DNA from: Marsupella aquatica
Lineage: Eukaryota; Plantae; Marchantiophyta
Assembly: GCA_973895155.1 (NCBI GenBank)
Contig: OZ316897.1
Coordinates: 4,729,976 to 4,793,975, forward strand
DNA length: 64,000 nt
Reading direction: 5' to 3'
Each line of letters opens with the position of its first letter. Position 1 is the stretch's first letter. The notes beneath the pieces were generated by a model. It worked only from the letters and a program-made list of their open reading frames with translations. It was not told the DNA's origin and did no database searches. Shown here piece by piece: positions 1 to 64,000 of the stretch. The position numbers and the translations under genes are program-made.

Positions 1-1836
1 GAGACATGGAATGAGGCTTTTATAGTGACAGGTGTGGTTGAAGTGGAATTAGAGACTCTTGAATGGCAACCGACAGCTATTATGATGATCAGCAGTCCGG
101 ATAAAAGATTCACATGCACAATATATGTGATTGTAGTTGAGGCACAGAGAATTCTTTTCTGTGTCACACTCAATAAAGCTGGAAAACGAATAAGACACCT
201 TGATTGTCTACCTTAGCTACTTCCTTCTTTGAATAGTAACTTATGGAATTGGTGGAGGCTGACAGGTGAAGTGACTCATGCAGCTGCACTTCTACCACTG
301 GCTTGACCCTGGTGGTTCATTGAATTCTTGGTGCAAATTCCTTTCCAGAGTCACATTGTAGTGACACCTAGCATGGTGGCATAAACATGCCGTAAACATG
401 CGGCCATACCATGAAGTACATGAACTTCAGAACAAAACATAAATGACATAAATATACACAGTGAAATGGTATGTAGGTAGTGGAGGTGTAAACCTCTGTA
501 TCCCTTACTGGAGGACAGAGGTCTAGAAAAAATCAGGCAACACGAGGTGAGAATGGAGGGCAGAACCATAGTCTCTTCAGTACCTGTGGAAGGTGAGGCT
601 GAAGGCAAGAGAATCACCCAACCTGGCTTGGTTCAAGGCCACACATATCAGAACAATAAAAAATGACATAAATGTACATAGTGAAATGGTACACACATAG
701 TGGAGGTGAGTGTAAACCTCTGTATGTAAAAGGTGTCATAAAAAATAACATAGTCAAATTGAACTTGAAACCAATAGCATGCCCTGATTGGCCAGGAAAT
801 CTAACAAAAACCTGTCCAAGTTTGAGTACAGAATGGTGAGCTATGTCTTAAGTGCACTGCCTGTCCAGACAGCAATTTTAAGAAAAAACAACTCACCATG
901 AGGCAAACTGGGGTGGCTGAAGCCAATAGTGCTCATACAAACACCCCAAACTCACCGTACAATAATGCTAACTCAACTATGCCCAAGGGCAAATGAAACA
1001 AATACATGGTAGACCCCAAAGACTTGCTGATCATGCAAGGGCCACAGAGAGTGGAACCAACTGCCATGTACCTAGGGCATGACAAGATGAGCTTGTGCTT
1101 GGATTCAAACCTCTAAGACCTTTTGTTGAATCTCGTTTCAAGATTAATCTCTCCTTCTTGTTAGCCTTGAAATTGAGCTTAATGAGGAAAGAGAGGAGTA
1201 AACAACACCGGGAAGCCCAAAGGCATCCAAATCCCCAACAATTAAATTTCTAGTTTGGCTGCCTCTTTCCTTAGGATTAGCTTCTTGGATGATGCAGTCT
1301 CTTCACTTTGTCCTCCTCTACTTTGTCTCCATGTTTGGGCTGCCCTCTCTGTATATTGTCTTTTGGAATGGATGTGAAAAGAAAAATTTAAGGTAAAAAG
1401 CCCACAAAGGACCAGGACATCAGCAGTCTAAACCAGTTGGGCCAGTACCCGGCACAGGCAGCAACTGGTAAACACAGAAGCTAACCCAACAGCGTCATAA
1501 CAAGCTAAGCTTTGCACTTTGAAAGGATTTTAACCTGGGGACTACACTCTTGGAAATTGGTCTCCTGAAATCTTCTGGAGGAGATTTTCTCTTTGATGGA
1601 GGGCAGTAATGACATTATATTTATATTATTATATTATATTACCTAACCCATAACATGACACCCTTTCAACACATGTACACACTGACCTGTACAGCATAAA
1701 GAATCAAATGTTAAATCAAAATGTACAGGCCGAGGAGGGAGCTTTCCAATACAATGGGCTAATTCTATCAGAGAAACATTTGGGTGATGATTCTACCATT
1801 GGATCAATGCTTATTAGAAATCCAGGGGCTAATTAA

Positions 1837-3302
1837 TCCGTGGACTCATCCAAAGAATGTGTGTTTGATGAAGTGAAATCAATTTTCAACAAGGCGGTAA
1901 TCGACGGTTTGGAGTCTCCCGATGGTCTTGGTGTGTGCTCGTACAAAAGAAAACGCTCAAAAGATAGAGGAGATTTATCAAAGAAAGGTTGAATATGGAG
2001 GAATTGAGTTTTTTGACGGTTTTTGCTTACACATTGGAGAAATGGTGTTTTTATCATTCATGATTGATTGTTTGTGAGTTACATTGAGCATTATTGTCAC
2101 AAGACAGACTAGAGGACAACACTTAGCTATTGGCAAAAGAGCTCTTGTCGATTTGGTGGGAAGAACACACAAAACAAACGAGTCATCGCTTCACATGAAG
2201 GATTTGTAGTTTTTTATTTAAGAAAGCTATGGTGTGAAAGGGAGACCAACGATTGTTTCTTTGACATAGAGGCTGCATTTGGCGTCAACCTATGTTCAGA
2301 GTGAGCTTCAGTTGAAGACTAGAGGAATGCGAACAATTCAAGCCGGGAAGCAAGCATTGTGGACAAGGGATGGCGAAGTAATCAAAGAAATCAATTTTCA
2401 ACTGCTAAGTTTGTGACGGTGATGAGATTGTGATATCTCTTAATCGAGAAAGGGTTTCCAATGAGCCTGAGATTGACAAATTTTGTCAAGTTCCAAATGA
2501 GTTTTTGAATTTCTTTGCCTTTCCAATGAGTGTGAGTATAAGAAATATTGATCACGAGTCCGTGAATTCTTTTAGCTTTCCAACATTGAGTCCGACATTG
2601 ACAAATTTTACGTCAGATTTTGTCGCGATACTAAAGAGATCATGAGGTTTTCAATCTCTCTAGCTTTCTAATGTGTGACATTGAGATATTCGTCAAGAAT
2701 TAGAGAGATCATGAGTATCTGAATTTCTCTAGCTTTCCAATGAACCTAACATTGATAGATTTTGTCAAGTACTAAGGACATCCATGAGTTTTTAATTTTA
2801 CTTTAGCTTTCCAATGAGTGTGACATTGAGAGATTTGATCAAGACAAGACTAAAGAGGTCATGAGTTTCTAAATCTTGATCTTGAGTTTTCCAATGAATC
2901 AAACATTGACAGATTTTATCAAGTACTAAGGAGATTGATTATTTAGTTTTACAATGTGAAGCCAAAGGGGTTTTAACTATGTACATTTCTATTGGTTGGT
3001 TTTTTCAAGCTTGCAAATAATTAAAAAACACAAGCATTTTGATATAAAACACTGATATATCTTTGACAAACATCAAAAGGTAATTTTATTTTACTAAATG
3101 ACATATCTCCCTTTGTATTTTGGTTTTTTTTACGTTCAATATTTACGGCATGGCGCCCCCAAAATTACGTTGCTTTTGCCACAAACAGGACTGTGCACGT
3201 TTGTTATTGTTAAAAGTAGGATCATTCCTGTTTGTGGCTGGTTGTGGTGATGTGGCGCAACCTCATGGCAGGGAATTTGCAAGAGACCTCTCATGGGGTC
3301 CG
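1837..3302 (+). mobile_element. Non-autonomous element, family A, copy 1 (ends TCCGTGGAC... / ...ATGGGGTCCG), TAA on both flanks
   Basis: Near full-length inverted homologue at 49926-54425 and a related copy at 36012-37164. Internal ~70-bp tandem sub-repeats (ctttccaatga...cattga...caagtactaa) at ~2450-2930. No credible ORF. Confidence 0.8.
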
Positions 3303-3362
3303 TAATTAACAAACTCCACCTCAATAATGCTAAATTAAATAATGAATAAAATTGGGCTCCAT

Positions 3363-3694
3363 TGTTGGAACTCTCAACAACATGGACCGCTTAAGAATTG
3401 AACCTAGGACCTCCCGCGTACATCGTAGTGCTCTACCACTGAGCTACAGGCCCTCTGTGGCTGCATCCATCACTGTTTGAGTGTGGCTCATTTCCAACAC
3501 CCTCCCTTGAGCCGCACCCGCTACAAGGGAAACTCCTAATCTTTGGCTTTGATACCATGTTGGAACTCTCAACAATATGGACCAGCTAGGAATTGAATCT
3601 AGGATCTCCTTTGTACATCATAGTGCTCTACCACTGAGCTACAGGCCCTTTGTGGCTGCATCCATCCTCGTTTGAGTGCGGTTCATTTCCAACA
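3363..3694 (-). mobile_element. TRIM (miniature LTR retrotransposon) with tRNA-like sequence in both LTRs (Helenus-like)
   Basis: Two 137-bp LTRs, TGTTGGAA...TTCCAACA (3363-3499 and 3558-3694). 58-bp interior holds PBS TGGTATCAAAGCC (initiator-Met type) and PPT AAGGGAGGG on the - strand. 5-bp TSD TCCAT at 3358-3362 and 3695-3699. Confidence 0.93.
3383..3453 (-). other. tRNA-derived Pol III promoter module inside the TRIM LTR (second copy ~3578-3648)
   Basis: Reads GGGCCTGTAGCTCAGTGGTAGAGC...GGTCCTAGGTTCAATTC...CGGTCCA: box A, box B and partial acceptor-stem pairing. The anticodon arm is degenerate. Confidence 0.8.
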
Positions 3695-6600
3695 TCCATG
3701 ATGAATTTAAGAAAGCAAGAAAACAGGGAGAGATTTTGCATTTGTTCAGTTTTGTGGAAACAAGTTTATTATCTTTACTTAAGTGTTAAGTAGAAGAGAT
3801 AGATGTTTGAATCCATCTCCAGCATCTGTCTGGAACCTAATTTGATAAGTGAGGTATTTTCTGTTCCTAATTAGATGGAATGAGATGGATGTTTTTCCTC
3901 TAGAATTCCTGTTAGAGGTCCGAGCATTTTTCCCTTCTTGTGAGGATGGGAGCATAGAACCAGGAAGACCAGGAATTTGGAATGGATTTCAAAGTTCAAC
4001 AATACATCTCTGCTCGCAAGTACCCAGGCAAGTACGGAAGGATCCAACCTGCTGCTTTTGTGTGCTTAGCAGTCACTTAGGAACGAACTATCAGTTTTCG
4101 AAATCAATACGCAAAAAAGACCTTTTTCTGAAACTGCGAACAATTGTTTGGGATAAAATACCGTTGTGTAGCATGTGATGTTTTTCCGATAATTCTTGCT
4201 CCTTTCATCTCGTGCAACGCTATGATATGAGTATTGAAAGGAAATGAAGGGGGAGTTTCCACGATGACATAATCGTAATCCAATGTCTTTCTATTTCACA
4301 AAAATCATACCTAGGATTCCATTTTCCTTGCACCTATGAAATCACGAAATGGCAGTTGAACTAGTCCAGTTTAATAGTTCAACTAAAAGGCCTTCAAGTC
4401 CGACGTCCATGACTGTTGACTTTGATTGAAGAGTGACGATTTTAATTTCCAGTGTTGGCTCAGGTACTAACCAAATTCATGTACTGTCAGTGAACACGAA
4501 GTTTGAAGACTCGCAGTGCCAAGGCGGGTCAAGAGTAGCTGCTCAAGAGAGGAAAGAAACTTGTTCTGCGCTACTGTCAATCTGCCCTAAGTCTAGATCA
4601 CCAAACACAATCCTTGGTCAGGTGTTAAAAATGCATGCAACAATCAACAGTTCGCACAAGAAACAATGTTTTGGACAAAATAACCCTTTTTAGTTTCTTA
4701 CTCTGCAAGGACAGTGGCAGTTTTAAATTAAAAGGCTGATTTCTTCTCTCTCCCCATGTATACTTATATTTCCTTCAATCAGCCTCACAAATGCTAAAAC
4801 TCCTTTGAGAGAGTTCATGGTTGTCTTGAAATCCCTTAAGGAAACTGAACTCAAGCTGGTCCCCGGCAGCTGAGCATTAGCAAATTTGATCAAATCTACC
4901 CAACCAATGTCTACGTGCTTCTGAGTTAGCAGTCGCAACTGTTGCAAGTGTATCTAGACAATTGCTTTTAGTGGAGGGGCTGGAATGATGATGGCCAGCA
5001 CGCAAAATAAGTAGCCGCACTAGCATTTGGAATTTTCCAAGCCCTTAAATCAAGCATTCAAGTCCTCATGATGTGCCCATATAGGTGGATGTATTTGTCA
5101 GACTATTCTACCTTGGCTTGCTTGTGTACAGGTTGCAAGGAGATAACCAAGGGCGAGTAAACAGGGTTTTCACCAATAGTGAAATTGACACTGGCTCACT
5201 TTCATCATGGTTGTGACAGTTTCCACTTCCTAATTTTCTAATGCCAAGTGTTACTGCCTTGTCCTGGATGGAGGCCTTCCACCTGATGCACCTTCGAGGC
5301 GCCTTTTGAGGTCTGGGTGCACACTAATTAAATGATTTTTTTCGTTCGGTAAACAGCACAAGTAAATCGGTACACCAAGTACATCCTGCTGAGCCAGTTT
5401 TGCATAGCAGAATGAAAAAGCCCTACGATATATACGACAGAGTCGCAAGAAAATCATCCTTTCCTCCAGATAGTAGGGAGCTTGCAGCCAATTATAAGGT
5501 AGTTTCCTTTATCTAGTCAGTTTCCTACACGGCTGGAGATCCACACCAATCAGTCTATGGACATAACCCTCCCCCGTACACTGCCTACCAAGTGACGCGT
5601 TTGAGTCCCCCCGTCATCGTTTTCAGTAACATTTGAATAATTACGTGAAACTTATGCTCCCCCTTTTCTCTCTTTTAAGGCGCCATTGGCAACAGCTCTG
5701 GAAGGTCTTAATGCCTGACAAATCATAGGGTTCCCCACAAGTCGAGGAGAAGATCCCTTTAAAACCTGTCAAACCCCACTCTTGAGTGAAACCTCATGGA
5801 AGTGAAACCAAGCGAAGCCACTTCATGCATTAAAAGGTTCAGTTATGTTGATTCAAGGAACTAAGGCGTAAGATGACAGAAGACCGGCACTCGAATTGAT
5901 GGCTGACTCGAACCTCAAATCTAGATTTGACCACCAGTAGTAAAGTTCGGCTTCTGTTGAAAATGGACTTTCGCTGCTTATTCTCTCAAGGTGGCCGGTA
6001 CTTTGCCAACTTTCTTACGTAGAGGGATTCACTCCAGCGGCCCACGCACCAACTGCGCCACTCACAAGCGAAACTCACCAATCAAGGAACGGAAATCATT
6101 CACAGATTTCGAATAATAGAGGACTATCCTGCAGAGACCACAGACCTCATGTTATTGGAATAAAAATAACAAACTGTTGAAAGAAGAATTATAACACCCC
6201 TCCAATGCCTTCATCAATGAACGCAAGAAGAATTACATTTTTCGAAACGCCGGAACTGAGGCCGAAAAAACTTTGGCACAGATCGTTTGCTTTCCGAGTC
6301 GCAAGATTGGACGAGGTTATTGGAAAGGACGACTCAGAGAAGATGATTGGCAATCAAGTAACGCCAGGCCCGTAAGAACAAACAACCTCTCCAGCAAGAC
6401 AGATGAAATGTAGAGATGTAAATATTCTCAAAAACGGAGTGAGTTTCCAGGCAGTATATTCCTACCTATAGGCGTGGACCATGATGAGTTTCAAATGAAG
6501 TGGAGTAGACCTCTTTCCAGAAGCCTGTATAGAGGATATCACAATTTCGCAGCCATAAGGGAAGGAAACCATGAATATCGCGTAGTTCAATGTCAACGCA

Positions 6601-6749
6601 GTGCATCCAAGCGGGTGCAGCAACGAATACACTCGGGTCTTCTTCTTCCAGGCGAGCTCCTGATTGCAGGTCTTTCTCCGCGATCTGGGGTTTTACCTCA
6701 CTCACCATAAGACAGTTTCAAACTACTCTTACCAATTCTCAACATATAC

Positions 6750-9476
6750 TCACTTCTCCACTATTTCCTCAATGATGGGTCCGCTCCGGGAGACTGGCGG
6801 CTTCACCTCGTGCATTATTCCCAGTCCTGTATCCTTTGCCAATTCAATCTCTAGAAGCCTCTCCTTCTCAGCATCTACAAGTAATGCCAAAGATAAGAAA
6901 GTCGCATTGGGTTCCTCATTCGTCCAACACATAAGAAAGTATATCTTTCGAATGGCTGCTGTTATCTTTTTAAGTTCCGTACTGCTTTTCCTCCTTTTGG
7001 GATTGTTTCCTACGGCACCATCCGTTCTTGAATTTCGACTCACATTAGAGCTGGTGCTTCCAGTCTCGTTTTCTGCACTGCGATGTTTCTTATTTCCACT
7101 CATACCCCTATTGCTATCCCTCAATTTTCGAAGATCTGCATAAGTAATCTCGTCACTTCGTTGTTCTGTGGCAACCTTGGTACTTGTGTTCCGAACTGCA
7201 ACAGAACCCATACTTTGGTTCTCCGTCCCTGGGCTCCGTGAGTTGCTGCTCTCCGAGCCTCCACGGGTACTTCTTATCTCATGTTTCAATTTCACCTGCC
7301 TATCGTCTCCTAATTCTGCTTTTAGCTGCTTCTTCGCATTTTCCAACATTCTGTGCAAGTCTGCCAAAGCGCACACGACACAGGCCCTACCAAGACGAAG
7401 AACAGCAGAAGCATCATCAAACAAAGCCATGGCAAACTTGAAGCCTCCCGCATGCCTAAAAGTAGGTGAACATATGGTCTTCACGGCGTCCGCTAAAGCC
7501 ACTGGGATCGATTCTGGAGAAGCTGCTTGATCCAGAACCTGTGACGCACTCAGTAAAATCAAAGCAGCGTCAAGTGGCTCGCTTTGCCAATCACCATTAC
7601 AGAACCTCAGCGTGAAGCAGTAGTTATAAATCACTTCTGCCAGTTGCACCGGTATCGAAGGAGAAGGATCCCCGCGAATCAGCTGTCTGACCCGAGCAAG
7701 AGCTTCAGACGGAGGTCCAGGAACTTCACCGGGTACAGCCTCTAATGCCTCAGTTCTTAGTTGCTTTGGGTTTTGTTCTTTGGAAGGATATACAGGTTGA
7801 ATAAGGCTTGTACCATGTGTTGTAATGGAAATGGTTCCAGCACGGGGATTGAGCCACCACGGGTACCACGGCTGAACGAGATGACTAATTTCCCCCGCTG
7901 CCAATGCACGTAAAAAGTCTTTTCTTTCTTCTACAGAGAGGTCGTCCAAGGATACGTGTCCACCTGCACAGGAGCATCATTTTTAGTAAATTGTCTTCCT
8001 CAGTACAGAGCCATAGTAGAAACAGCGAGCATTTACCGATGGAATTCTGCCCAAACATTAATCTCGTGTACACAGTGGTGCTGCTGAAAGAAAGCTAAGG
8101 AATCCACCTCCTCGGTACAGGCACAAGGAGCAATCGGTGAACTTCTCACATGCACACTTTTGCTCTCCGGTTCCTACATCGTTGTCGAGGGAAATCCAAG
8201 GTTCATAAGAATAAGCTTAGCACACCTTCAGAGATAAGTTCGAGAGTTCGGTCGGAAAAAACGGCTCCTGATCATTCCAGGAGAACATTGTTATGTTAGC
8301 TCGTTCAGTACGGGTGAGTATTGATCTTTGGAGATTCAGCAAGTGTAAAGACGTGATGAGGCTATTGCTAAAGCCTATTTTGGAATGCAATGACGTGATT
8401 CAATGATTCTGGTTGAATTTATCACCCTGGCGACCATCACTGTCATCGTCTTCTTCGCCCTCGTCGCCCAGAGTTTCATCTTCGATTATACTCCGACCAT
8501 CATCGTCAAAACGAATACGCTTCAATGCCTCCAACATGTTCTGCTGGCTTTCTTTGCTGGCCTGGATGTCACGCATTTCTTCAATGACATTGTTGCGCAT
8601 GAACGACTCTGTACATCGCAGACTGTGGTTCTGAGAACAGAAAGGAAACTTTAGGGTACCGTGCGAAAGAATACAAAGGAGAAGGCTTTCATACAACTAC
8701 AGGGCGATTTATCGGCTGAAATCACAAAGCACAGCTGGTAAGAAGTGACTAGATAAGAGAATTCTTCCTGTCAAAACCAAATTTTGGGAAGTACCTTGTA
8801 GCACGAGAGAGAGCAATACCGCAGGTTACACTGGGGGCATGTGTATTTCGAATACTGCCTCTCACATCTACAATGAACAGAAACCAATTCGCATGCAAAT
8901 GATGCAGAGTAGGCAATCTTGGATCAAAAACCAGTATCAAGCTCTTGACGTTGCCAAACCAGGAAAACTATCAAAGAGCGGGCTGAATAACGGCCTTCTA
9001 GACCGTCAGAGAGCAGATTAACCACCTAATAATCTGTCATGAGAAAGTTTATGGCAAAATCGCAACACGACGGAAAGCAAGTGTGAAGAGACCTTAACCA
9101 CATGATTCGAACATCTAAACAAGAGAAAACCTATCATCAACCAAATCATGAGATAAATGACTTTGAAAATAACCTCAAATACTAACAAGCTTGTAACTAA
9201 GATTCGCAGGGAAATGCTTCTTTCTAGCGTCGACGACGAACCGCCTTTGCCTACTATCTCACATAAATTTTCCATATAATTAAGTACCTACAGAATTTAT
9301 CGACCAAAATTTGAGCATCCCGTCATTTCTCCGAAAAGGCGAAGTTCATGCATGCCTCCAGAGTGACACAAACGAGTCGCAATGATCCAGAGATGAGGTG
9401 AGGCGGCAACTTACACTCTGCAAATTAGGCGATGCTCTGGTATTGCGTGAGCCGGATTTCCCATAGTCGCGGTCAT
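6750..9476 (-). CDS. ZNHIT2: Zinc finger HIT domain-containing protein 2-like, 5 exons (~531 aa)
   Basis: Exons 9476-9415, 8867-8795, 8630-8426, 8267-8226, 7963-6750 with GT-AG junctions and consistent phase. N-terminal HIT finger LICRVCERQYSKYTCPQCNLRYCSLSCYKNHSLRCTESF. Downstream conserved-looking blocks PWYPWW, YNYCFTLRFCNGDW, RKIYFLMCW. The exon 3 donor could alternatively lie at 8435. Confidence 0.88.
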
Positions 9477-9513
9477 GGTATGCACACCGTGAATTTCCAG
9501 AACTAGGTGAGAC

Positions 9514-9541
9514 GCCTGCCTGCCTGCCTGCCTGCCTGCCT
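9514..9541. repeat. (GCCT)n microsatellite upstream of the ZNHIT2 start codon
   Basis: gcctgcctgcctgcctgcctgcctgcct read directly. Confidence 0.9.
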
Positions 9542-10197
9542 TCCACCAGCCCGTTCAAGCAAGAAACTTCGATGTGCGCCGACTAAATTCACCGCTGTAG
9601 GATTTATAACTTAATTTTTAGGGTTCTCATCCGGTGCGCACAAAGAAAGGATCGAAAGGAACGAAGCACGGGAGGGTAATTCTGAGAGTCAATTGAAAGC
9701 CAAAGCTAGAGCTACCCTGATTCTAATCCGCGTGAACAGAAGTGCGAGATCCATGCTCAGCTCTCGAAAACCAGCCAAGCTGTCCTGGAACCATCCCAGG
9801 ACTTGGTTCCGATCAAGGCAAAGGGCGCTCGTTCTCAACAGAACAGCGTACAGCACGAAAAGAGGGTGCATTTTCCCGCTTGGTTCTTTTCGTTTTCTGT
9901 GGGTGGGTGGGAGGATTGATCGATCGATCGATTGCTTGGCGATGAATGCATCAACCTGCTCCTCTGTACCAACGAAACCCACGAGAACGAGACGAAGACA
10001 ATTTGATGAGTCCTACTCCTTCGCACGAGACGGGAATCTCACCCCTCGGAACTTGGAAGGCACGTCCACATGTCCAATTCCTTTGTTCCTCACTTTCGGA
10101 GACCCCTGGCTACATTTTGTAGGCTTTGTTTGAGAAAAAACAATGTATGTAATATTAGCTTTGAGCCGAAGTTGTGAGAGGCTATTATGGTGCAAAA

Positions 10198-11435
10198 CTA
10201 GCCCCATGCCCGTTGCACGAAAGATTTCGAGTGAGGGCAAGATGTCAAGGAGAAGGCAAGATGTCAAGGAGAAGGCAAGATGTCGAGGCGAGGGTAAGAT
10301 TTTGAGGCGAGGGTAAGATTTTGAGACGAGACAAACATGGATGTGCATTGCAAACATGTAATTCAGGCAAAAAGTCAAACAGATTAATACAAATTAAAGT
10401 GATATAATCTTTATTCACCCTCGTATTCACCCCTTCAATAAAGAACCTCATCATATACAATTTTTTTGTCACCCTTGCTTGACCCTCCTTGGAATCCGAA
10501 AGTAAAATCTTGATAGTTGTAGGAGATATTTCCCTTGAAAATGCTGCATACAACTGTCCGTGACTAAATACAGGCTTTGAAATCTGTAACCTTACATGTT
10601 CTAAAGTCTGACCTGGAGCTTTATTTGTGATCATTGCATATGCCACTCGAATGGAAATTGGACCCTACGTAATAAACAAGGAAGTGATTTGTCATATGTC
10701 AACGGAATCCGTGGGATAATTGCAAGGGTCTTTGCATGTTTTCATGCAAGAACTCAATGCCCGTGCATTGCATGAAAGATGTCGAGGGACAAAAGATGTC
10801 AAGGAGATAAATGATGTCAAAGTGAACAAAAGATGTCAAGGAGAGAAAACTATCAAGATAAGCAAAAGATGTCAAGGTGATAAATGTAAGGGTCCCTGCA
10901 TATTTTCCTGCAAGAACCCAATGCCCTTGCGTTGCATGAAAGATGTCAAGGTGACAAAAGATGTCAAAGAGAGAAAAAATATGTCAAGGTGATAAAAGAT
11001 TCAAGGTGAGCAAACGATGTCAAGGTGATAAAACATGTAAAGGAGAGAAAAGATGTCCAAGTGAGCAAACAATGTCCAAATGATAAAAAAGGTTGAGTCT
11101 GAGAGAAAAGCTTTCAAGGTGAGCAAAAGATGTCACGATAAACAAAAGATGTTGAGGAGAGAAATAGATGTTGAGATGAGAAAAAGATTTCAAGGAGAGA
11201 AAAACATGCCAAGGTGAACAAAAGATGCCACGGTGAGCAAAAAATGTTGAGGTGAGCAAAAAATGTTGAGCTGAGAAAAAATGTCAAAGAGAGAAAAAGA
11301 TGGTGAGATGAGAAAAAGATTTTGAGATGAGAAAAAGAATTGAGGAGAGAAAAGATGTTGACGTGAGTGAAAGAGATAAAAACATTTTGAGATAAGCAAA
11401 AGATGTTTAGGTAAGGCAAAGATGTCAAGGCAAAC
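10198..11435 (-). mobile_element. Helitron remnant: 3' terminus, PIF1-helicase C-terminal fragment and 20-bp minisatellite
   Basis: - strand ends cgtgcaacgggcatgggg-CTAG followed by T at 10197. ~10440-10720 translates (with a frameshift) to IPRIPLT...RRVQ/AYAMITNKAPGQTLEHV...PVFSHGQLYAAFSR, the RepHel helicase C-terminal motifs. 5' boundary is approximate. Confidence 0.85.
10775..11435. repeat. ~20-bp minisatellite (consensus ~AAAAGATGTCAAGGTGAGCA); related array at 10220-10330
   Basis: Many degenerate tandem copies visible directly. Explains the low-complexity ORFs at 10720-11437. Confidence 0.9.
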
Positions 11436-12879
11436 ACTTCAGATCTATGAGATATTTTAACTAAGTTTCGAACATTAATAAACCCAAGGCACAGCTTTTT
11501 AAATGTTAGTTGATTTAGGCATTTGATGACACTATATTAGACCACTAAAGTAGCATGGGCACTCAATTTGAGTTCAGAAGACTATTTTCTCAAGATGAAT
11601 TGAGAAGTTTGTTTTTCTCCTCGCTTTTCTCAACAACAAACCCTAAGCTTTCTAGTAGCTCAATTTTGTCTGTAGAAGATTGGTCACCCAATTTGTCAAT
11701 GTACTTTCAAATAATTGGAAATTCTGGAAATTTCACTGAAGTCTGACTTTGGCAAGTTTTGAATTAGAGGTTAATAGCCTCATGACCTTGACGCAACTAT
11801 TCACCAAATGGAGAGAAGGGCAGAGCTTAAACTTTGAGAAAAGAGAAGTATGAGTAGGAAGGGAAATGTTATTCATGTTGTGCTGGACAAGTATGATAGA
11901 TTCTACACTTTGCCTTGTTTAGATTAGATTCTCCTCACAAAATCATTGTGGACCCAATTCAATGATGTCCTGAGCAGTTTGGCATTCCTTCAACTGTCAC
12001 ACGAATACTTTGCTTTGCAGGCCAAAGTTGACGACGTGGTTATCACAAGCAGTTGTCAAAATTGGGCCTTTTCGCTACATGCAACCAGATTCTCAAGCTA
12101 AGAGAGTCAAAATTCAATCCATGGGAAGTCCATTTGAAACCAGATCAATGTGTGATCAAATGAATTGTATCAGTTAGTTGAGTTCACATTTCGACCATAG
12201 CTAACAGTTTGCAATAATTGCTAAAGGCCAGAAATCTTACTCCAAGTGCCAATTACCCTTTAACAAAGAGATTATCAAGTTAGTTATTAGTCATTGTTGT
12301 ACTTTGTAACACCAACCTGCACCTAAATCTATGGGGACCATCTGCCACTCTCCAAAGAAAGGCAAACAGCTCCAGGCTGCCATTGAGCAACTAAAAGCCA
12401 TGCTTAAACCATGGGAGCAGACTGACAGTCCGGTTTCTCTAGGGGATGATGATGAGGAAAATAGTTAAGTTCCCGCTGTGGTTTAGTGCTGGTAGTCCCC
12501 TTCGTCAGGGTCATAGTACTAAGGACTGCTTCCTGTACTACAGGGATCCAATTGATGACAATGAGTGGCGGATGAATTGGATTACTTTTGGCCTGTTTAG
12601 TTTGTTTCCGGTGGTTTCTTTGTCTGGGTTGGTTGTCCCCTCCCTGGTGGTTTTCGCCCCTGGGTTGGTGTTTGTTGGGGTTCACCTCTCTTCCCCCCCG
12701 GCTTTTTTGGGGGTGTGGGTTTTTTTGGAGAAAAGAAGAAGTTATTAGTCATTGTTTATTATATGAAAGAAATGTTTTTAAAATCTTTGAATTTAAGTTT
12801 TAAAATTAGAAAAGTAACTAAAATGGTTACATAGTGACAATTTTATTGGGCAATTTTACCCATCCTGATCTTTGCATTT

Positions 12880-13052
12880 CTATTTTTTTACATTTTCTTT
12901 TTACGGCATGGTGTCCCAAAATTTACACCCAAATTGACGCAAACACAAATGAAAACTTTAAGTTTGATTCACAAAACTGGCGAGTCTTGTTTGTTGCGAT
13001 TGTTGTTGACATGGCACTCTCCCGTGTCGGGAATTTTTCACGGGACCCGTAG
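12880..13052 (+). mobile_element. Truncated terminal fragment of family A
   Basis: tacggcatggtgtcccaaaat...gggaatttttcacgggacccgtag resembles 3143-3290 and the reverse complement of 36012-36200. Confidence 0.6.
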
Positions 13053-14354
13053 TGACCATAACCAGGCCCGCGACCGACCCCCTGGTCACAAAGGCTGAAC
13101 TAAATTATACTACTACTAGTTGTCTTAGAAAATTCAAACCATGTTTGAGATATGCCCAATGTCATTTTCCAATTATTATTAAAAAAGTACGAGTTATCTG
13201 AAATTGTGTTGACGAGAGTGGTGCATCATGGAAGAATAATACCTCTGCGTCCAAGGACTGACGGGTTACTTGGATCACTATGCTTGTCATGTTAAGTCAC
13301 TCTCTAGCAATGTGTTTGTGGTTCACTATGCTTTTGGGCCAAATTGGCTAATTTGAGAGTGACATTGGGGTGACCTCAGCCCTGGTAAAAACAATTTTTT
13401 TACACCAGGCACTGTAGTCTTTTTACTACTCTGAGACCACTAAGGAAGCACTCTAATAATTCTCTTCACGACCATGTAAACAATTAGCAAGTAAGTATGC
13501 CGAAGAGGATGCCCTCATGGATTACCCTTCTTGAAGGTACTGTACCCAAATTGCCCATGACTATGTAGAAACTAATACATGGTTGCATGATTTTTGCCAC
13601 CCTGGAACAATAGACTGAAGTTGAATCCAATAATACCAAAGCCGCCTCTGGGTTTAAACTGTTAGCGGGAACCTAGTCTCCCTCACGATTTCCTACCCTC
13701 AAAAAGGTTATTAATTTACTTGCACAAAAGCGTCAAGTTAGAAGTTACAATTTGAATGCTAGACCTCGGGGTTCTGGCAGTTTCGACAACTTGAGGCACG
13801 ACTCAAATGATGTAGAGATGGAATTTTTTGGTCCTCTCTCATGAACCTTAGTGGCGGGCTTTGGGTCCCTGCTGATGAGCTCATTATTTGCAAAGGCAAA
13901 TAAAGGACAAAATAATTATTGTCAAGAAAGGTGCACCTTCATGTAGCAACATCAAATCCGGACCTTATGCACTCCCGTATGTATTGGGCAAAGAAGTGGG
14001 ATTAAGTGTGGATGAGACATGGAAAGATGCTTTAGGATTTAACATTGATCACACCCATGTACTTTAGCTCCACACAGTTAAGGTAGAGGTTAGAGCTTTA
14101 GATAGATATGTTAGAAGGTTAGCCAATCTTCTTGTTAAACCTTCCACCAAATTCTCAATCTTATATATATTTGATTCTAACTTATGTTATTGCAAGTATC
14201 ATGCACATATGACATCACTAAATATTATTTACCTTGTAGTTGTTATGGTTCTTCCAAACAAACAAAAACTAATGACCTCACTAGCTGCCAGTTCTATAAT
14301 AATCTTTCACATTGCAGGTCTACCAACTCCTCCAGTGGAGAGCTACTGTACAGT

Positions 14355-14720
14355 GCTGCAAAATCCATTCACGGAGCAAAGTGGTGGTCGACTGATATTA
14401 TGTAGACTCACCAGAGTCATGTCAAGGGAATCACAACGCTCTTAATGCAAAAGGTATCCATGAAGAGAAGTGGTGGAGGACTGATATTAACTAGACTCAC
14501 CACAGTTGCATCAAGAGGATCACAATGCTGCTAAAATCTCTTAAAAATGCAAAAGGTATCCATGGCCGGAGAGAAGTGGTGGTGGACTAATATTAGCCGG
14601 ACTCACCATAGTCATGTCAAGAGAATCACAACGCTGTTAAAGGTATCCATGGAAAGAAGTGGTGTTGGACTGAATAATAACCAGACTTACCACATTCATG
14701 TCAAGAGGATCACAACGCTG
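14355..14720 (-). repeat. Tandem array of four 83-106-bp units, each a 27-nt exon-like block plus a short GT-AG intron-like block
   Basis: Blocks 14717-14691, 14633-14607, 14527-14501 and 14438-14412 are each preceded by AG and followed by GTAAGT or GTGAGT on the - strand. Confidence 0.8.
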
Positions 14721-15693
14721 TTACAAATGACCCTACTAATGAAGGTTCAAAACTTTGAAATCTATGGTAGGTTGGACATTGAACATCACCAATTAGGCTT
14801 AAACCACAACTAACCATACATAAGACAAAAAATGACCAATTTACTTAGAACTACCAACAAAGTACAATGGAGTAAGACCGACAGAGGACACCACACCAAT
14901 TTCACCTCTCACAAGCATATTGTCCAGTTTGACTATTTCTTTGATGATGGAAGATTAAAGTCAACTTACAAAACTTGGGAAGCTACTAACCTAGTGTCAT
15001 CCAGGTACAATTTTTCCTTACAGGAAGTAACAGACAGGTAGCCAACAGAGCAAGCTCATGAGCCACTTCACACTATCCACAAACTTTCTACTAATTACCC
15101 GGTACTTGAACAATCGGTCCAGTGCAGTGCTTCTGGACTGACCATGTAGTGTAAGTCTAGTACACTTCTATGAAGGACTACAGAATTGATTAAACAACTT
15201 TGGGTAGTGTGTGAGAACATGACAGCAGCAAGAGAACGAGCTGATTTATGCAGAATAGTTACAAATAGGAAATTGAAGGTGTTTTTTGATTTTCTTCTGT
15301 TCATAAGAAAGTAGTATGAGACTATAGAAATGGGAAAGGCAAAAAAAGAAAGCGAGTGTGGAGCTTCTACACACCCATGCACACTTGAGCCCTTTATCGC
15401 AGACCGACAAGTGTGACAAGGCAAACAACAACTCCCCTAGGGAGGCCAAATAAACTAATAACCTAATGCAGAATAGAATTATAGCAAGGTTTTCACAACA
15501 ATAAAAGCAATTGAAGGATGCAAATCAGAATGCACACACATACGGAATCGAGGAAAATTTCAATTGCAATTCAAATAGAATGAACTGAAACTATCACAGT
15601 ACAAGATCCAAAAAGAATAATAAATATTTCCAGCCGGATCATTTGGATCACTTTACGCATATAAGGTGCACTCATCAATGAATAGTGTATTAC

Positions 15694-16110
15694 TTGCTTG
15701 GTTGAAGGGTCCAACCTTCTCTCATGCTTGGTTGAAGAGTCTAACCTTCTCTCATGCAAGTAAGGTAATATCTCTCATGCAAGTAAGGTAATATGCCCCT
15801 CAAAATGTTAAAAAAAGTTTAGGGGGCTTAATAGAAACTAAGTAAATTAAAAAAATTAAAGAGATTATCAAAAATGATTAAATTATAAATAATACGTAAT
15901 TAAAATACAAATTAGACTAAATTTACATAAAAATACATTTCAATCAAATTAAATGAGATAAGATAACCAAATAATATAGATCTAGAAAAAATAAACACAA
16001 TATAAGAATGATAAAATTTAGAGGATTGACTCGGCGCGATACAAGAGTGATGAAATTTAGAGGATTGACTCAGCACGATACAAGAGTGTTAAAATTTAGA
16101 GTATTGATCT
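15694..16110. repeat. Short tandem duplications (30-bp and 22-bp at 15694-15795; 39-bp at ~16010-16110)
   Basis: Duplicated tgcttggttgaag.gtc.aaccttctctca, ctctcatgcaagtaaggtaata and aaatttagaggattgactc.gc.cgatacaagagtg. Confidence 0.8.
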
Positions 16111-16769
16111 TTACAAGTTGCTCACAAATATAAATTAAATAATATTAGATTCATTACAAGCATTAAAGGATACATAAGAATGGGTACACAAACTAAATAA
16201 TTTGTGAACTTAACATTGGTATATTTGTCACCATAAATCCACTGCCAATTTTATTCCATCAAGTTATTTCATTAGGAGAGTACTTGCGGAGTGAAAGGTT
16301 TCAACTAGTAATATAAGCTTGAATACGTAGAAATAGATTTTATTTTTTCCACCCAAAAGAAAAGGCGCAGAACCAATTTCAGAGATTCACCTTCCCCCTG
16401 CCTATCCACTTGCACTCCAACTTCAACATCAGATATTTTGTATGAACTACTAAACAACAATGCCAAACCATCGACAGGAACATAGGGAAGGTGTAGAATG
16501 TAAAGAACTGCTAATAAACATAAACCCTCGATTGTTTTCACCTCAAATGTCCAAAGCTTGACTTGCAACGGTAATACTAGAGGCCCCAAGTTCTCTCAGA
16601 CGAAGAGCAATGTTGAACAGCACTAGAAATCAGAGTAATAACTGACGGAGAGGAATTGCCATGAATCCAGTACAATCTCGATTCCTTTTTGAATTGACCT
16701 CGACAGTCTCCTAACTGAAGGGTGTTACTAAGACAGACTTCCTCCTATGTAACCACATTCACGTGCTTA

Positions 16770-19700
16770 TCACTCGTCCGGGTCTTCTATGTCATCTTCA
16801 ACACACATCTTCATGAGAGGAGTTTCCAGTACAAAATGCTCTTGTTGCACCCCCTTCGCGTTTCGAAATTGTAAATCTAACTTATGCTCGTCAACATGCA
16901 TACAATCTTCAACCTCCATCATATGGGAGGCATCGACAGCGATTGCGGATGAACCAGAACGATCAGGCCCAGACAGGAGACGAGAAAAAGGGTGAACTTC
17001 CGTTGCTTTCGCTAGGCCATTATATGTTCTGGCATTAAAGATTCCGTTCAAACCTTGGGCTGACATCTCCATCTGTAGAAGATACGCAGAAGTTAAGACA
17101 CTCCAGATCACACTTCCAAATCAACCGTAAAAAATCATCTAAGGTCCTGTGAAATTAAGAGTTGCACTTCATCTGATCATATGAGTTCGACATAGCTTCA
17201 AAACAAGTTGCCAAGTTGCTTAATTCGAAGTTTAAAAAAACGGGCTATGCGTATGATTGGAAAGATTTGGCACCCAGCAACGAATTGAGAATACCTTCTT
17301 CAGTTTATTGCGTCGCTCAACTTGCCAGAGTGCAGGAGCTCTCAATGACTGCCACCTGTTACCATAGCAGATAGATATGTTCAACAGCAATACTTTCTCG
17401 AAGTCGAGAAGAGCACCATCACGGTTTTTGTACTTCTTACAGAAGACTTCAAATTTCTTCAGGTAAAAGTAGATACCTTCGTGGAGCAGGGTGACCATTT
17501 CCAAAGAGGACTCCGCGAGCTGCAACAGAATTGGCGCCCGCAATTGCAACTTGTGACGGATCAACATCATTTGAATGTGTGAAGATATTTCTCGAACGGA
17601 AACTTCCTCGTGCTCCAAGCAAGCAGTCCGTGTCACTCAAGTATGCGGCAACAGCGGCGACATCGTCCATCGCATCCTCATCAATAAACTGCAACACTGC
17701 ATAAAATTTTCGAATTAGTGACACGCGATAGAATCGTCCCTTCAACCTTATTAGCTGGACATTCTTCTCAATAAAAATCGATTTACCAACGAAAGCTAAG
17801 AAACTTAATTATCTTAATCCCCATAGATGATACTAAATTGGGATTGTCAAAACGCTGCAGAGTAATGAAAGGAGTCACTTGTGTCCAATTGAAGCAGATG
17901 GACACCAGCGAATGAGCAACGAATATTAGTCACACCGTAAATTAGTGCAGAAGAAAGTTACCATTCTCGTGAAGGAAGGCTAGAAGTGTCGCAGAATCTG
18001 TCTGTGCTTGTGAAAGAATTATTTCAGGCTCCTCCATGTCTAGAGGGTATCTACGAAATTCCTCTTTCACCTGTGAGGGCGTAATGGTCCCTGCTGAACT
18101 CCAGAACGTTCTTGTTAGTGGATGTCAAATGTGACCATCGAGGGAACCCGGAAGCTCAATTCAAGTTAGAGGGAAATTGCACCTGAACGAAGTTGCTCAT
18201 CAGTGAGCCTCTTATTGTGCAGAAACTTCCCCAGGGCATGGAAAAGAGAGAGGCTGTAGTCTTTACCCCCACCAATGCCAGGGTACAAGTTCTTGTTCAG
18301 GGTTGTTTCCTGACGAAGTGTCCCTGTGATCTGGAGATTTTTAGGATCAGATGGGCTACTGCCCAGACCCCCAGGATCCCAATGATGGACAGTAGGAGAA
18401 TGGCATCCAAGGCAAACAAACTGCAACGAAGTCAAAGCTTGGCGGATGTCCCCTGCGGAGCTCTCTGCGATCGCAGATATACTCTCAGACGAGATCCTAC
18501 ACTTCTCTACGAGTTGAACTTTGTTAAGAAGCTTCTTCATGGCATTAACAGTGACTGGATTGAAGGCAATCTGCAATAGGAAGTGGCATGCATCTGAATC
18601 AGCACCTTCAGTGACATTTTCAAACATGCTTTCTAAGCCAGACACACAACAGTCTGAAAGCTGTGTAGTGAATATCAGATTCTAATAACATTGCAATTGA
18701 GCAATTGAGCAGACTGACAGGCTGATGCCATCCGGTTCATGAGGCAGATGAAGGGTAAACACATCACTGCTAGCACTGCATTAAATGTTACGAAGTGGTC
18801 AGACCTTCTTAGCACCCCCTCTCTCCAAGGCTTCAAGAACATCCTTTGCTTGATCTCTTTCGCCTAGTCTTTCACTGGTGCCAATCTCCTCTGTTACCAC
18901 CACAAATGTGGGGAAATCACGAGACAAGGCAAGGCGGAACAAACAGTTGGCAAGCCGTTGTTTGTGTTCTCGGTCATTTACAATAGGCAGATCATCAATA
19001 AGCAGGACTTTGGCACTCTGTGACGGGGACACGACTCTGTCATCTCCTGAAAATGGTCTCACTCGCTCTGACGTGGACAGGGCAACTCGTACAATTGGCA
19101 ACGAAGACAGTTTTCTTCCTCTCTCTAAAAAGGCTTCAAATTCGTCAAGTTTGGAAACATATGTATCCCCTGCTCAGCAACAGAACACAAAATTTTTGTT
19201 AGCACCAGTGATCCATTGCGGAACTCTCCTGCTCGTGTCATAAGCGTAGTATATTAAGAGACCGCGGATGAGTCATAAAAGCTTGGAAGTTGAGGATCAG
19301 TTCTTTACCAGAAGCCGCATGGCGTGAGTACTCTTGCCAGAGCTCAGGTACTGGTGTTGTCCATTCAACCAATTCTACGCCCAAGACGTCAGCAAGAACA
19401 TGAACTACCGCCTGCCCAAAACCAATTGTCGAGTCTTAATGTGCTCTGGGATAGAACCGGTGCAAACTGGTGCTCCCACGTTACTGATAAACGAGCTTCA
19501 ACGCCTTCGATTATAATTTAAGACAATCCAAAGCAGGTCCTTTCAGACATGATATGGCTATATGACTACTTACGGTTTTACCAACTCCAGCGGGCCCAGC
19601 GAGTATCAGCACACGGCTGCCTGAAAGGGACTACAAAAAAGAATACACCATTATGAAGAGGAGAAAAGACCAGACTTTGTCCAGTTGTCCAATTTAACAC

Positions 19701-21861
19701 AACTCCAAGTACAGACCTACCAACAATCGCACCTAACCAACTCGCACCACTAATCTCATTCATTTCCCAGGTTCCATTAGCTGCAGGGCCCGTACCCAGC
19801 CCTTACCCCGTAGGGGTGCAGGAGTTGCCCTTGAAGCCATTCTTTCACTTCTGCAACCTGTCGTTACGCACAAACAGAATTAAAAATCCATAAATCCATT
19901 CAATATTATCCATATGAGATCCAGACTTCTGTGTACAGTACCCAACGTGGCTTCAAATAGTGAGTATAATCAGATCACACTCCGCTAAGGCACTTAAAAT
20001 CTGACAATTCTACACTGCCTGAAATTAGCTCAAAGTATCACCAAGCCCTACACGAACATGAGATATACATTCTCTGAACCTCATCGCTGAAAGAGAAGTT
20101 CAGGTTGCTTAAGTAGACATTCTCATTCACTAATGACATCATCTTGCAGTAGCAGAATATCCATTCGTGACGGCTGGATGTTTCATGTGATCGTCGCATA
20201 GCATGCTTACTTTTGAAACATGGAGATAATTGAAAGATACTACTGGAGGCATCTTAATTCTGAAAGAGGAAGGATAGAACCTCTTGCCGCTAGTTTTTCC
20301 TAAAAAGGAACAATAACAACCAAACTGTACAAGGGCATAATTTGCAAATGTCGCAAGGACAGCTGCTGGTCAACATCGTTAGAGCAATTAAAAGGCAAAA
20401 ACCTGCAGCTGGAAAACAAACACATTGAAATACCTTTTTTGTATGAACAACCAGGTCTCCCACACTTCTAGGAGTATACTTATCCACCCACAGTCTATAA
20501 TCCACCTCACATTTGAGACTAGGCTTCTGGTGATCTGCAAAACAGACAACCGTTTGCAGTCAAATTGACCTCTGTACGTCTTTCCCTCGCCGGGCCTCAA
20601 ATGTGACATGATGCAAACACTTGTCGTACGATTTGAAAGGTTCACGTCTAATCTCATCAGCTCCCAGAAGAGACTACAGGCTGGTCAAACACCTAAATCC
20701 AGCACTGGACTCATTCAAAGTACTGCTGAATGCCTTGGAAACCAGAGAGAGTAGGCGAGGAATGAAGGTATCTGCAGGCAAGTTTAGAAGCTGTCTCCCA
20801 ACGTACTCGAATTTTCTGAGTTCGCAAAACCTTCATTACGAGATACAATTCCAAGGCAAAGACAATTCTGAAAATTGACCAACACACCTAAACTCAGTAC
20901 AGTACGTCTTTCAAGACGCTTATCCGACCCACTAGCGTGTGCACCTTCAGGTTTAGCCGAATCTCTTCCTTTTCGACTTCTGGAGCTCTCTTGAGCTTTT
21001 GCAGTTGGCGTCGTGATGATTTCCAGAGGAAGCGTACCATGCCGGACATTTCTATTAGAGATCTTCCTTCCTGCCCGAGGTAAAAAACCAAAATGAATGT
21101 TCATGTTGCTGTATGTACGACATTCGTTCAAACAAACCCGACTCACAATGACGCAAACGTGTCTGATTGACAAGAGGGTGAAAACACAAGGTAAAGGGCA
21201 CAACATTTCGAACCTGATTCGAATAAACTGCTCACGGTAGGCTGCTGTGACTGCTCCCGTAGCTTCTTTAGTGGAGCAGTCTCCAATATCTGTAGTTTCC
21301 GTTTCGAACTAGTCTCCGATTTCACTCCAGTCTGCAAGCGAGGGAGGAACACAACAATATCAACCAACACTGCTGCATCCGCCGAGTCTAAAACTTTTGT
21401 TAAAACTTCAGTCAGATCGTATCCAAGTAGACTGTGCCCCGCCCGGTTACAGCATTGACTAATTATTGAGGCCAGGTAAGCTTCAGCACGACAAGAAACG
21501 CATTCGCTGCTTCGAGTTGGCCGTGCAGGTACAGAATCCAAAAACAGAAAGGGAGCGAGCAGAACAGTCTCAATTGTAAAGATACATGCTTGACCGGCGC
21601 TATAGAGATGCGATTTTTCGGCTTTTTCCTACTCAACAATTGGCGCGAATCAAACCAAAAAACGAGGAGATTTTTTTTTCCCCTCCAGAGGACAAAGGGG
21701 AAGGAAACTCGCACTCCTACCTGCACACTACTGGCGGCGACAGGACGAGTACGCGAATGACGAGCGGGGGAGCCACCATCCTCTCTCTTTCCTTCTTCCT
21801 CTTCTTCGTCGTCGTCGTCAGATTCCAACACAATGATCCTTCGACGGGGCCGTTTCGCCAT
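16770..21861 (-). CDS. RAD17: Cell-cycle checkpoint clamp-loader RAD17 (AAA+), ~13 exons, ~739 aa
   Basis: Exons 21861-21721, 21331-21214, 21070-20888, 20534-20434 (LWVDKYTPRSVGDLVVHTKK), 19857-19807 (VAEVKEWL), 19630-19574 (Walker A LAGPAGVGKT), 19411-19309, 19169-18805 (Walker B VLLIDDLP), 18570-18183 (IAFNPVT, GDIRQALTSLQF, LFHALGKFLHNKR), 18090-17962 (FLHEN), 17696-17477, 17355-17295 (WQSLRAPALW), 17072-16770. All GT-AG and in phase. The N-terminal exons are less certain; an extra exon near 20771 is possible. Confidence 0.93.
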
Positions 21862-24313
21862 GGTTCGTTCGTTTTCGAGGGCCTCGCCCTCGCCCTGGCG
21901 CTGGCACTCGAGCTTTTGGCGCGCAAGCTCGATGGAGGTGAACACCGCCGTATGACTTCTGCTCTCTTCGACTACCAGTCCGCTCTCCTCTCATCACTTC
22001 CCCTCTATGTTTCTCCTCGTCTCCCCATCCGCTCTCCTCCCTCCACTTCCCTTTTGGTTCACCACAGTAGAGTACTGCTCCCATCAGGATAATTGTTGGC
22101 ATTCTTTGCTAAATTTTAGTTATTGGCCCCATGGAAGTTCCATGATTTGTCACAAGCACGGGGTTCATCACTAAAGTTTAGCATGGTCAGTAAAACAAGC
22201 TTACATAACGAAGGGGTACTCCAACTAATTGAGTATTCTGATGGTGCCAAAAATTGCCCCAAAAATCGCCCCAGTCCAGAACTATTGTCAAAACAGTACA
22301 GTGTGAACGATATGCCAGATGTTAGTTAGAGCTTATCGTGATCACATAGCTTAGGTTTGGTCCCAGGCTCGATTAATGTTTTCTTTCTTTCTTAGCTAGG
22401 AACTGGTCAGCTGGCGTGAAGGAGAAATGCTTATAATATTAGTTATCATATTTTTTTGTAATAACAACTTTTTGTTAGATCTCCCTAGATTTAAAGAGCA
22501 CTACCATATTCTGGCTAATGGAGTTTGTGCTAGGTGTGAAACTAGTTGACTGAAGACAAAACCTGATTTATGCCAAAAGTGGCAAAGACTTTTCAGTAAG
22601 ATGAAATTTGACAATATTCTTTTACCACTTCAAAACAAGGTGGCTGTCATCTCGGATTGTACTCCTTCCAGGATCTGCCCATTCTCAAGTTTGTTCTTCA
22701 TCAATTTCATTAAAGGGGTCTTATCGGACCTCATGGAAGCTAAGAAAAACAAATTTACTGACACTAAGAGTATTAGCAAAGTACAGAAATTGAAGCCCAT
22801 ATGGACCTTCATGTCTACCAAAATGCTTGGATGTACTTTTGCAACCTGGATAAACTACAGTGAATCCCTAGTTTCTGCTCACTAACATATTTTGCACCAA
22901 TGAGTTTTGTGGCACAAATACTTGAGAGTCATATTTTGGAAATTTGTAAGTCTCTCAATTTGTGACAGGGTCACTCTTTCTCAAAATCCGGTAGGAACTT
23001 AGTGTCAACTTTTAATTGTGTATATAAGTTGAAAGACAAGTAGGTGTATTAAAAATCAATTATATTTAGTTCTAATAAGTTGATGCCACAACGGAGTTGA
23101 GAGAGGTTTCTGGTGGTGGTAGAATTTGATCCAAGGACGGCATGGGAATCACTGAGGGGCCCAAGAATTGGAGCCCTACATGAAGGCATCCTGGTATGGG
23201 GGGTTGGCCAGAGGCTCCACACAAGGCGTAGAACAAGGAAAATGGTTCAAACATAGGAAACATTGAAACTTAAAACAAGTGTTGCTCCACTAGTATTACT
23301 CCCAAAATGGTCATGTTTGGATTCATTTTGAAGCCCTTGATGAGCACTATGTAAACCGGGGTGTTTTGGTTGAGCTCAGGTCTCATACAACATCCTCCAA
23401 ACAAACCAGGAAGCCCACACACCCAAAAGGTCAACAAGAACTTGATGGTGAAACACAGAGGATCCAAATCCAAAATGAAGGGAAGATATGGAAAGTACTG
23501 AAACTTACAACAGATGTTGCTCCAATAGTGCTTCTCCACACATGGCATATTTGGATTCATTTTGAAGCCCTTGATGAACCCCATTACTCCATGGTCCAAA
23601 TCAGTCAAACTGATGATCACAATAAGGGAGAAATTGTGCCCCCAAAATGGCAAGACTAAGTGATCTGAGTGTAATGGTCGCGGCCATTGAAGGGCCTCAA
23701 TTGTATTGGGCCTGGATTTATTGAGGAGCTCTTGGCTGGCCATTTGGTGGAGGAGGCCACTGAGAGGAGGCCCTTTGTATAGACTTTGTACTTAGAAATA
23801 TTGGTTTTTCAACCATTTCAAAATCATTTGTGTAGGGGCTTGTTGGAAAAAGCTTCCCGACCTAAATCCAACAAGGTGTGGCACAACCCCAAAGGAGCTA
23901 AGATGGTTGAGATACAACCAATTACATATTCCTTGAAAAGAGAGTTTAGTTTGAGGTTGTACGGTGGCCAAGAAGAAACCCCTGGCCGCCCAGGCATGAG
24001 GCCATTGCACAAGGCAGATGACCTCTGATGTGGAGTCGTTCAAGTGGCCATGGTCGTACGGATGGAGTATCGGGGAACAATAGGTATCTGCTCGGGTATT
24101 GGCCAAACTTGAATAGCCATATCTTTGCCATTCAACATCCATTATGATAGCCATTTTTGGGGCAATTAGTGAGGAGATGGCCACCCGAATCTCCTCTCAG
24201 AAGTGGATTCTAGGAATATTATACTCTCAACAAATGGTGAGGCTCCATCATTGTATCATGGTGGATTGGTGGGCATGGCGGACTGTTGATAGGAAGTAGT
24301 TTACAAGGAGCCA

Positions 24314-25770
24314 ATAGTCATGGCACTTGACTACCCTACTACTTAGCTTTGGCATCGTTGACTCCAATGCCGAGCTCCTCTATGGTCCAAGTGTCCCAAA
24401 CGACCATCCAATGGGGACTACGTATGGGGCGACTCGTGGGCAATGAAGCAGAGGCAACATCTTGAGCTGGTGGCACACACAAAGGACTAGACTAGCATTG
24501 GGAGTTGTTTGGGTCATGGGAAGGGCCAAGCTCAAGGTGGACCATCTAGACCCTGAATAAATTTGAGTTTTGAGGGCTTGAGTGAAAGCTCCTCTTGGAC
24601 CCAAGGCCAAATAAGTTTACTTTATGTGCAATGGACGTGTGGCTCAGGATTAGCTATGTATTCGGGGCCCCCAACTAATGATGGGTTCTGAGGGACCGGG
24701 CATGAGCACCATGTTGGCCCAAGTACAACAGGCTAAGGCACTTCACTTATGAACGTCTAACTAGAAAATTATGGGCATAACAAGTTAGTTGCATGCCCAT
24801 GCAATCGGGTTGGAGTCCAGGATAGGGGACCAAAGTTGATCTGAGGGTGGTAGGTCTCCAAAAGCAAATGAGGGGAGTGCTGCCTCCCTGGGGTCAAGGG
24901 CAAACCCAAGTCATAAAGCGGTCATGTGACTAAAAAGGAAACACCATTCAAATGGAAACAACAATAACTTCTCAATGGGAAGTACTTTGAAAGACTTATC
25001 GGATCATTCTGTTTGAAAGCTCTCAAGTATGACTACATCCTCTTGAGCTCATTTGGGTCAACGGGTGCCTTTGGTTCTCAAGGTTTGCGGGGGTTATCTT
25101 GCTTGCTTGCCAAATCCTGCCGAAATAGCAACCAAGCTACATTCAGTTTCCCACAGGAGCTTGCATTGAGGAGGCAATGAAAACTAGGTGTGTGTGTTGA
25201 GGTCCAAGTGCATATTTCCCCTAGACTCTTAGTTGAGTTGGAGCCTTAGAGATAGTTGCTAGAGTCGGGGCCAAACGTACTAGTTTTGGCGTTTGGGACA
25301 AGCTTCGGGACAAGCTAGCTATTTGGGCTATGAGAATGTCTTGAATGCAAGGCAGTCAACTAGTAATGGATAGAAAGTGAGGAACCTCAAGTAGTATTGG
25401 GTAGAGGGGTTGTTCTGGACAAACGGTGGGTGTCGACCTTGACTTCAATTATGGCAAGGCCACATGGGCCGGAAGGTTCTATTTGTAGACCTACTTACTA
25501 ACAACTATTGAGCTTGAGGCAAGACAATGGATTCTAGATCATGATGAATTATTTACCGATGTGTTTGGTTGCCTATACATATACTGAGGACTGTTGAGCA
25601 ATTGTCGTGTTAAAGAGCAAGTGCGGTTTTGTATGGGAGATGTTGCTAGCAGTGATAGAGGCACCAAGTTTCTTGATCAAGGAGTCCGCGTAGGCATTCA
25701 GGCACCAAGGGTACTTAGGAAAGATTAATGGGATTGGTGAGGGTGCTGGGTGGCTAGGTCCACAACTCCA
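24314..25770 (+). mobile_element. Family Y repeat, ~1.46 kb, non-coding
   Basis: Collinear with reverse-complement copies at 50498-51935 and 54861-60593 and with partial + copies at 54537-54860 and 60594-61308. Shared end ggtgg..aggtccac. Confidence 0.8.
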
Positions 25771-26715
25771 ACAAAGGCACCATTGGCCATCCTAGGTAGG
25801 TAGAGGATGATTGGATACATGCCATATGTTTTAGGGTAGGATATTAGGTTTAGTGGCGATACAATGTTAGGTTTAGCAGGTGTGTTTGAATGTTTGTTTT
25901 TTGGTACTTAACAACAGCATCGGTATGTGCTAGGGGCTCATTGTATTGTTTGTTTTGGGAAGTTAGCATCTAGCAAAAGTAAGGTCTAAAGTAGGAAGGT
26001 GGGGAAGTAATGCTTTCCTAGTGATGCAAGGATTGGGCAAACAACAGGAGGCGGGGTTGCCCTTGCAATGTGTTATATTTGTTGGCCACCAAAAGATATG
26101 GATTTGGTTTGATTCAGTCTAAAAAATTGTCATGTTGTTGTCTCCCTTTATTACTATCATGTTCTTCCCCTAACTGTATTTTGCATGGATTTGGGACAAG
26201 ACTCACTAGGGTCACTAGCACTAACAAAATTGCTGAAAAACACTTGCATGGTTTGGTCGAACATGTGAGTAGAGGAAGTAGTAACAACACCCCACCAATG
26301 GCAAAGAGGAGTATATATGAATGTCACAGTCCAAAGGATGTTGTAGGCTTTACCCTTAGGTCTAGAGTTATGATTTCAACCATACCTAGGCCGACCTTAG
26401 TCGTAGACCTGGTTAGGTTAATCAAACTGCACACTCTGTACCCAACAATGCTTGCTTAAATAATGGGAACTTAGGATAGGAAGAACTTGTGTTGCGGAGA
26501 CTTCATATGGCCGACAAGCCTAGAGTACAATAAAGTTCTTGTGTGATCCTGTGGATGTAGCCTCATTTGAGATGAAGTATCACATAACTATGTCTCTCTG
26601 TCAACTACTTGTTCATTGGATGTTCATGCATGGGCATGCCGTTGTGAATGTTGTCTTTGCTCAACAACTTCATCAAAAGCAATGAAGACAATAAATAGAT
26701 TTGATGATCAAAAAT
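25771..26715 (+). mobile_element. Decayed 3' end of a family X relative, interrupted by an LTR
   Basis: aaggcacc.ttggcc, gggaagttagc, ccttgcaatgtgtta, ccaaaagatatggatttggtttgattc and the terminal ctt.atcaaaagc...atcaaaaat all match 32845-33440. Confidence 0.75.
26339..26666 (+). mobile_element. Solo LTR (TG...CA), same family as 34429-34796
   Basis: TGTTG...CAACA ends. Shared ttta.tc/ccttaggtctagagtta and gtgga.gtagcctc blocks. Splits host sequence that is contiguous at 33388-33410. No clear TSD. Confidence 0.7.
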
Positions 26716-29565
26716 ACATTTCCAAGCTAGAGCTGAAACAAATAGTACAATTAAACCAAATCCTTATAGGGCCCCTCTATATCCCCGTCATACTATACAA
26801 ATGATTTTAGCACAAAGAATATGTATCTATTATGTAACTCTTTTGATAAGCAGGTCGCACCATACTCAATGAAATTTCACTATATGAGGCTATTTTGAAA
26901 GATCTTTCTAAGCCATTCAATTCTAAAGAACCCAGGAAATAAGTTTCCATTCAATACAAAGGGAGATATTGAATAACAAAGGTGATGTTTCAGAAACTTT
27001 TGTAAGTGCAAAGTGTGGATAGTGAGGGACGGGCTGGGGGAATCTTTAGAAATTCACAACTCTAGCATTCCAATTCTTCATCGAAACTAGAGACATCCTT
27101 GATTTAAAAGACCACTTCTAATGAGCCCCATAAGAGCCTAGTCAATTTGAAATCAAGAGAAAATATTGAAGGTTAAGTTTGTTTGTTCAAAATATTTGGA
27201 GAAGAGAAGGGGTCAATGAGTGACAAAGACCAAGGGACCCTTTAAAGTGATGAGTAAAACTACTTCCTAGTTTAGGGACTTATCCACCCACTTATAGCCT
27301 AACAAATTAATTAAGCCATTTAAAATCCATTTCAAAATTTGCTTTTCAGTACTCCATCATGCATGCTAACCCTACTTACCAAAATTTCCTAGATACACAA
27401 TTTTCAATTCCCAAACCAGTTCACCTCACAACAAAAGTAGCTTGAGCAAGCTTAACTTCCTTCTTTATATAAATAAAATCTAAGGTTTGAAGTTACAAAA
27501 AACATTCATTGCCGGCTGTTTTCTAGCAAGAGGAGTTGAGTTTGTCTCAGGTCTTGCCCAGGCTTTTAGTTGTCTATGGTTCAGCCAAGTCAATCCGAGC
27601 AAAGTTTCATCCTTCTTTGTGCTTCTTCCTTTTTGTGATAATCATGACATGAAAATAGTTGACTTACTTTGAGCTTCCCATCTCACCCCTAGCTTCTCGC
27701 TCATTTCTTGTAAGCTCTACACTCCAATCCCACTAAAGAAAGAATCTCCTCTCAATCTCTTTGTTACCCATCCTTTTTTAAGCTCCAAACAATTGATTCA
27801 ACCCTAAAACAAAAGTAATTCCTGAAAAAAGTCACAATGGTATTTGAACCCTGTTCCTTCAGGCTATGATCACAAAGAAAATCCAGCTAATCTGCTTCTT
27901 TGAAATTCCTGTAAAGTATTGAGTCATCATTTTTTCTGACTGATTTTTCTTTCATCCAAATATCAATGACTGTTAATTTGCTTGGCGCGATTATTTTTCT
28001 TTTGTTGATTTCCTTAAACCTTCCTTTTGTAGTCAGCTTCCTTCTTCAATGTACATAAGCATCATTTCCTCCGAGCCAAGGCTGACTTCAATCATCCCGT
28101 TTTTTCACTCATTCAAAGTTCTGTCTTTTCAGTTTCATTCCTTCACTTTTCTCTATCTTTAAGTTTCCTTACGTCTCCATTTATCAATCTCACTTGCACC
28201 TTCCAAATTCCCAAGCATGCGTACCCATTGCTTCTGTAATAAGATATTATTATGAGTTGTAGAGAGGGGAAAAAATGAGGATCCCTTCACTAACTTCCTA
28301 TCTTCAGTCTGTCAGGAGCACTGTAGCTTATCGGCATAGCCCAAGGATGTATGAAGAAGGTCACTTAAGTATCAACCATTGCTGTTGGGTTCAATCATAG
28401 GATGTACATCAGCCGATCATTCAATTGTGGCCTGGAGACTTAAATCACAGAATTTCCATTCACACAAAAGACAACTTCGAGGCTCATAATGAGCCTCCCG
28501 TACCTTTTCACCACCCGCTGCCCGCATCTTCTTCTTTACTTCTATACGCACCACTCCCTTCATTATTACTCTTTTCCCTTTCTTTGTACCGTCTATTGCT
28601 TCTTTGTGTGTGCGCAGACATATTCCAATTTGGTTTGGCACCAACACGAGAGGTCAACCCCTCGCTCCATTCTTCCCATCCTCCTCTAGACCATGATCAA
28701 AAGAAACTCTTCAAAATTATCTCAGATTCTAATTTCAGTATATTCAGCTGCCAATAGCATTTTTGGCTATGCTGCTCGTCCTCTCAAATCAATTCACCAA
28801 TTCGGATGTGACGGGACCAATGGTCCCAAGGAATGATTTTTAGTGACGCACACATGTAAATAAATAAATATGTGTCAAGTTTTTTCTTTTTTTTCTTTTA
28901 CAACCTTGCCAACAATACTTTATGCGCAATATAGATAAGGTAAGTAGTGATATTTTTCCAGGTCCTCTTAATTATCGGGCCAAGCCTCAGAGTAGGGGGG
29001 GTTGGCCGCTGGCCGGTCCGGGCCAAGGCATGTGCTCTATTGCCATTCCATGATGGAGCCGGGAGATTATCTAGCTTTACATTTTTATCACCAGCCCTAG
29101 TATTTGCGCATGGGGGCCGGTCGAAGGAGTTAGTGGCCAAGCGCCGCATGAGGTGCCCCGGTCAGCAACATGGACCCTAGCACAAATTAGCCCCGGCCAA
29201 AGAGAGCTGGCCATAGCAAGCCAGGGGGCCCGAAGAAGGGAGCCGGCCAAGGGGAGGCCCGGCCTTAGCTTATAGGGGCACAAAGGGGGGTTAAATTCCC
29301 CTTTCCAAAGAAGCCGGCCAAGGGCAGGAGGCCCGGGAGAAAGAAGCCGGCCAGGAAGAGCAGAAGCGGAGCCGGCCCGAGAAGGCGCAAGCAGGAGGGC
29401 GCGAGGAGGAGCCGGCCAAGAGGAGGCCCGCGTGGAAGGGGGTCGGCCATAAGGACGCCCATAGGGCCGCATGCCAAAGGGTGCGCGAAGGGGCAAAGAA
29501 AGGGGAGGCCTCGGCCATTAAGGCGCCCATAGGGGTGTGCGCCAGAGGGAGTGCGAAAGGGCAAA

Positions 29566-29995
29566 GCGAGGGGGAGGGGAGTAATAAATCCCCCACACCT
29601 GGAGGAGAAGGTACGTAGGGGGGGCAGTTAAGGGCCCCTGGATCCCAGGGGGATCCCCAAACTCGGGAGCATAGGGCACCGGGCCCCAAAGTGGTGGAGG
29701 GGGTTGGCCATTAAGGCGCCCATAGGGACGCGCGCCAGAGGGAGCGAGAGAGGGCGTGATGGGGGGAGGTGGATAATAAATGCCCCAACCCTGAGGAGAA
29801 GGTTCGTGGGGGAGGGGGGCAGTTAAGGTCCCTGGATCCCAGGGGATCCCCCCTTTTTGGGGCAGAGCAGGTGCGTAAGGTGATAAGGGGAGGGGGATTA
29901 AAATCCCCCAAACCTGGAGGAGAAGGTTCGTGGGGGAGGGGGGCAGTTAAGGTTCCTGGATCCCAGGGGATCCCCCCTTTGGGCAGAGCAGGTAC
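29566..29995. repeat. Three ~120-bp GC-rich repeats with palindromic cores (CCTGGATCCCAGG / GGATCC...GGATCC) and G-tracts
   Basis: Units begin near 29566, 29760 and 29886 and share gaggagaaggt.cgt.gggg...gcagttaagg..cctggatcccagggg. Confidence 0.85.
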
Positions 29996-30486
29996 GCAGG
30001 GTAGGAAGCACAAGGCCTAGGCCATATATTAGGAGCAAAACTTGGGGGGAGGAGCGACTTATTTAAGTTGCTCATTTCTAACTTCTTTCCTCAAGTTTTT
30101 TTTTGCGCTCCTCACACATTGCCGAACCTCATTTTCTCTCCTCATCAACCTTCCTCTTTGTGCCATGTTCTACCTCTATTTTCCTTGAGTGATTCTGAGA
30201 GCGGCCATGGAGTGAGCTGGAGTGGGGATTGACAAGGACTTGGAGAGGGAACCTGATTTATTTTATCGTGGTTGGGTACGGGGGCCGCACGAGGCCAAGC
30301 TTTGGGAATTGAGGAATGGGAATCGGTCACCGGTTGTGCTCTTGAGGGGGAGTGGAGTGGATGAGATCCCAAGACAGACCTGAGTTCACCAACGCTCGCA
30401 TTAGGAGGTACAAGGCAGCCTACTAGGAGTACATCGCTTTGCAGCTAGCCAGAGAAGAAGAAGAGAAATTGGCAACCAGGGCCACA

Positions 30487-32265
30487 ATGTCAGGGACCAG
30501 TGAAGCACCCATGTCACGAAGGACTCAACGACGTTCATACCCCAAGACATTGGCCAAGCTTCTGGACGATAGCCGTGAATTGTTTGAATCCACCGGGATT
30601 ATCAATTTAATGCGAGTGGACATGCGTGCTCCAGTGGATAGGCATTGGAAGATTGAGGATGGGATGGACTTACGGGATGATGGATTGTACTTTGCATGCA
30701 TCAAGCGCACCCTCCCTCATGACGAATTGACTCGGTTGCTGATGTTGCACAACCAAGACCTGACATTCTACCCCATGGAGCCACCAGGGACACTCACATT
30801 GGAAGAGCTGGCCATATACGTGAAGGAGGCTACCTCTGTGGTACACATTTCCCTTGCATCCTTCAAGGACCCAACGCTCAGGGGTTTTGTTGGAAAGGTC
30901 CATCAAAGGATACTCAGCCGGGTGCAATCAGGTATAATTACAGGGGAACACTTGGCCATTGCATTGGACATCAAGCAGCACCCGGAGCACACATACGGAT
31001 GGTGGGTGTTTGGTTTGAGGAAAACGCTGACCGCAGATCCCAAAGGCCACAAGCCTGGAGGAATCATCCATTTTCTTGGGTCATTTCTCTTGAACAGGAT
31101 GGAGGGGCTCATCTCAATTCCTGAACCAGAGGAAGGAGTATTGCCCTCCTTCCCCACCGTCTTACGAAAGATTGCCACCACCGTCGTGCAGAATTTGACC
31201 ACAGATTCCACCAAGGAGCTGGCCACTGATGTCATGGTGGAGGGGGCACCGGACGAAGAGGAGGATATGGATGAAGAGTTTACCATGCAGTGGTTGGAGT
31301 CCTTGATTGGTAATCCCGAGGAGCCCATTGTGTATGACATTCCAGAGGTATACTTGGCGGAATTACAAGAGTACCGTGATGCTATTAACGAGGGCTGGCA
31401 ATTGTGCAAAGCCATGAAGTGGGCTCTGAGTAGGGCCAATGCTAAGGTGGCCACCTTGCAAGTTGGGCACAAGGCACTGAAGGAGGTCATACTGTCCAAG
31501 GAGGAGACTATTCAAGAGAGGAGTAGGTTGTTGAAGCAAGCCTATGACCAAGTTGGCCACTTGCAAGGAGCCTTGTCCACCAAGGCCAAGGAGGCCAAGG
31601 AAGTAGTTGCTTTGAGGAAGGAGCTGGTAACAATGAAGCAAGCCGAAAAGGGCGTGGATGCCCTCAAAAAGCAGATTTCAGAGTTGTGTGGCCAGGTGAG
31701 TGCTTATGAGACAAGGGCCAAGAGAGCCGACGCCCTGAGTCTAGGGAAGAGGAAGAAGCCCTGTCCACCCGGTGTTACTCCTGTTGCTTCGCCAGAGATG
31801 TTGGCCAAGGCCATTGATGCAATGGTCATCGAAGTAACCAAGACTTACGGGCCAATGTTGGAAGCGGCCAAGAAGGACGAGGAGAAGTGCAAGAGCCTGG
31901 AGAGTAAGTTGAAGTCAACCCGCAAAGCACTAAGGAACGCAACATCTGGCCAGGGAACCACTGGTATGCCACCTAGGTCGGTGACCCCGGGAACTCCCAT
32001 GGCCATGGGCCAGGTCTTGCCATTGGAATTGCGGGGTGATGAGGAGACAACATTGTGGAAGGACACCATCGGTCACGGGTACATCAGGGCTTGGCAGGCT
32101 TTGGCGGCATTACGGAAGCAAGGAACCTCGGGCCAAACGTCGGGAAGGGCCACCCCGCGGAAGAGTAGGGGAGGAGGTGTTGCATCTACCCAGGGGGGCA
32201 GTGAGGCCAGTGATGACTCTCGGGGATGGAGCCCCGGCACCATAAGTGAGTCTGAGGAGGATTAG
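30487..32265 (+). CDS. Intact TE-encoded protein (592 aa from the first ATG): globular N-terminal domain, acidic linker, long coiled coil, disordered tail
   Basis: Uninterrupted intronless ORF of 608 codons from the TTG at 30439. Heptad-rich K/E/A/L segment in the second half. Architecture recalls accessory ORFs of plant retrotransposons (inference). No RT, integrase, DDE, HUH or tyrosine-recombinase motif recognised. Confidence 0.75.
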   Translation: MSGTSEAPMSRRTQRRSYPKTLAKLLDDSRELFESTGIINLMRVDMRAPVDRHWKIEDGMDLRDDGLYFACIKRTLPHDELTRLLMLHNQDLTFYPMEPPGTLTLEELAIYVKEATSVVHISLASFKDPTLRGFVGKVHQRILSRVQSGIITGEHLAIALDIKQHPEHTYGWWVFGLRKTLTADPKGHKPGGIIHFLGSFLLNRMEGLISIPEPEEGVLPSFPTVLRKIATTVVQNLTTDSTKELATDVMVEGAPDEEEDMDEEFTMQWLESLIGNPEEPIVYDIPEVYLAELQEYRDAINEGWQLCKAMKWALSRANAKVATLQVGHKALKEVILSKEETIQERSRLLKQAYDQVGHLQGALSTKAKEAKEVVALRKELVTMKQAEKGVDALKKQISELCGQVSAYETRAKRADALSLGKRKKPCPPGVTPVASPEMLAKAIDAMVIEVTKTYGPMLEAAKKDEEKCKSLESKLKSTRKALRNATSGQGTTGMPPRSVTPGTPMAMGQVLPLELRGDEETTLWKDTIGHGYIRAWQALAALRKQGTSGQTSGRATPRKSRGGGVASTQGGSEASDDSRGWSPGTISESEED

Positions 32266-34428
32266 TAGTGGTACGGATGTTGACCGTATGGAGGTTGACC
32301 GTACGGAGGTTGGTTTTGGGCACATGTCCAACTGGCCAACTCATGGGCTTATTGGAAGGAGCTCATCGAGCTGAATCTAAGGATGTAAGACACGCCTCAA
32401 ACGGAGTTAAAATGAGAGAGATACGGACCGGAGCGTTTTGGTGAAGAATTAGGGTCCGATGCCGTACGGGCGTCCGTACAAACTTCAGGAGAGTGACCCG
32501 GCCAAGTCAGGGCATGTGGCCATGGCCAGGGTACCTCAATTTGATGTCGCGATGGGGACCGTACGGACTATTTGGACACGGCGGTGGCCAGGGTAGAGTT
32601 TGGGACTCGGTAGGCCATATCTCGGGCGTCGGATGTCCGTTTTGGGAGCCATTTTCAGGGTTACGATCAGGATGGCCATGGATACTCATAAAATTTCTCA
32701 GGACCAGATTTCGATCAACTTCTACTTTCGGCTATTTCCATGGCCAGAGTAGTGGGGGGCCTTGGCCGCCCCGTAGTAGGAAGGTAGGCCATGGCCTACA
32801 TAGGACATTAGTCTAGTTTTGTTTAGTTGGTGTGATGGCTGACGAAGGCACCGTTGGCCTCACTTAGGTAGCAATAGGATTAGGGGTGCATGTGTGTGCC
32901 GCATGTGTAGAAAACTTTTAGGTTAGCGGCGCCGCCAGTGGATGGCGGCCAACCAGGGCAGTGGCTGTCGCCACACCCTAGGGCTTGTGTGTTCACGCAT
33001 TGTTGTTTTCAGTATTTAACCAGCAGCCCCCGGTAGGAGCAAGGGGGGAACTCAGTCTAGTGCTGGTTTTAGGGAAGTTAGCTCATAGCCAGAAGCGGGA
33101 ATCAAGCCAGAGTAGTGAGGTAGAGGTGTAGCACTTGCCCCGTGAGGCAGGAGTTGGGCAGACGGTAGGAGGCTGGGTTGTCCTTGCAATGTGTTACGAC
33201 GTTTTGCCAAAAGATATGGATTTGGTTTGATTCCTCAAGTTTTGGTGTGGCGTTATCTTTTCTGGTTCACGATTGTGTTCTTTCCCAAGAAGTGTCTAAG
33301 GAATCCTTGCACGGTTTGGTCAACCCTGTGAGAAGGAGGGGTGGTGACAGCACTCCATCAACGACCAGTGGGAGTGTGTGTGGTGTAGTCCATGGGACTT
33401 GATCAAAAGCAGAGAGGCTAGTCGGTAGACTTGATCAAAAATTACACTTCCGGGAGCGGAATCAAATATACTCATCCTACATGCAATAGAATCCGAATAA
33501 CGTCCCTCCACGTTCCCGTCATACGATAACAAACGATTTTAGTGGGAGGAAATACGAATTTGTCGTGTAAATCGTTTGATAAGCAGATGACACCGGACCA
33601 TACCAAACTCATTTTCTTGCTTTTGCAATACCCGTCGCAAGCTGAATGCCATACATGGTAAATATAAAACAATGCTATCCCAAAAAAACTACGTTCCTGC
33701 AAGATAGGCCTGGCACTACGTACTTCCATTTGGAAACATTTTCCCCTCCATTGCTATAAAACTCAATTATCTGAATTCCCAATTGAATGCCCAGCGTTGC
33801 TTTCTCAATATTTCCCTTGTTTTGCGCATCCTCCTTTTTCCACAAGCTTCCACAAGCAGTCGACCAAACAAGTCATCACAAATCATACATTCAGCTTGAG
33901 AACTGCAGATTTTTGGTGACGCTCCTACATGAGAAAACTTTTCTCAAACTTTCGTTCCTTTCAGCATCTTCGTTTCCCATCAAATCCACCTGTTGTGACA
34001 TGCATGAATCCTCATCACTTTGCTTCACAGAGAGTTAATCTCATGAGTTATCAGTTACTTTCATCAATAAGCCTGATATAAGTTGCCACCTCATCTCAAA
34101 GAGGCTACCAAGTTGTGGTGCGAGAAAACAAAAACAAAATCTGAGGGGAAAAGTTTTTTTTTTAAGTTTTTGCACCTTGGGGCATCCGTACTGTATGGAC
34201 ACAATAGTTTTCTGAATTTGTTTTTGGATTTTTTGTTTGGTGGGTTATTTTTTGGTCCATACGACCATCTCAAGGAGGTCACCCAAGATTGAGTCAATCT
34301 CAATTGCCCAACTGAGATGCAAAGGCCCCATCTCAGCTCCTTAGCTGAGATTAGGCAAAACATATTGTCTATAGTTCACCTGTTGGGTCAGCAAAAGGAG
34401 GTCAAATTTGGTAGGGCACCCGATGGTG

Positions 34429-34796
34429 TGTTAGACATTTACTCTTAGGTCTAGAGTTACTTTTTCACTACAGTTAGTCAAGCCTTAGTCAGGTGCTTGG
34501 TTATTGTTAGATTTATGCAACTACTACTTACACTAGCAAGACTTAGTGAGTGTAACTTAGACTCATTGTTACGGGGCCACATAGGAAATAGGAAGAGCTT
34601 AGTCTGTGGAGATGTGGTATGGCTAACAGGCTTAGAGTTCAGTAAAACTCTCTTGTGTGTTTCGGTGGACGTAGCCTCCAGTGAGGTGAACCCTCGGTTG
34701 AACCACATATCTCCTATGTCCACTACTTGTGTGTTTGGTGGATGTTGCACATGTGCATGCTGGCTTATAAGTAATGGTCATTCAATTTACTTAACA
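34429..34796 (+). mobile_element. Solo LTR, 368 bp
   Basis: TGTTA...TAACA termini. Perfect 5-bp TSD TGGTG at 34424-34428 and 34797-34801. Confidence 0.9.
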
Positions 34797-35185
34797 TGGT
34801 GGGTCAAGGTGTTTTGATCGGATGTTGGTCACTAATTGCTAAACCATTGGAGATGCTTAAATAATCCTATTCAATAAAGTGTATTTTCTATTGTTCACAA
34901 ATCAGTCATGAAATGTACACTTTCATGACCCCAAATGTGCACTTTGTGATCCCTAAATTTACACTTTATAGGCCAAATCATTTAAGTATTATTTATTAAT
35001 AATAATACATATTATCTTCATTATAGACTCAAACACAAGTGTGGGGTAGCCATCAAACTTAGACACACAATTGATTGGGGATTTGACCAGGCCCTTGGGC
35101 GGCGGGCAGTCAGAAACTTATAAAACTTGGTGACTCCTCAATCAACAGGCATCTATAGAGTCACATTACCTCTTGATTTAGGGAC

Positions 35186-35752
35186 TCACCACAAAACCTA
35201 CAGAATATTACTCTGAACAAAATATACAGTATGTGAAGTTTTGATAAAGCTGGATAATTTATTGGATGATGGAGAATTATGTTTTAGCTGAAAATTGTTT
35301 GGTGTGATCCTAAGTGTGATCTCTGAAGTGCAAGTTACCTACAGGCAAAAGTTGAGACTTTGAGAACATCTCCAACAGATCTTCTATCCTCAAAAATCAA
35401 TTTTTATAAACTACAATTTACATTTGGGCACTTTTCTTAAGTCATTTGTTTTGCAGAAGCATAAACCGTTCACCCTTCACTTAGAATATGTTGACTTATT
35501 TGAAGAAGTACATAGCTTAGTTTTGGTTTGAACTTTGCTCCACACACCTAAAGAAAGTGTGGATCATAGTATGTGAAAATGTGATTTTTGAAGATATAGA
35601 ATTGAGTGTCAAGATGTCCAAAAAGTCCCCTTTTTTCAGCAGGTAGTTTGAATGCTAAAGATCACACCAAACAGTTTTCAGCCCAAACATAACTCATTTA
35701 GTTGTAATATTGGGGCTTTAAAAACACTTGCATTATGTAGGGTTGTGGCACC
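35186..35752. mobile_element. Fold-back element with long inverted arms (MITE or MULE-like)
   Basis: ttatgttttagctgaaaattgtttggtgtgatc (~35278) is the inverted partner of gatcacaccaaacagttttcagcccaaacataa (~35660). Pairing continues inward (tcaaaaatca / tgatttttga) and outward (ccacaa.cctaca / tgtagggttgtgg). Confidence 0.7.
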
Positions 35753-36011
35753 CACAGTCAAGCAGCGGCTCGTTGTGTAGTGACATTTGTAGAGTTAGGT
35801 GCATTTTATGAATTTATGATGGCCCATAAAGTCCTGAAGATGCAGGAGGGGCCTGGATAATCCTTCTTTGCCCAAACCCATGAATTTAGGAAACAAAATT
35901 GTGATGAAACTTTAAAGAGGGAAGGGCTGGTATTGTCCTGAAGCTTGTCTTTCTCACTCTTATGGGAAGAGACAGCATCTCACTCAAGTATCTAATTCAA
36001 TTAAATATTTA

Positions 36012-37164
36012 CGGACCCCCATTAGGGGTTCTTTGCAAAATTCCTGGTTCCACAGTGCGCCACATCACCATGGCACGCTGCAAACAGGAAGAGACTTGTT
36101 TTTGGAAAAAATTAATTTCTGCATTCGTGTTGGTGGCAAGTTTGTTGTAAAAACTAGGACGCCATGCCGTAAAAAAGAATGTAAAAAAACTAACATGCAA
36201 ATCAAAAGACAAAAAGATTGAGGTAAAAACTGTTCTCAATAACTGTTTTATTTACATTTTGATTTTATTCAAAACATAAAATTTTCCAGGTAGCAATTTT
36301 TGATTTGACATTGCAAAGTCAAATCATAATGAAAACTCATGTATAATATGGCGATAGAAAGATCTTGAAGAGACGGTCCTGAGGAGCTCAACATTGTCAT
36401 CATTAGGTAAGAATTGAGTAAATAATTTGAAAAATAGATTTTACCCATGATTTCATAGTCTCTAACGTGAATAGAAATCTTTGTTGTACAACCCCTGAAA
36501 TGTTTACCCCTTCCATGAGAATGAACCTAAAATTGACAGATTTTATAGAATACTAAAGAGATTATGAATTTTAAAATTTCTTTAGCTTTTTAATTAACTT
36601 AACATTGATAGATTTAGTTGAGTTCTAAGTAGATTATAAGTTTCCAATGTTCTTTAGCTTTCCAATGAGTGTAACATTGGGAGATTTTATCAAGTACTAA
36701 AGTGGTCATGAGTTTCTAACTTTCTCTAGCTTTTGATTGATTCCAAATTCCACAATTGAAGATTTGTTTCCATGAAACTTTTTGTTTTAAATGATAATGC
36801 AAAGTTATTGATTTGATGACACCGATGACTTCTCTCTCTTCGTCTATCTACGTGTAGGAATTGAAAGTGATTACTTTTGATGCAACTTGAGTGCATCCAA
36901 CATCCCTTCGATATCGTGGAGGAAACCGTCGAGCACTGTTTTGCTGAAGTGGGCAATTAAGCTACCCACACATTAAACAGTAGTTCACAATGTAGCTGGT
37001 TTTGCGATTGATGTTAATTATGGTTGACTTGGTAAGTTTGGCAACTGTTTCAAGTGTCAAACATTTACTTGTCCATTTTTGAATTTTTTTCCTTTTGATT
37101 TGGAGGTCCATCTAGGCTTCAGTTTCTAGATAATTGCCTCTAAAATAACATGGGGGTCCACGGA
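36012..37164 (-). mobile_element. Family A, copy 2 (1153 bp, diverged)
   Basis: TTA|CGGACCCCCAT...ATGGGGGTCCACGGA|TTA, with the same ~70-bp internal sub-repeats at ~36510-36730. Confidence 0.8.
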
Positions 37165-37443
37165 TTAATTTACAAGGATGGGCAAGATTGAAAGATAAAT
37201 ACAAAGGTATAAAGATCTGTAGGAAAGAAAAATGAAAAACAGTAAGACGTGGGGGAAAAAATCAAAGTCCTTTCTCACATCACAAGAAGAGATAGCATTT
37301 CACTCAAGTATCTAAGTTCAATTCAATATTACTTAATTATAAAGGTAATAATAACACTATATTTTAATAAGGATGGGCAAGATTGAAATATAAAATAGAG
37401 GTCAAAATCCTCTAGGACAGGAACATCAAAAAGTATCAAAGAA

Positions 37444-37735
37444 CCAACTGGTTGTGGTCAGTTGGCCAGGGGATGAGCCTAGAACTAAGAGGTCCCAGGT
37501 TCAATCCCCCCTCCACATGCAAGGGTTGTGGAGGGTGAGTGTGTGTGTGGTTGTGGTGTAGTGGTGGGAGTATTGATTTCTCCTCAGCCCTGGCTGGTCC
37601 GCTTTGACTTCTGGTCCAACCCTCGTTCCCTCCTGGTCCTGGGTATGACCAACCTTGTGAGCTACCCTACAGAGGTGTATGCTCAGGAGTTGATCGTCTA
37701 TCCTCTCTTGAATGGGTCAACTTTAGGTTTCAAGG
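37444..37735 (+). mobile_element. tRNA-derived SINE
   Basis: Box A-like TGGTCAGTTGG and box B GGTTCAATCC near the 5' end. ~17-bp TSD caaaaagtatcaaa(a)gaa at 37427-37443 and 37736-37753. Confidence 0.85.
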
Positions 37736-38999
37736 CAAAAAGTATCAAAAGAATAAGAGGGGGCAAAAATAATTCACAATCCAAGAGTACAAAAGATGCA
37801 CCTTGAAACAAAAATATAAAACTACTCAATAGAAAAAAAAACTTGATTAGTCTCCTGAACCAAGGTAAGACCTGAATTCAAACCTTACAATGTTCCTTGC
37901 ACAGCTGTGCTTTACAATATTCCATAGAAAATGTCAACCACATTGAAGGAAAACAGCCCTGGCCACCACCACTATATCTAGTCTGTTGCAACCATCACTT
38001 GACACTCATAAAATCAGAACATAGTAGATGACCAAGGGAAACCCTATCTGAATGACAAACCACAGGAGAAAAGCTGCATATTTTCATTACAATTACAACC
38101 AGAACAAACAAGCACAAAACTACAATGCCTTAAAGCTCAGTGGATCTTGTATGAGTGAATGGATACAACTTTGGAGTGTATTTTGAAATTGCCAGTGATC
38201 ATACATCAGTATTTTATATATTTTAACTACATTGAGACTATTTTGATTTGCCCTAAACCCTACTACTGCCACTCTATTTTATTGTATTTACAAATATGCC
38301 ACAGTTTTGGTATATGATTACCTTGGTTGTGTTGGTGAACTTCTTGTCCATAAACCAAATAGTGGCAGCAGCTTAAAGCACAACTGCCCTTCAAAAGCTA
38401 CGGGTTACCGTAGTTAACATTAAAAGGAGATTTTTCCTGAAATTGTGGAGCAAACTGACATGCTAGAGGAGAAGAGTGATTGAAATGTGGAAAAAGGGGG
38501 AGGTCTTGGAGACTTTTCCTTATATATGCACAATTTGAGGCTGCTATATGGTGAACACCTTCTACCCGATTTTGTCTTATTAGAAGAATAAATCCTGAAT
38601 TTTCTTTTAAATCTAGCCTAGTCTATCATTTCACTTTGTATTTGGTTTGAATTCAACAAATTTTCTAACCCCTATTATTTATTTCAAGTCCATGATTTTT
38701 ATTTCATATGTTAGGTTTTACTATGATAGCTTATCATGTATTTGATGAGATTTTTATTTTGTATGGCATGGCAAGGTTAGACTCACCAGGACGCACCAGT
38801 ACAAAAACCAGTGATACCCTGTAGGTTATATCTCCATTGGTGAAAAACTTTCCAACCCTTATGGTTTAGAGGTTAATAGTGTCACCTAAATAGTGAATCT
38901 CTCAATAGGGGCCTAAAAGTAGAGTACAAAGTTAGAGTACAAAGCTAGCATACTTCTCTGTTAACCACAAAGTACTATACCCCTAAGGTACTTTGACTT

Positions 39000-39113
39000 A
39001 TAAATTATGTACTTGCCTTTCACCTAAAAAGTACAATAATTTCTTCAATTTAAAGGTTAAATTATGTACTCGTCTTTCACTTAAAAAGTACTGTAGTTTC
39101 TTCATTTTAAAGG
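39000..39113. repeat. 57-bp tandem duplication
   Basis: taaattatgtact...ctttcac.taaaaagtac...tttcttca.tttaaagg occurs twice. Confidence 0.85.
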
Positions 39114-42100
39114 TGTGCAGCATTTTTATTCCATTTATTTCTTTGAATCACTATTTTAATATATTTGAATACGATGCTATAGCTGCTATTTGATAAACCA
39201 TTTAAATTAATTGGTAGTTTACATAGGGTACAATTGACATTATTGTCAATAAGTTAAAATAGCTGTGTCTTAGAATGAGCATGCTATACAGGGGAAGTTG
39301 TGGTTTAAGTATAATAAAAACATTGGCACTATTGTCAATCAGAATATCTTCAATGGCAAAGCAGTTAAAAGTTGTTCTATTTTAACTACCTAGAAAATGA
39401 AAAACATATATAAGGGTACTCTTAAATGTAAACTTTACAAGAACAAGAAGACCATCAAAAATAAGCTGCAGTTTTTGCCTTGAAACCCATAGAAGGTCCA
39501 CCTACCAGTAGACAATCATCATTGAAGCATGCAACATTATTGGGCAGCTCACAAGGGGGATTATACCAAGGGATCTAGCAGATGACCTACCAGAAGGGAG
39601 AGTGACGGTTGATATCAAGGTCCCAACGTGGCCAACCAGATTTCCAGGAGATAACCATTTCTCTAATATACAAATCCAATCCCCCCACACATATGTCTCT
39701 CAACCCGTGCTGTTTAGAGGGGGGATTGTGTAGGTTAAACCCATGATCTCGAAGTGGTTAAAGAGGCCAAGATTATCCAGCACAGACCCAAAGAGGCCAT
39801 GGATTATCACACAGAGCCCCCAAATGTTGTTGTTGCTGGCCACAGGATTATGGTTGGGAAAAGTGAACGAAACTACGAAGGACAAAATACGCTAGGGATG
39901 TACCAACCTCGAGGCTCATCCCCAGATCCCCTGGCCAACTCATAGAAGCACAGTTATGCTCGACGCCATTCTCACTACCACGGTGTCATTCTGCGTGCCG
40001 GCAGCGCACGACATGGAATGCCATAGAAAGTTGCCACAAGTTCTCATTGGTATATTTGTGCGATGCGATAAACTGGCGAGTTTTGCGTCCCACCGTCGGC
40101 GGGGCATTCTTCGTGTACTCCTTTCCATTTTCATTCCTGAAGGATTCTGGTAGGAAAAGCAAGGAAGCATTGCGGCGCTTTCTTCTTCATGTGTATTTTG
40201 AGTCAAACCTGTTTCAAAAGTGCAGGTCAGAATGAGTGGTTTTGACCACCATCCATTGATTGGTTGCAGCCGCAATTCTTTGTCAAGAGTCAATCTGTGA
40301 CACTGACATGAAACAGCTTCATTAGCAAAAACCTTTGATTCCACAGGAAATTTCACTCAGTTGGCCAGCCATCACCACACCACGGCACCACCTCAATGCA
40401 GAATCGCAGATGCAGGATAGCCATAATCATTATGTGCTGGAGAGATTTGTGAAGCTGGCTGGCTTGCTTAGCAGATTTGGGTCAACCCTTGGACCTTTGA
40501 CTTTCTGTTTCAGCTTTAAAGCTAACTTTCTCAAAGTGCACACACTTGCGGGAGTCCGGGACGAAGCATCCTGTGCACACTTAACGGGGGTTTGCACTTA
40601 TCACATAATGCAAACCCTAGAATTGCGCACATATTTGATAAACGTACACCTTCCATCAATTGCGCACTAGTATAAGAGTACTTCCATCAGTGGGCAGTCT
40701 CGTTACTCCCAATTCAAACTGTAGATCCTTGCTCAAAATTAGGTGTTCTACTCAGTGCATTTTCGCTACTGAAGAATGGCATGCACTTATCAGTAAATGC
40801 AATTTTGATGGGATTGTGCACTTATAATGATGTCATTCAGCAAAAGTATTTCATGACTTTCTGCACTTGCAAAAGGTCAGAAAGAGTGCAAACTCCTTGT
40901 AGAAAAAGGGGGGAAACAAGAATCATTGCAGTTAGCCAGGTTTGCACTTATGCAATGTGCACTTAGAGACCCGACTGCATTTCCTTCCTCCATTAGTATT
41001 GTAATCCATTTTTTTGGTTGCTGTCAGGCAGTCTTTTGCATGTTCAAAGCCTCACAGATTACACTAGATGGATGACACTCTGAGAATTTGCTTACTACTT
41101 TGATGGCAGATTATTCAGAATAACATCACATATTATTACATCTTATTTATAAAGAGTCAACTACAAGCTAGAGTGGGGGCCTAGGTTTCTAGATTGAAGT
41201 CTCTAGACCATAACTCCATGGCTCATCACGTGTATGGGAAAACTCATGAGTATGTTATATATCAAATGATAATCATGCATACTTTTTGTCATGATTTCTA
41301 TTTACATTAAAACAAGGTACACTTTGGCCCCACCATAACATATGTGCATAGAAAGATGGAGAGCATAAAAAAGAGTATGGTATGTTATATATAATTATTA
41401 AAATGATGACATGCATGATGAATGTTTATCATTTCATTGAAATATGAATAAAGAATATATTTTGGTGACATTTTTATTGTCCCCGCTCTACACATTCAAA
41501 GAACGAGTAGTCAAGGCTAGTATTTATTATATAAATGACAAAGGAATGATCGATACTTCTAATGAGGAGCACTAATGATTGTTTGACCTACACTTTGTGC
41601 AATATGTCTAAGTGGAGGCTTCCGGGAACAAGAAGACACCCTAAGCTTGCAGTTATCCATGTTATGTACTTCACCATTAATGCATGTTGCACTTCTCCAG
41701 ATATGTGTGTTAAACTTTCCAATAAATGCCAATGAAGTCACTTACGCACTTCCACAAATTTTTTGTCAAGTTATACGCATAGACTTCTGATACTGGATAA
41801 GTGCATGAAACTACAATGTGTAGTTGTCTGTTGCACTTTTCAATAAATTCTTCTAATATATGTGTTGTAGTCATTGATTAATGCATCTTTACTTTATAGA
41901 CTGGAAATGCCTTTATGTATTGGTCGTGTAGTGATGGGCAACCTGCACTTACAAATGGTGCATTTTTTGGTGCATTTTTTGGTGCATTTACAAAAGAATT
42001 TGCTGTATTATTGAGGGAGTACATGACGACCCTGCACTTACTCAGAGAATGCAGTTATACATGCTGCACTTATCCACTGTACACCGAAGTTTGACATGAC

Positions 42101-45100
42101 ACTGAGGCAGCTTGGCCAACCATTCCTATCCTCAAACTCACACACTCAAGCATCTAGCTTGACTATGAGCTCTACACAAGACTAATACCCAGCTTACACA
42201 TCACATAAGGCCGGTTTGATTGATTTAATGAAACTGGTTTTTGATCTCCCTTGTTTTTAATCTATTTGGAGTGCCAAGGATAAAAAAAAAAATCCCTAAA
42301 GTCCCTGGAAGTGCCATACTGGCACTGTCAGGCTGTCTGCTGCTACTGTCGTCGGCAGGCTGCCCCGGCCCTGGACCGATCACATTGAAATAATACTAGT
42401 CAGTGGAACAGGTATAGACCAATTGAAGTGGAGTATGCAAGTGTGAGGTTCAAATTTCACTTTTGCAACGAAGCTCTTTTGACATAAATACTACCCAAAA
42501 GTGATAGCTTTTGCCACTTAGAAAAAATGGCAAAATTTTGATTTGGATGGGCAGCAGAGGGTGCGCCTGTCATTAATGCATCCCAGGGACTTTTTGTGTC
42601 CGTGACTCTTGCTTGATCTCTTGTCCTGCACCTACTTTCACTAGACAACCAGATGTACCTCTGTGCTTTCCCTTGGTTTGGGAGATCAAATTCTCAAACC
42701 TGATTGTCTGCTGTAGCGGGCTCAATTCGAAAAAGCAAACCTTCATAAATTATTTGCCCACCCTCTGATTGTCTGTCTAAGGTATAGTTCAGTGGTATTT
42801 GGAAATTCTTTGACACATAGGATGTTGTTTCCAAATAGCAGTCCAATGTACAAATATATGATCGATTCTCAATAATACAACTTGTTAGAGCACTCCCACA
42901 TGTGTAAATATCTGATCCAAACTCAATAAACCAAACTCAATAATACAACCTGTTCCTTTGACTCGGGTGCCAACCCCCTTTTGTGGGTCACCCCTGTTGT
43001 ATGCTGGATTTTTGGATGAATTTCAATGAGTTTTTTCGAGGCAAAAAAAGAAAAATAATACAACTTAGAGCACTCCTGCCGGTGCACACCAAACAGCCCC
43101 GCCATCGGGGAGTTTAGAGAGGCGGTGAAGCACCTGTGTATCAAAGTTCATGAAGGGTCTGACAAGTTTCCCCACTTTTCCCACTTTTCAGTTTTGGTGG
43201 TTGGACACTAGGAATAGTTAGATTTCCCTTTCCTTACACACCACAGCAGACCATTAGCCAATTGCAGTTGTTGGGCAATCTTGGGCTGTGTCCCGCTAGC
43301 TTGTGGAGCACCGGACTGCCAGCCTTGGGAAGGAAAGATGTTGGGCTGTGATTCTAGGGTACACAGACCAGGGCACGGTGGGGGTTACAAAACTGAGCTC
43401 GCTGGTTGGCCTTGCTATACTCACTCCCAGTGATGGGTGTAACACATCACATGCAGAAATTACTCTAAAAATATATGGGGTAACATGCCTTCCCCACCAG
43501 TTCTTTAGTGTGAGGGCTTTTGTAACAACATAGTATGGGGTTTGGAGATTAGCAAGGTTAGAAACGTCATCCTGAAAACAAGGTAGTGCTCTCTGGCTTG
43601 GACACAGAGGATGGGGCGTACAGAGACATAAGATCCAAACTCAATCTTGGATGTTGGGATTTAGAAGCTGTTGTCACACCAAAACCCTAAAAAATCAAAA
43701 AATCAAAGAAGGATTCACGGAACAGCAAGCAAAGGATGGTCATGTACAAGACAAGACGGCTGAAAGTCAAAGGCCAGGAAGTGCCCGCTGGGCTTGGACA
43801 AGGGGAACCTGCAAGTGGGTTGGAACTGTACCTATTGCTGATTTAAGACATAATATCAAGGTCTAAGTGGATGCATGCCGACATTTGCAGAATGATTATT
43901 TAGCGTTATTTACACCCTCACAACAAAACACAAAAGTTCCGTGCAAGACAAGAAAACAGCAAGAAAACAACCAGGAAAACAGATTTCTTCATTCCCTCTT
44001 TGAGACTTAGGATGAAATTAAGAGAAATAATGAATTGGATGATCTCACGACATTACGAAATGAATATCTGGATGACAAAATGAGGAGACTTTTTGAGGGT
44101 TTGCCCTTCTAGCATTGTGTACCGTTCCTCAAAGATTTTTCCGTTTCTCAAAGAAGAATTTGAGGCAACGGAAAGAGAAAATCTACAATATAATTCTAAA
44201 TTCAGCAGGATTACATTAAACTGAGATTTGTAGTACAAATCTGTCAGTAGTTTTTTCACGTCCGTCCTTTCAATGCCAATTGTAATCTTCTCTCTGGGCT
44301 GGTCCATCTGGATTCTGGTGCAGCATGAATGGATTGACGTACCTTCTCAGCATCCGCATTATAAACCTTTGAAAGGAATTGACCATAATATTTTAAGCTA
44401 TGGTCTCAGTCTAAATTTGTACTTCCATTGGGGTTCTCGAGAAACAGTAGCCAATCTGTTCAGGATGTCAATGCTCACAAATTCCCCAATCGAGGGCTGA
44501 GCGATCGACACCCAGGTCTTGCTCAGACGAACACAATCGAAGAGGAGTATATGATCGAGGGCTGAAAGATTGACACCCATGCTCGTTCAGACGAACGCAT
44601 TAAAAATTGAACAGGGAGTCTATCTATGAGGTCCGTTTGCGCTGCATGCAAAATGTGCATGAGCACTTGTCGTGTGGCTTCCTTCGTGGGCCCCTCTCCG
44701 TCTCTAAGTCTATTGGTCTCTCCCTCTTCTTCCTGTTTTGTCTCTCAGTCCTGTCGTCTCTGTTTTGTCTGCGAACCTTGGGAGGGGAACAAACCGAGAG
44801 ACATGCCCGAAGGTTTTACTAACCTTGACACGAGAATCACGCAAGCTGGTGTAATCACAGGCACACCGGCCCCGAGCTGCTGTCGTCTGGAATCGCTCTA
44901 ACCTGTCACCGACCTTATTACTCACAAGCTAGCCATGCTGAAGAGGAGCTGCAAAACTTGGATCCTACAGTGTGCAGCCAGAGTGTGACATACCTGGCAC
45001 AGGTTGTAAAGCACATGGAATTTGGCAGAGGCCGCCCTTAACAAACGCGTCTTAAGAGTGAAATAATACTGTCTTGTTAGATGGGACCTGGGCGTATATC

Positions 45101-45679
45101 GTCACCTTCGCTGATCTGCTGACGCTTCCGTTCTTGAGCACTGTTTAAACACATGGAAAATCCTTCCTTTTTGCGTGTACCTGAAAGCCGTGTATTTCTA
45201 GAGCGGGGGGGCTCGTTGCACGCTGGTAAGTTTAGCATGGAACACATTCGGGGAATAATCGTGGTCTTTCTCGAAGGGTATCTGTAGAGCAAAGCCACGA
45301 CAAAGCATGCCGTACGCTCACCGTTGGCTCACACCCGGGCCGGGCATGCTCTTCTAGCTACCCCAGGCATTGCACTCAATAGGACATTGGTGCCATCATA
45401 CAGTGCTAAATTTGCAGATGTCGAAGGTACGGCACCGGGACCTGTACTGGCCTAGAGAAGTTTTCAAAGCTAAATGTTTAAACGACCTCCATCTCCATGA
45501 AGAACTTATATCATGTCCCTGATAGAAGCACGGACGCTGTTTAAATATTTTACTGGCTAGAAGGTCGGTGGTAAATGAGACTCACAATTTGAATAGTTTA
45601 CAGAAAAAGGGTGGCCAGGGTTCAAGAAATGTCGACGTCATCTGTTCAAAGGCTCGCCCAATAAGCTGTTTCAACCTTC

Positions 45680-45687
45680 TATTTAAA
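45680..45687 (+). promoter_or_regulatory. Candidate TATA box (TATTTAAA) of the secreted-precursor gene
   Basis: cTATTTAAAc lies ~170 bp upstream of the ATG at 45853. Confidence 0.45.
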
Positions 45688-45852
45688 CGCAGCTACTGGC
45701 ACCACTCTCTGCACTGAGCTGATTATTGCTGTCAATCCTTAGAAGAAGCTGCTGTACTCGTCTGGTGTCACTTGTTGACAGCCACATTCTGTCTGTTCTG
45801 TTGCACAACATTTACTGAGAAACGTAGGCAATCATTGCAATTTTCAAGCAGC

Positions 45853-48442
45853 ATGTCTTCCTCATCATACCGTAGAATCATGGATCCTTTGGCCTCTTCT
45901 CACACAGCGGGCTCGCGCACTGGAAAATGCCTTCTAGTTGTGTTCTTCGTTCTTGTACTCTTCTGTCACAGCATTGTGGCCATTGCAGTTGCATCAGACT
46001 CCGGAAATCTTCAAGGTACCGGCAAATTTTGTAACCTCTGTCTGAATTGAGTACACGGGTTGATCGATGTACCTAGGTCGATGATGTCCGATTCGTTCTT
46101 AGCAGCAGACTGAATCACGAGTAGCGGCCTTTGACAATCGATTGTAAGGTTGAACGTGCGCTTCGAATTGTCAAGCGATCGTGATCGTCCCATATCGATT
46201 CGTTTGGGCGATGGTTTGGCCTACTGCACCAATCATCTCGATCAGGTCGCATTTCAAAGTAGCTAGAAAGATTAGTATTTTCGACCAATTTCGCGCTACT
46301 TGTTCTTCGCATTGTTGTGTATATATCATCGGAGTAGCCGTAAAGTCCGATACTGAGTGTTCTGACTGGGACGGTATGATATTCTGATAGGTGCTGCCAT
46401 TAAAATTTTTTTGGAGCCTTTGTAGAGTTTTTAAAATATGATCTTATGATTCAATGCATTCAAGAAAGTTGAATGTAGCATTCGTCCGTCTCTTCAAATA
46501 ATTTACGCCTCGATCGCGATTCGTCGCCTGTCCTTTTGAATCGTTTCCTACACAATCGCAAGGCAGGATTTAGACGTTCCTGATGTGGTTTCGACAAGTA
46601 AATATTGATCGAGGAGAGCGCTGAGATTCCTTTTGCTGCAAATCATCAGCATGCATTGTAATTAGGCTGTGCTTTTAGAATAACTTCCATCGCATATATT
46701 GTCAAATGTGTTACAGTAGTTCCTGAGTTCCTACACACTTCTTACATCGCCGTCCGCAGTATTGGCCATGTCAAGTCCCACTCTCCTGTCTAGGTTCTTA
46801 GTGCTGAATTTGGTTTGAAACCTTGCTGCCTGATCAAGTAAGAGTTTCTCATCCATTTGAGCTCCAGCTAGCTACCAATTTCGCGGCAGAAAGTGGATCC
46901 GATTCGTCGAGCACGTGTAGCTCAAGCTGCACTTCGTTGCATTGACTATGCCTTACAGTGCATTATAAGCTTTAGCGGGTGCTGGTGGTCTATCCAGATA
47001 CCTCTTAGGTAATGATTGATGATCGTGATCCGAACCATTCGGCTGTACTCTGCAAATTACAGGACTTCCTAGTCGGATACGGGAAGTAACTGTGTATTTC
47101 GTCAAGTTCAGCAAAGGAATTCTCATGTGATGGGTACAATGCTCTGTGGACATGTACACAATGGTCTGTTTGACTCGTCTCCCTGAACCACACCGTCTCG
47201 TAGCTGCACAGAATTCTAAATGCAGCTTCTCTGGATCATTATGAATGCAGGGGTGGACGGTGTTTCTAAAGATTTCTTGGCAAGGCTTCGAATTCGGGGT
47301 GAGAAGGCTAGACAAAACGGTAACTTTTTGCCTCCTTAGCCAAATTGATGTGATCAACCAGAATTTGAATTTCACAGCACAGGACAGCAAATGTTTTCCA
47401 GATGAATTCTTAGCTACCAAATACGTACGATTTCTTTCGCTAATAATGGAACGAATTTCCTGACTTTCCAGATCGAATTGGGTCGGAGGGAAGAGCACAG
47501 GCTGAGGTCATGCCCCCTGCTATTGGCATGCGTCGGGTGGAGGGATGTACAAGGACCCTGGACGATGTCTCTCCTCCAGGGACGTGGCATACGCCTAACG
47601 GCCAAGATGACGTTCCTCCAGTTGTCGCCGAAGACACGTCGGAGCAAACTAAGCACAAAGATTGGCACCTCAGCACTATCTCCGGGAGAGTTATTGTCCC
47701 TGACGCTGACAGCACTTCTCCGGATACCGTCGGAAGTGAAACGGAGTCAATCATTTTTCAGCAAAAATTTCGTGTAGTAGAACCCAGATTTCGTAGGAGA
47801 AGCCTGCTGCAGGGAGACATTTCCCCTCCAGGAATGTGGCCAGATTCTGACGATGACGAGAGCCAGCTTTCTGAATCTGTGCTACTACGGGGACGAAGAC
47901 TAATGAATAAGTGAGCATCCTGTCTTTGGAAGGTGACGAGCAACGGAAGTGCCTTTAAACGCTTCGAGCGATAAATTACAGTATAAGACACCATTTCGCT
48001 GCCCAGAGTGTTAATTACCGGATGGCGATCTGGACCATTTTTCCTAGTTTGCAATGCTTTATTTGGGTCGAAATTCTGACCGGCCATACCACTACTGTAC
48101 TGTTCCTTCGTAGCGCGCTCGGTAGCGCCGCGGCGCTAAGCCAGGACTGTTAAAACGACATGGCCAACGACCTGCGAAGAAATTTCCTGGCTGGGTTGGA
48201 TACTCCCCGTTAGCGGGTCGGCAGTACCAGTGTCAACTCGTGCATTGGTATCCTATAGACAGGAGTCCAGAGGTCCAGAGGATCACAGGATTGGCTACAG
48301 CAGTTCTGCAAGTGAGCATGAGAGCTTGCAGACTCTTGGTGAAACTACACAATCAAACATCATCGAAGCTGGACGTGAAGCACCGTACGAATTGTTTGCG
48401 CCCGAGTCGCTGACTCGCTTCCCTTCTTTGGAAACTACGTAG
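45853..48442 (+). CDS. Orphan secreted pre-pro-protein, candidate multi-copy peptide-hormone precursor (276 aa as 3 exons; 201 aa if intron 2 is retained, stop at 47914)
   Basis: Exon 1 45853-46015 (hydrophobic signal KCLLVVFFVLVLFCHSIVAIAVA, donor G|GTACC). Exon 2 47472-47910 (acceptor tttccag, donor AA|GTGAG). Exon 3 48214-48442 (acceptor ccccgttag). All phases match. Confidence 0.75.
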
Positions 48443-49013
48443 ATGTTTCTTGTACTCAGCACGCAACCTAGGAGCTTAGCCAGAGCCCCGCCCCGCCCAG
48501 CCCAGGTTGCCAGCCACTAGCTACTAGCTCTTGTAGCGTACTTTTACTTCATAGCAGATGACATTTGTACAAATATACGACAAGACAACATATCATAGCC
48601 TGCTGGGTTGCAGCTGGACGAGGAACTGAATCCTCGTTCGCGAATCCAAGCCCATACACATTAGTGCAGACTGACACCGTCTTGGATTTGAGATGAAAAT
48701 ATATTTGCCTAAACAAATGGCGAGCAATTCGAATAAAAGATTTTTTCTTCTCGACGTGCTGAAGAGTTACTTCGTTGCATTGTGTAGCAGTGGACTACAG
48801 ACTTGAGTTATTCAAGCAAAACATTGGTCATGCCAGACTTACATGAGATCTCTTTCTAGAGCATCAGCGGATCATGGAAAGATATTACTCTGTCTGGAAT
48901 CTAAACAAATATCTCTCTTTAGCCACCAGCTACTGTAACTCACGAGTGGTTGCTTTGAGCATCGGTGGAAGACGGGCATGACTCACATCCATCGTAAGCA
49001 GAGCAAACGAAAT

Positions 49014-49607
49014 ATTACTTTTGCCAGACCTGCGTGTGATTTGTTTCAGCAGGAGCGAAGACAGGGGTGACTTACTCTGTAACGAATTCAAACAAACCAT
49101 CTATTATCCGCTCTTAATAGACTAGACTGTAATTTCCTCGAGCAGATTTGAAGACGGGCGTGATTTTGAGTGTGAGCCAATGAAACTCTTCCAAGACTGC
49201 ATGCGATTTCTCTGAGCATATAAGTTGATGATGGGCACAATTTGTCATGTAAGTAATTCATACAGAAGCCAAACTTCCTTGGGAATTCTTTCATTGAGTG
49301 GTCGGGCATTACTTTTGCTAGACCTGAGTGCGATTTGTTTCAGCAGGAGCGAGGACGGGAGTGACTTACTCTGGAACGGATTCAAACAAACCATCTATTA
49401 TCCGCTCGTAATTAATAGACTAGCAATTTCTTCGAGCATGATTGGAAGACGGGTGTGAATTTTAGTGTGGGCCATTGAAACTCTTCCAAGACTGCATGTG
49501 ATTTTTCTGAGCGTATATATTGATGATGCCTGGGCAAATTTGTCATGTAAGTAATTCAGACAGAAGCAAACTTCCTTGGGAATTCTTTCATAGAGTGGCC
49601 GGGCATT
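49014..49607. repeat. ~295-bp tandem duplication
   Basis: 49014-49307 and 49308-49607 align end to end (attacttttgc.agacctg...gagtgg.cgggc). Confidence 0.9.
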
Positions 49608-50497
49608 GGTCATGGGCATGATTGCTAATTGTCAAACGGAATTCAGTACTCTGGAGGGTTGCTAGGGCATGTTCTATGGACGGTACACCTTCTCAAGTGT
49701 TTTTCCTTTGTACTTTAAAGCTTTTTAATAGGCTACCCCCAAAAGAGGGACTTATTACTATACTAACTCCAAACTATTTTTATTGTCATACTACCCCCCA
49801 AAATGTATATAAGTTTTTTAACCCTTATTCTCACCCACATAGTCAAGTGATTCCAATTGATTAAAAAAAACACTAATATTTTCATAAGTTTCAAAATTGA
49901 ATTAAAAATAACTTGTTATTCTTTACGGACCCCCATGAGAGGTCCCTTGTAAATTCCCTGCCACGAGGTTGCATCACATCAGCACAACCAGCCACAAATA
50001 GGACAGATCATATTTTTGACAGTAACAAAAACGCACATTCATGTTTATGGCAAAAGCAACGTAACTTTTGGGGTGCCATGCCATAAATATTAAATGTGAA
50101 AAAACCAGAATACAAAGGCAGAGATGTCATTTAGTAAAATAAAGTTACCATTCTGATATTCGTCAATGATATATCAATGTTTTACATCAATACTCTTATG
50201 TTTTTTAATTGTTTGCAAGTTTGAAAAAATAACCAATCAATAAAAATGTACATAATTAGAACCCCTTTGGCCCCACATTGTAAAAACTAAGTAGATAATC
50301 AATTTCCTTAGTACTTGATTAAATCTTTCAATGTTTGATTTATTGGAAAACTCAAGATCAAGAAACTCATGACCTCTTTAATACTATCTTCATCAAATTT
50401 GTCAATGTCAAACTCATTGGAAAGCTAGAGTAAAATTAGAAACTCATCATCTCCTTAGTACTTGACAAAATCTTTCAATGTTAGGTTCATTGGAAAG

Positions 50498-51935
50498 AGT
50501 GGTGGACCTTGTCACCCAGCGCCCTCACCAATCCCATCACCCACGCCTAAGTGCCCCTGGTGCCCAAACGCCTCCACGGAATACCTCGAGCAAGCAACCT
50601 AGTGCCCCTTGCACCACCAACGGCCCTTCCCATACGAAGCCGCACTTGCTCTCCAACATGACCGCTACTCAACGATCCTCACTGTCTGCACAAGCAACCA
50701 AGCGTCTCAGTAAGTCACCCTTCAAGATCTAGATCTCCCAAGTCTAGCATCCTAACTCAAGCTCAACAGGCATTGGTAAATAGGTCAGCGATAGGTCCTC
50801 CCGATGCCATAAGTCGGAACCAGAACCGACGCCCACTGTTTGTCCAGAACAACTTTTTCCTTGGGCGCAGCCCGGGTTCCCTCCCGTCCCTATCCATCAC
50901 CAATTGACCGCCCTACCCCTAGGACATGCTCATGCCCCAAATAGCGTAGCTTGTCCTAAAGCTTGTCCCTACACGTCGGGACCAGAATGGCCCCAACTTT
51001 AGCAACCAACTCCTGATTCTCGCCCCACTGATAAGCTAGGGGCCAAGTGCCCTTGGAACTCAACCTCCACGCCTACTTGGCCTTGCCTCCCCAATTCAAG
51101 CTCCCTTGAGAGATTGAACACGGCTTGGCTCCTATTTCGACAAGATTTGGCAAGCGGGTAAGATAGCACCCGTAAACCTTGAGAACCTATGGCGCCCCCA
51201 GACCTAGATGAGCTCAGGAAGATGTATCCCTCCTTGAGATCTTTCCAACACACCCAAGAAGGCCCCCAACGGACTTCTTGTTGGGAAGTTATCATCATTT
51301 CCGTTTGGCATTTTCCCTTAGTGTACGTCACGACCACCGCATCTCACAACTTTGGCTCGCCCTTAGCCCTCAGGGATGCACCATTCCTCTCATATATGCT
51401 TCTGGAGACCTGCCACCCCCGGACCAACTTTGGTCCCCAAATTTTGGCCCCCTACCTAGACCCCAACCCGCATGTCTGGGCGCGCCACCAACTGGCAACG
51501 CCCATAACTTCCTAGTTAGGCATCCACAAGCAGAGTGTCTTAGCCCGTTGTGATCTTGCCGACCCAATGCTCATGCCTAGGCCCTCAGATCTCATCGCCG
51601 ATCAGGGCCCCCGATCCGCCAAACCCAGATCGGGCCATAACTTGCGCCCCAAGCGTCCGTTGCCCATGGAGTCAACTCAATTGGCCTTGGGCCCAAGAGA
51701 AGCTCTCACTCAAGCCCTCCAAACTCAAAGTCCATCTGGGGGTCCGAACGGTTGACCTTGAGCCCGGCCCTTTTTCCCTTCAACCCAACCTGCTCTCAGC
51801 TAGTCTAAGTCCTTAGAGTGCGTCACCAGCTTGGCGCCTTGCCTTCGCCAGTGCCACGTCCCACTGCCCACAAGTCTTCCCATGCTAACTCTTCCCCGGA
51901 TGGCCTATCTGGGTTTGGACCATAAGGGAGCTCAG
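50498..51935 (-). mobile_element. Family Y copy
   Basis: Reverse complement of ~24370-25768. Begins at the conserved terminus agtggtggacc. Confidence 0.8.
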
Positions 51936-52084
51936 CTTTGTCGTGGGGATTCCCTTTAGAAGGCTAGAATCCGTATTGTATTATTTGAGTTTATGTGAAA
52001 AAGGTTTTACTTAAAAGCTTCATAGTAGTACTATTAGAGTATATATGTTACATTCTATATGCAATGTGTACATTCTACAATGGT

Positions 52085-52290
52085 ACATAGTAGTTTCACC
52101 ATTTACACATACTAGTTTTATCAACTATGCATAGTAATTCCACCAACTACGCATAGTAGTTCCACCAATTACGCGTAAAAATTTTACCAACTACGCATAG
52201 TAGTTGCACCAATTACGCATAGTAGTTCCACCAATTACGCGTAATAATTCCACCAACTACGCATAGTAGTTCCACCAACTATGAATAGTA
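52085..52290. repeat. 21-bp minisatellite (ttccaccaa.tacgcatagtag)
   Basis: About 9 tandem degenerate copies. Confidence 0.9.
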
Positions 52291-52848
52291 CTAGCACACT
52301 TATAAGTGCTTGACACTTATAAGTGCTTGATGCTTGTCACTTGGCTTTCATCCAAGGGTCAAGGCATCGATCCATGCCCTCTTGGAAATCATAAAGGGGC
52401 ACTATAAATAAAGTGAAGAGGAGCACACTCTCCTCATTCGTATTGTTTAATCTATCATGTTGGACTCGCAACACTGTAAGGAACTCTTCCCTCTCTTGTG
52501 CATATGTTTTGTTTATTATTTACATCCATGTTTGGGTACTAAGTTGATTGTTGGCCTTAGAACTATTTTATGTTTTGTGTTTATTAGTCTTGAGATCAAT
52601 TTAGTGTGCTTGTAATAAATAATATGATAAATAGAGTACCTAGAGTTTATCCCCCACCTGCTGTGTCATTTGTCAATCCTTTTTTAATTGAAATTCATTG
52701 TCTTAGCAAGCATACCATGAGAATGCATCTTCTTTATCATTTTGGGTTTGAGTTAAGGGAAACAGTTATGAATAGCAATGCACCATTTGTATACCCGATT
52801 GTTGTTTATGGAAATCAATGAAATGTAACTATTTTTATTTTATATTAG

Positions 52849-53441
52849 ATGGATTTTAATAGACAACCCGTAAATGTACCGGAGTTAGATTTGAATAGGC
52901 TTCCTAATAATGTATCTTATTTTCCTTCATCTATTGACATTAGAGTGGTATGTCGTAAGAAGGTTGATTGTAGAGATGTTTTAGTTAGAAAGTATGGAGA
53001 TGAAAAATACAATGTTATGCTTAGGATGTCAGAGCCTGTGATTATATCATCTATGGTAATTCTTAAGATCATAGTCTTTATTTTTTATAATTGACTTATC
53101 TAATTGTAGGATTCGTTGGAAATTGCAATCTCAGGGGGGGTCACTTCCATGGAAGTGGCATATCATGTGCGACGAAGTATAGGGCCATTTAAATGGTTTT
53201 GGCGAAAGACTTATTAAGTCTTCTATGGAAATATAGGGTTATTTAATTACAAAATGCATATGTGTCATCACATGATTGGTGCCGTACAACTTTCTAGAAA
53301 GTGACTTAAGGGGGTCATAAATGACCCAAACCGTCGCATGTGATGTATGACCCTTCATATAGTGATCCCCCCGAGATTGCAATCTATGACTTGACTTGGG
53401 TTATGTGGAAAGAGGATAGGCCGATTCAAGGCTTAGTATGA
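52849..53441 (+). pseudogene. Two-exon gene fragment (DLNxxP motif) disrupted by a MITE
   Basis: Exon 52849-53055, then a 54-nt GT-AG intron, then an exon from 53110. Removing the MITE and one TSD restores DSLEIAIYDLTWVMWKEDRPIQGLV*. Confidence 0.55.
53130..53375 (+). mobile_element. MITE, 8-bp-TSD family (TIR CTYGGGGGG.TCACT), 246 bp
   Basis: Perfect TSD ATTGCAAT at 53122-53129 and 53376-53383. Confidence 0.92.
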
Positions 53442-55632
53442 GGAAGCCGCTCATCGTAGAGTGGGACAAAGGCTGTGATACTCATGATCACTCTAACAAA
53501 GGCTGTGATACTCATGATCTCTCTAATTCTTGACGAATACTCCCAATGTCACAAATCAAAAAGCTAGAGAGATTGAAAACCTCATGATCTCTTTAGTATC
53601 ATGAAAAAATCTAACATAAAATTTGTCAATGTCGGACTCAATGTTGGAAAGCTGAAAGAATTCATGAACTTATGATCAAAATTTCTTATTGTCACACTCA
53701 TTGGAAAGACATAAGAATTTAACAACTCATTTGGAACTCGACAAAATTTGTCAATCTAAGGCTCATTGAAACCCTTTCTCAATTAAGAGATGTCACAATC
53801 TCATCACCATCACAAACTTAGCCGTTGCAAATTGATTTATTCGATTACATCATCATCGATTATCCGCAATGCTTGCTTCCCGACTTCAATTGTTCGCGTC
53901 CCTCTAGTCTTCAACTGAAGCTCACTCTAAACATAGGTTGACGTCAAATGCAACCTTTATGTTGAAGAAACAATTGTTGCTCTTCCCCCTCACACCATAA
54001 CTTTCTTAAACAAAAAAACCTACAAAACCTTCATGTGAAGTGATGGCTCGTTCGTTTTGTGCGTTCTTCCCACCAAAATGACCATCACTCTTTTGCCAAC
54101 AACTAAGTGTTGTACTCCAGTCTGTCTTGTGGCGGTAATGCTCAATATAACTCACAGATGATCAATCAAGAATGGTAGAAACACGATTTCTCCAATGTGT
54201 AAATGAAAACCGTAAAAAACTCAATTCCTCCATATTCAACCTTCCATTTGTCAAACCAGAGAGATCATATCAACCAGATCAATCTCCTCTATCTTTCAAA
54301 CGTTCTCTTTGTACGAGCACACACCAAGACCACCAGGAGACTCAAAACCATTGGTTACCGTCTGTTGAAAATTGATTTCACTTCATCACACACACATTCC
54401 TTGGATGAACATGGGGGTCCACGGATCAATTTGAGAAAATTCTTAAATCTTCTTTTAGAACCAATAAAGCAACCCTATGCTTCATTGCATGTGATGTGTC
54501 ATTTTGTGAAAATTAAACCCTCAAGAATGGTCTTAGGGATCCTAGATCATGATGAGCTTCTTATCAATATGTTTGGTTGCTATTGTAGACAATGAAGACC
54601 ATTGAGCAACGGTCATGTTAAGAAGCAAGTGCGACTTTGTATGAGAGTTGTCGTCGACAATGATAGAGGCATTGGGTTGCTTGCTCAAGGAGTTCCCTAT
54701 AGACATTTGGGCACCAAAGGGTACTTAGGCAAGGGTACTGGGATTGGTGAGGGCACTCGGTGGCAAGGTCCACCACTTCCAACATTGTTGATTCCAACAC
54801 CAAGCTCCTCTATGGTCTAGGCCCCCGGGACGGCCATCTAGTGGGGACTAAATATGGGGGGAAGTGGTGGACCTCGCCACCCAGTGCCCTCACCAATCCC
54901 AGCACCCGCGCCTAAGTGCTCTTGGTACCCGAACGCCTTCATAGAACTCCTTGAGCAAGTAACCTGGTCAGGAACTTGGCCCGGAACTTGGTACCTTGTG
55001 CACCTCTAGCGGCCACTCCCATACAAAGCTGCACTTGTTGGGCCCTAACGCAAACGTTGCTCAACGGTCCTCACTGTACGTCTACACAAGCAACCAAACA
55101 CCTAGGTAAGTAACCCATAAGATCTAGCGGGGGATCTAAGCCCTCCAAGACTAGCATCATAACTCAAGCTCAACAAACTTACATTGGTAAGTAGATCAGC
55201 GAATAGAACCTCTTGGCCCACCCTGGGCCCACATGGCCTAGCCATAAGCCAAAGCTAGAGCCAACACCCATTGTTCATCCTGAACAACCCCTCTTTGGAT
55301 GCTGCTCACGCTTCCCTACTTTATATCCGTCATTGGCTGACCGTTGTGCCCTCAAGACGTGCTCATGGCCCAATTAGCTTCTCGGGGGTTTCACTTCCAC
55401 AAAAATGGCACATCACGTGTGACAAAGTATAGGGTCATTTTATTGATTCAAAGGGAAGACTTAAGAATTTTTTGAGAAGAACAATAGGGTCTTTTAAATC
55501 AAATTTTGAGACTTATTAAAATAATAGGGTCCTTATCAACAAAATTTTGGAATATTCCATGAATATTCTAACTTTATAGGGGTTGAAAAATTAAAAAAAA
55601 TCTTACATTTTATGGGGTCTGAGGCCTAAAAA

Positions 55633-58600
55633 CACTAGAAGAATCCGAGGTGAATTGAGATCGCAATATGTGACTCATTTTGGCTCATGTGACTTCATTG
55701 TGACTCAACGTGACTTGACCCACGCTACGACCCTTGGAGTTGCAAAAGTTGAGACCAAAAAATAGAAGTCACTATTGATACTGAGCTTTGCAACTTGCTT
55801 GATACCCATTTGTGACTGATCTGTGACTTTATTGTGGAGTCTAGCCTTGTTTCTACGTGACTGCAATATGACTTCAGCGAGTCACATCGTAAGTCACATA
55901 CATGATTGACTTACCCGCATTCAACAACGACTAGCGTGTGACCATTTAGTGTCACAGGAGAGACCAATGGAGAACCTGGCCCGCGTCACACAATAGAACC
56001 ATTTGGGACTCTATATACTCATGTTTATAACTAATAAGGTTCACATGCAAGTTATAACCATGACTAATGAACACAGAGGGACAGTTCATAAGGAGAGAGA
56101 GCACTCCACATTACAATACATAGAAACCTGATGTTCTAACTTTAGAAATATAAGACATTGAATACAAGAAATGAACATAGCATGAATGACATCCACATGA
56201 AACAAAGCATCATATAAGCAGATCCTACATAAAACATTCATAAGAATTAAACACAATCACAATCTTGGTAAAAAATGAAGATCATTTGAATTCCAATGGA
56301 ATAGTTTACAATGTGATCAATGTAATTCAGACAAAATAGGAACTCATAATTGATGACTGCAGGATGAGATAACTGAAAGCACATGCATGATACTATGAAT
56401 CTCCAAGAGGACATGATTCTTGTGCTGCTTCTTGACATCTAAAATCTACATAACATGACTCACACTACAAACAAATAATGGCATGACATTGTTATGGATC
56501 CTCTATGAACTTGCTTGGCCATAATACCAAAGAACCTACAGCATCTCCAAGTGTCTTTTGAGGAGGATCATCATTTGTGGCCTCAAGTCCAAGTCGTCAG
56601 CTTGCACGCGCAACTCCCTAAACCTACACACAATGGAAGCTTAGCTCACCAACAACTTGTAGAAACAATGACCTCCCCTCTAAAACTGATAAAAACACCT
56701 GAATACAAATAGTGAAGCACGAGGACAGAACGGGGAGAAGCGTTTTGCAATTTGGGACGACAATGCTAGGAGTATATACACATCGGGCAATAGGGAGGTC
56801 CAATAACAGTTTGAATCTGACGGATGAAGCTCTAGGCAAATGAGCTCCAGGAGATTGGGTGCATGATTGAGCAGGCGATTGTAACAGCAGGCACCAGGCG
56901 ATTGAAGGAAGCAGCATTCGGCAATGGACCTAGGCAGCTCGCGAATTTTGCTCAGCAGCGATGTCACCTAGACCCTAAACACGCAATGCATACATCACCT
57001 AGACAACTATACTTGCAACCACGAGGTGAGTCCACGATAGGGGATTGAAGGAAGCAGCAAGTCAAGCAGGAAGTGTGGAGAGACCAATCAGTAAGCAAAA
57101 ATAGGGGAGAACAGACATACATCAGCAGCAGTAGGAAACAAAAAAGATGATACTCTGTTCCATCTTAGGGTCGGGGACACTACTGCAACACCGGGACTTA
57201 GGATATGACTTGTTTTTAAACTGGAGATAGCATCCGGCAGGCCGGCGACCCATGTCAAAAGGGCAGAGCAGCAATCCGCCATGTAGCGATAGATGAGAGC
57301 AGCGATTACGATGATGAAAGATGGTCGAAGCTGAAGCAAAACCCCTAAAGATGCAGCTTGGCCATACTCTCCTTCCTCACCTGATAGCGCTAGGCATTCA
57401 ACCTCCCTCTTCAATGAACCTCACAGCAACTTGAAGGTCGATAGATTTTACCTTGTCTCCTGAGCAGAAACGTCTGCATTAGCTGAACAGAGCCCGGAAC
57501 AGAGCTATCGCATTTAGCCTCCCGACTCCAAAATTGAATGCAACACAACCTCCAACTTCCAATGGCAGCTCAGTAGGTTGATCAGCTCGGTCAATGCAGG
57601 TCAGTCGACCTCAATAGCCACACTAGAAGCTCACCGCAAGTCACTCAAAGGTCAGACTAGAAGCTCCGCCGCCTTCACACCGTAGCAAAAAACAATGAGA
57701 CCAATAGCAATTACGACAAAGCTTCAAAATGGCAGGTGTGTTCTTCGATCCCCAACAGATTAGCATAGAAATCCCTTGCGCTTCTACCTCCCTCCTCGTT
57801 CTACCTTGGGCTCGAACAAAACTTCAAGGAGGAATAGGGTTCCGGTATGCACTGGACAAGAAGTCAGTGAGTGAGGGTCCCGTAGTCGACGTGAGAAAAG
57901 CCGAGAGTAAGCAGAGTGAGTGAGAGTAGTGGCAGCAGAAGACAAATCAGACGCGCACTCACGCACAATGCACCTCAACAGTGAACACAGAGAACTGAAC
58001 CTAGTGAGAGTCCAGGTCCTTTGCGTTGACATGAGCCGTCCTAAAGCAAATTGGACACAACACAATATTCCTCCGCCTAGCTCGCAGTGATCCTCCGCCT
58101 TGCTTGCAGTAACCAGCCTCTGCCTAGCTAGTTTGCACTGTCATGGCTGCAACTTTTTGTGCAATGACTTGGCCCTCCTGCCAACTGCGAGCTCCCAAAA
58201 GTATGTCGAGCAGATGTAGACTCAGGCACCACCTCGTAGAGCTCAACTCCAAGTCGGCAGCTCTCACTTGAAACTCAATAGCAGCTTAGCTCACCAGCAG
58301 GTTGAAAATGACAATGGACTCCCCTCAAAACTGATTGGCAGACCTCCACACTGACGCTCATAGCTGGCCAATCCTAAACACATTTGCACCCTAAAGTCCA
58401 GTCGCGCTCAAACACTTTCATTGCCCCCTGCAGGAAGTTCGCGACGAGTGCAGCTGGAATGAAGGTTGTCGACTCCCAATTTCCCTCGCAAAACCAACCT
58501 CCGCGGCACACTGACCCTGAACACTTAGGGCAAGTAGTACCCCCAAAATCTCTTGCAAAACCAACCTCCAAGGTACACTGACCCTGAGGGAAAGTAGTAC

Positions 58601-59164
58601 CCGTCACATGTGGGCAGCCATCGAGTGACTTAGCAAACAGGTTGGTTTGGACATAAAAGAACCAATGCAAATGACTTAGCAAAAAGTTCAATGTGGGGAG
58701 AGTGCACTTTGGTCAAGAGCAAGGCCAAATATAGTCAGGTATGAATCCACATTATAAGTGAAAGTACCCACCATTCTGATGAAAACCCCCATATTTATAC
58801 CCATTATATTTGGACTTATTGAACCATGAGTGTGCAATATGTAGTTGCACCGGGAGTTGCATATTAGGGATTGGCATCCGAAATTGGCTAATGGGGTATG
58901 CATGCTAACGGAATTTTAAAAATGATGTCCAATTCATATTGCACTATTGTGGAGTAACTAACATAACTTACCTATTTCTTACTTACCAGTGTTACAATAG
59001 CGACATTGGATAAAGTTGTAAGCATGACTTCCCACAACCTCACCAAAACTTAGTTGGTATGATGTAACTAACATGACACCCACAAACTTGGAGTCGCATA
59101 TTTATGAAGGTCTCGCACAAGTCACATAGGGGAGGGTCTCAGAATGGGTGGTTTTCTTCTAGTG
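55633..59164. mobile_element. Non-autonomous CACTA (EnSpm) element with captured gene fragments (Pack-CACTA)
   Basis: TIRs CACTAGAAGAA / TTCTTCTAGTG. 3-bp TSD AAA. Clustered GTGACT / AGTCRCA subterminal repeats at both ends. No transposase ORF. Confidence 0.9.
56560..58400 (-). pseudogene. Decayed leucine-rich-repeat coding fragments
   Basis: Peptides [40 protein letters not shown] and GLPISFEG in shifting frames. 56637-56700 and 58283-58347 are paralogous repeats. Confidence 0.65.
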
Positions 59165-59917
59165 AAATGTCGCAGGTGATGGGGAGGCATCCATATAGTG
59201 AGACCCCCGAGATTAGCTTAGCTTGTCCCAAACTTGTGCTAAAATGCTGAAACCAGATTGGCCCTGACTCTAACAACCAACTCTAAAGTTCTTGCTCAAC
59301 TGATAGTCTAGGGGCCAAGTGCAATTGGAACTCAACCTACATGTTGACTTTGCTTTGCCTTCCCAATGCAAGCTCTTGTGGGAAACTGAATGCGGCTTGG
59401 TTGTTGTTTCGGCAAGATTTGGCAAGCGAGCAAGATAGCCCCCCCAAACCACAAGAATCCATGGCACCCCCAGACCCAGTTGAGCTAAGGAGGATATAGT
59501 CTTTCTCAAGAGATTTCCAACATCCAAGAAGTCCCTAATGGACTTCCCATTGAGAAATTATCATCATTTCCATTTGGCATTTCCTCTTGGTGTCGCGACC
59601 ACCGCGGCTCATGACTTGGGCTCGCCCTTGGCCCCCAGTAGACACCACTCCCCTCATATATGCTTCTGGACACCAGCCACCCCCGGACCGGCTTTGGTCC
59701 CCTATATTTGGTCCCTAACCTACACTCCAACCCGTACGCATGAGCACACAACTAACTTGTTATGCCCATACCTTTCTAGCTAGACGTCCGTAGGTAGAGC
59801 GTCTTGGCCCGTTGTGATTGGGCCAACCCATTGCTCATGCCTAGGCCCTCAAAACATGTTGTCACTTGGGGTCTTGGACAGTTGCATCTAGGCCGCATGT
59901 ACCGTATCTCATGCGCC

Positions 59918-60244
59918 CTCGGGGGAGTCACTATATGGAGGGCCATACATCATGTGCGACGTTTTAGGGTTTGACCCCCTAACTTATAAGTGAAAAAAGA
60001 AATTTGCAAAACCCTTTCTTTCTTTAAATTTTATCATTTTTTACTAAAAAATCCCTAAAAACTTTAAAGAAAGTATGTTTTACAATTAAATAGGCCTATG
60101 TGTTCTTTAAAGTCGACTAGTCAATAAAACATGCCCTATGTTTTCTTTCGCCAAACTTTGGAAGTCTTCCGCCTCACCCATTTAAATGGGCCTATATTTT
60201 GTCGCACGTGATATGTCATTTTGGTGGAAGTGACCCCCCCCAAG
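59918..60244 (-). mobile_element. MITE, 8-bp-TSD family, 327 bp
   Basis: TSD catgcgcc / catgcacc. Close inverted copy of 62914-63240. Confidence 0.92.
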
Positions 60245-61447
60245 CATGCACCAAGCGTCCGTTGCGTATGAAGTAAACCTCGTTAGCCTTGGGCCCAAGA
60301 GGAGCTCTCCCTCAAGCCCTCAGAACTCAAAGCCCGTCTAGGGTCCGAACAATCCACCCTAAGCCTAGTCCCTTTCCATGACCTGACCAATCCCAGCTAG
60401 TCCAAGTCCTTAGTGTGCATCACCAGCTTAGCGCCTTGCCTTTGCTAGTGGAACGCCTTGTTGCCCACTAGTTTCTCCATATTTGGTCCCCATCGGATGG
60501 CCATCCCGGGGGCTTGGACCCTAGAGGAGCTTGGCGTTGGAGTCAGCAACACCGAAGCTAAGTGTTAAGTTAGTTGAGTTCAATGACTAGAAGCTTGTGG
60601 GCAAGGAAGCATTGCACTAGCAAAAGCGATATATGCATTAAGCTAGCGATGCACACAAGGGATTTAGACTAGCATTGGGAGCTGGTGGAGTCATGGGAAG
60701 GACCAAGTTTAGGGTAGACCTTCCAGACCCAAGATGGAATAAGAGTTCGCTCGGCTTGAGTGAGAGCTCCTCTCGGGCCCAAGTGCCTACTAGAAGTTCA
60801 GTTCATGTTGAACGGATGCTTGGTACACAAGAAATGGTGCGACTTGTCATCCAATTGATAATGAGTTTGGAGGGCCCGGGCAAGGGCACCGTGTTTGCCC
60901 AATCAAAATGGGCTTAAGCACTTCACCTACAAACATCTAATTAGAAAGTTATGGGCCTAGCAAGTTAGCTTCGTGTCTGACTAGTTGATTGGATTGGAGT
61001 CTAGGTATAGGGCCAAAAATAGGGGACCAAAGTTGGTTTAGGGGTAGCAGGTCTCCAAAAGCATATATGAGAGGAGTGGTTTCTCCCAGTGGGCCAGCGG
61101 CAAGCTCAAGCGGTGAAGCGCCACAGTCGCGCTACTAAAGGGAGACGTTGAACGGAAACAATGATATCTCCTCAATGGGAAGTCCATTGGAGTACTTCTT
61201 GGGTGCATTGGAAAGCTCTCAAGGAGGATCACATCCTTTTGATCTCAACTAAGTCTAAGGGTGCCTTTGGTCCTTACAATTTTCAAGGGCTATCTTGCCC
61301 GCTTACTAATCGTGCGCATGCAAGGACTGCATTGCCCTTGTGAATTATTGTTTGCACTCCAAGTCGACTCATCATGGCTTGTGTCCACACTAGCCATGAA
61401 AAAGTAGAAAACTTTCACTTAAGCTTGCACAACCCTTGACTCCCAAA

Positions 61448-63492
61448 CTTGGGGGATCACTGCATGAAGGGTCCTACATCACGTGCGACGTTAAGTGAAA
61501 TTATTATTTTTCTCGCCCTTATGTACTTTAAAGCAGCCATTTTTTACTATGTTTACCCCTAAAACACTTTAAGTAAAGTTTTATTTTGAATACGAAATAC
61601 CTATAAAGAAAAGATAAGTATCTCATAAGTTGGAGCCTAAAATTTTGCAATCATTCAATTTGTTTTGTCTTTAAACTCAATGCAATTTACTTCCCCTTTT
61701 CACTTGATAGTACATCCCACATCTCCTATATAGTCCATAGACCATGAAACTAAATAATAATACATATTATTTTGTGGTTGTTCAACCATAGACTTGTCTA
61801 TGTTGCTCTCTACACTCTCAAATAGTGTAGCATGGTGGGAACCATACACTATGAATAGGAAACTAGACATTGTTGGCTGCCTATTCAAGGCATCAGTTCT
61901 CTACCTTGCTTCACAAACCGTTGCATGACTGGAATTCTTTCATATAATGAAGGGGAATTGAGCCAATGAAAACTTACAACTCATTTGCTTGAGCTCATGG
62001 CCTCAGAGAAGAAGCACAGGTGACCTTCATGACAAGTCATTTGAATGCAAAAGAAAGGTCCTCCCAATATAAGTGGGGCATTGAACACCTCAACATTGGG
62101 CTTATCACGGGATTTTCATGGTTTTATGATAACATTGATGGAGTAAAATAATTACAAATTACATCCTAATCATTCTTTAAAACAACTAGCAATACTCTTA
62201 CTTGCAATTATAAACAACACTGAAAATAACACAAGGCAATACAAGACACACAAACCTCTCGGATATTTAAAAGTCAAGCTTTGAAGTTCCATCTTCACCA
62301 AGCCTCCCTTCCTGGTCTTATTGTCTTCCTTCTCTTCTCACACGTCCACATTAGAAATAATAACCATCTTGAGCCAAACAGAAAGGGCATTTAAACAAAC
62401 ACTAGCAAAACAGAGAGTAGGGCACGTACATGACAAATAAATAGTCTACTCTAACACCTCCACAATGCACTACAAGGTCCAATGGCAGACCTCCTAGCTA
62501 CCATTGTCCTTCCACAATCTTGTTATTATGACATCAAGCTCTATTTTTTGACCTTTGCCTGAAGCTCCAAAGTGTTTAAACTGAACATTGGAATTGGACA
62601 GTACGTTGGCTGCCACATAACTCCCTAACTTGAACCTCAAACCTGAATTTCAAAAACACCCTAGCCTAACCTAACCTAACCCTAAATTCCTACCAAAGTC
62701 ACAATGGCCTCCTTAGGGTATGCCCTTCCATGACCCTTTTGTAGCCCTCCAATATTAGTCGCAGCAATTGAGGCCCCATGAAATTGCTTAGCCACTAAAT
62801 ATAAAGGTGACACCCATGCATACTTTTAGCTATTTTCTTGGGAAAGGTTAAACAAAAATTAATATTATTTGGGACTACACATGTACCAATTGCATAGTGG
62901 TAAGTGTACCAATCTTGGGGGGGTCACTTCCACGGAAGTGACACATCACGTGCGACAAAGTATAGGCCCATTTAAATGAGTGTGGTGGAAGACTTCTAAA
63001 GTTTGGTGGAAGAACACATAGGGCATGTTTTATTGATTGGTTGACTTTAAAGAACACATAGGCTTATTTAATTGTAAAAAATATTTTCTTTAAAGTTTTT
63101 AGGGGTTTTTTAGTAAAAATGACAAAATTTAAAGAAAGAAAGGGTTTTGCAAAAAAACATTTTTCACTTATAAGTTAGGGGGGTCAAACCCTAAAACGTT
63201 GCACGCGATGTATGGCCCTCCATATAGTGACCCCCCCAAGGTATCAATTAGAACATGCCACATGTCCTATGTATGTACATGACGTAAAAAAATCCCTAAC
63301 TTTCTTAGACAATTTCATGGAATATGACCTATTTAATGAGGGCCTATTATTCTTTAAAGCGCATCCAAAATTTTAACAGGACCCTATTAATTGTTCTTCC
63401 ATAAAACTTTGAAAGTCTTTCTTCAGGACCATTTTAATGATCGTATACCATCGCACGTGATGTGGCACTTCCGTGGAAGAGACCCCCCCTCC
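61448..63492 (-). mobile_element. Larger (~1.7 kb net) member of the same TIR family, containing the MITE at 62914
   Basis: cttgggggatcact...catcacgtgcgac at the left end and tcgcacgtgatgtggcacttccgtggaagagacccccc at the right end. TSD not recognisable. Confidence 0.65.
62914..63240 (+). mobile_element. MITE, 8-bp-TSD family, 327 bp
   Basis: CTTGGGGGGGTCACT...AGTGACCCCCCCAAG termini. TSD gtaccaat / gtatcaat. Confidence 0.92.
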
Positions 63493-63521
63493 TTCCTCGA
63501 GGAGAAAATATGGCAAGGTGA

Positions 63522-64000
63522 TGTCACACCATTCTAGGTAGTGTTAGAGTGTATCGTACTATCTAGATCTGTATGTTTGGTATGTGTGCTACATGACCCG
63601 ATAAGGTTCCGTTAGGTTTGTGTGAGAGGGTAGTTCTCTCTTGTGAGGCATTAAAAGGTTATCTTTCAATGTTGAGCCTTGGAGAGAGAGGAGCTTGTGT
63701 GGTGGCTATGGTGGCTGAGAGCTCTCTCTCTATGTAGAGTGGATTCCTTGAGTACAAGGTGCATTGGCTTGACATACATGTGTGATCGGATCGGTGCGAG
63801 ATCGATGGGGTATTGTTGACCGAGATTGTTGTGCCGATTGTATTGAGATTACATTGAAAGATCAGGAGCTTCAAACTCTGTTGTGCGGACAGAATCTCAA
63901 TTTGAGTTTGTTGTTGACAATTCGTGGTAGCTCAAATCGATTGGATTTGTGTTTGACGCGGATTCATGTTTCTTGAGTCGTTGGTTCTATTGATTGAGTA
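63522..64000. mobile_element. Probable start of an LTR running off the window
   Basis: Begins TGTCACACC, a typical Gypsy LTR terminus, followed by GT-rich LTR-like sequence. The other end is not visible. Confidence 0.45.

Follow-up and report, generated by a model that had tools for sequence, protein, structure and literature searches.

We have analysed a locus in a 64 kb stretch of Marsupella aquatica DNA (contig OZ316897.1; hereafter the window) and conclude that it is a genuine liverwort gene, a member of a liverwort family defined by the octamer DISPPGMW. From sequence comparison, we put at about 0.55 the probability that it encodes a secreted, putative signalling-peptide precursor. The original prediction for this DNA had proposed a candidate peptide precursor. 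That core idea is partly supported, and the motifs, the splice-compatible exons and the basic strings on which it was built are present, but its gene model (exon count and third exon), first processing site, acidic pro-region and equal motif copies did not hold.

Structure of the gene

The predicted gene has three exons on the + strand, at 45853 or 45880-46015, 47251-47319 and 47472-47914. The frame is open across all three, the GT-AG sites are intact, and the protein would be ~215-224 residues long. An annotated locus of Calypogeia fissa lies collinear with the window; the exons of the two are conserved, the introns are not. The C. fissa protein (P0003, an unnamed protein product of GCA_965154635.1) has the same exon plan, two-unit layout and stop position as the window gene.

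Exon 1 (45853-46015) is as originally described: an ATG at 45853 opens a hydrophobic, signal-peptide-like N-terminal segment ending ..DSGNLQ, and a donor GT follows at 46016. It shares about 77-80% DNA identity with C. fissa L001:5927-6106. In C. fissa a stop lies upstream of the start, and the first Met of its protein corresponds to Met10 of the window protein; the start that the two share is thus the second ATG (45880), which is likely to be the one used. Exon 1 had been joined directly to the motif-bearing exon, but a conserved, phase-neutral exon of 69 nt lies between them (exon 1b, 47251-47319; phase 1 on both sides, acceptor AG at 47249-50, donor GT at 47320-21). Its product is a block of the type ..FLARLRIRGEK... 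Exon 1b has homologues in the C. fissa model, where it corresponds to the second exon (L001:7283-7360), and in a second relative, at L003:993-1052.

The last coding exon (47472-47914, the former exon 2) begins after an acceptor AG at 47470-71 and carries both motif units, with DDVSPPGTW (47561-87) and GDISPPGMW (47813-39) in frame as predicted. A basic site, R-G-R-R-L-M (47888-47905), stands two codons before a TGA at 47912-47914, and relatives have RRRRLL in its place. This TGA is the likely stop, because relatives terminate right after RRRLL: both P0003 and the L003 relative end 2-3 codons past RRRRLL, at the position of the window TGA. Both ends of the last coding exon can be aligned with their counterparts in C. 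fissa and L003 (67-84% identity), which is not the case for the introns.

The original model instead spliced 47910 to 48214 and continued through a third coding exon (48214-48442), adding about 76 residues. In favour of such a splice, GTGAGC at 47911 makes a good donor and AG at 48212-13 could serve as acceptor, the frame is open to 48442, and in L003 a GTGAG overlaps the stop codon in the same phase. However, both C. fissa and L003 share the stop position, the former lacks a GT at the corresponding spot, and tblastn gave no significant protein-level match to exon 3 in the sequence 3' of the stop in L001 or L003. In a related organism (organism B), there is a 1-nt insertion at 48270, and indels begin right after the TGA (47933-47965). 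The sole patch of DNA-level conservation in the exon 3 region, 56 nt at 48404-48459, straddles the exon 3 stop codon. We regard the longer model as improbable, and 48214-48442 as probably non-coding, either 3' UTR or flank. Annotation of the window gene therefore needs four corrections: the likely start, the missed exon, the stop, and the removal of the third coding exon.

A minus-strand ORF at 46953-47498 (181 aa), which spans an intron and exon 1b and has no family match, was rejected as spurious. Rfam gave no match within 44000-50000. A search for sequencing runs of this organism turned up no RNA library. The four sequence sets that contain the locus are DNA contigs, one of which resembles a Hi-C library (GATC-bounded pieces).

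The motif units

A six-frame scan of the full 64 kb found just two places that match DISPPGMW with no more than two mismatches. Both are homologous to units of other liverworts, and their presence is therefore not due to chance. Alignment of 41 units from across the family gave the consensus R-x-L-L-[R/G/A]-D-I-S-P-P-G-M-W-P-x-S-D-D-D-E. Within the core, Asp is present in all 41 units, Ser, the second Pro, Gly and Trp in 40 each, the first Pro in 38 and Ile in 37. Upstream residues are less constant (Arg at -5 in 28/41, Leu at -3 in 34/41 and Leu at -2 in 30/41), and the outer flanks are variable. The core holds 3.0-4.3 bits per position as compared with about 0.6-1.7 in the outer flanks, in agreement with the motif-restricted conservation that the original prediction had named as support. 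A second R-R-x-L-L site usually occurs ~20 residues after the unit. Proteins contain from 1 to 11 or more units, separated by variable spacers; Marchantia members carry 2 to 11 or more of the type RALLR-DISPPGMW-P-x-(S/T)-SDDDE, and one Marchantia locus has 11 units in a single reading frame.

The second window unit (47792-47860, + strand; R-R-R-S-L-L-Q-G-DISPPGMW-P-D-S-D-D-D-E) is canonical. Its eight core residues are the same as those of C. fissa and L003, from which it differs by 1 and 2 synonymous changes, respectively, and by 0 non-synonymous changes. The pattern that defines the family, D-I-S-P-P-G-[ML]-W behind R-x-L-L-x, is found in this unit (47792-47839) and only in degenerate form in the first.

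The first unit (47552-47587, + strand; R-T-L-D-D-V-S-P-P-G-T-W, then H-T-P-N-G-Q-D) has drifted from the consensus and is the most deviant in the family. It is the sole one of the 41 with Thr at position 7, shares Val at position 2 with very few others, has His for Pro after the Trp, and has lost the R-x-L-L site. Its counterpart in C. fissa, L003 and L006 is canonical, RK(I/L)LG-DISPPGMW-P(T/A)PDG. The two copies had been treated as equivalent; the first is, instead, degenerate in the window lineage. The strings RRVEGCTRTL, RRRSLLQ and RGRRLM, cited as processing sites, are all present, but the first does not fit RxxL: its end is T-R-T-L, with Arg at P3, which is neither RxxL nor the R-x-L-L of the family. 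The pro-region had been called acidic but is not plainly so; it is charged both ways, and exons 1b and 2 together encode 27 acidic residues and 24 basic ones, along with one Cys and no Tyr.

An unnamed family so far seen in liverworts

Homology searches with the window protein were made exon by exon, using single-exon queries. An exhaustive phmmer search with exon 2 against 1.84 billion representatives returned 11 matches, nine of which carry a DISPPGMW unit. Eight are strong members (E from 1.4e-36 to 1.4e-9, six reaching 1e-10), with P0009 following at 2e-6; for the eight significant members, similarity to the window extends beyond the octamer. Matches P0008, P0010 and P0011 were set aside as false positives, being unrelated, repetitive and devoid of the motif; the first two are long proteins rich in Thr, Ala and Gly. 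The named members all come from liverworts: C. fissa, Marchantia polymorpha (Mp8g11620, Mp8g11600 and Mp1g09210), M. paleacea and Riccia fluitans. They form an unnamed family, so far seen only in liverworts and there in both Jungermanniopsida and Marchantiopsida. Among its public gene models, several are cut short or have their start within the repeat array.

No known protein family was matched in Pfam or PDB, the kind of match that the original prediction had named as evidence against itself. Pfam returned nothing relevant for the three exons or for ten family proteins, with no match to the window exons at E<=10; the PDB sequence search gave no match, and ESM Atlas no usable one. A protein-homologue search with exon 2 returned just two short ORF calls and no annotated window product in the length range searched. 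A literature search found no description of the DISPPGMW motif. The Marchantia and Riccia members have no Pfam-annotated neighbour genes within 10 kb, and genomic context therefore gives no clue to a receptor or protease. One member, Mp1g09210, is described as a gene of unknown function that is transcribed and regulated; together with small heat-shock genes, it responds when thermospermine synthesis is lost (PMC11020214).

Selection and possible decay in the window copy

The window copy shows signs of relaxed constraint. Beyond its degenerate first unit, its protein lacks the conserved non-repeat middle module of ~80-100 residues found in C. fissa-type proteins. In the divergent contig of organism B, the five listed differences are all non-synonymous and three fall in unit 1, which is altered further (D>E, V>D, G>R). 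L002, a relative with the same short middle, needs two frame changes for read-through. These features raise the question of whether the window copy, whatever the family does, is a decaying paralogue with little or no function, a pseudogene in the making whose ORF still looks intact. Three positions in or next to the core of the first unit depart from the consensus and its R-x-L-L is gone, the module is missing, organism B accumulates replacements in the same unit, and the short-middled L002 is twice frame-shifted, all as decay would have it. Against this, the three exons are open with GT-AG sites intact, and there is perfect preservation of unit 2 and of the site at the C-terminus. Comparison of the last coding exon with two relatives gave dN/dS of 0.13-0.35 at dS of 0.6-0.9; only the reliably aligned exon ends were used and whole-exon values were set aside, the middle parts not being homologous. 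Among the listed indels of organism B, none falls in 47472-47910 and several lie just outside. We consider decay unlikely.

Secretion, and motif or peptide

Most full-length family members begin like signal peptides. By hydropathy, such N-termini are found in the window protein, the C. fissa protein, Mp1g09210, Mp8g11600 and two Riccia proteins, and the family proteins are probably secreted and unstructured. The N-terminus of the window protein is hydrophobic with a (-3,-1) site, AVA|SD. Its uncharged hydrophobic stretch covers 23 residues, as compared with 12 in the h-region of the C. fissa relative, and is long enough for a membrane anchor.

The length of this segment bears on a different view of the family, in which the proteins are secreted, cell-wall or membrane-anchored and disordered, and DISPPGMW works as a short linear motif within the intact protein, as a site of Hyp-glycosylation, cross-linking or docking, with R-x-L-L forming part of a recognition surface rather than a cleavage site. 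The hydrophobic segment of the window protein could then span the membrane as an anchor. Conservation outside the octamer also has a place in such a scheme: it takes in the +1 Pro and the acidic run, extends in leafy liverworts to all 38 residues of the C-terminus, and C. fissa-type members retain the conserved non-repeat middle module. Moreover, Ser-Pro-Pro is a classical Hyp-arabinosylation context of extensin-like proteins. However, 1 to 11 or more copies with variable spacers and basic R-x-L-L sites on both sides are a hallmark of polyprotein precursors, and further marks of extensins or AGPs, for instance long SPPPP runs, are absent. The sites also match mapped subtilase cuts (PMC13082318). 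An intact-protein role for the motif thus appears rather unlikely.

The peptide-precursor reading draws on these cuts more closely. SBT6.1 and SBT3.5 cleave at RxxL/RxLx sites, as in RALF23 (RRIL|A) and PROSCOOP12, where R-R-L-M|G is a mapped SBT3.5 cut, and SBT3.8 cleaves PROSCOOP20 at TLLR|D (PMC13082318). In the window protein, unit 2 and the C-terminus each show the R-x-x-L / R-x-L-x pattern of putative S1P/SBT6.1 sites. As in RALF23, R-x-L-L lies immediately upstream of the conserved peptide, where cleavage is predicted; R-R-L-M at the window C-terminus resembles the PROSCOOP12 site, and RALLR|DISPPGMW in Marchantia and Riccia units resembles that of PROSCOOP20 (PMC13082318). By contrast with RALF23, CLEL6/GLV1 and the PROSCOOPs, the mature motif is unrelated, there is no SCOOP context, and window unit 1 has no site. 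We infer that the family architecture may be that of a multi-copy precursor cut at subtilase/S1P-type sites.

In the mechanism that we propose, the precursor protein would enter the secretory pathway, where Ser-Pro-Pro may undergo hydroxylation followed by arabinosylation. Cleavage after R-x-L-L would fall to subtilases of the S1P/SBT6.1 or SBT3.5 type, and Asp-dependent trimming may then expose the invariant Asp. The resulting peptide would begin at DISPPGMWP or close to it and serve as a signal outside the cell. In the window protein only the C-terminal unit (47792-47860) is canonical and flanked by RRRSLL and RGRRLM, so that at most one such peptide is expected. For the family as a whole, we advance more tentatively, at somewhat less than even odds, the hypothesis that DISPPGMW units are the mature cores of liverwort-specific secreted signals, probably hydroxyproline-modified, which have stayed near-unchanged since leafy and complex thalloid liverworts diverged, are released by S1P-type and Asp-dependent subtilases and have a receptor of their own.

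Comparison with known peptide systems

HypSys of the Solanaceae and multi-CLE and CEP precursors have a signal peptide and a domain-free pro-protein with several short Ser/Pro peptides in variable copy number. The DISPPGMW family is similar in its domain-free pro-protein, its Ser/Pro repeats, and a number of copies that differs from one paralogue or species to the next. It differs from them in having no sequence similarity, a motif with Met and Trp and an acidic run at its end, and a distribution restricted to liverworts within the reach of our search; its hydroxylation, glycosylation and activity are putative.

The motif fits none of the CLE, CEP, IDA, PIP and RGF families, as first claimed, nor RALF. 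The CLE motif of 12-13 residues, R-x-x-P-x-G-P-[DN]-P-x-H-[HN], which lies close to the C-terminus in that family, is not present in the exon translations, and neither is the CEP/IDA/PIP motif (G-H or H-N end; SGPS/PS[AG]PS or PGxSPG core). Unlike CLE, CEP, IDA and PIP, DISPPGMW does not end in the His/Asn that LRR receptor kinase ligands typically carry at the C-terminus. The Asp-Tyr sulfation site of RGF/GLV/CLEL and PSY is also absent, as the unit starts with Asp-Ile and exons 1b and 2 have no Tyr. Of the RALF features (RRxL, YISY and four Cys), exons 1b and 2 have a single Cys and no YISY, and there is no Pfam match.

A further comparison is with ribosomal modified natural products. Lyciumin precursors have 12 cores, octapeptides whose C-terminal Trp is linked to Gly, and plants are known to have both multi-core precursors and split pathways (PMC11253845). 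An octapeptide ending in an invariant Trp and repeated many times in a secretory precursor could be the core of a cyclic octapeptide with a Trp cross-link, formed by a cyclase from a separate gene (a split burpitide-type pathway) rather than a hormone-like signal. However, the lyciumin core is Q-P-x-G-x-x-x-W as compared with D-I-S-P-P-G-M-W here, with Gln rather than Asp at the N-terminus and Gly at position 4 rather than 6, and fused BURP precursors are the source of every characterised lyciumin (PMC11253845), while neither the window exons nor 10 family proteins gave a BURP match in Pfam. Conservation also continues past the Trp into the Pro and acidic run, and no cyclase gene is seen beside the Marchantia or Riccia loci. 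We consider such a natural-product role very improbable.

Implications

Surveys of peptide signalling in bryophytes have mostly sought families known from flowering plants (PMC8462819, PMC9901580). If the peptide-precursor reading is true, DISPPGMW would be a land-plant peptide-hormone family without an angiosperm counterpart, directly testable in M. polymorpha. The strongly conserved core and textbook precursor layout make Mp8g11620, Mp8g11600 and Mp1g09210 targets in a tractable model for peptidomics, knock-outs and receptor searches. A signal family confined to liverworts would mean that early land-plant lineages devised peptide signals of their own.

A predicted spliced gene with two motif copies

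In the window, an ATG at 45853 opens 54 codons with a strongly hydrophobic segment, bounded by a GT donor at 46016. An AG acceptor at 47470-71 leads into 146 codons containing DDVSPPGTW (47561-87) and GDISPPGMW (47813-39), and a third, phase-compatible open stretch lies at 48214-48442. The hydrophobic exon, the exon 2 frame and both motif positions of the original prediction are borne out by the sequence, but its gene model needs four corrections. A six-frame scan of the whole 64 kb for DISPPGMW-like sites (≤2 mismatches) returned only these two; no further copies of the locus were found elsewhere within the 64-kb window, and Rfam and Pfam searches of the locus gave no match.

The window is collinear with a Calypogeia fissa locus (L001; GCA_965154635.1), with 67–89% identity in 5′-flank patches, exon 1, a small middle exon, the ends of the last exon and 3′-flank patches; the introns did not align. 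The annotated C. fissa protein (P0003) has three exons. A closed frame upstream in C. fissa, and alignment of the first C. fissa Met with the second window ATG, indicate that 45880 is the conserved start; a start at 45853 is also possible. As annotated, P0003 begins at an internal Met (L001:5938-6000), and the upstream in-frame Met (MGPLASSH..), aligned with window 45880, gives a fuller signal-peptide-like N-terminus. The predicted join omitted a conserved 69-nt exon at 47251-47319 (AG 47249-50, GT 47320-21), homologous to the second exon of C. fissa and of a further relative, L003. Because this exon keeps the phase, the direct 46015/47472 join is also in frame and the omission went unnoticed.

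C. fissa and L003 stop 2–3 codons past RRRRLL, and the window at the equivalent place reads RGRRLM-N-K-TGA, with the TGA at 47912-14. No significant protein-level counterpart of the proposed exon 3 lies downstream of the C. fissa and L003 stops, and conservation of this exon at the DNA level is confined to one 56-nt patch straddling its own stop codon. In contigs from a related organism (organism B), a 1-nt insertion lies at 48270 and further indels lie at 47933, 47945, 47949 and 47965; among the indels listed, none falls in 47472-47910. A third coding exon is therefore not upheld. The revised coding sequence is 648 or 675 nt, encoding 215 or 224 residues.

Over window positions 45300-49000, organism B (runs X3 and X4) has contigs identical to the window and others about 2–7% divergent, with, for example, 15 differences in 47604-47833; the two classes possibly represent two haplotypes, polyploid homeologues or a mixed sample. 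A 1616-nt contig from the window's own organism (run X2, record 4) matches only 45560-45610, 45852-45901 and 45997-46029, corresponding to a patch upstream, the initial 50 nt of exon 1, and the exon 1 end with its donor. Between matches its hydrophobic core differs, with 89 nt in place of 95. The contig appears to represent a paralogue of the family at another site in the same genome, and organism B also has a similar contig.

Elsewhere in the window, a long 19-nt-periodic array of AAAAGATGTCAAGGNGAG-type units (at least 16 copies, 60–80% identity) occupies 10237-11444. Three repeat sets, at 52064-52303, at 49014-49412, and at 50305-50497 with 2437-2935 and 36520-36740, comprise a 22-nt tandem array of 8 copies, a repeat present twice with a spacing of 294 nt (91% identity over about 105 aligned nt) and a 72–74-nt family found in both orientations at three places. 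Large inverted matches pair 2010-2686 with 53541-54219, which suggests that transposon remnants flank the region. One of the ORFs at 6750-7949 (-) and 18166-18645 (-) carries an SHQ1 domain that clears the Pfam cut-off (E 2e-6), the other RFC1-like AAA+ lid matches that do not reach it; both probably represent exons of ordinary housekeeping genes.

An undescribed family in liverworts

The model was searched exon by exon. Exhaustive phmmer comparison of exon 2 with 1.84 billion cluster representatives gave 11 matches, nine of them carrying the DISPPGMW unit. P0008, P0010 and P0011 lack the motif and were rejected as unrelated repetitive sequences, the first two being long Thr/Ala/Gly-rich proteins. 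By source names and taxonomy, members occur in two liverwort classes, Jungermanniopsida (C. fissa) and Marchantiopsida (Marchantia polymorpha Mp8g11620, Mp8g11600 and Mp1g09210; M. paleacea; Riccia fluitans); several Logan contigs and one JGI contig lack an organism label. Marchantia and Riccia members form small tandem clusters. No significant match lay outside liverworts among the 1.84 billion representatives, but the restriction to liverworts is provisional, since in a database of this size a distant protein with only one short unit would go undetected. Pfam domains were absent from all ten family proteins searched, P0003 found no relative in the PDB, and a literature search found no mention of the SPPGMW string or of Mp8g11620. 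Mp1g09210 was reported as "a gene with unknown function" whose expression rises strongly, together with that of small heat-shock genes, in Mpacl5 thalli deficient in thermospermine (PMC11020214), so at least one family member is transcribed and regulated. We conclude that the locus is a real gene and belongs to a real family, hitherto undescribed and provisionally restricted to liverworts.

The repeated unit and its possible processing

Alignment of 41 units from 12 proteins and the window defined a core of D (41/41), I (37/41), S (40/41), P (38/41), P (40/41), G (40/41), M (30/41; L in 6) and W (40/41). Before the core, position -5 is R in 28/41 units, -3 and -2 are L in 34/41 and 30/41, respectively, and -1 is R, G or A; after it, P (27/41) is followed by x, S/T, D, D, D and D/E, and a second R-R-x-L-L site usually lies ~20 residues past the unit. 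As expected, conservation was concentrated in the motif, the core holding 3.0–4.3 bits against about 0.6–1.7 bits in the outer flanks. Proteins have from 1 to at least 11 units. The Marchantia locus on chromosome 8 (L007:9815-11320) has 11 in one frame; the annotated Mp8g11620 start falls inside the array, leaving two units upstream. A neighbouring 172-aa gene (L007:15113, -) carries a single RALLR-DVSPPGMW unit, whose position 2 is Val, as in window unit 1.

Complete N-termini are signal-peptide-like by a heuristic (not SignalP) assessment, in which a short n-region leads into a hydrophobic core and positions -3 and -1 are occupied by small residues. The coding sequence analysed at this locus has no recognizable domain, with 64% disorder-promoting residues and one Cys. 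A putative signal sequence, domainless sequence, variable unit number and R-x-L-L on both sides constitute the architecture of multi-copy secreted peptide precursors, for which the family is a good candidate. DISPPGMW could instead be a linear motif acting within the intact protein, as conservation reaches past the octamer and the window hydrophobic segment is rather long.

If the family does encode peptide precursors, these would enter secretion by the signal sequence. Proline hydroxylation and arabinosylation classically occur in a Ser-Pro-Pro context, and the prolines of the unit may be so modified here. A subtilase would, by analogy, cut at the basic R-x-L-L sites flanking the unit, which match mapped plant subtilase cuts: RRIL↓A in RALF23 by SBT6.1/S1P, RRLM↓G in PROSCOOP12 by SBT3.5 and TLLR↓D in PROSCOOP20 by the Asp-dependent SBT3.8 (reviewed in PMC13082318). 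RRLM recurs at the window C-terminal site, and TLLR↓D parallels RALLR↓DISPPGMW of Marchantia and Riccia units; this SBT3.8-like parallel could account for the invariant Asp.

As predicted, SPPGxW fits none of the peptide-hormone families compared: exon translations and Pfam showed the unit to lack the defining motifs of CLE, CEP, IDA, PIP, RGF/PSY and RALF. The unit-bearing proteins would resemble post-translationally modified peptide precursors in their working while lying outside every named family. A less likely alternative is a burpitide-like precursor of a natural product with Trp cross-links, which follows the same logic, its octapeptide cores likewise ending in Trp, but Pfam searches of the window exons and of ten family proteins found no BURP domain, and the core differs; a lyciumin precursor was rejected on the same two grounds.

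Constraint and decay of the window copy

The dN/dS estimates cover those ends of the last exon that align reliably, and were 0.20 against C. fissa and 0.35 against L003 in the 5′ part, and 0.22 and 0.13, respectively, in the 3′ part (dS 0.6–0.9). The eight core residues of unit 2 (47792-47860) are identical in the window, C. fissa and L003, with one or two synonymous differences. Unit 1 (47552-47587) is canonical in C. fissa and in the L003 and L006 relatives, and in the window is the most deviant of the 41, with Val for Ile, the sole Thr at position 7 and His replacing the post-Trp Pro. The RxxL site proposed before it reads T-R-T-L-D where R-x-L-L-G is expected. In the divergent organism B contig, unit 1 is altered further, all five listed differences in that exon part being non-synonymous.

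The window protein also lacks the conserved middle module (about 80–100 residues) of C. fissa-type proteins. This non-repeat module, APPP..WF..SQDGED.FLRQALV..KLKQ, lies between two units in P0003 (residues ~115-200), P0001 and P0004 (from L001, L003 and L006) and matched nothing in Pfam or the PDB. A Logan contig (L002:1-560, SRR32618930) has the window-type short middle (ISGRVVVPDAD), an intact unit 2 and no recognizable unit 1; read-through needs two frame changes, which may reflect pseudogenization or faulty assembly.

Our reading of these sequences is that the window gene is retained for its putative signal sequence and C-terminal unit while unit 1 drifts, although the copy may be sliding towards pseudogenization; it is predicted to yield probably at most one canonical peptide. 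The original observation is confirmed in part and its interpretation supported in part: an undescribed family of candidate secreted peptide precursors is borne out, the gene model and the unit 1 site are not. The window contributes a divergent family locus with a corrected exon structure, evidence for unit-specific decay, and a link to the published Mp1g09210 expression result.
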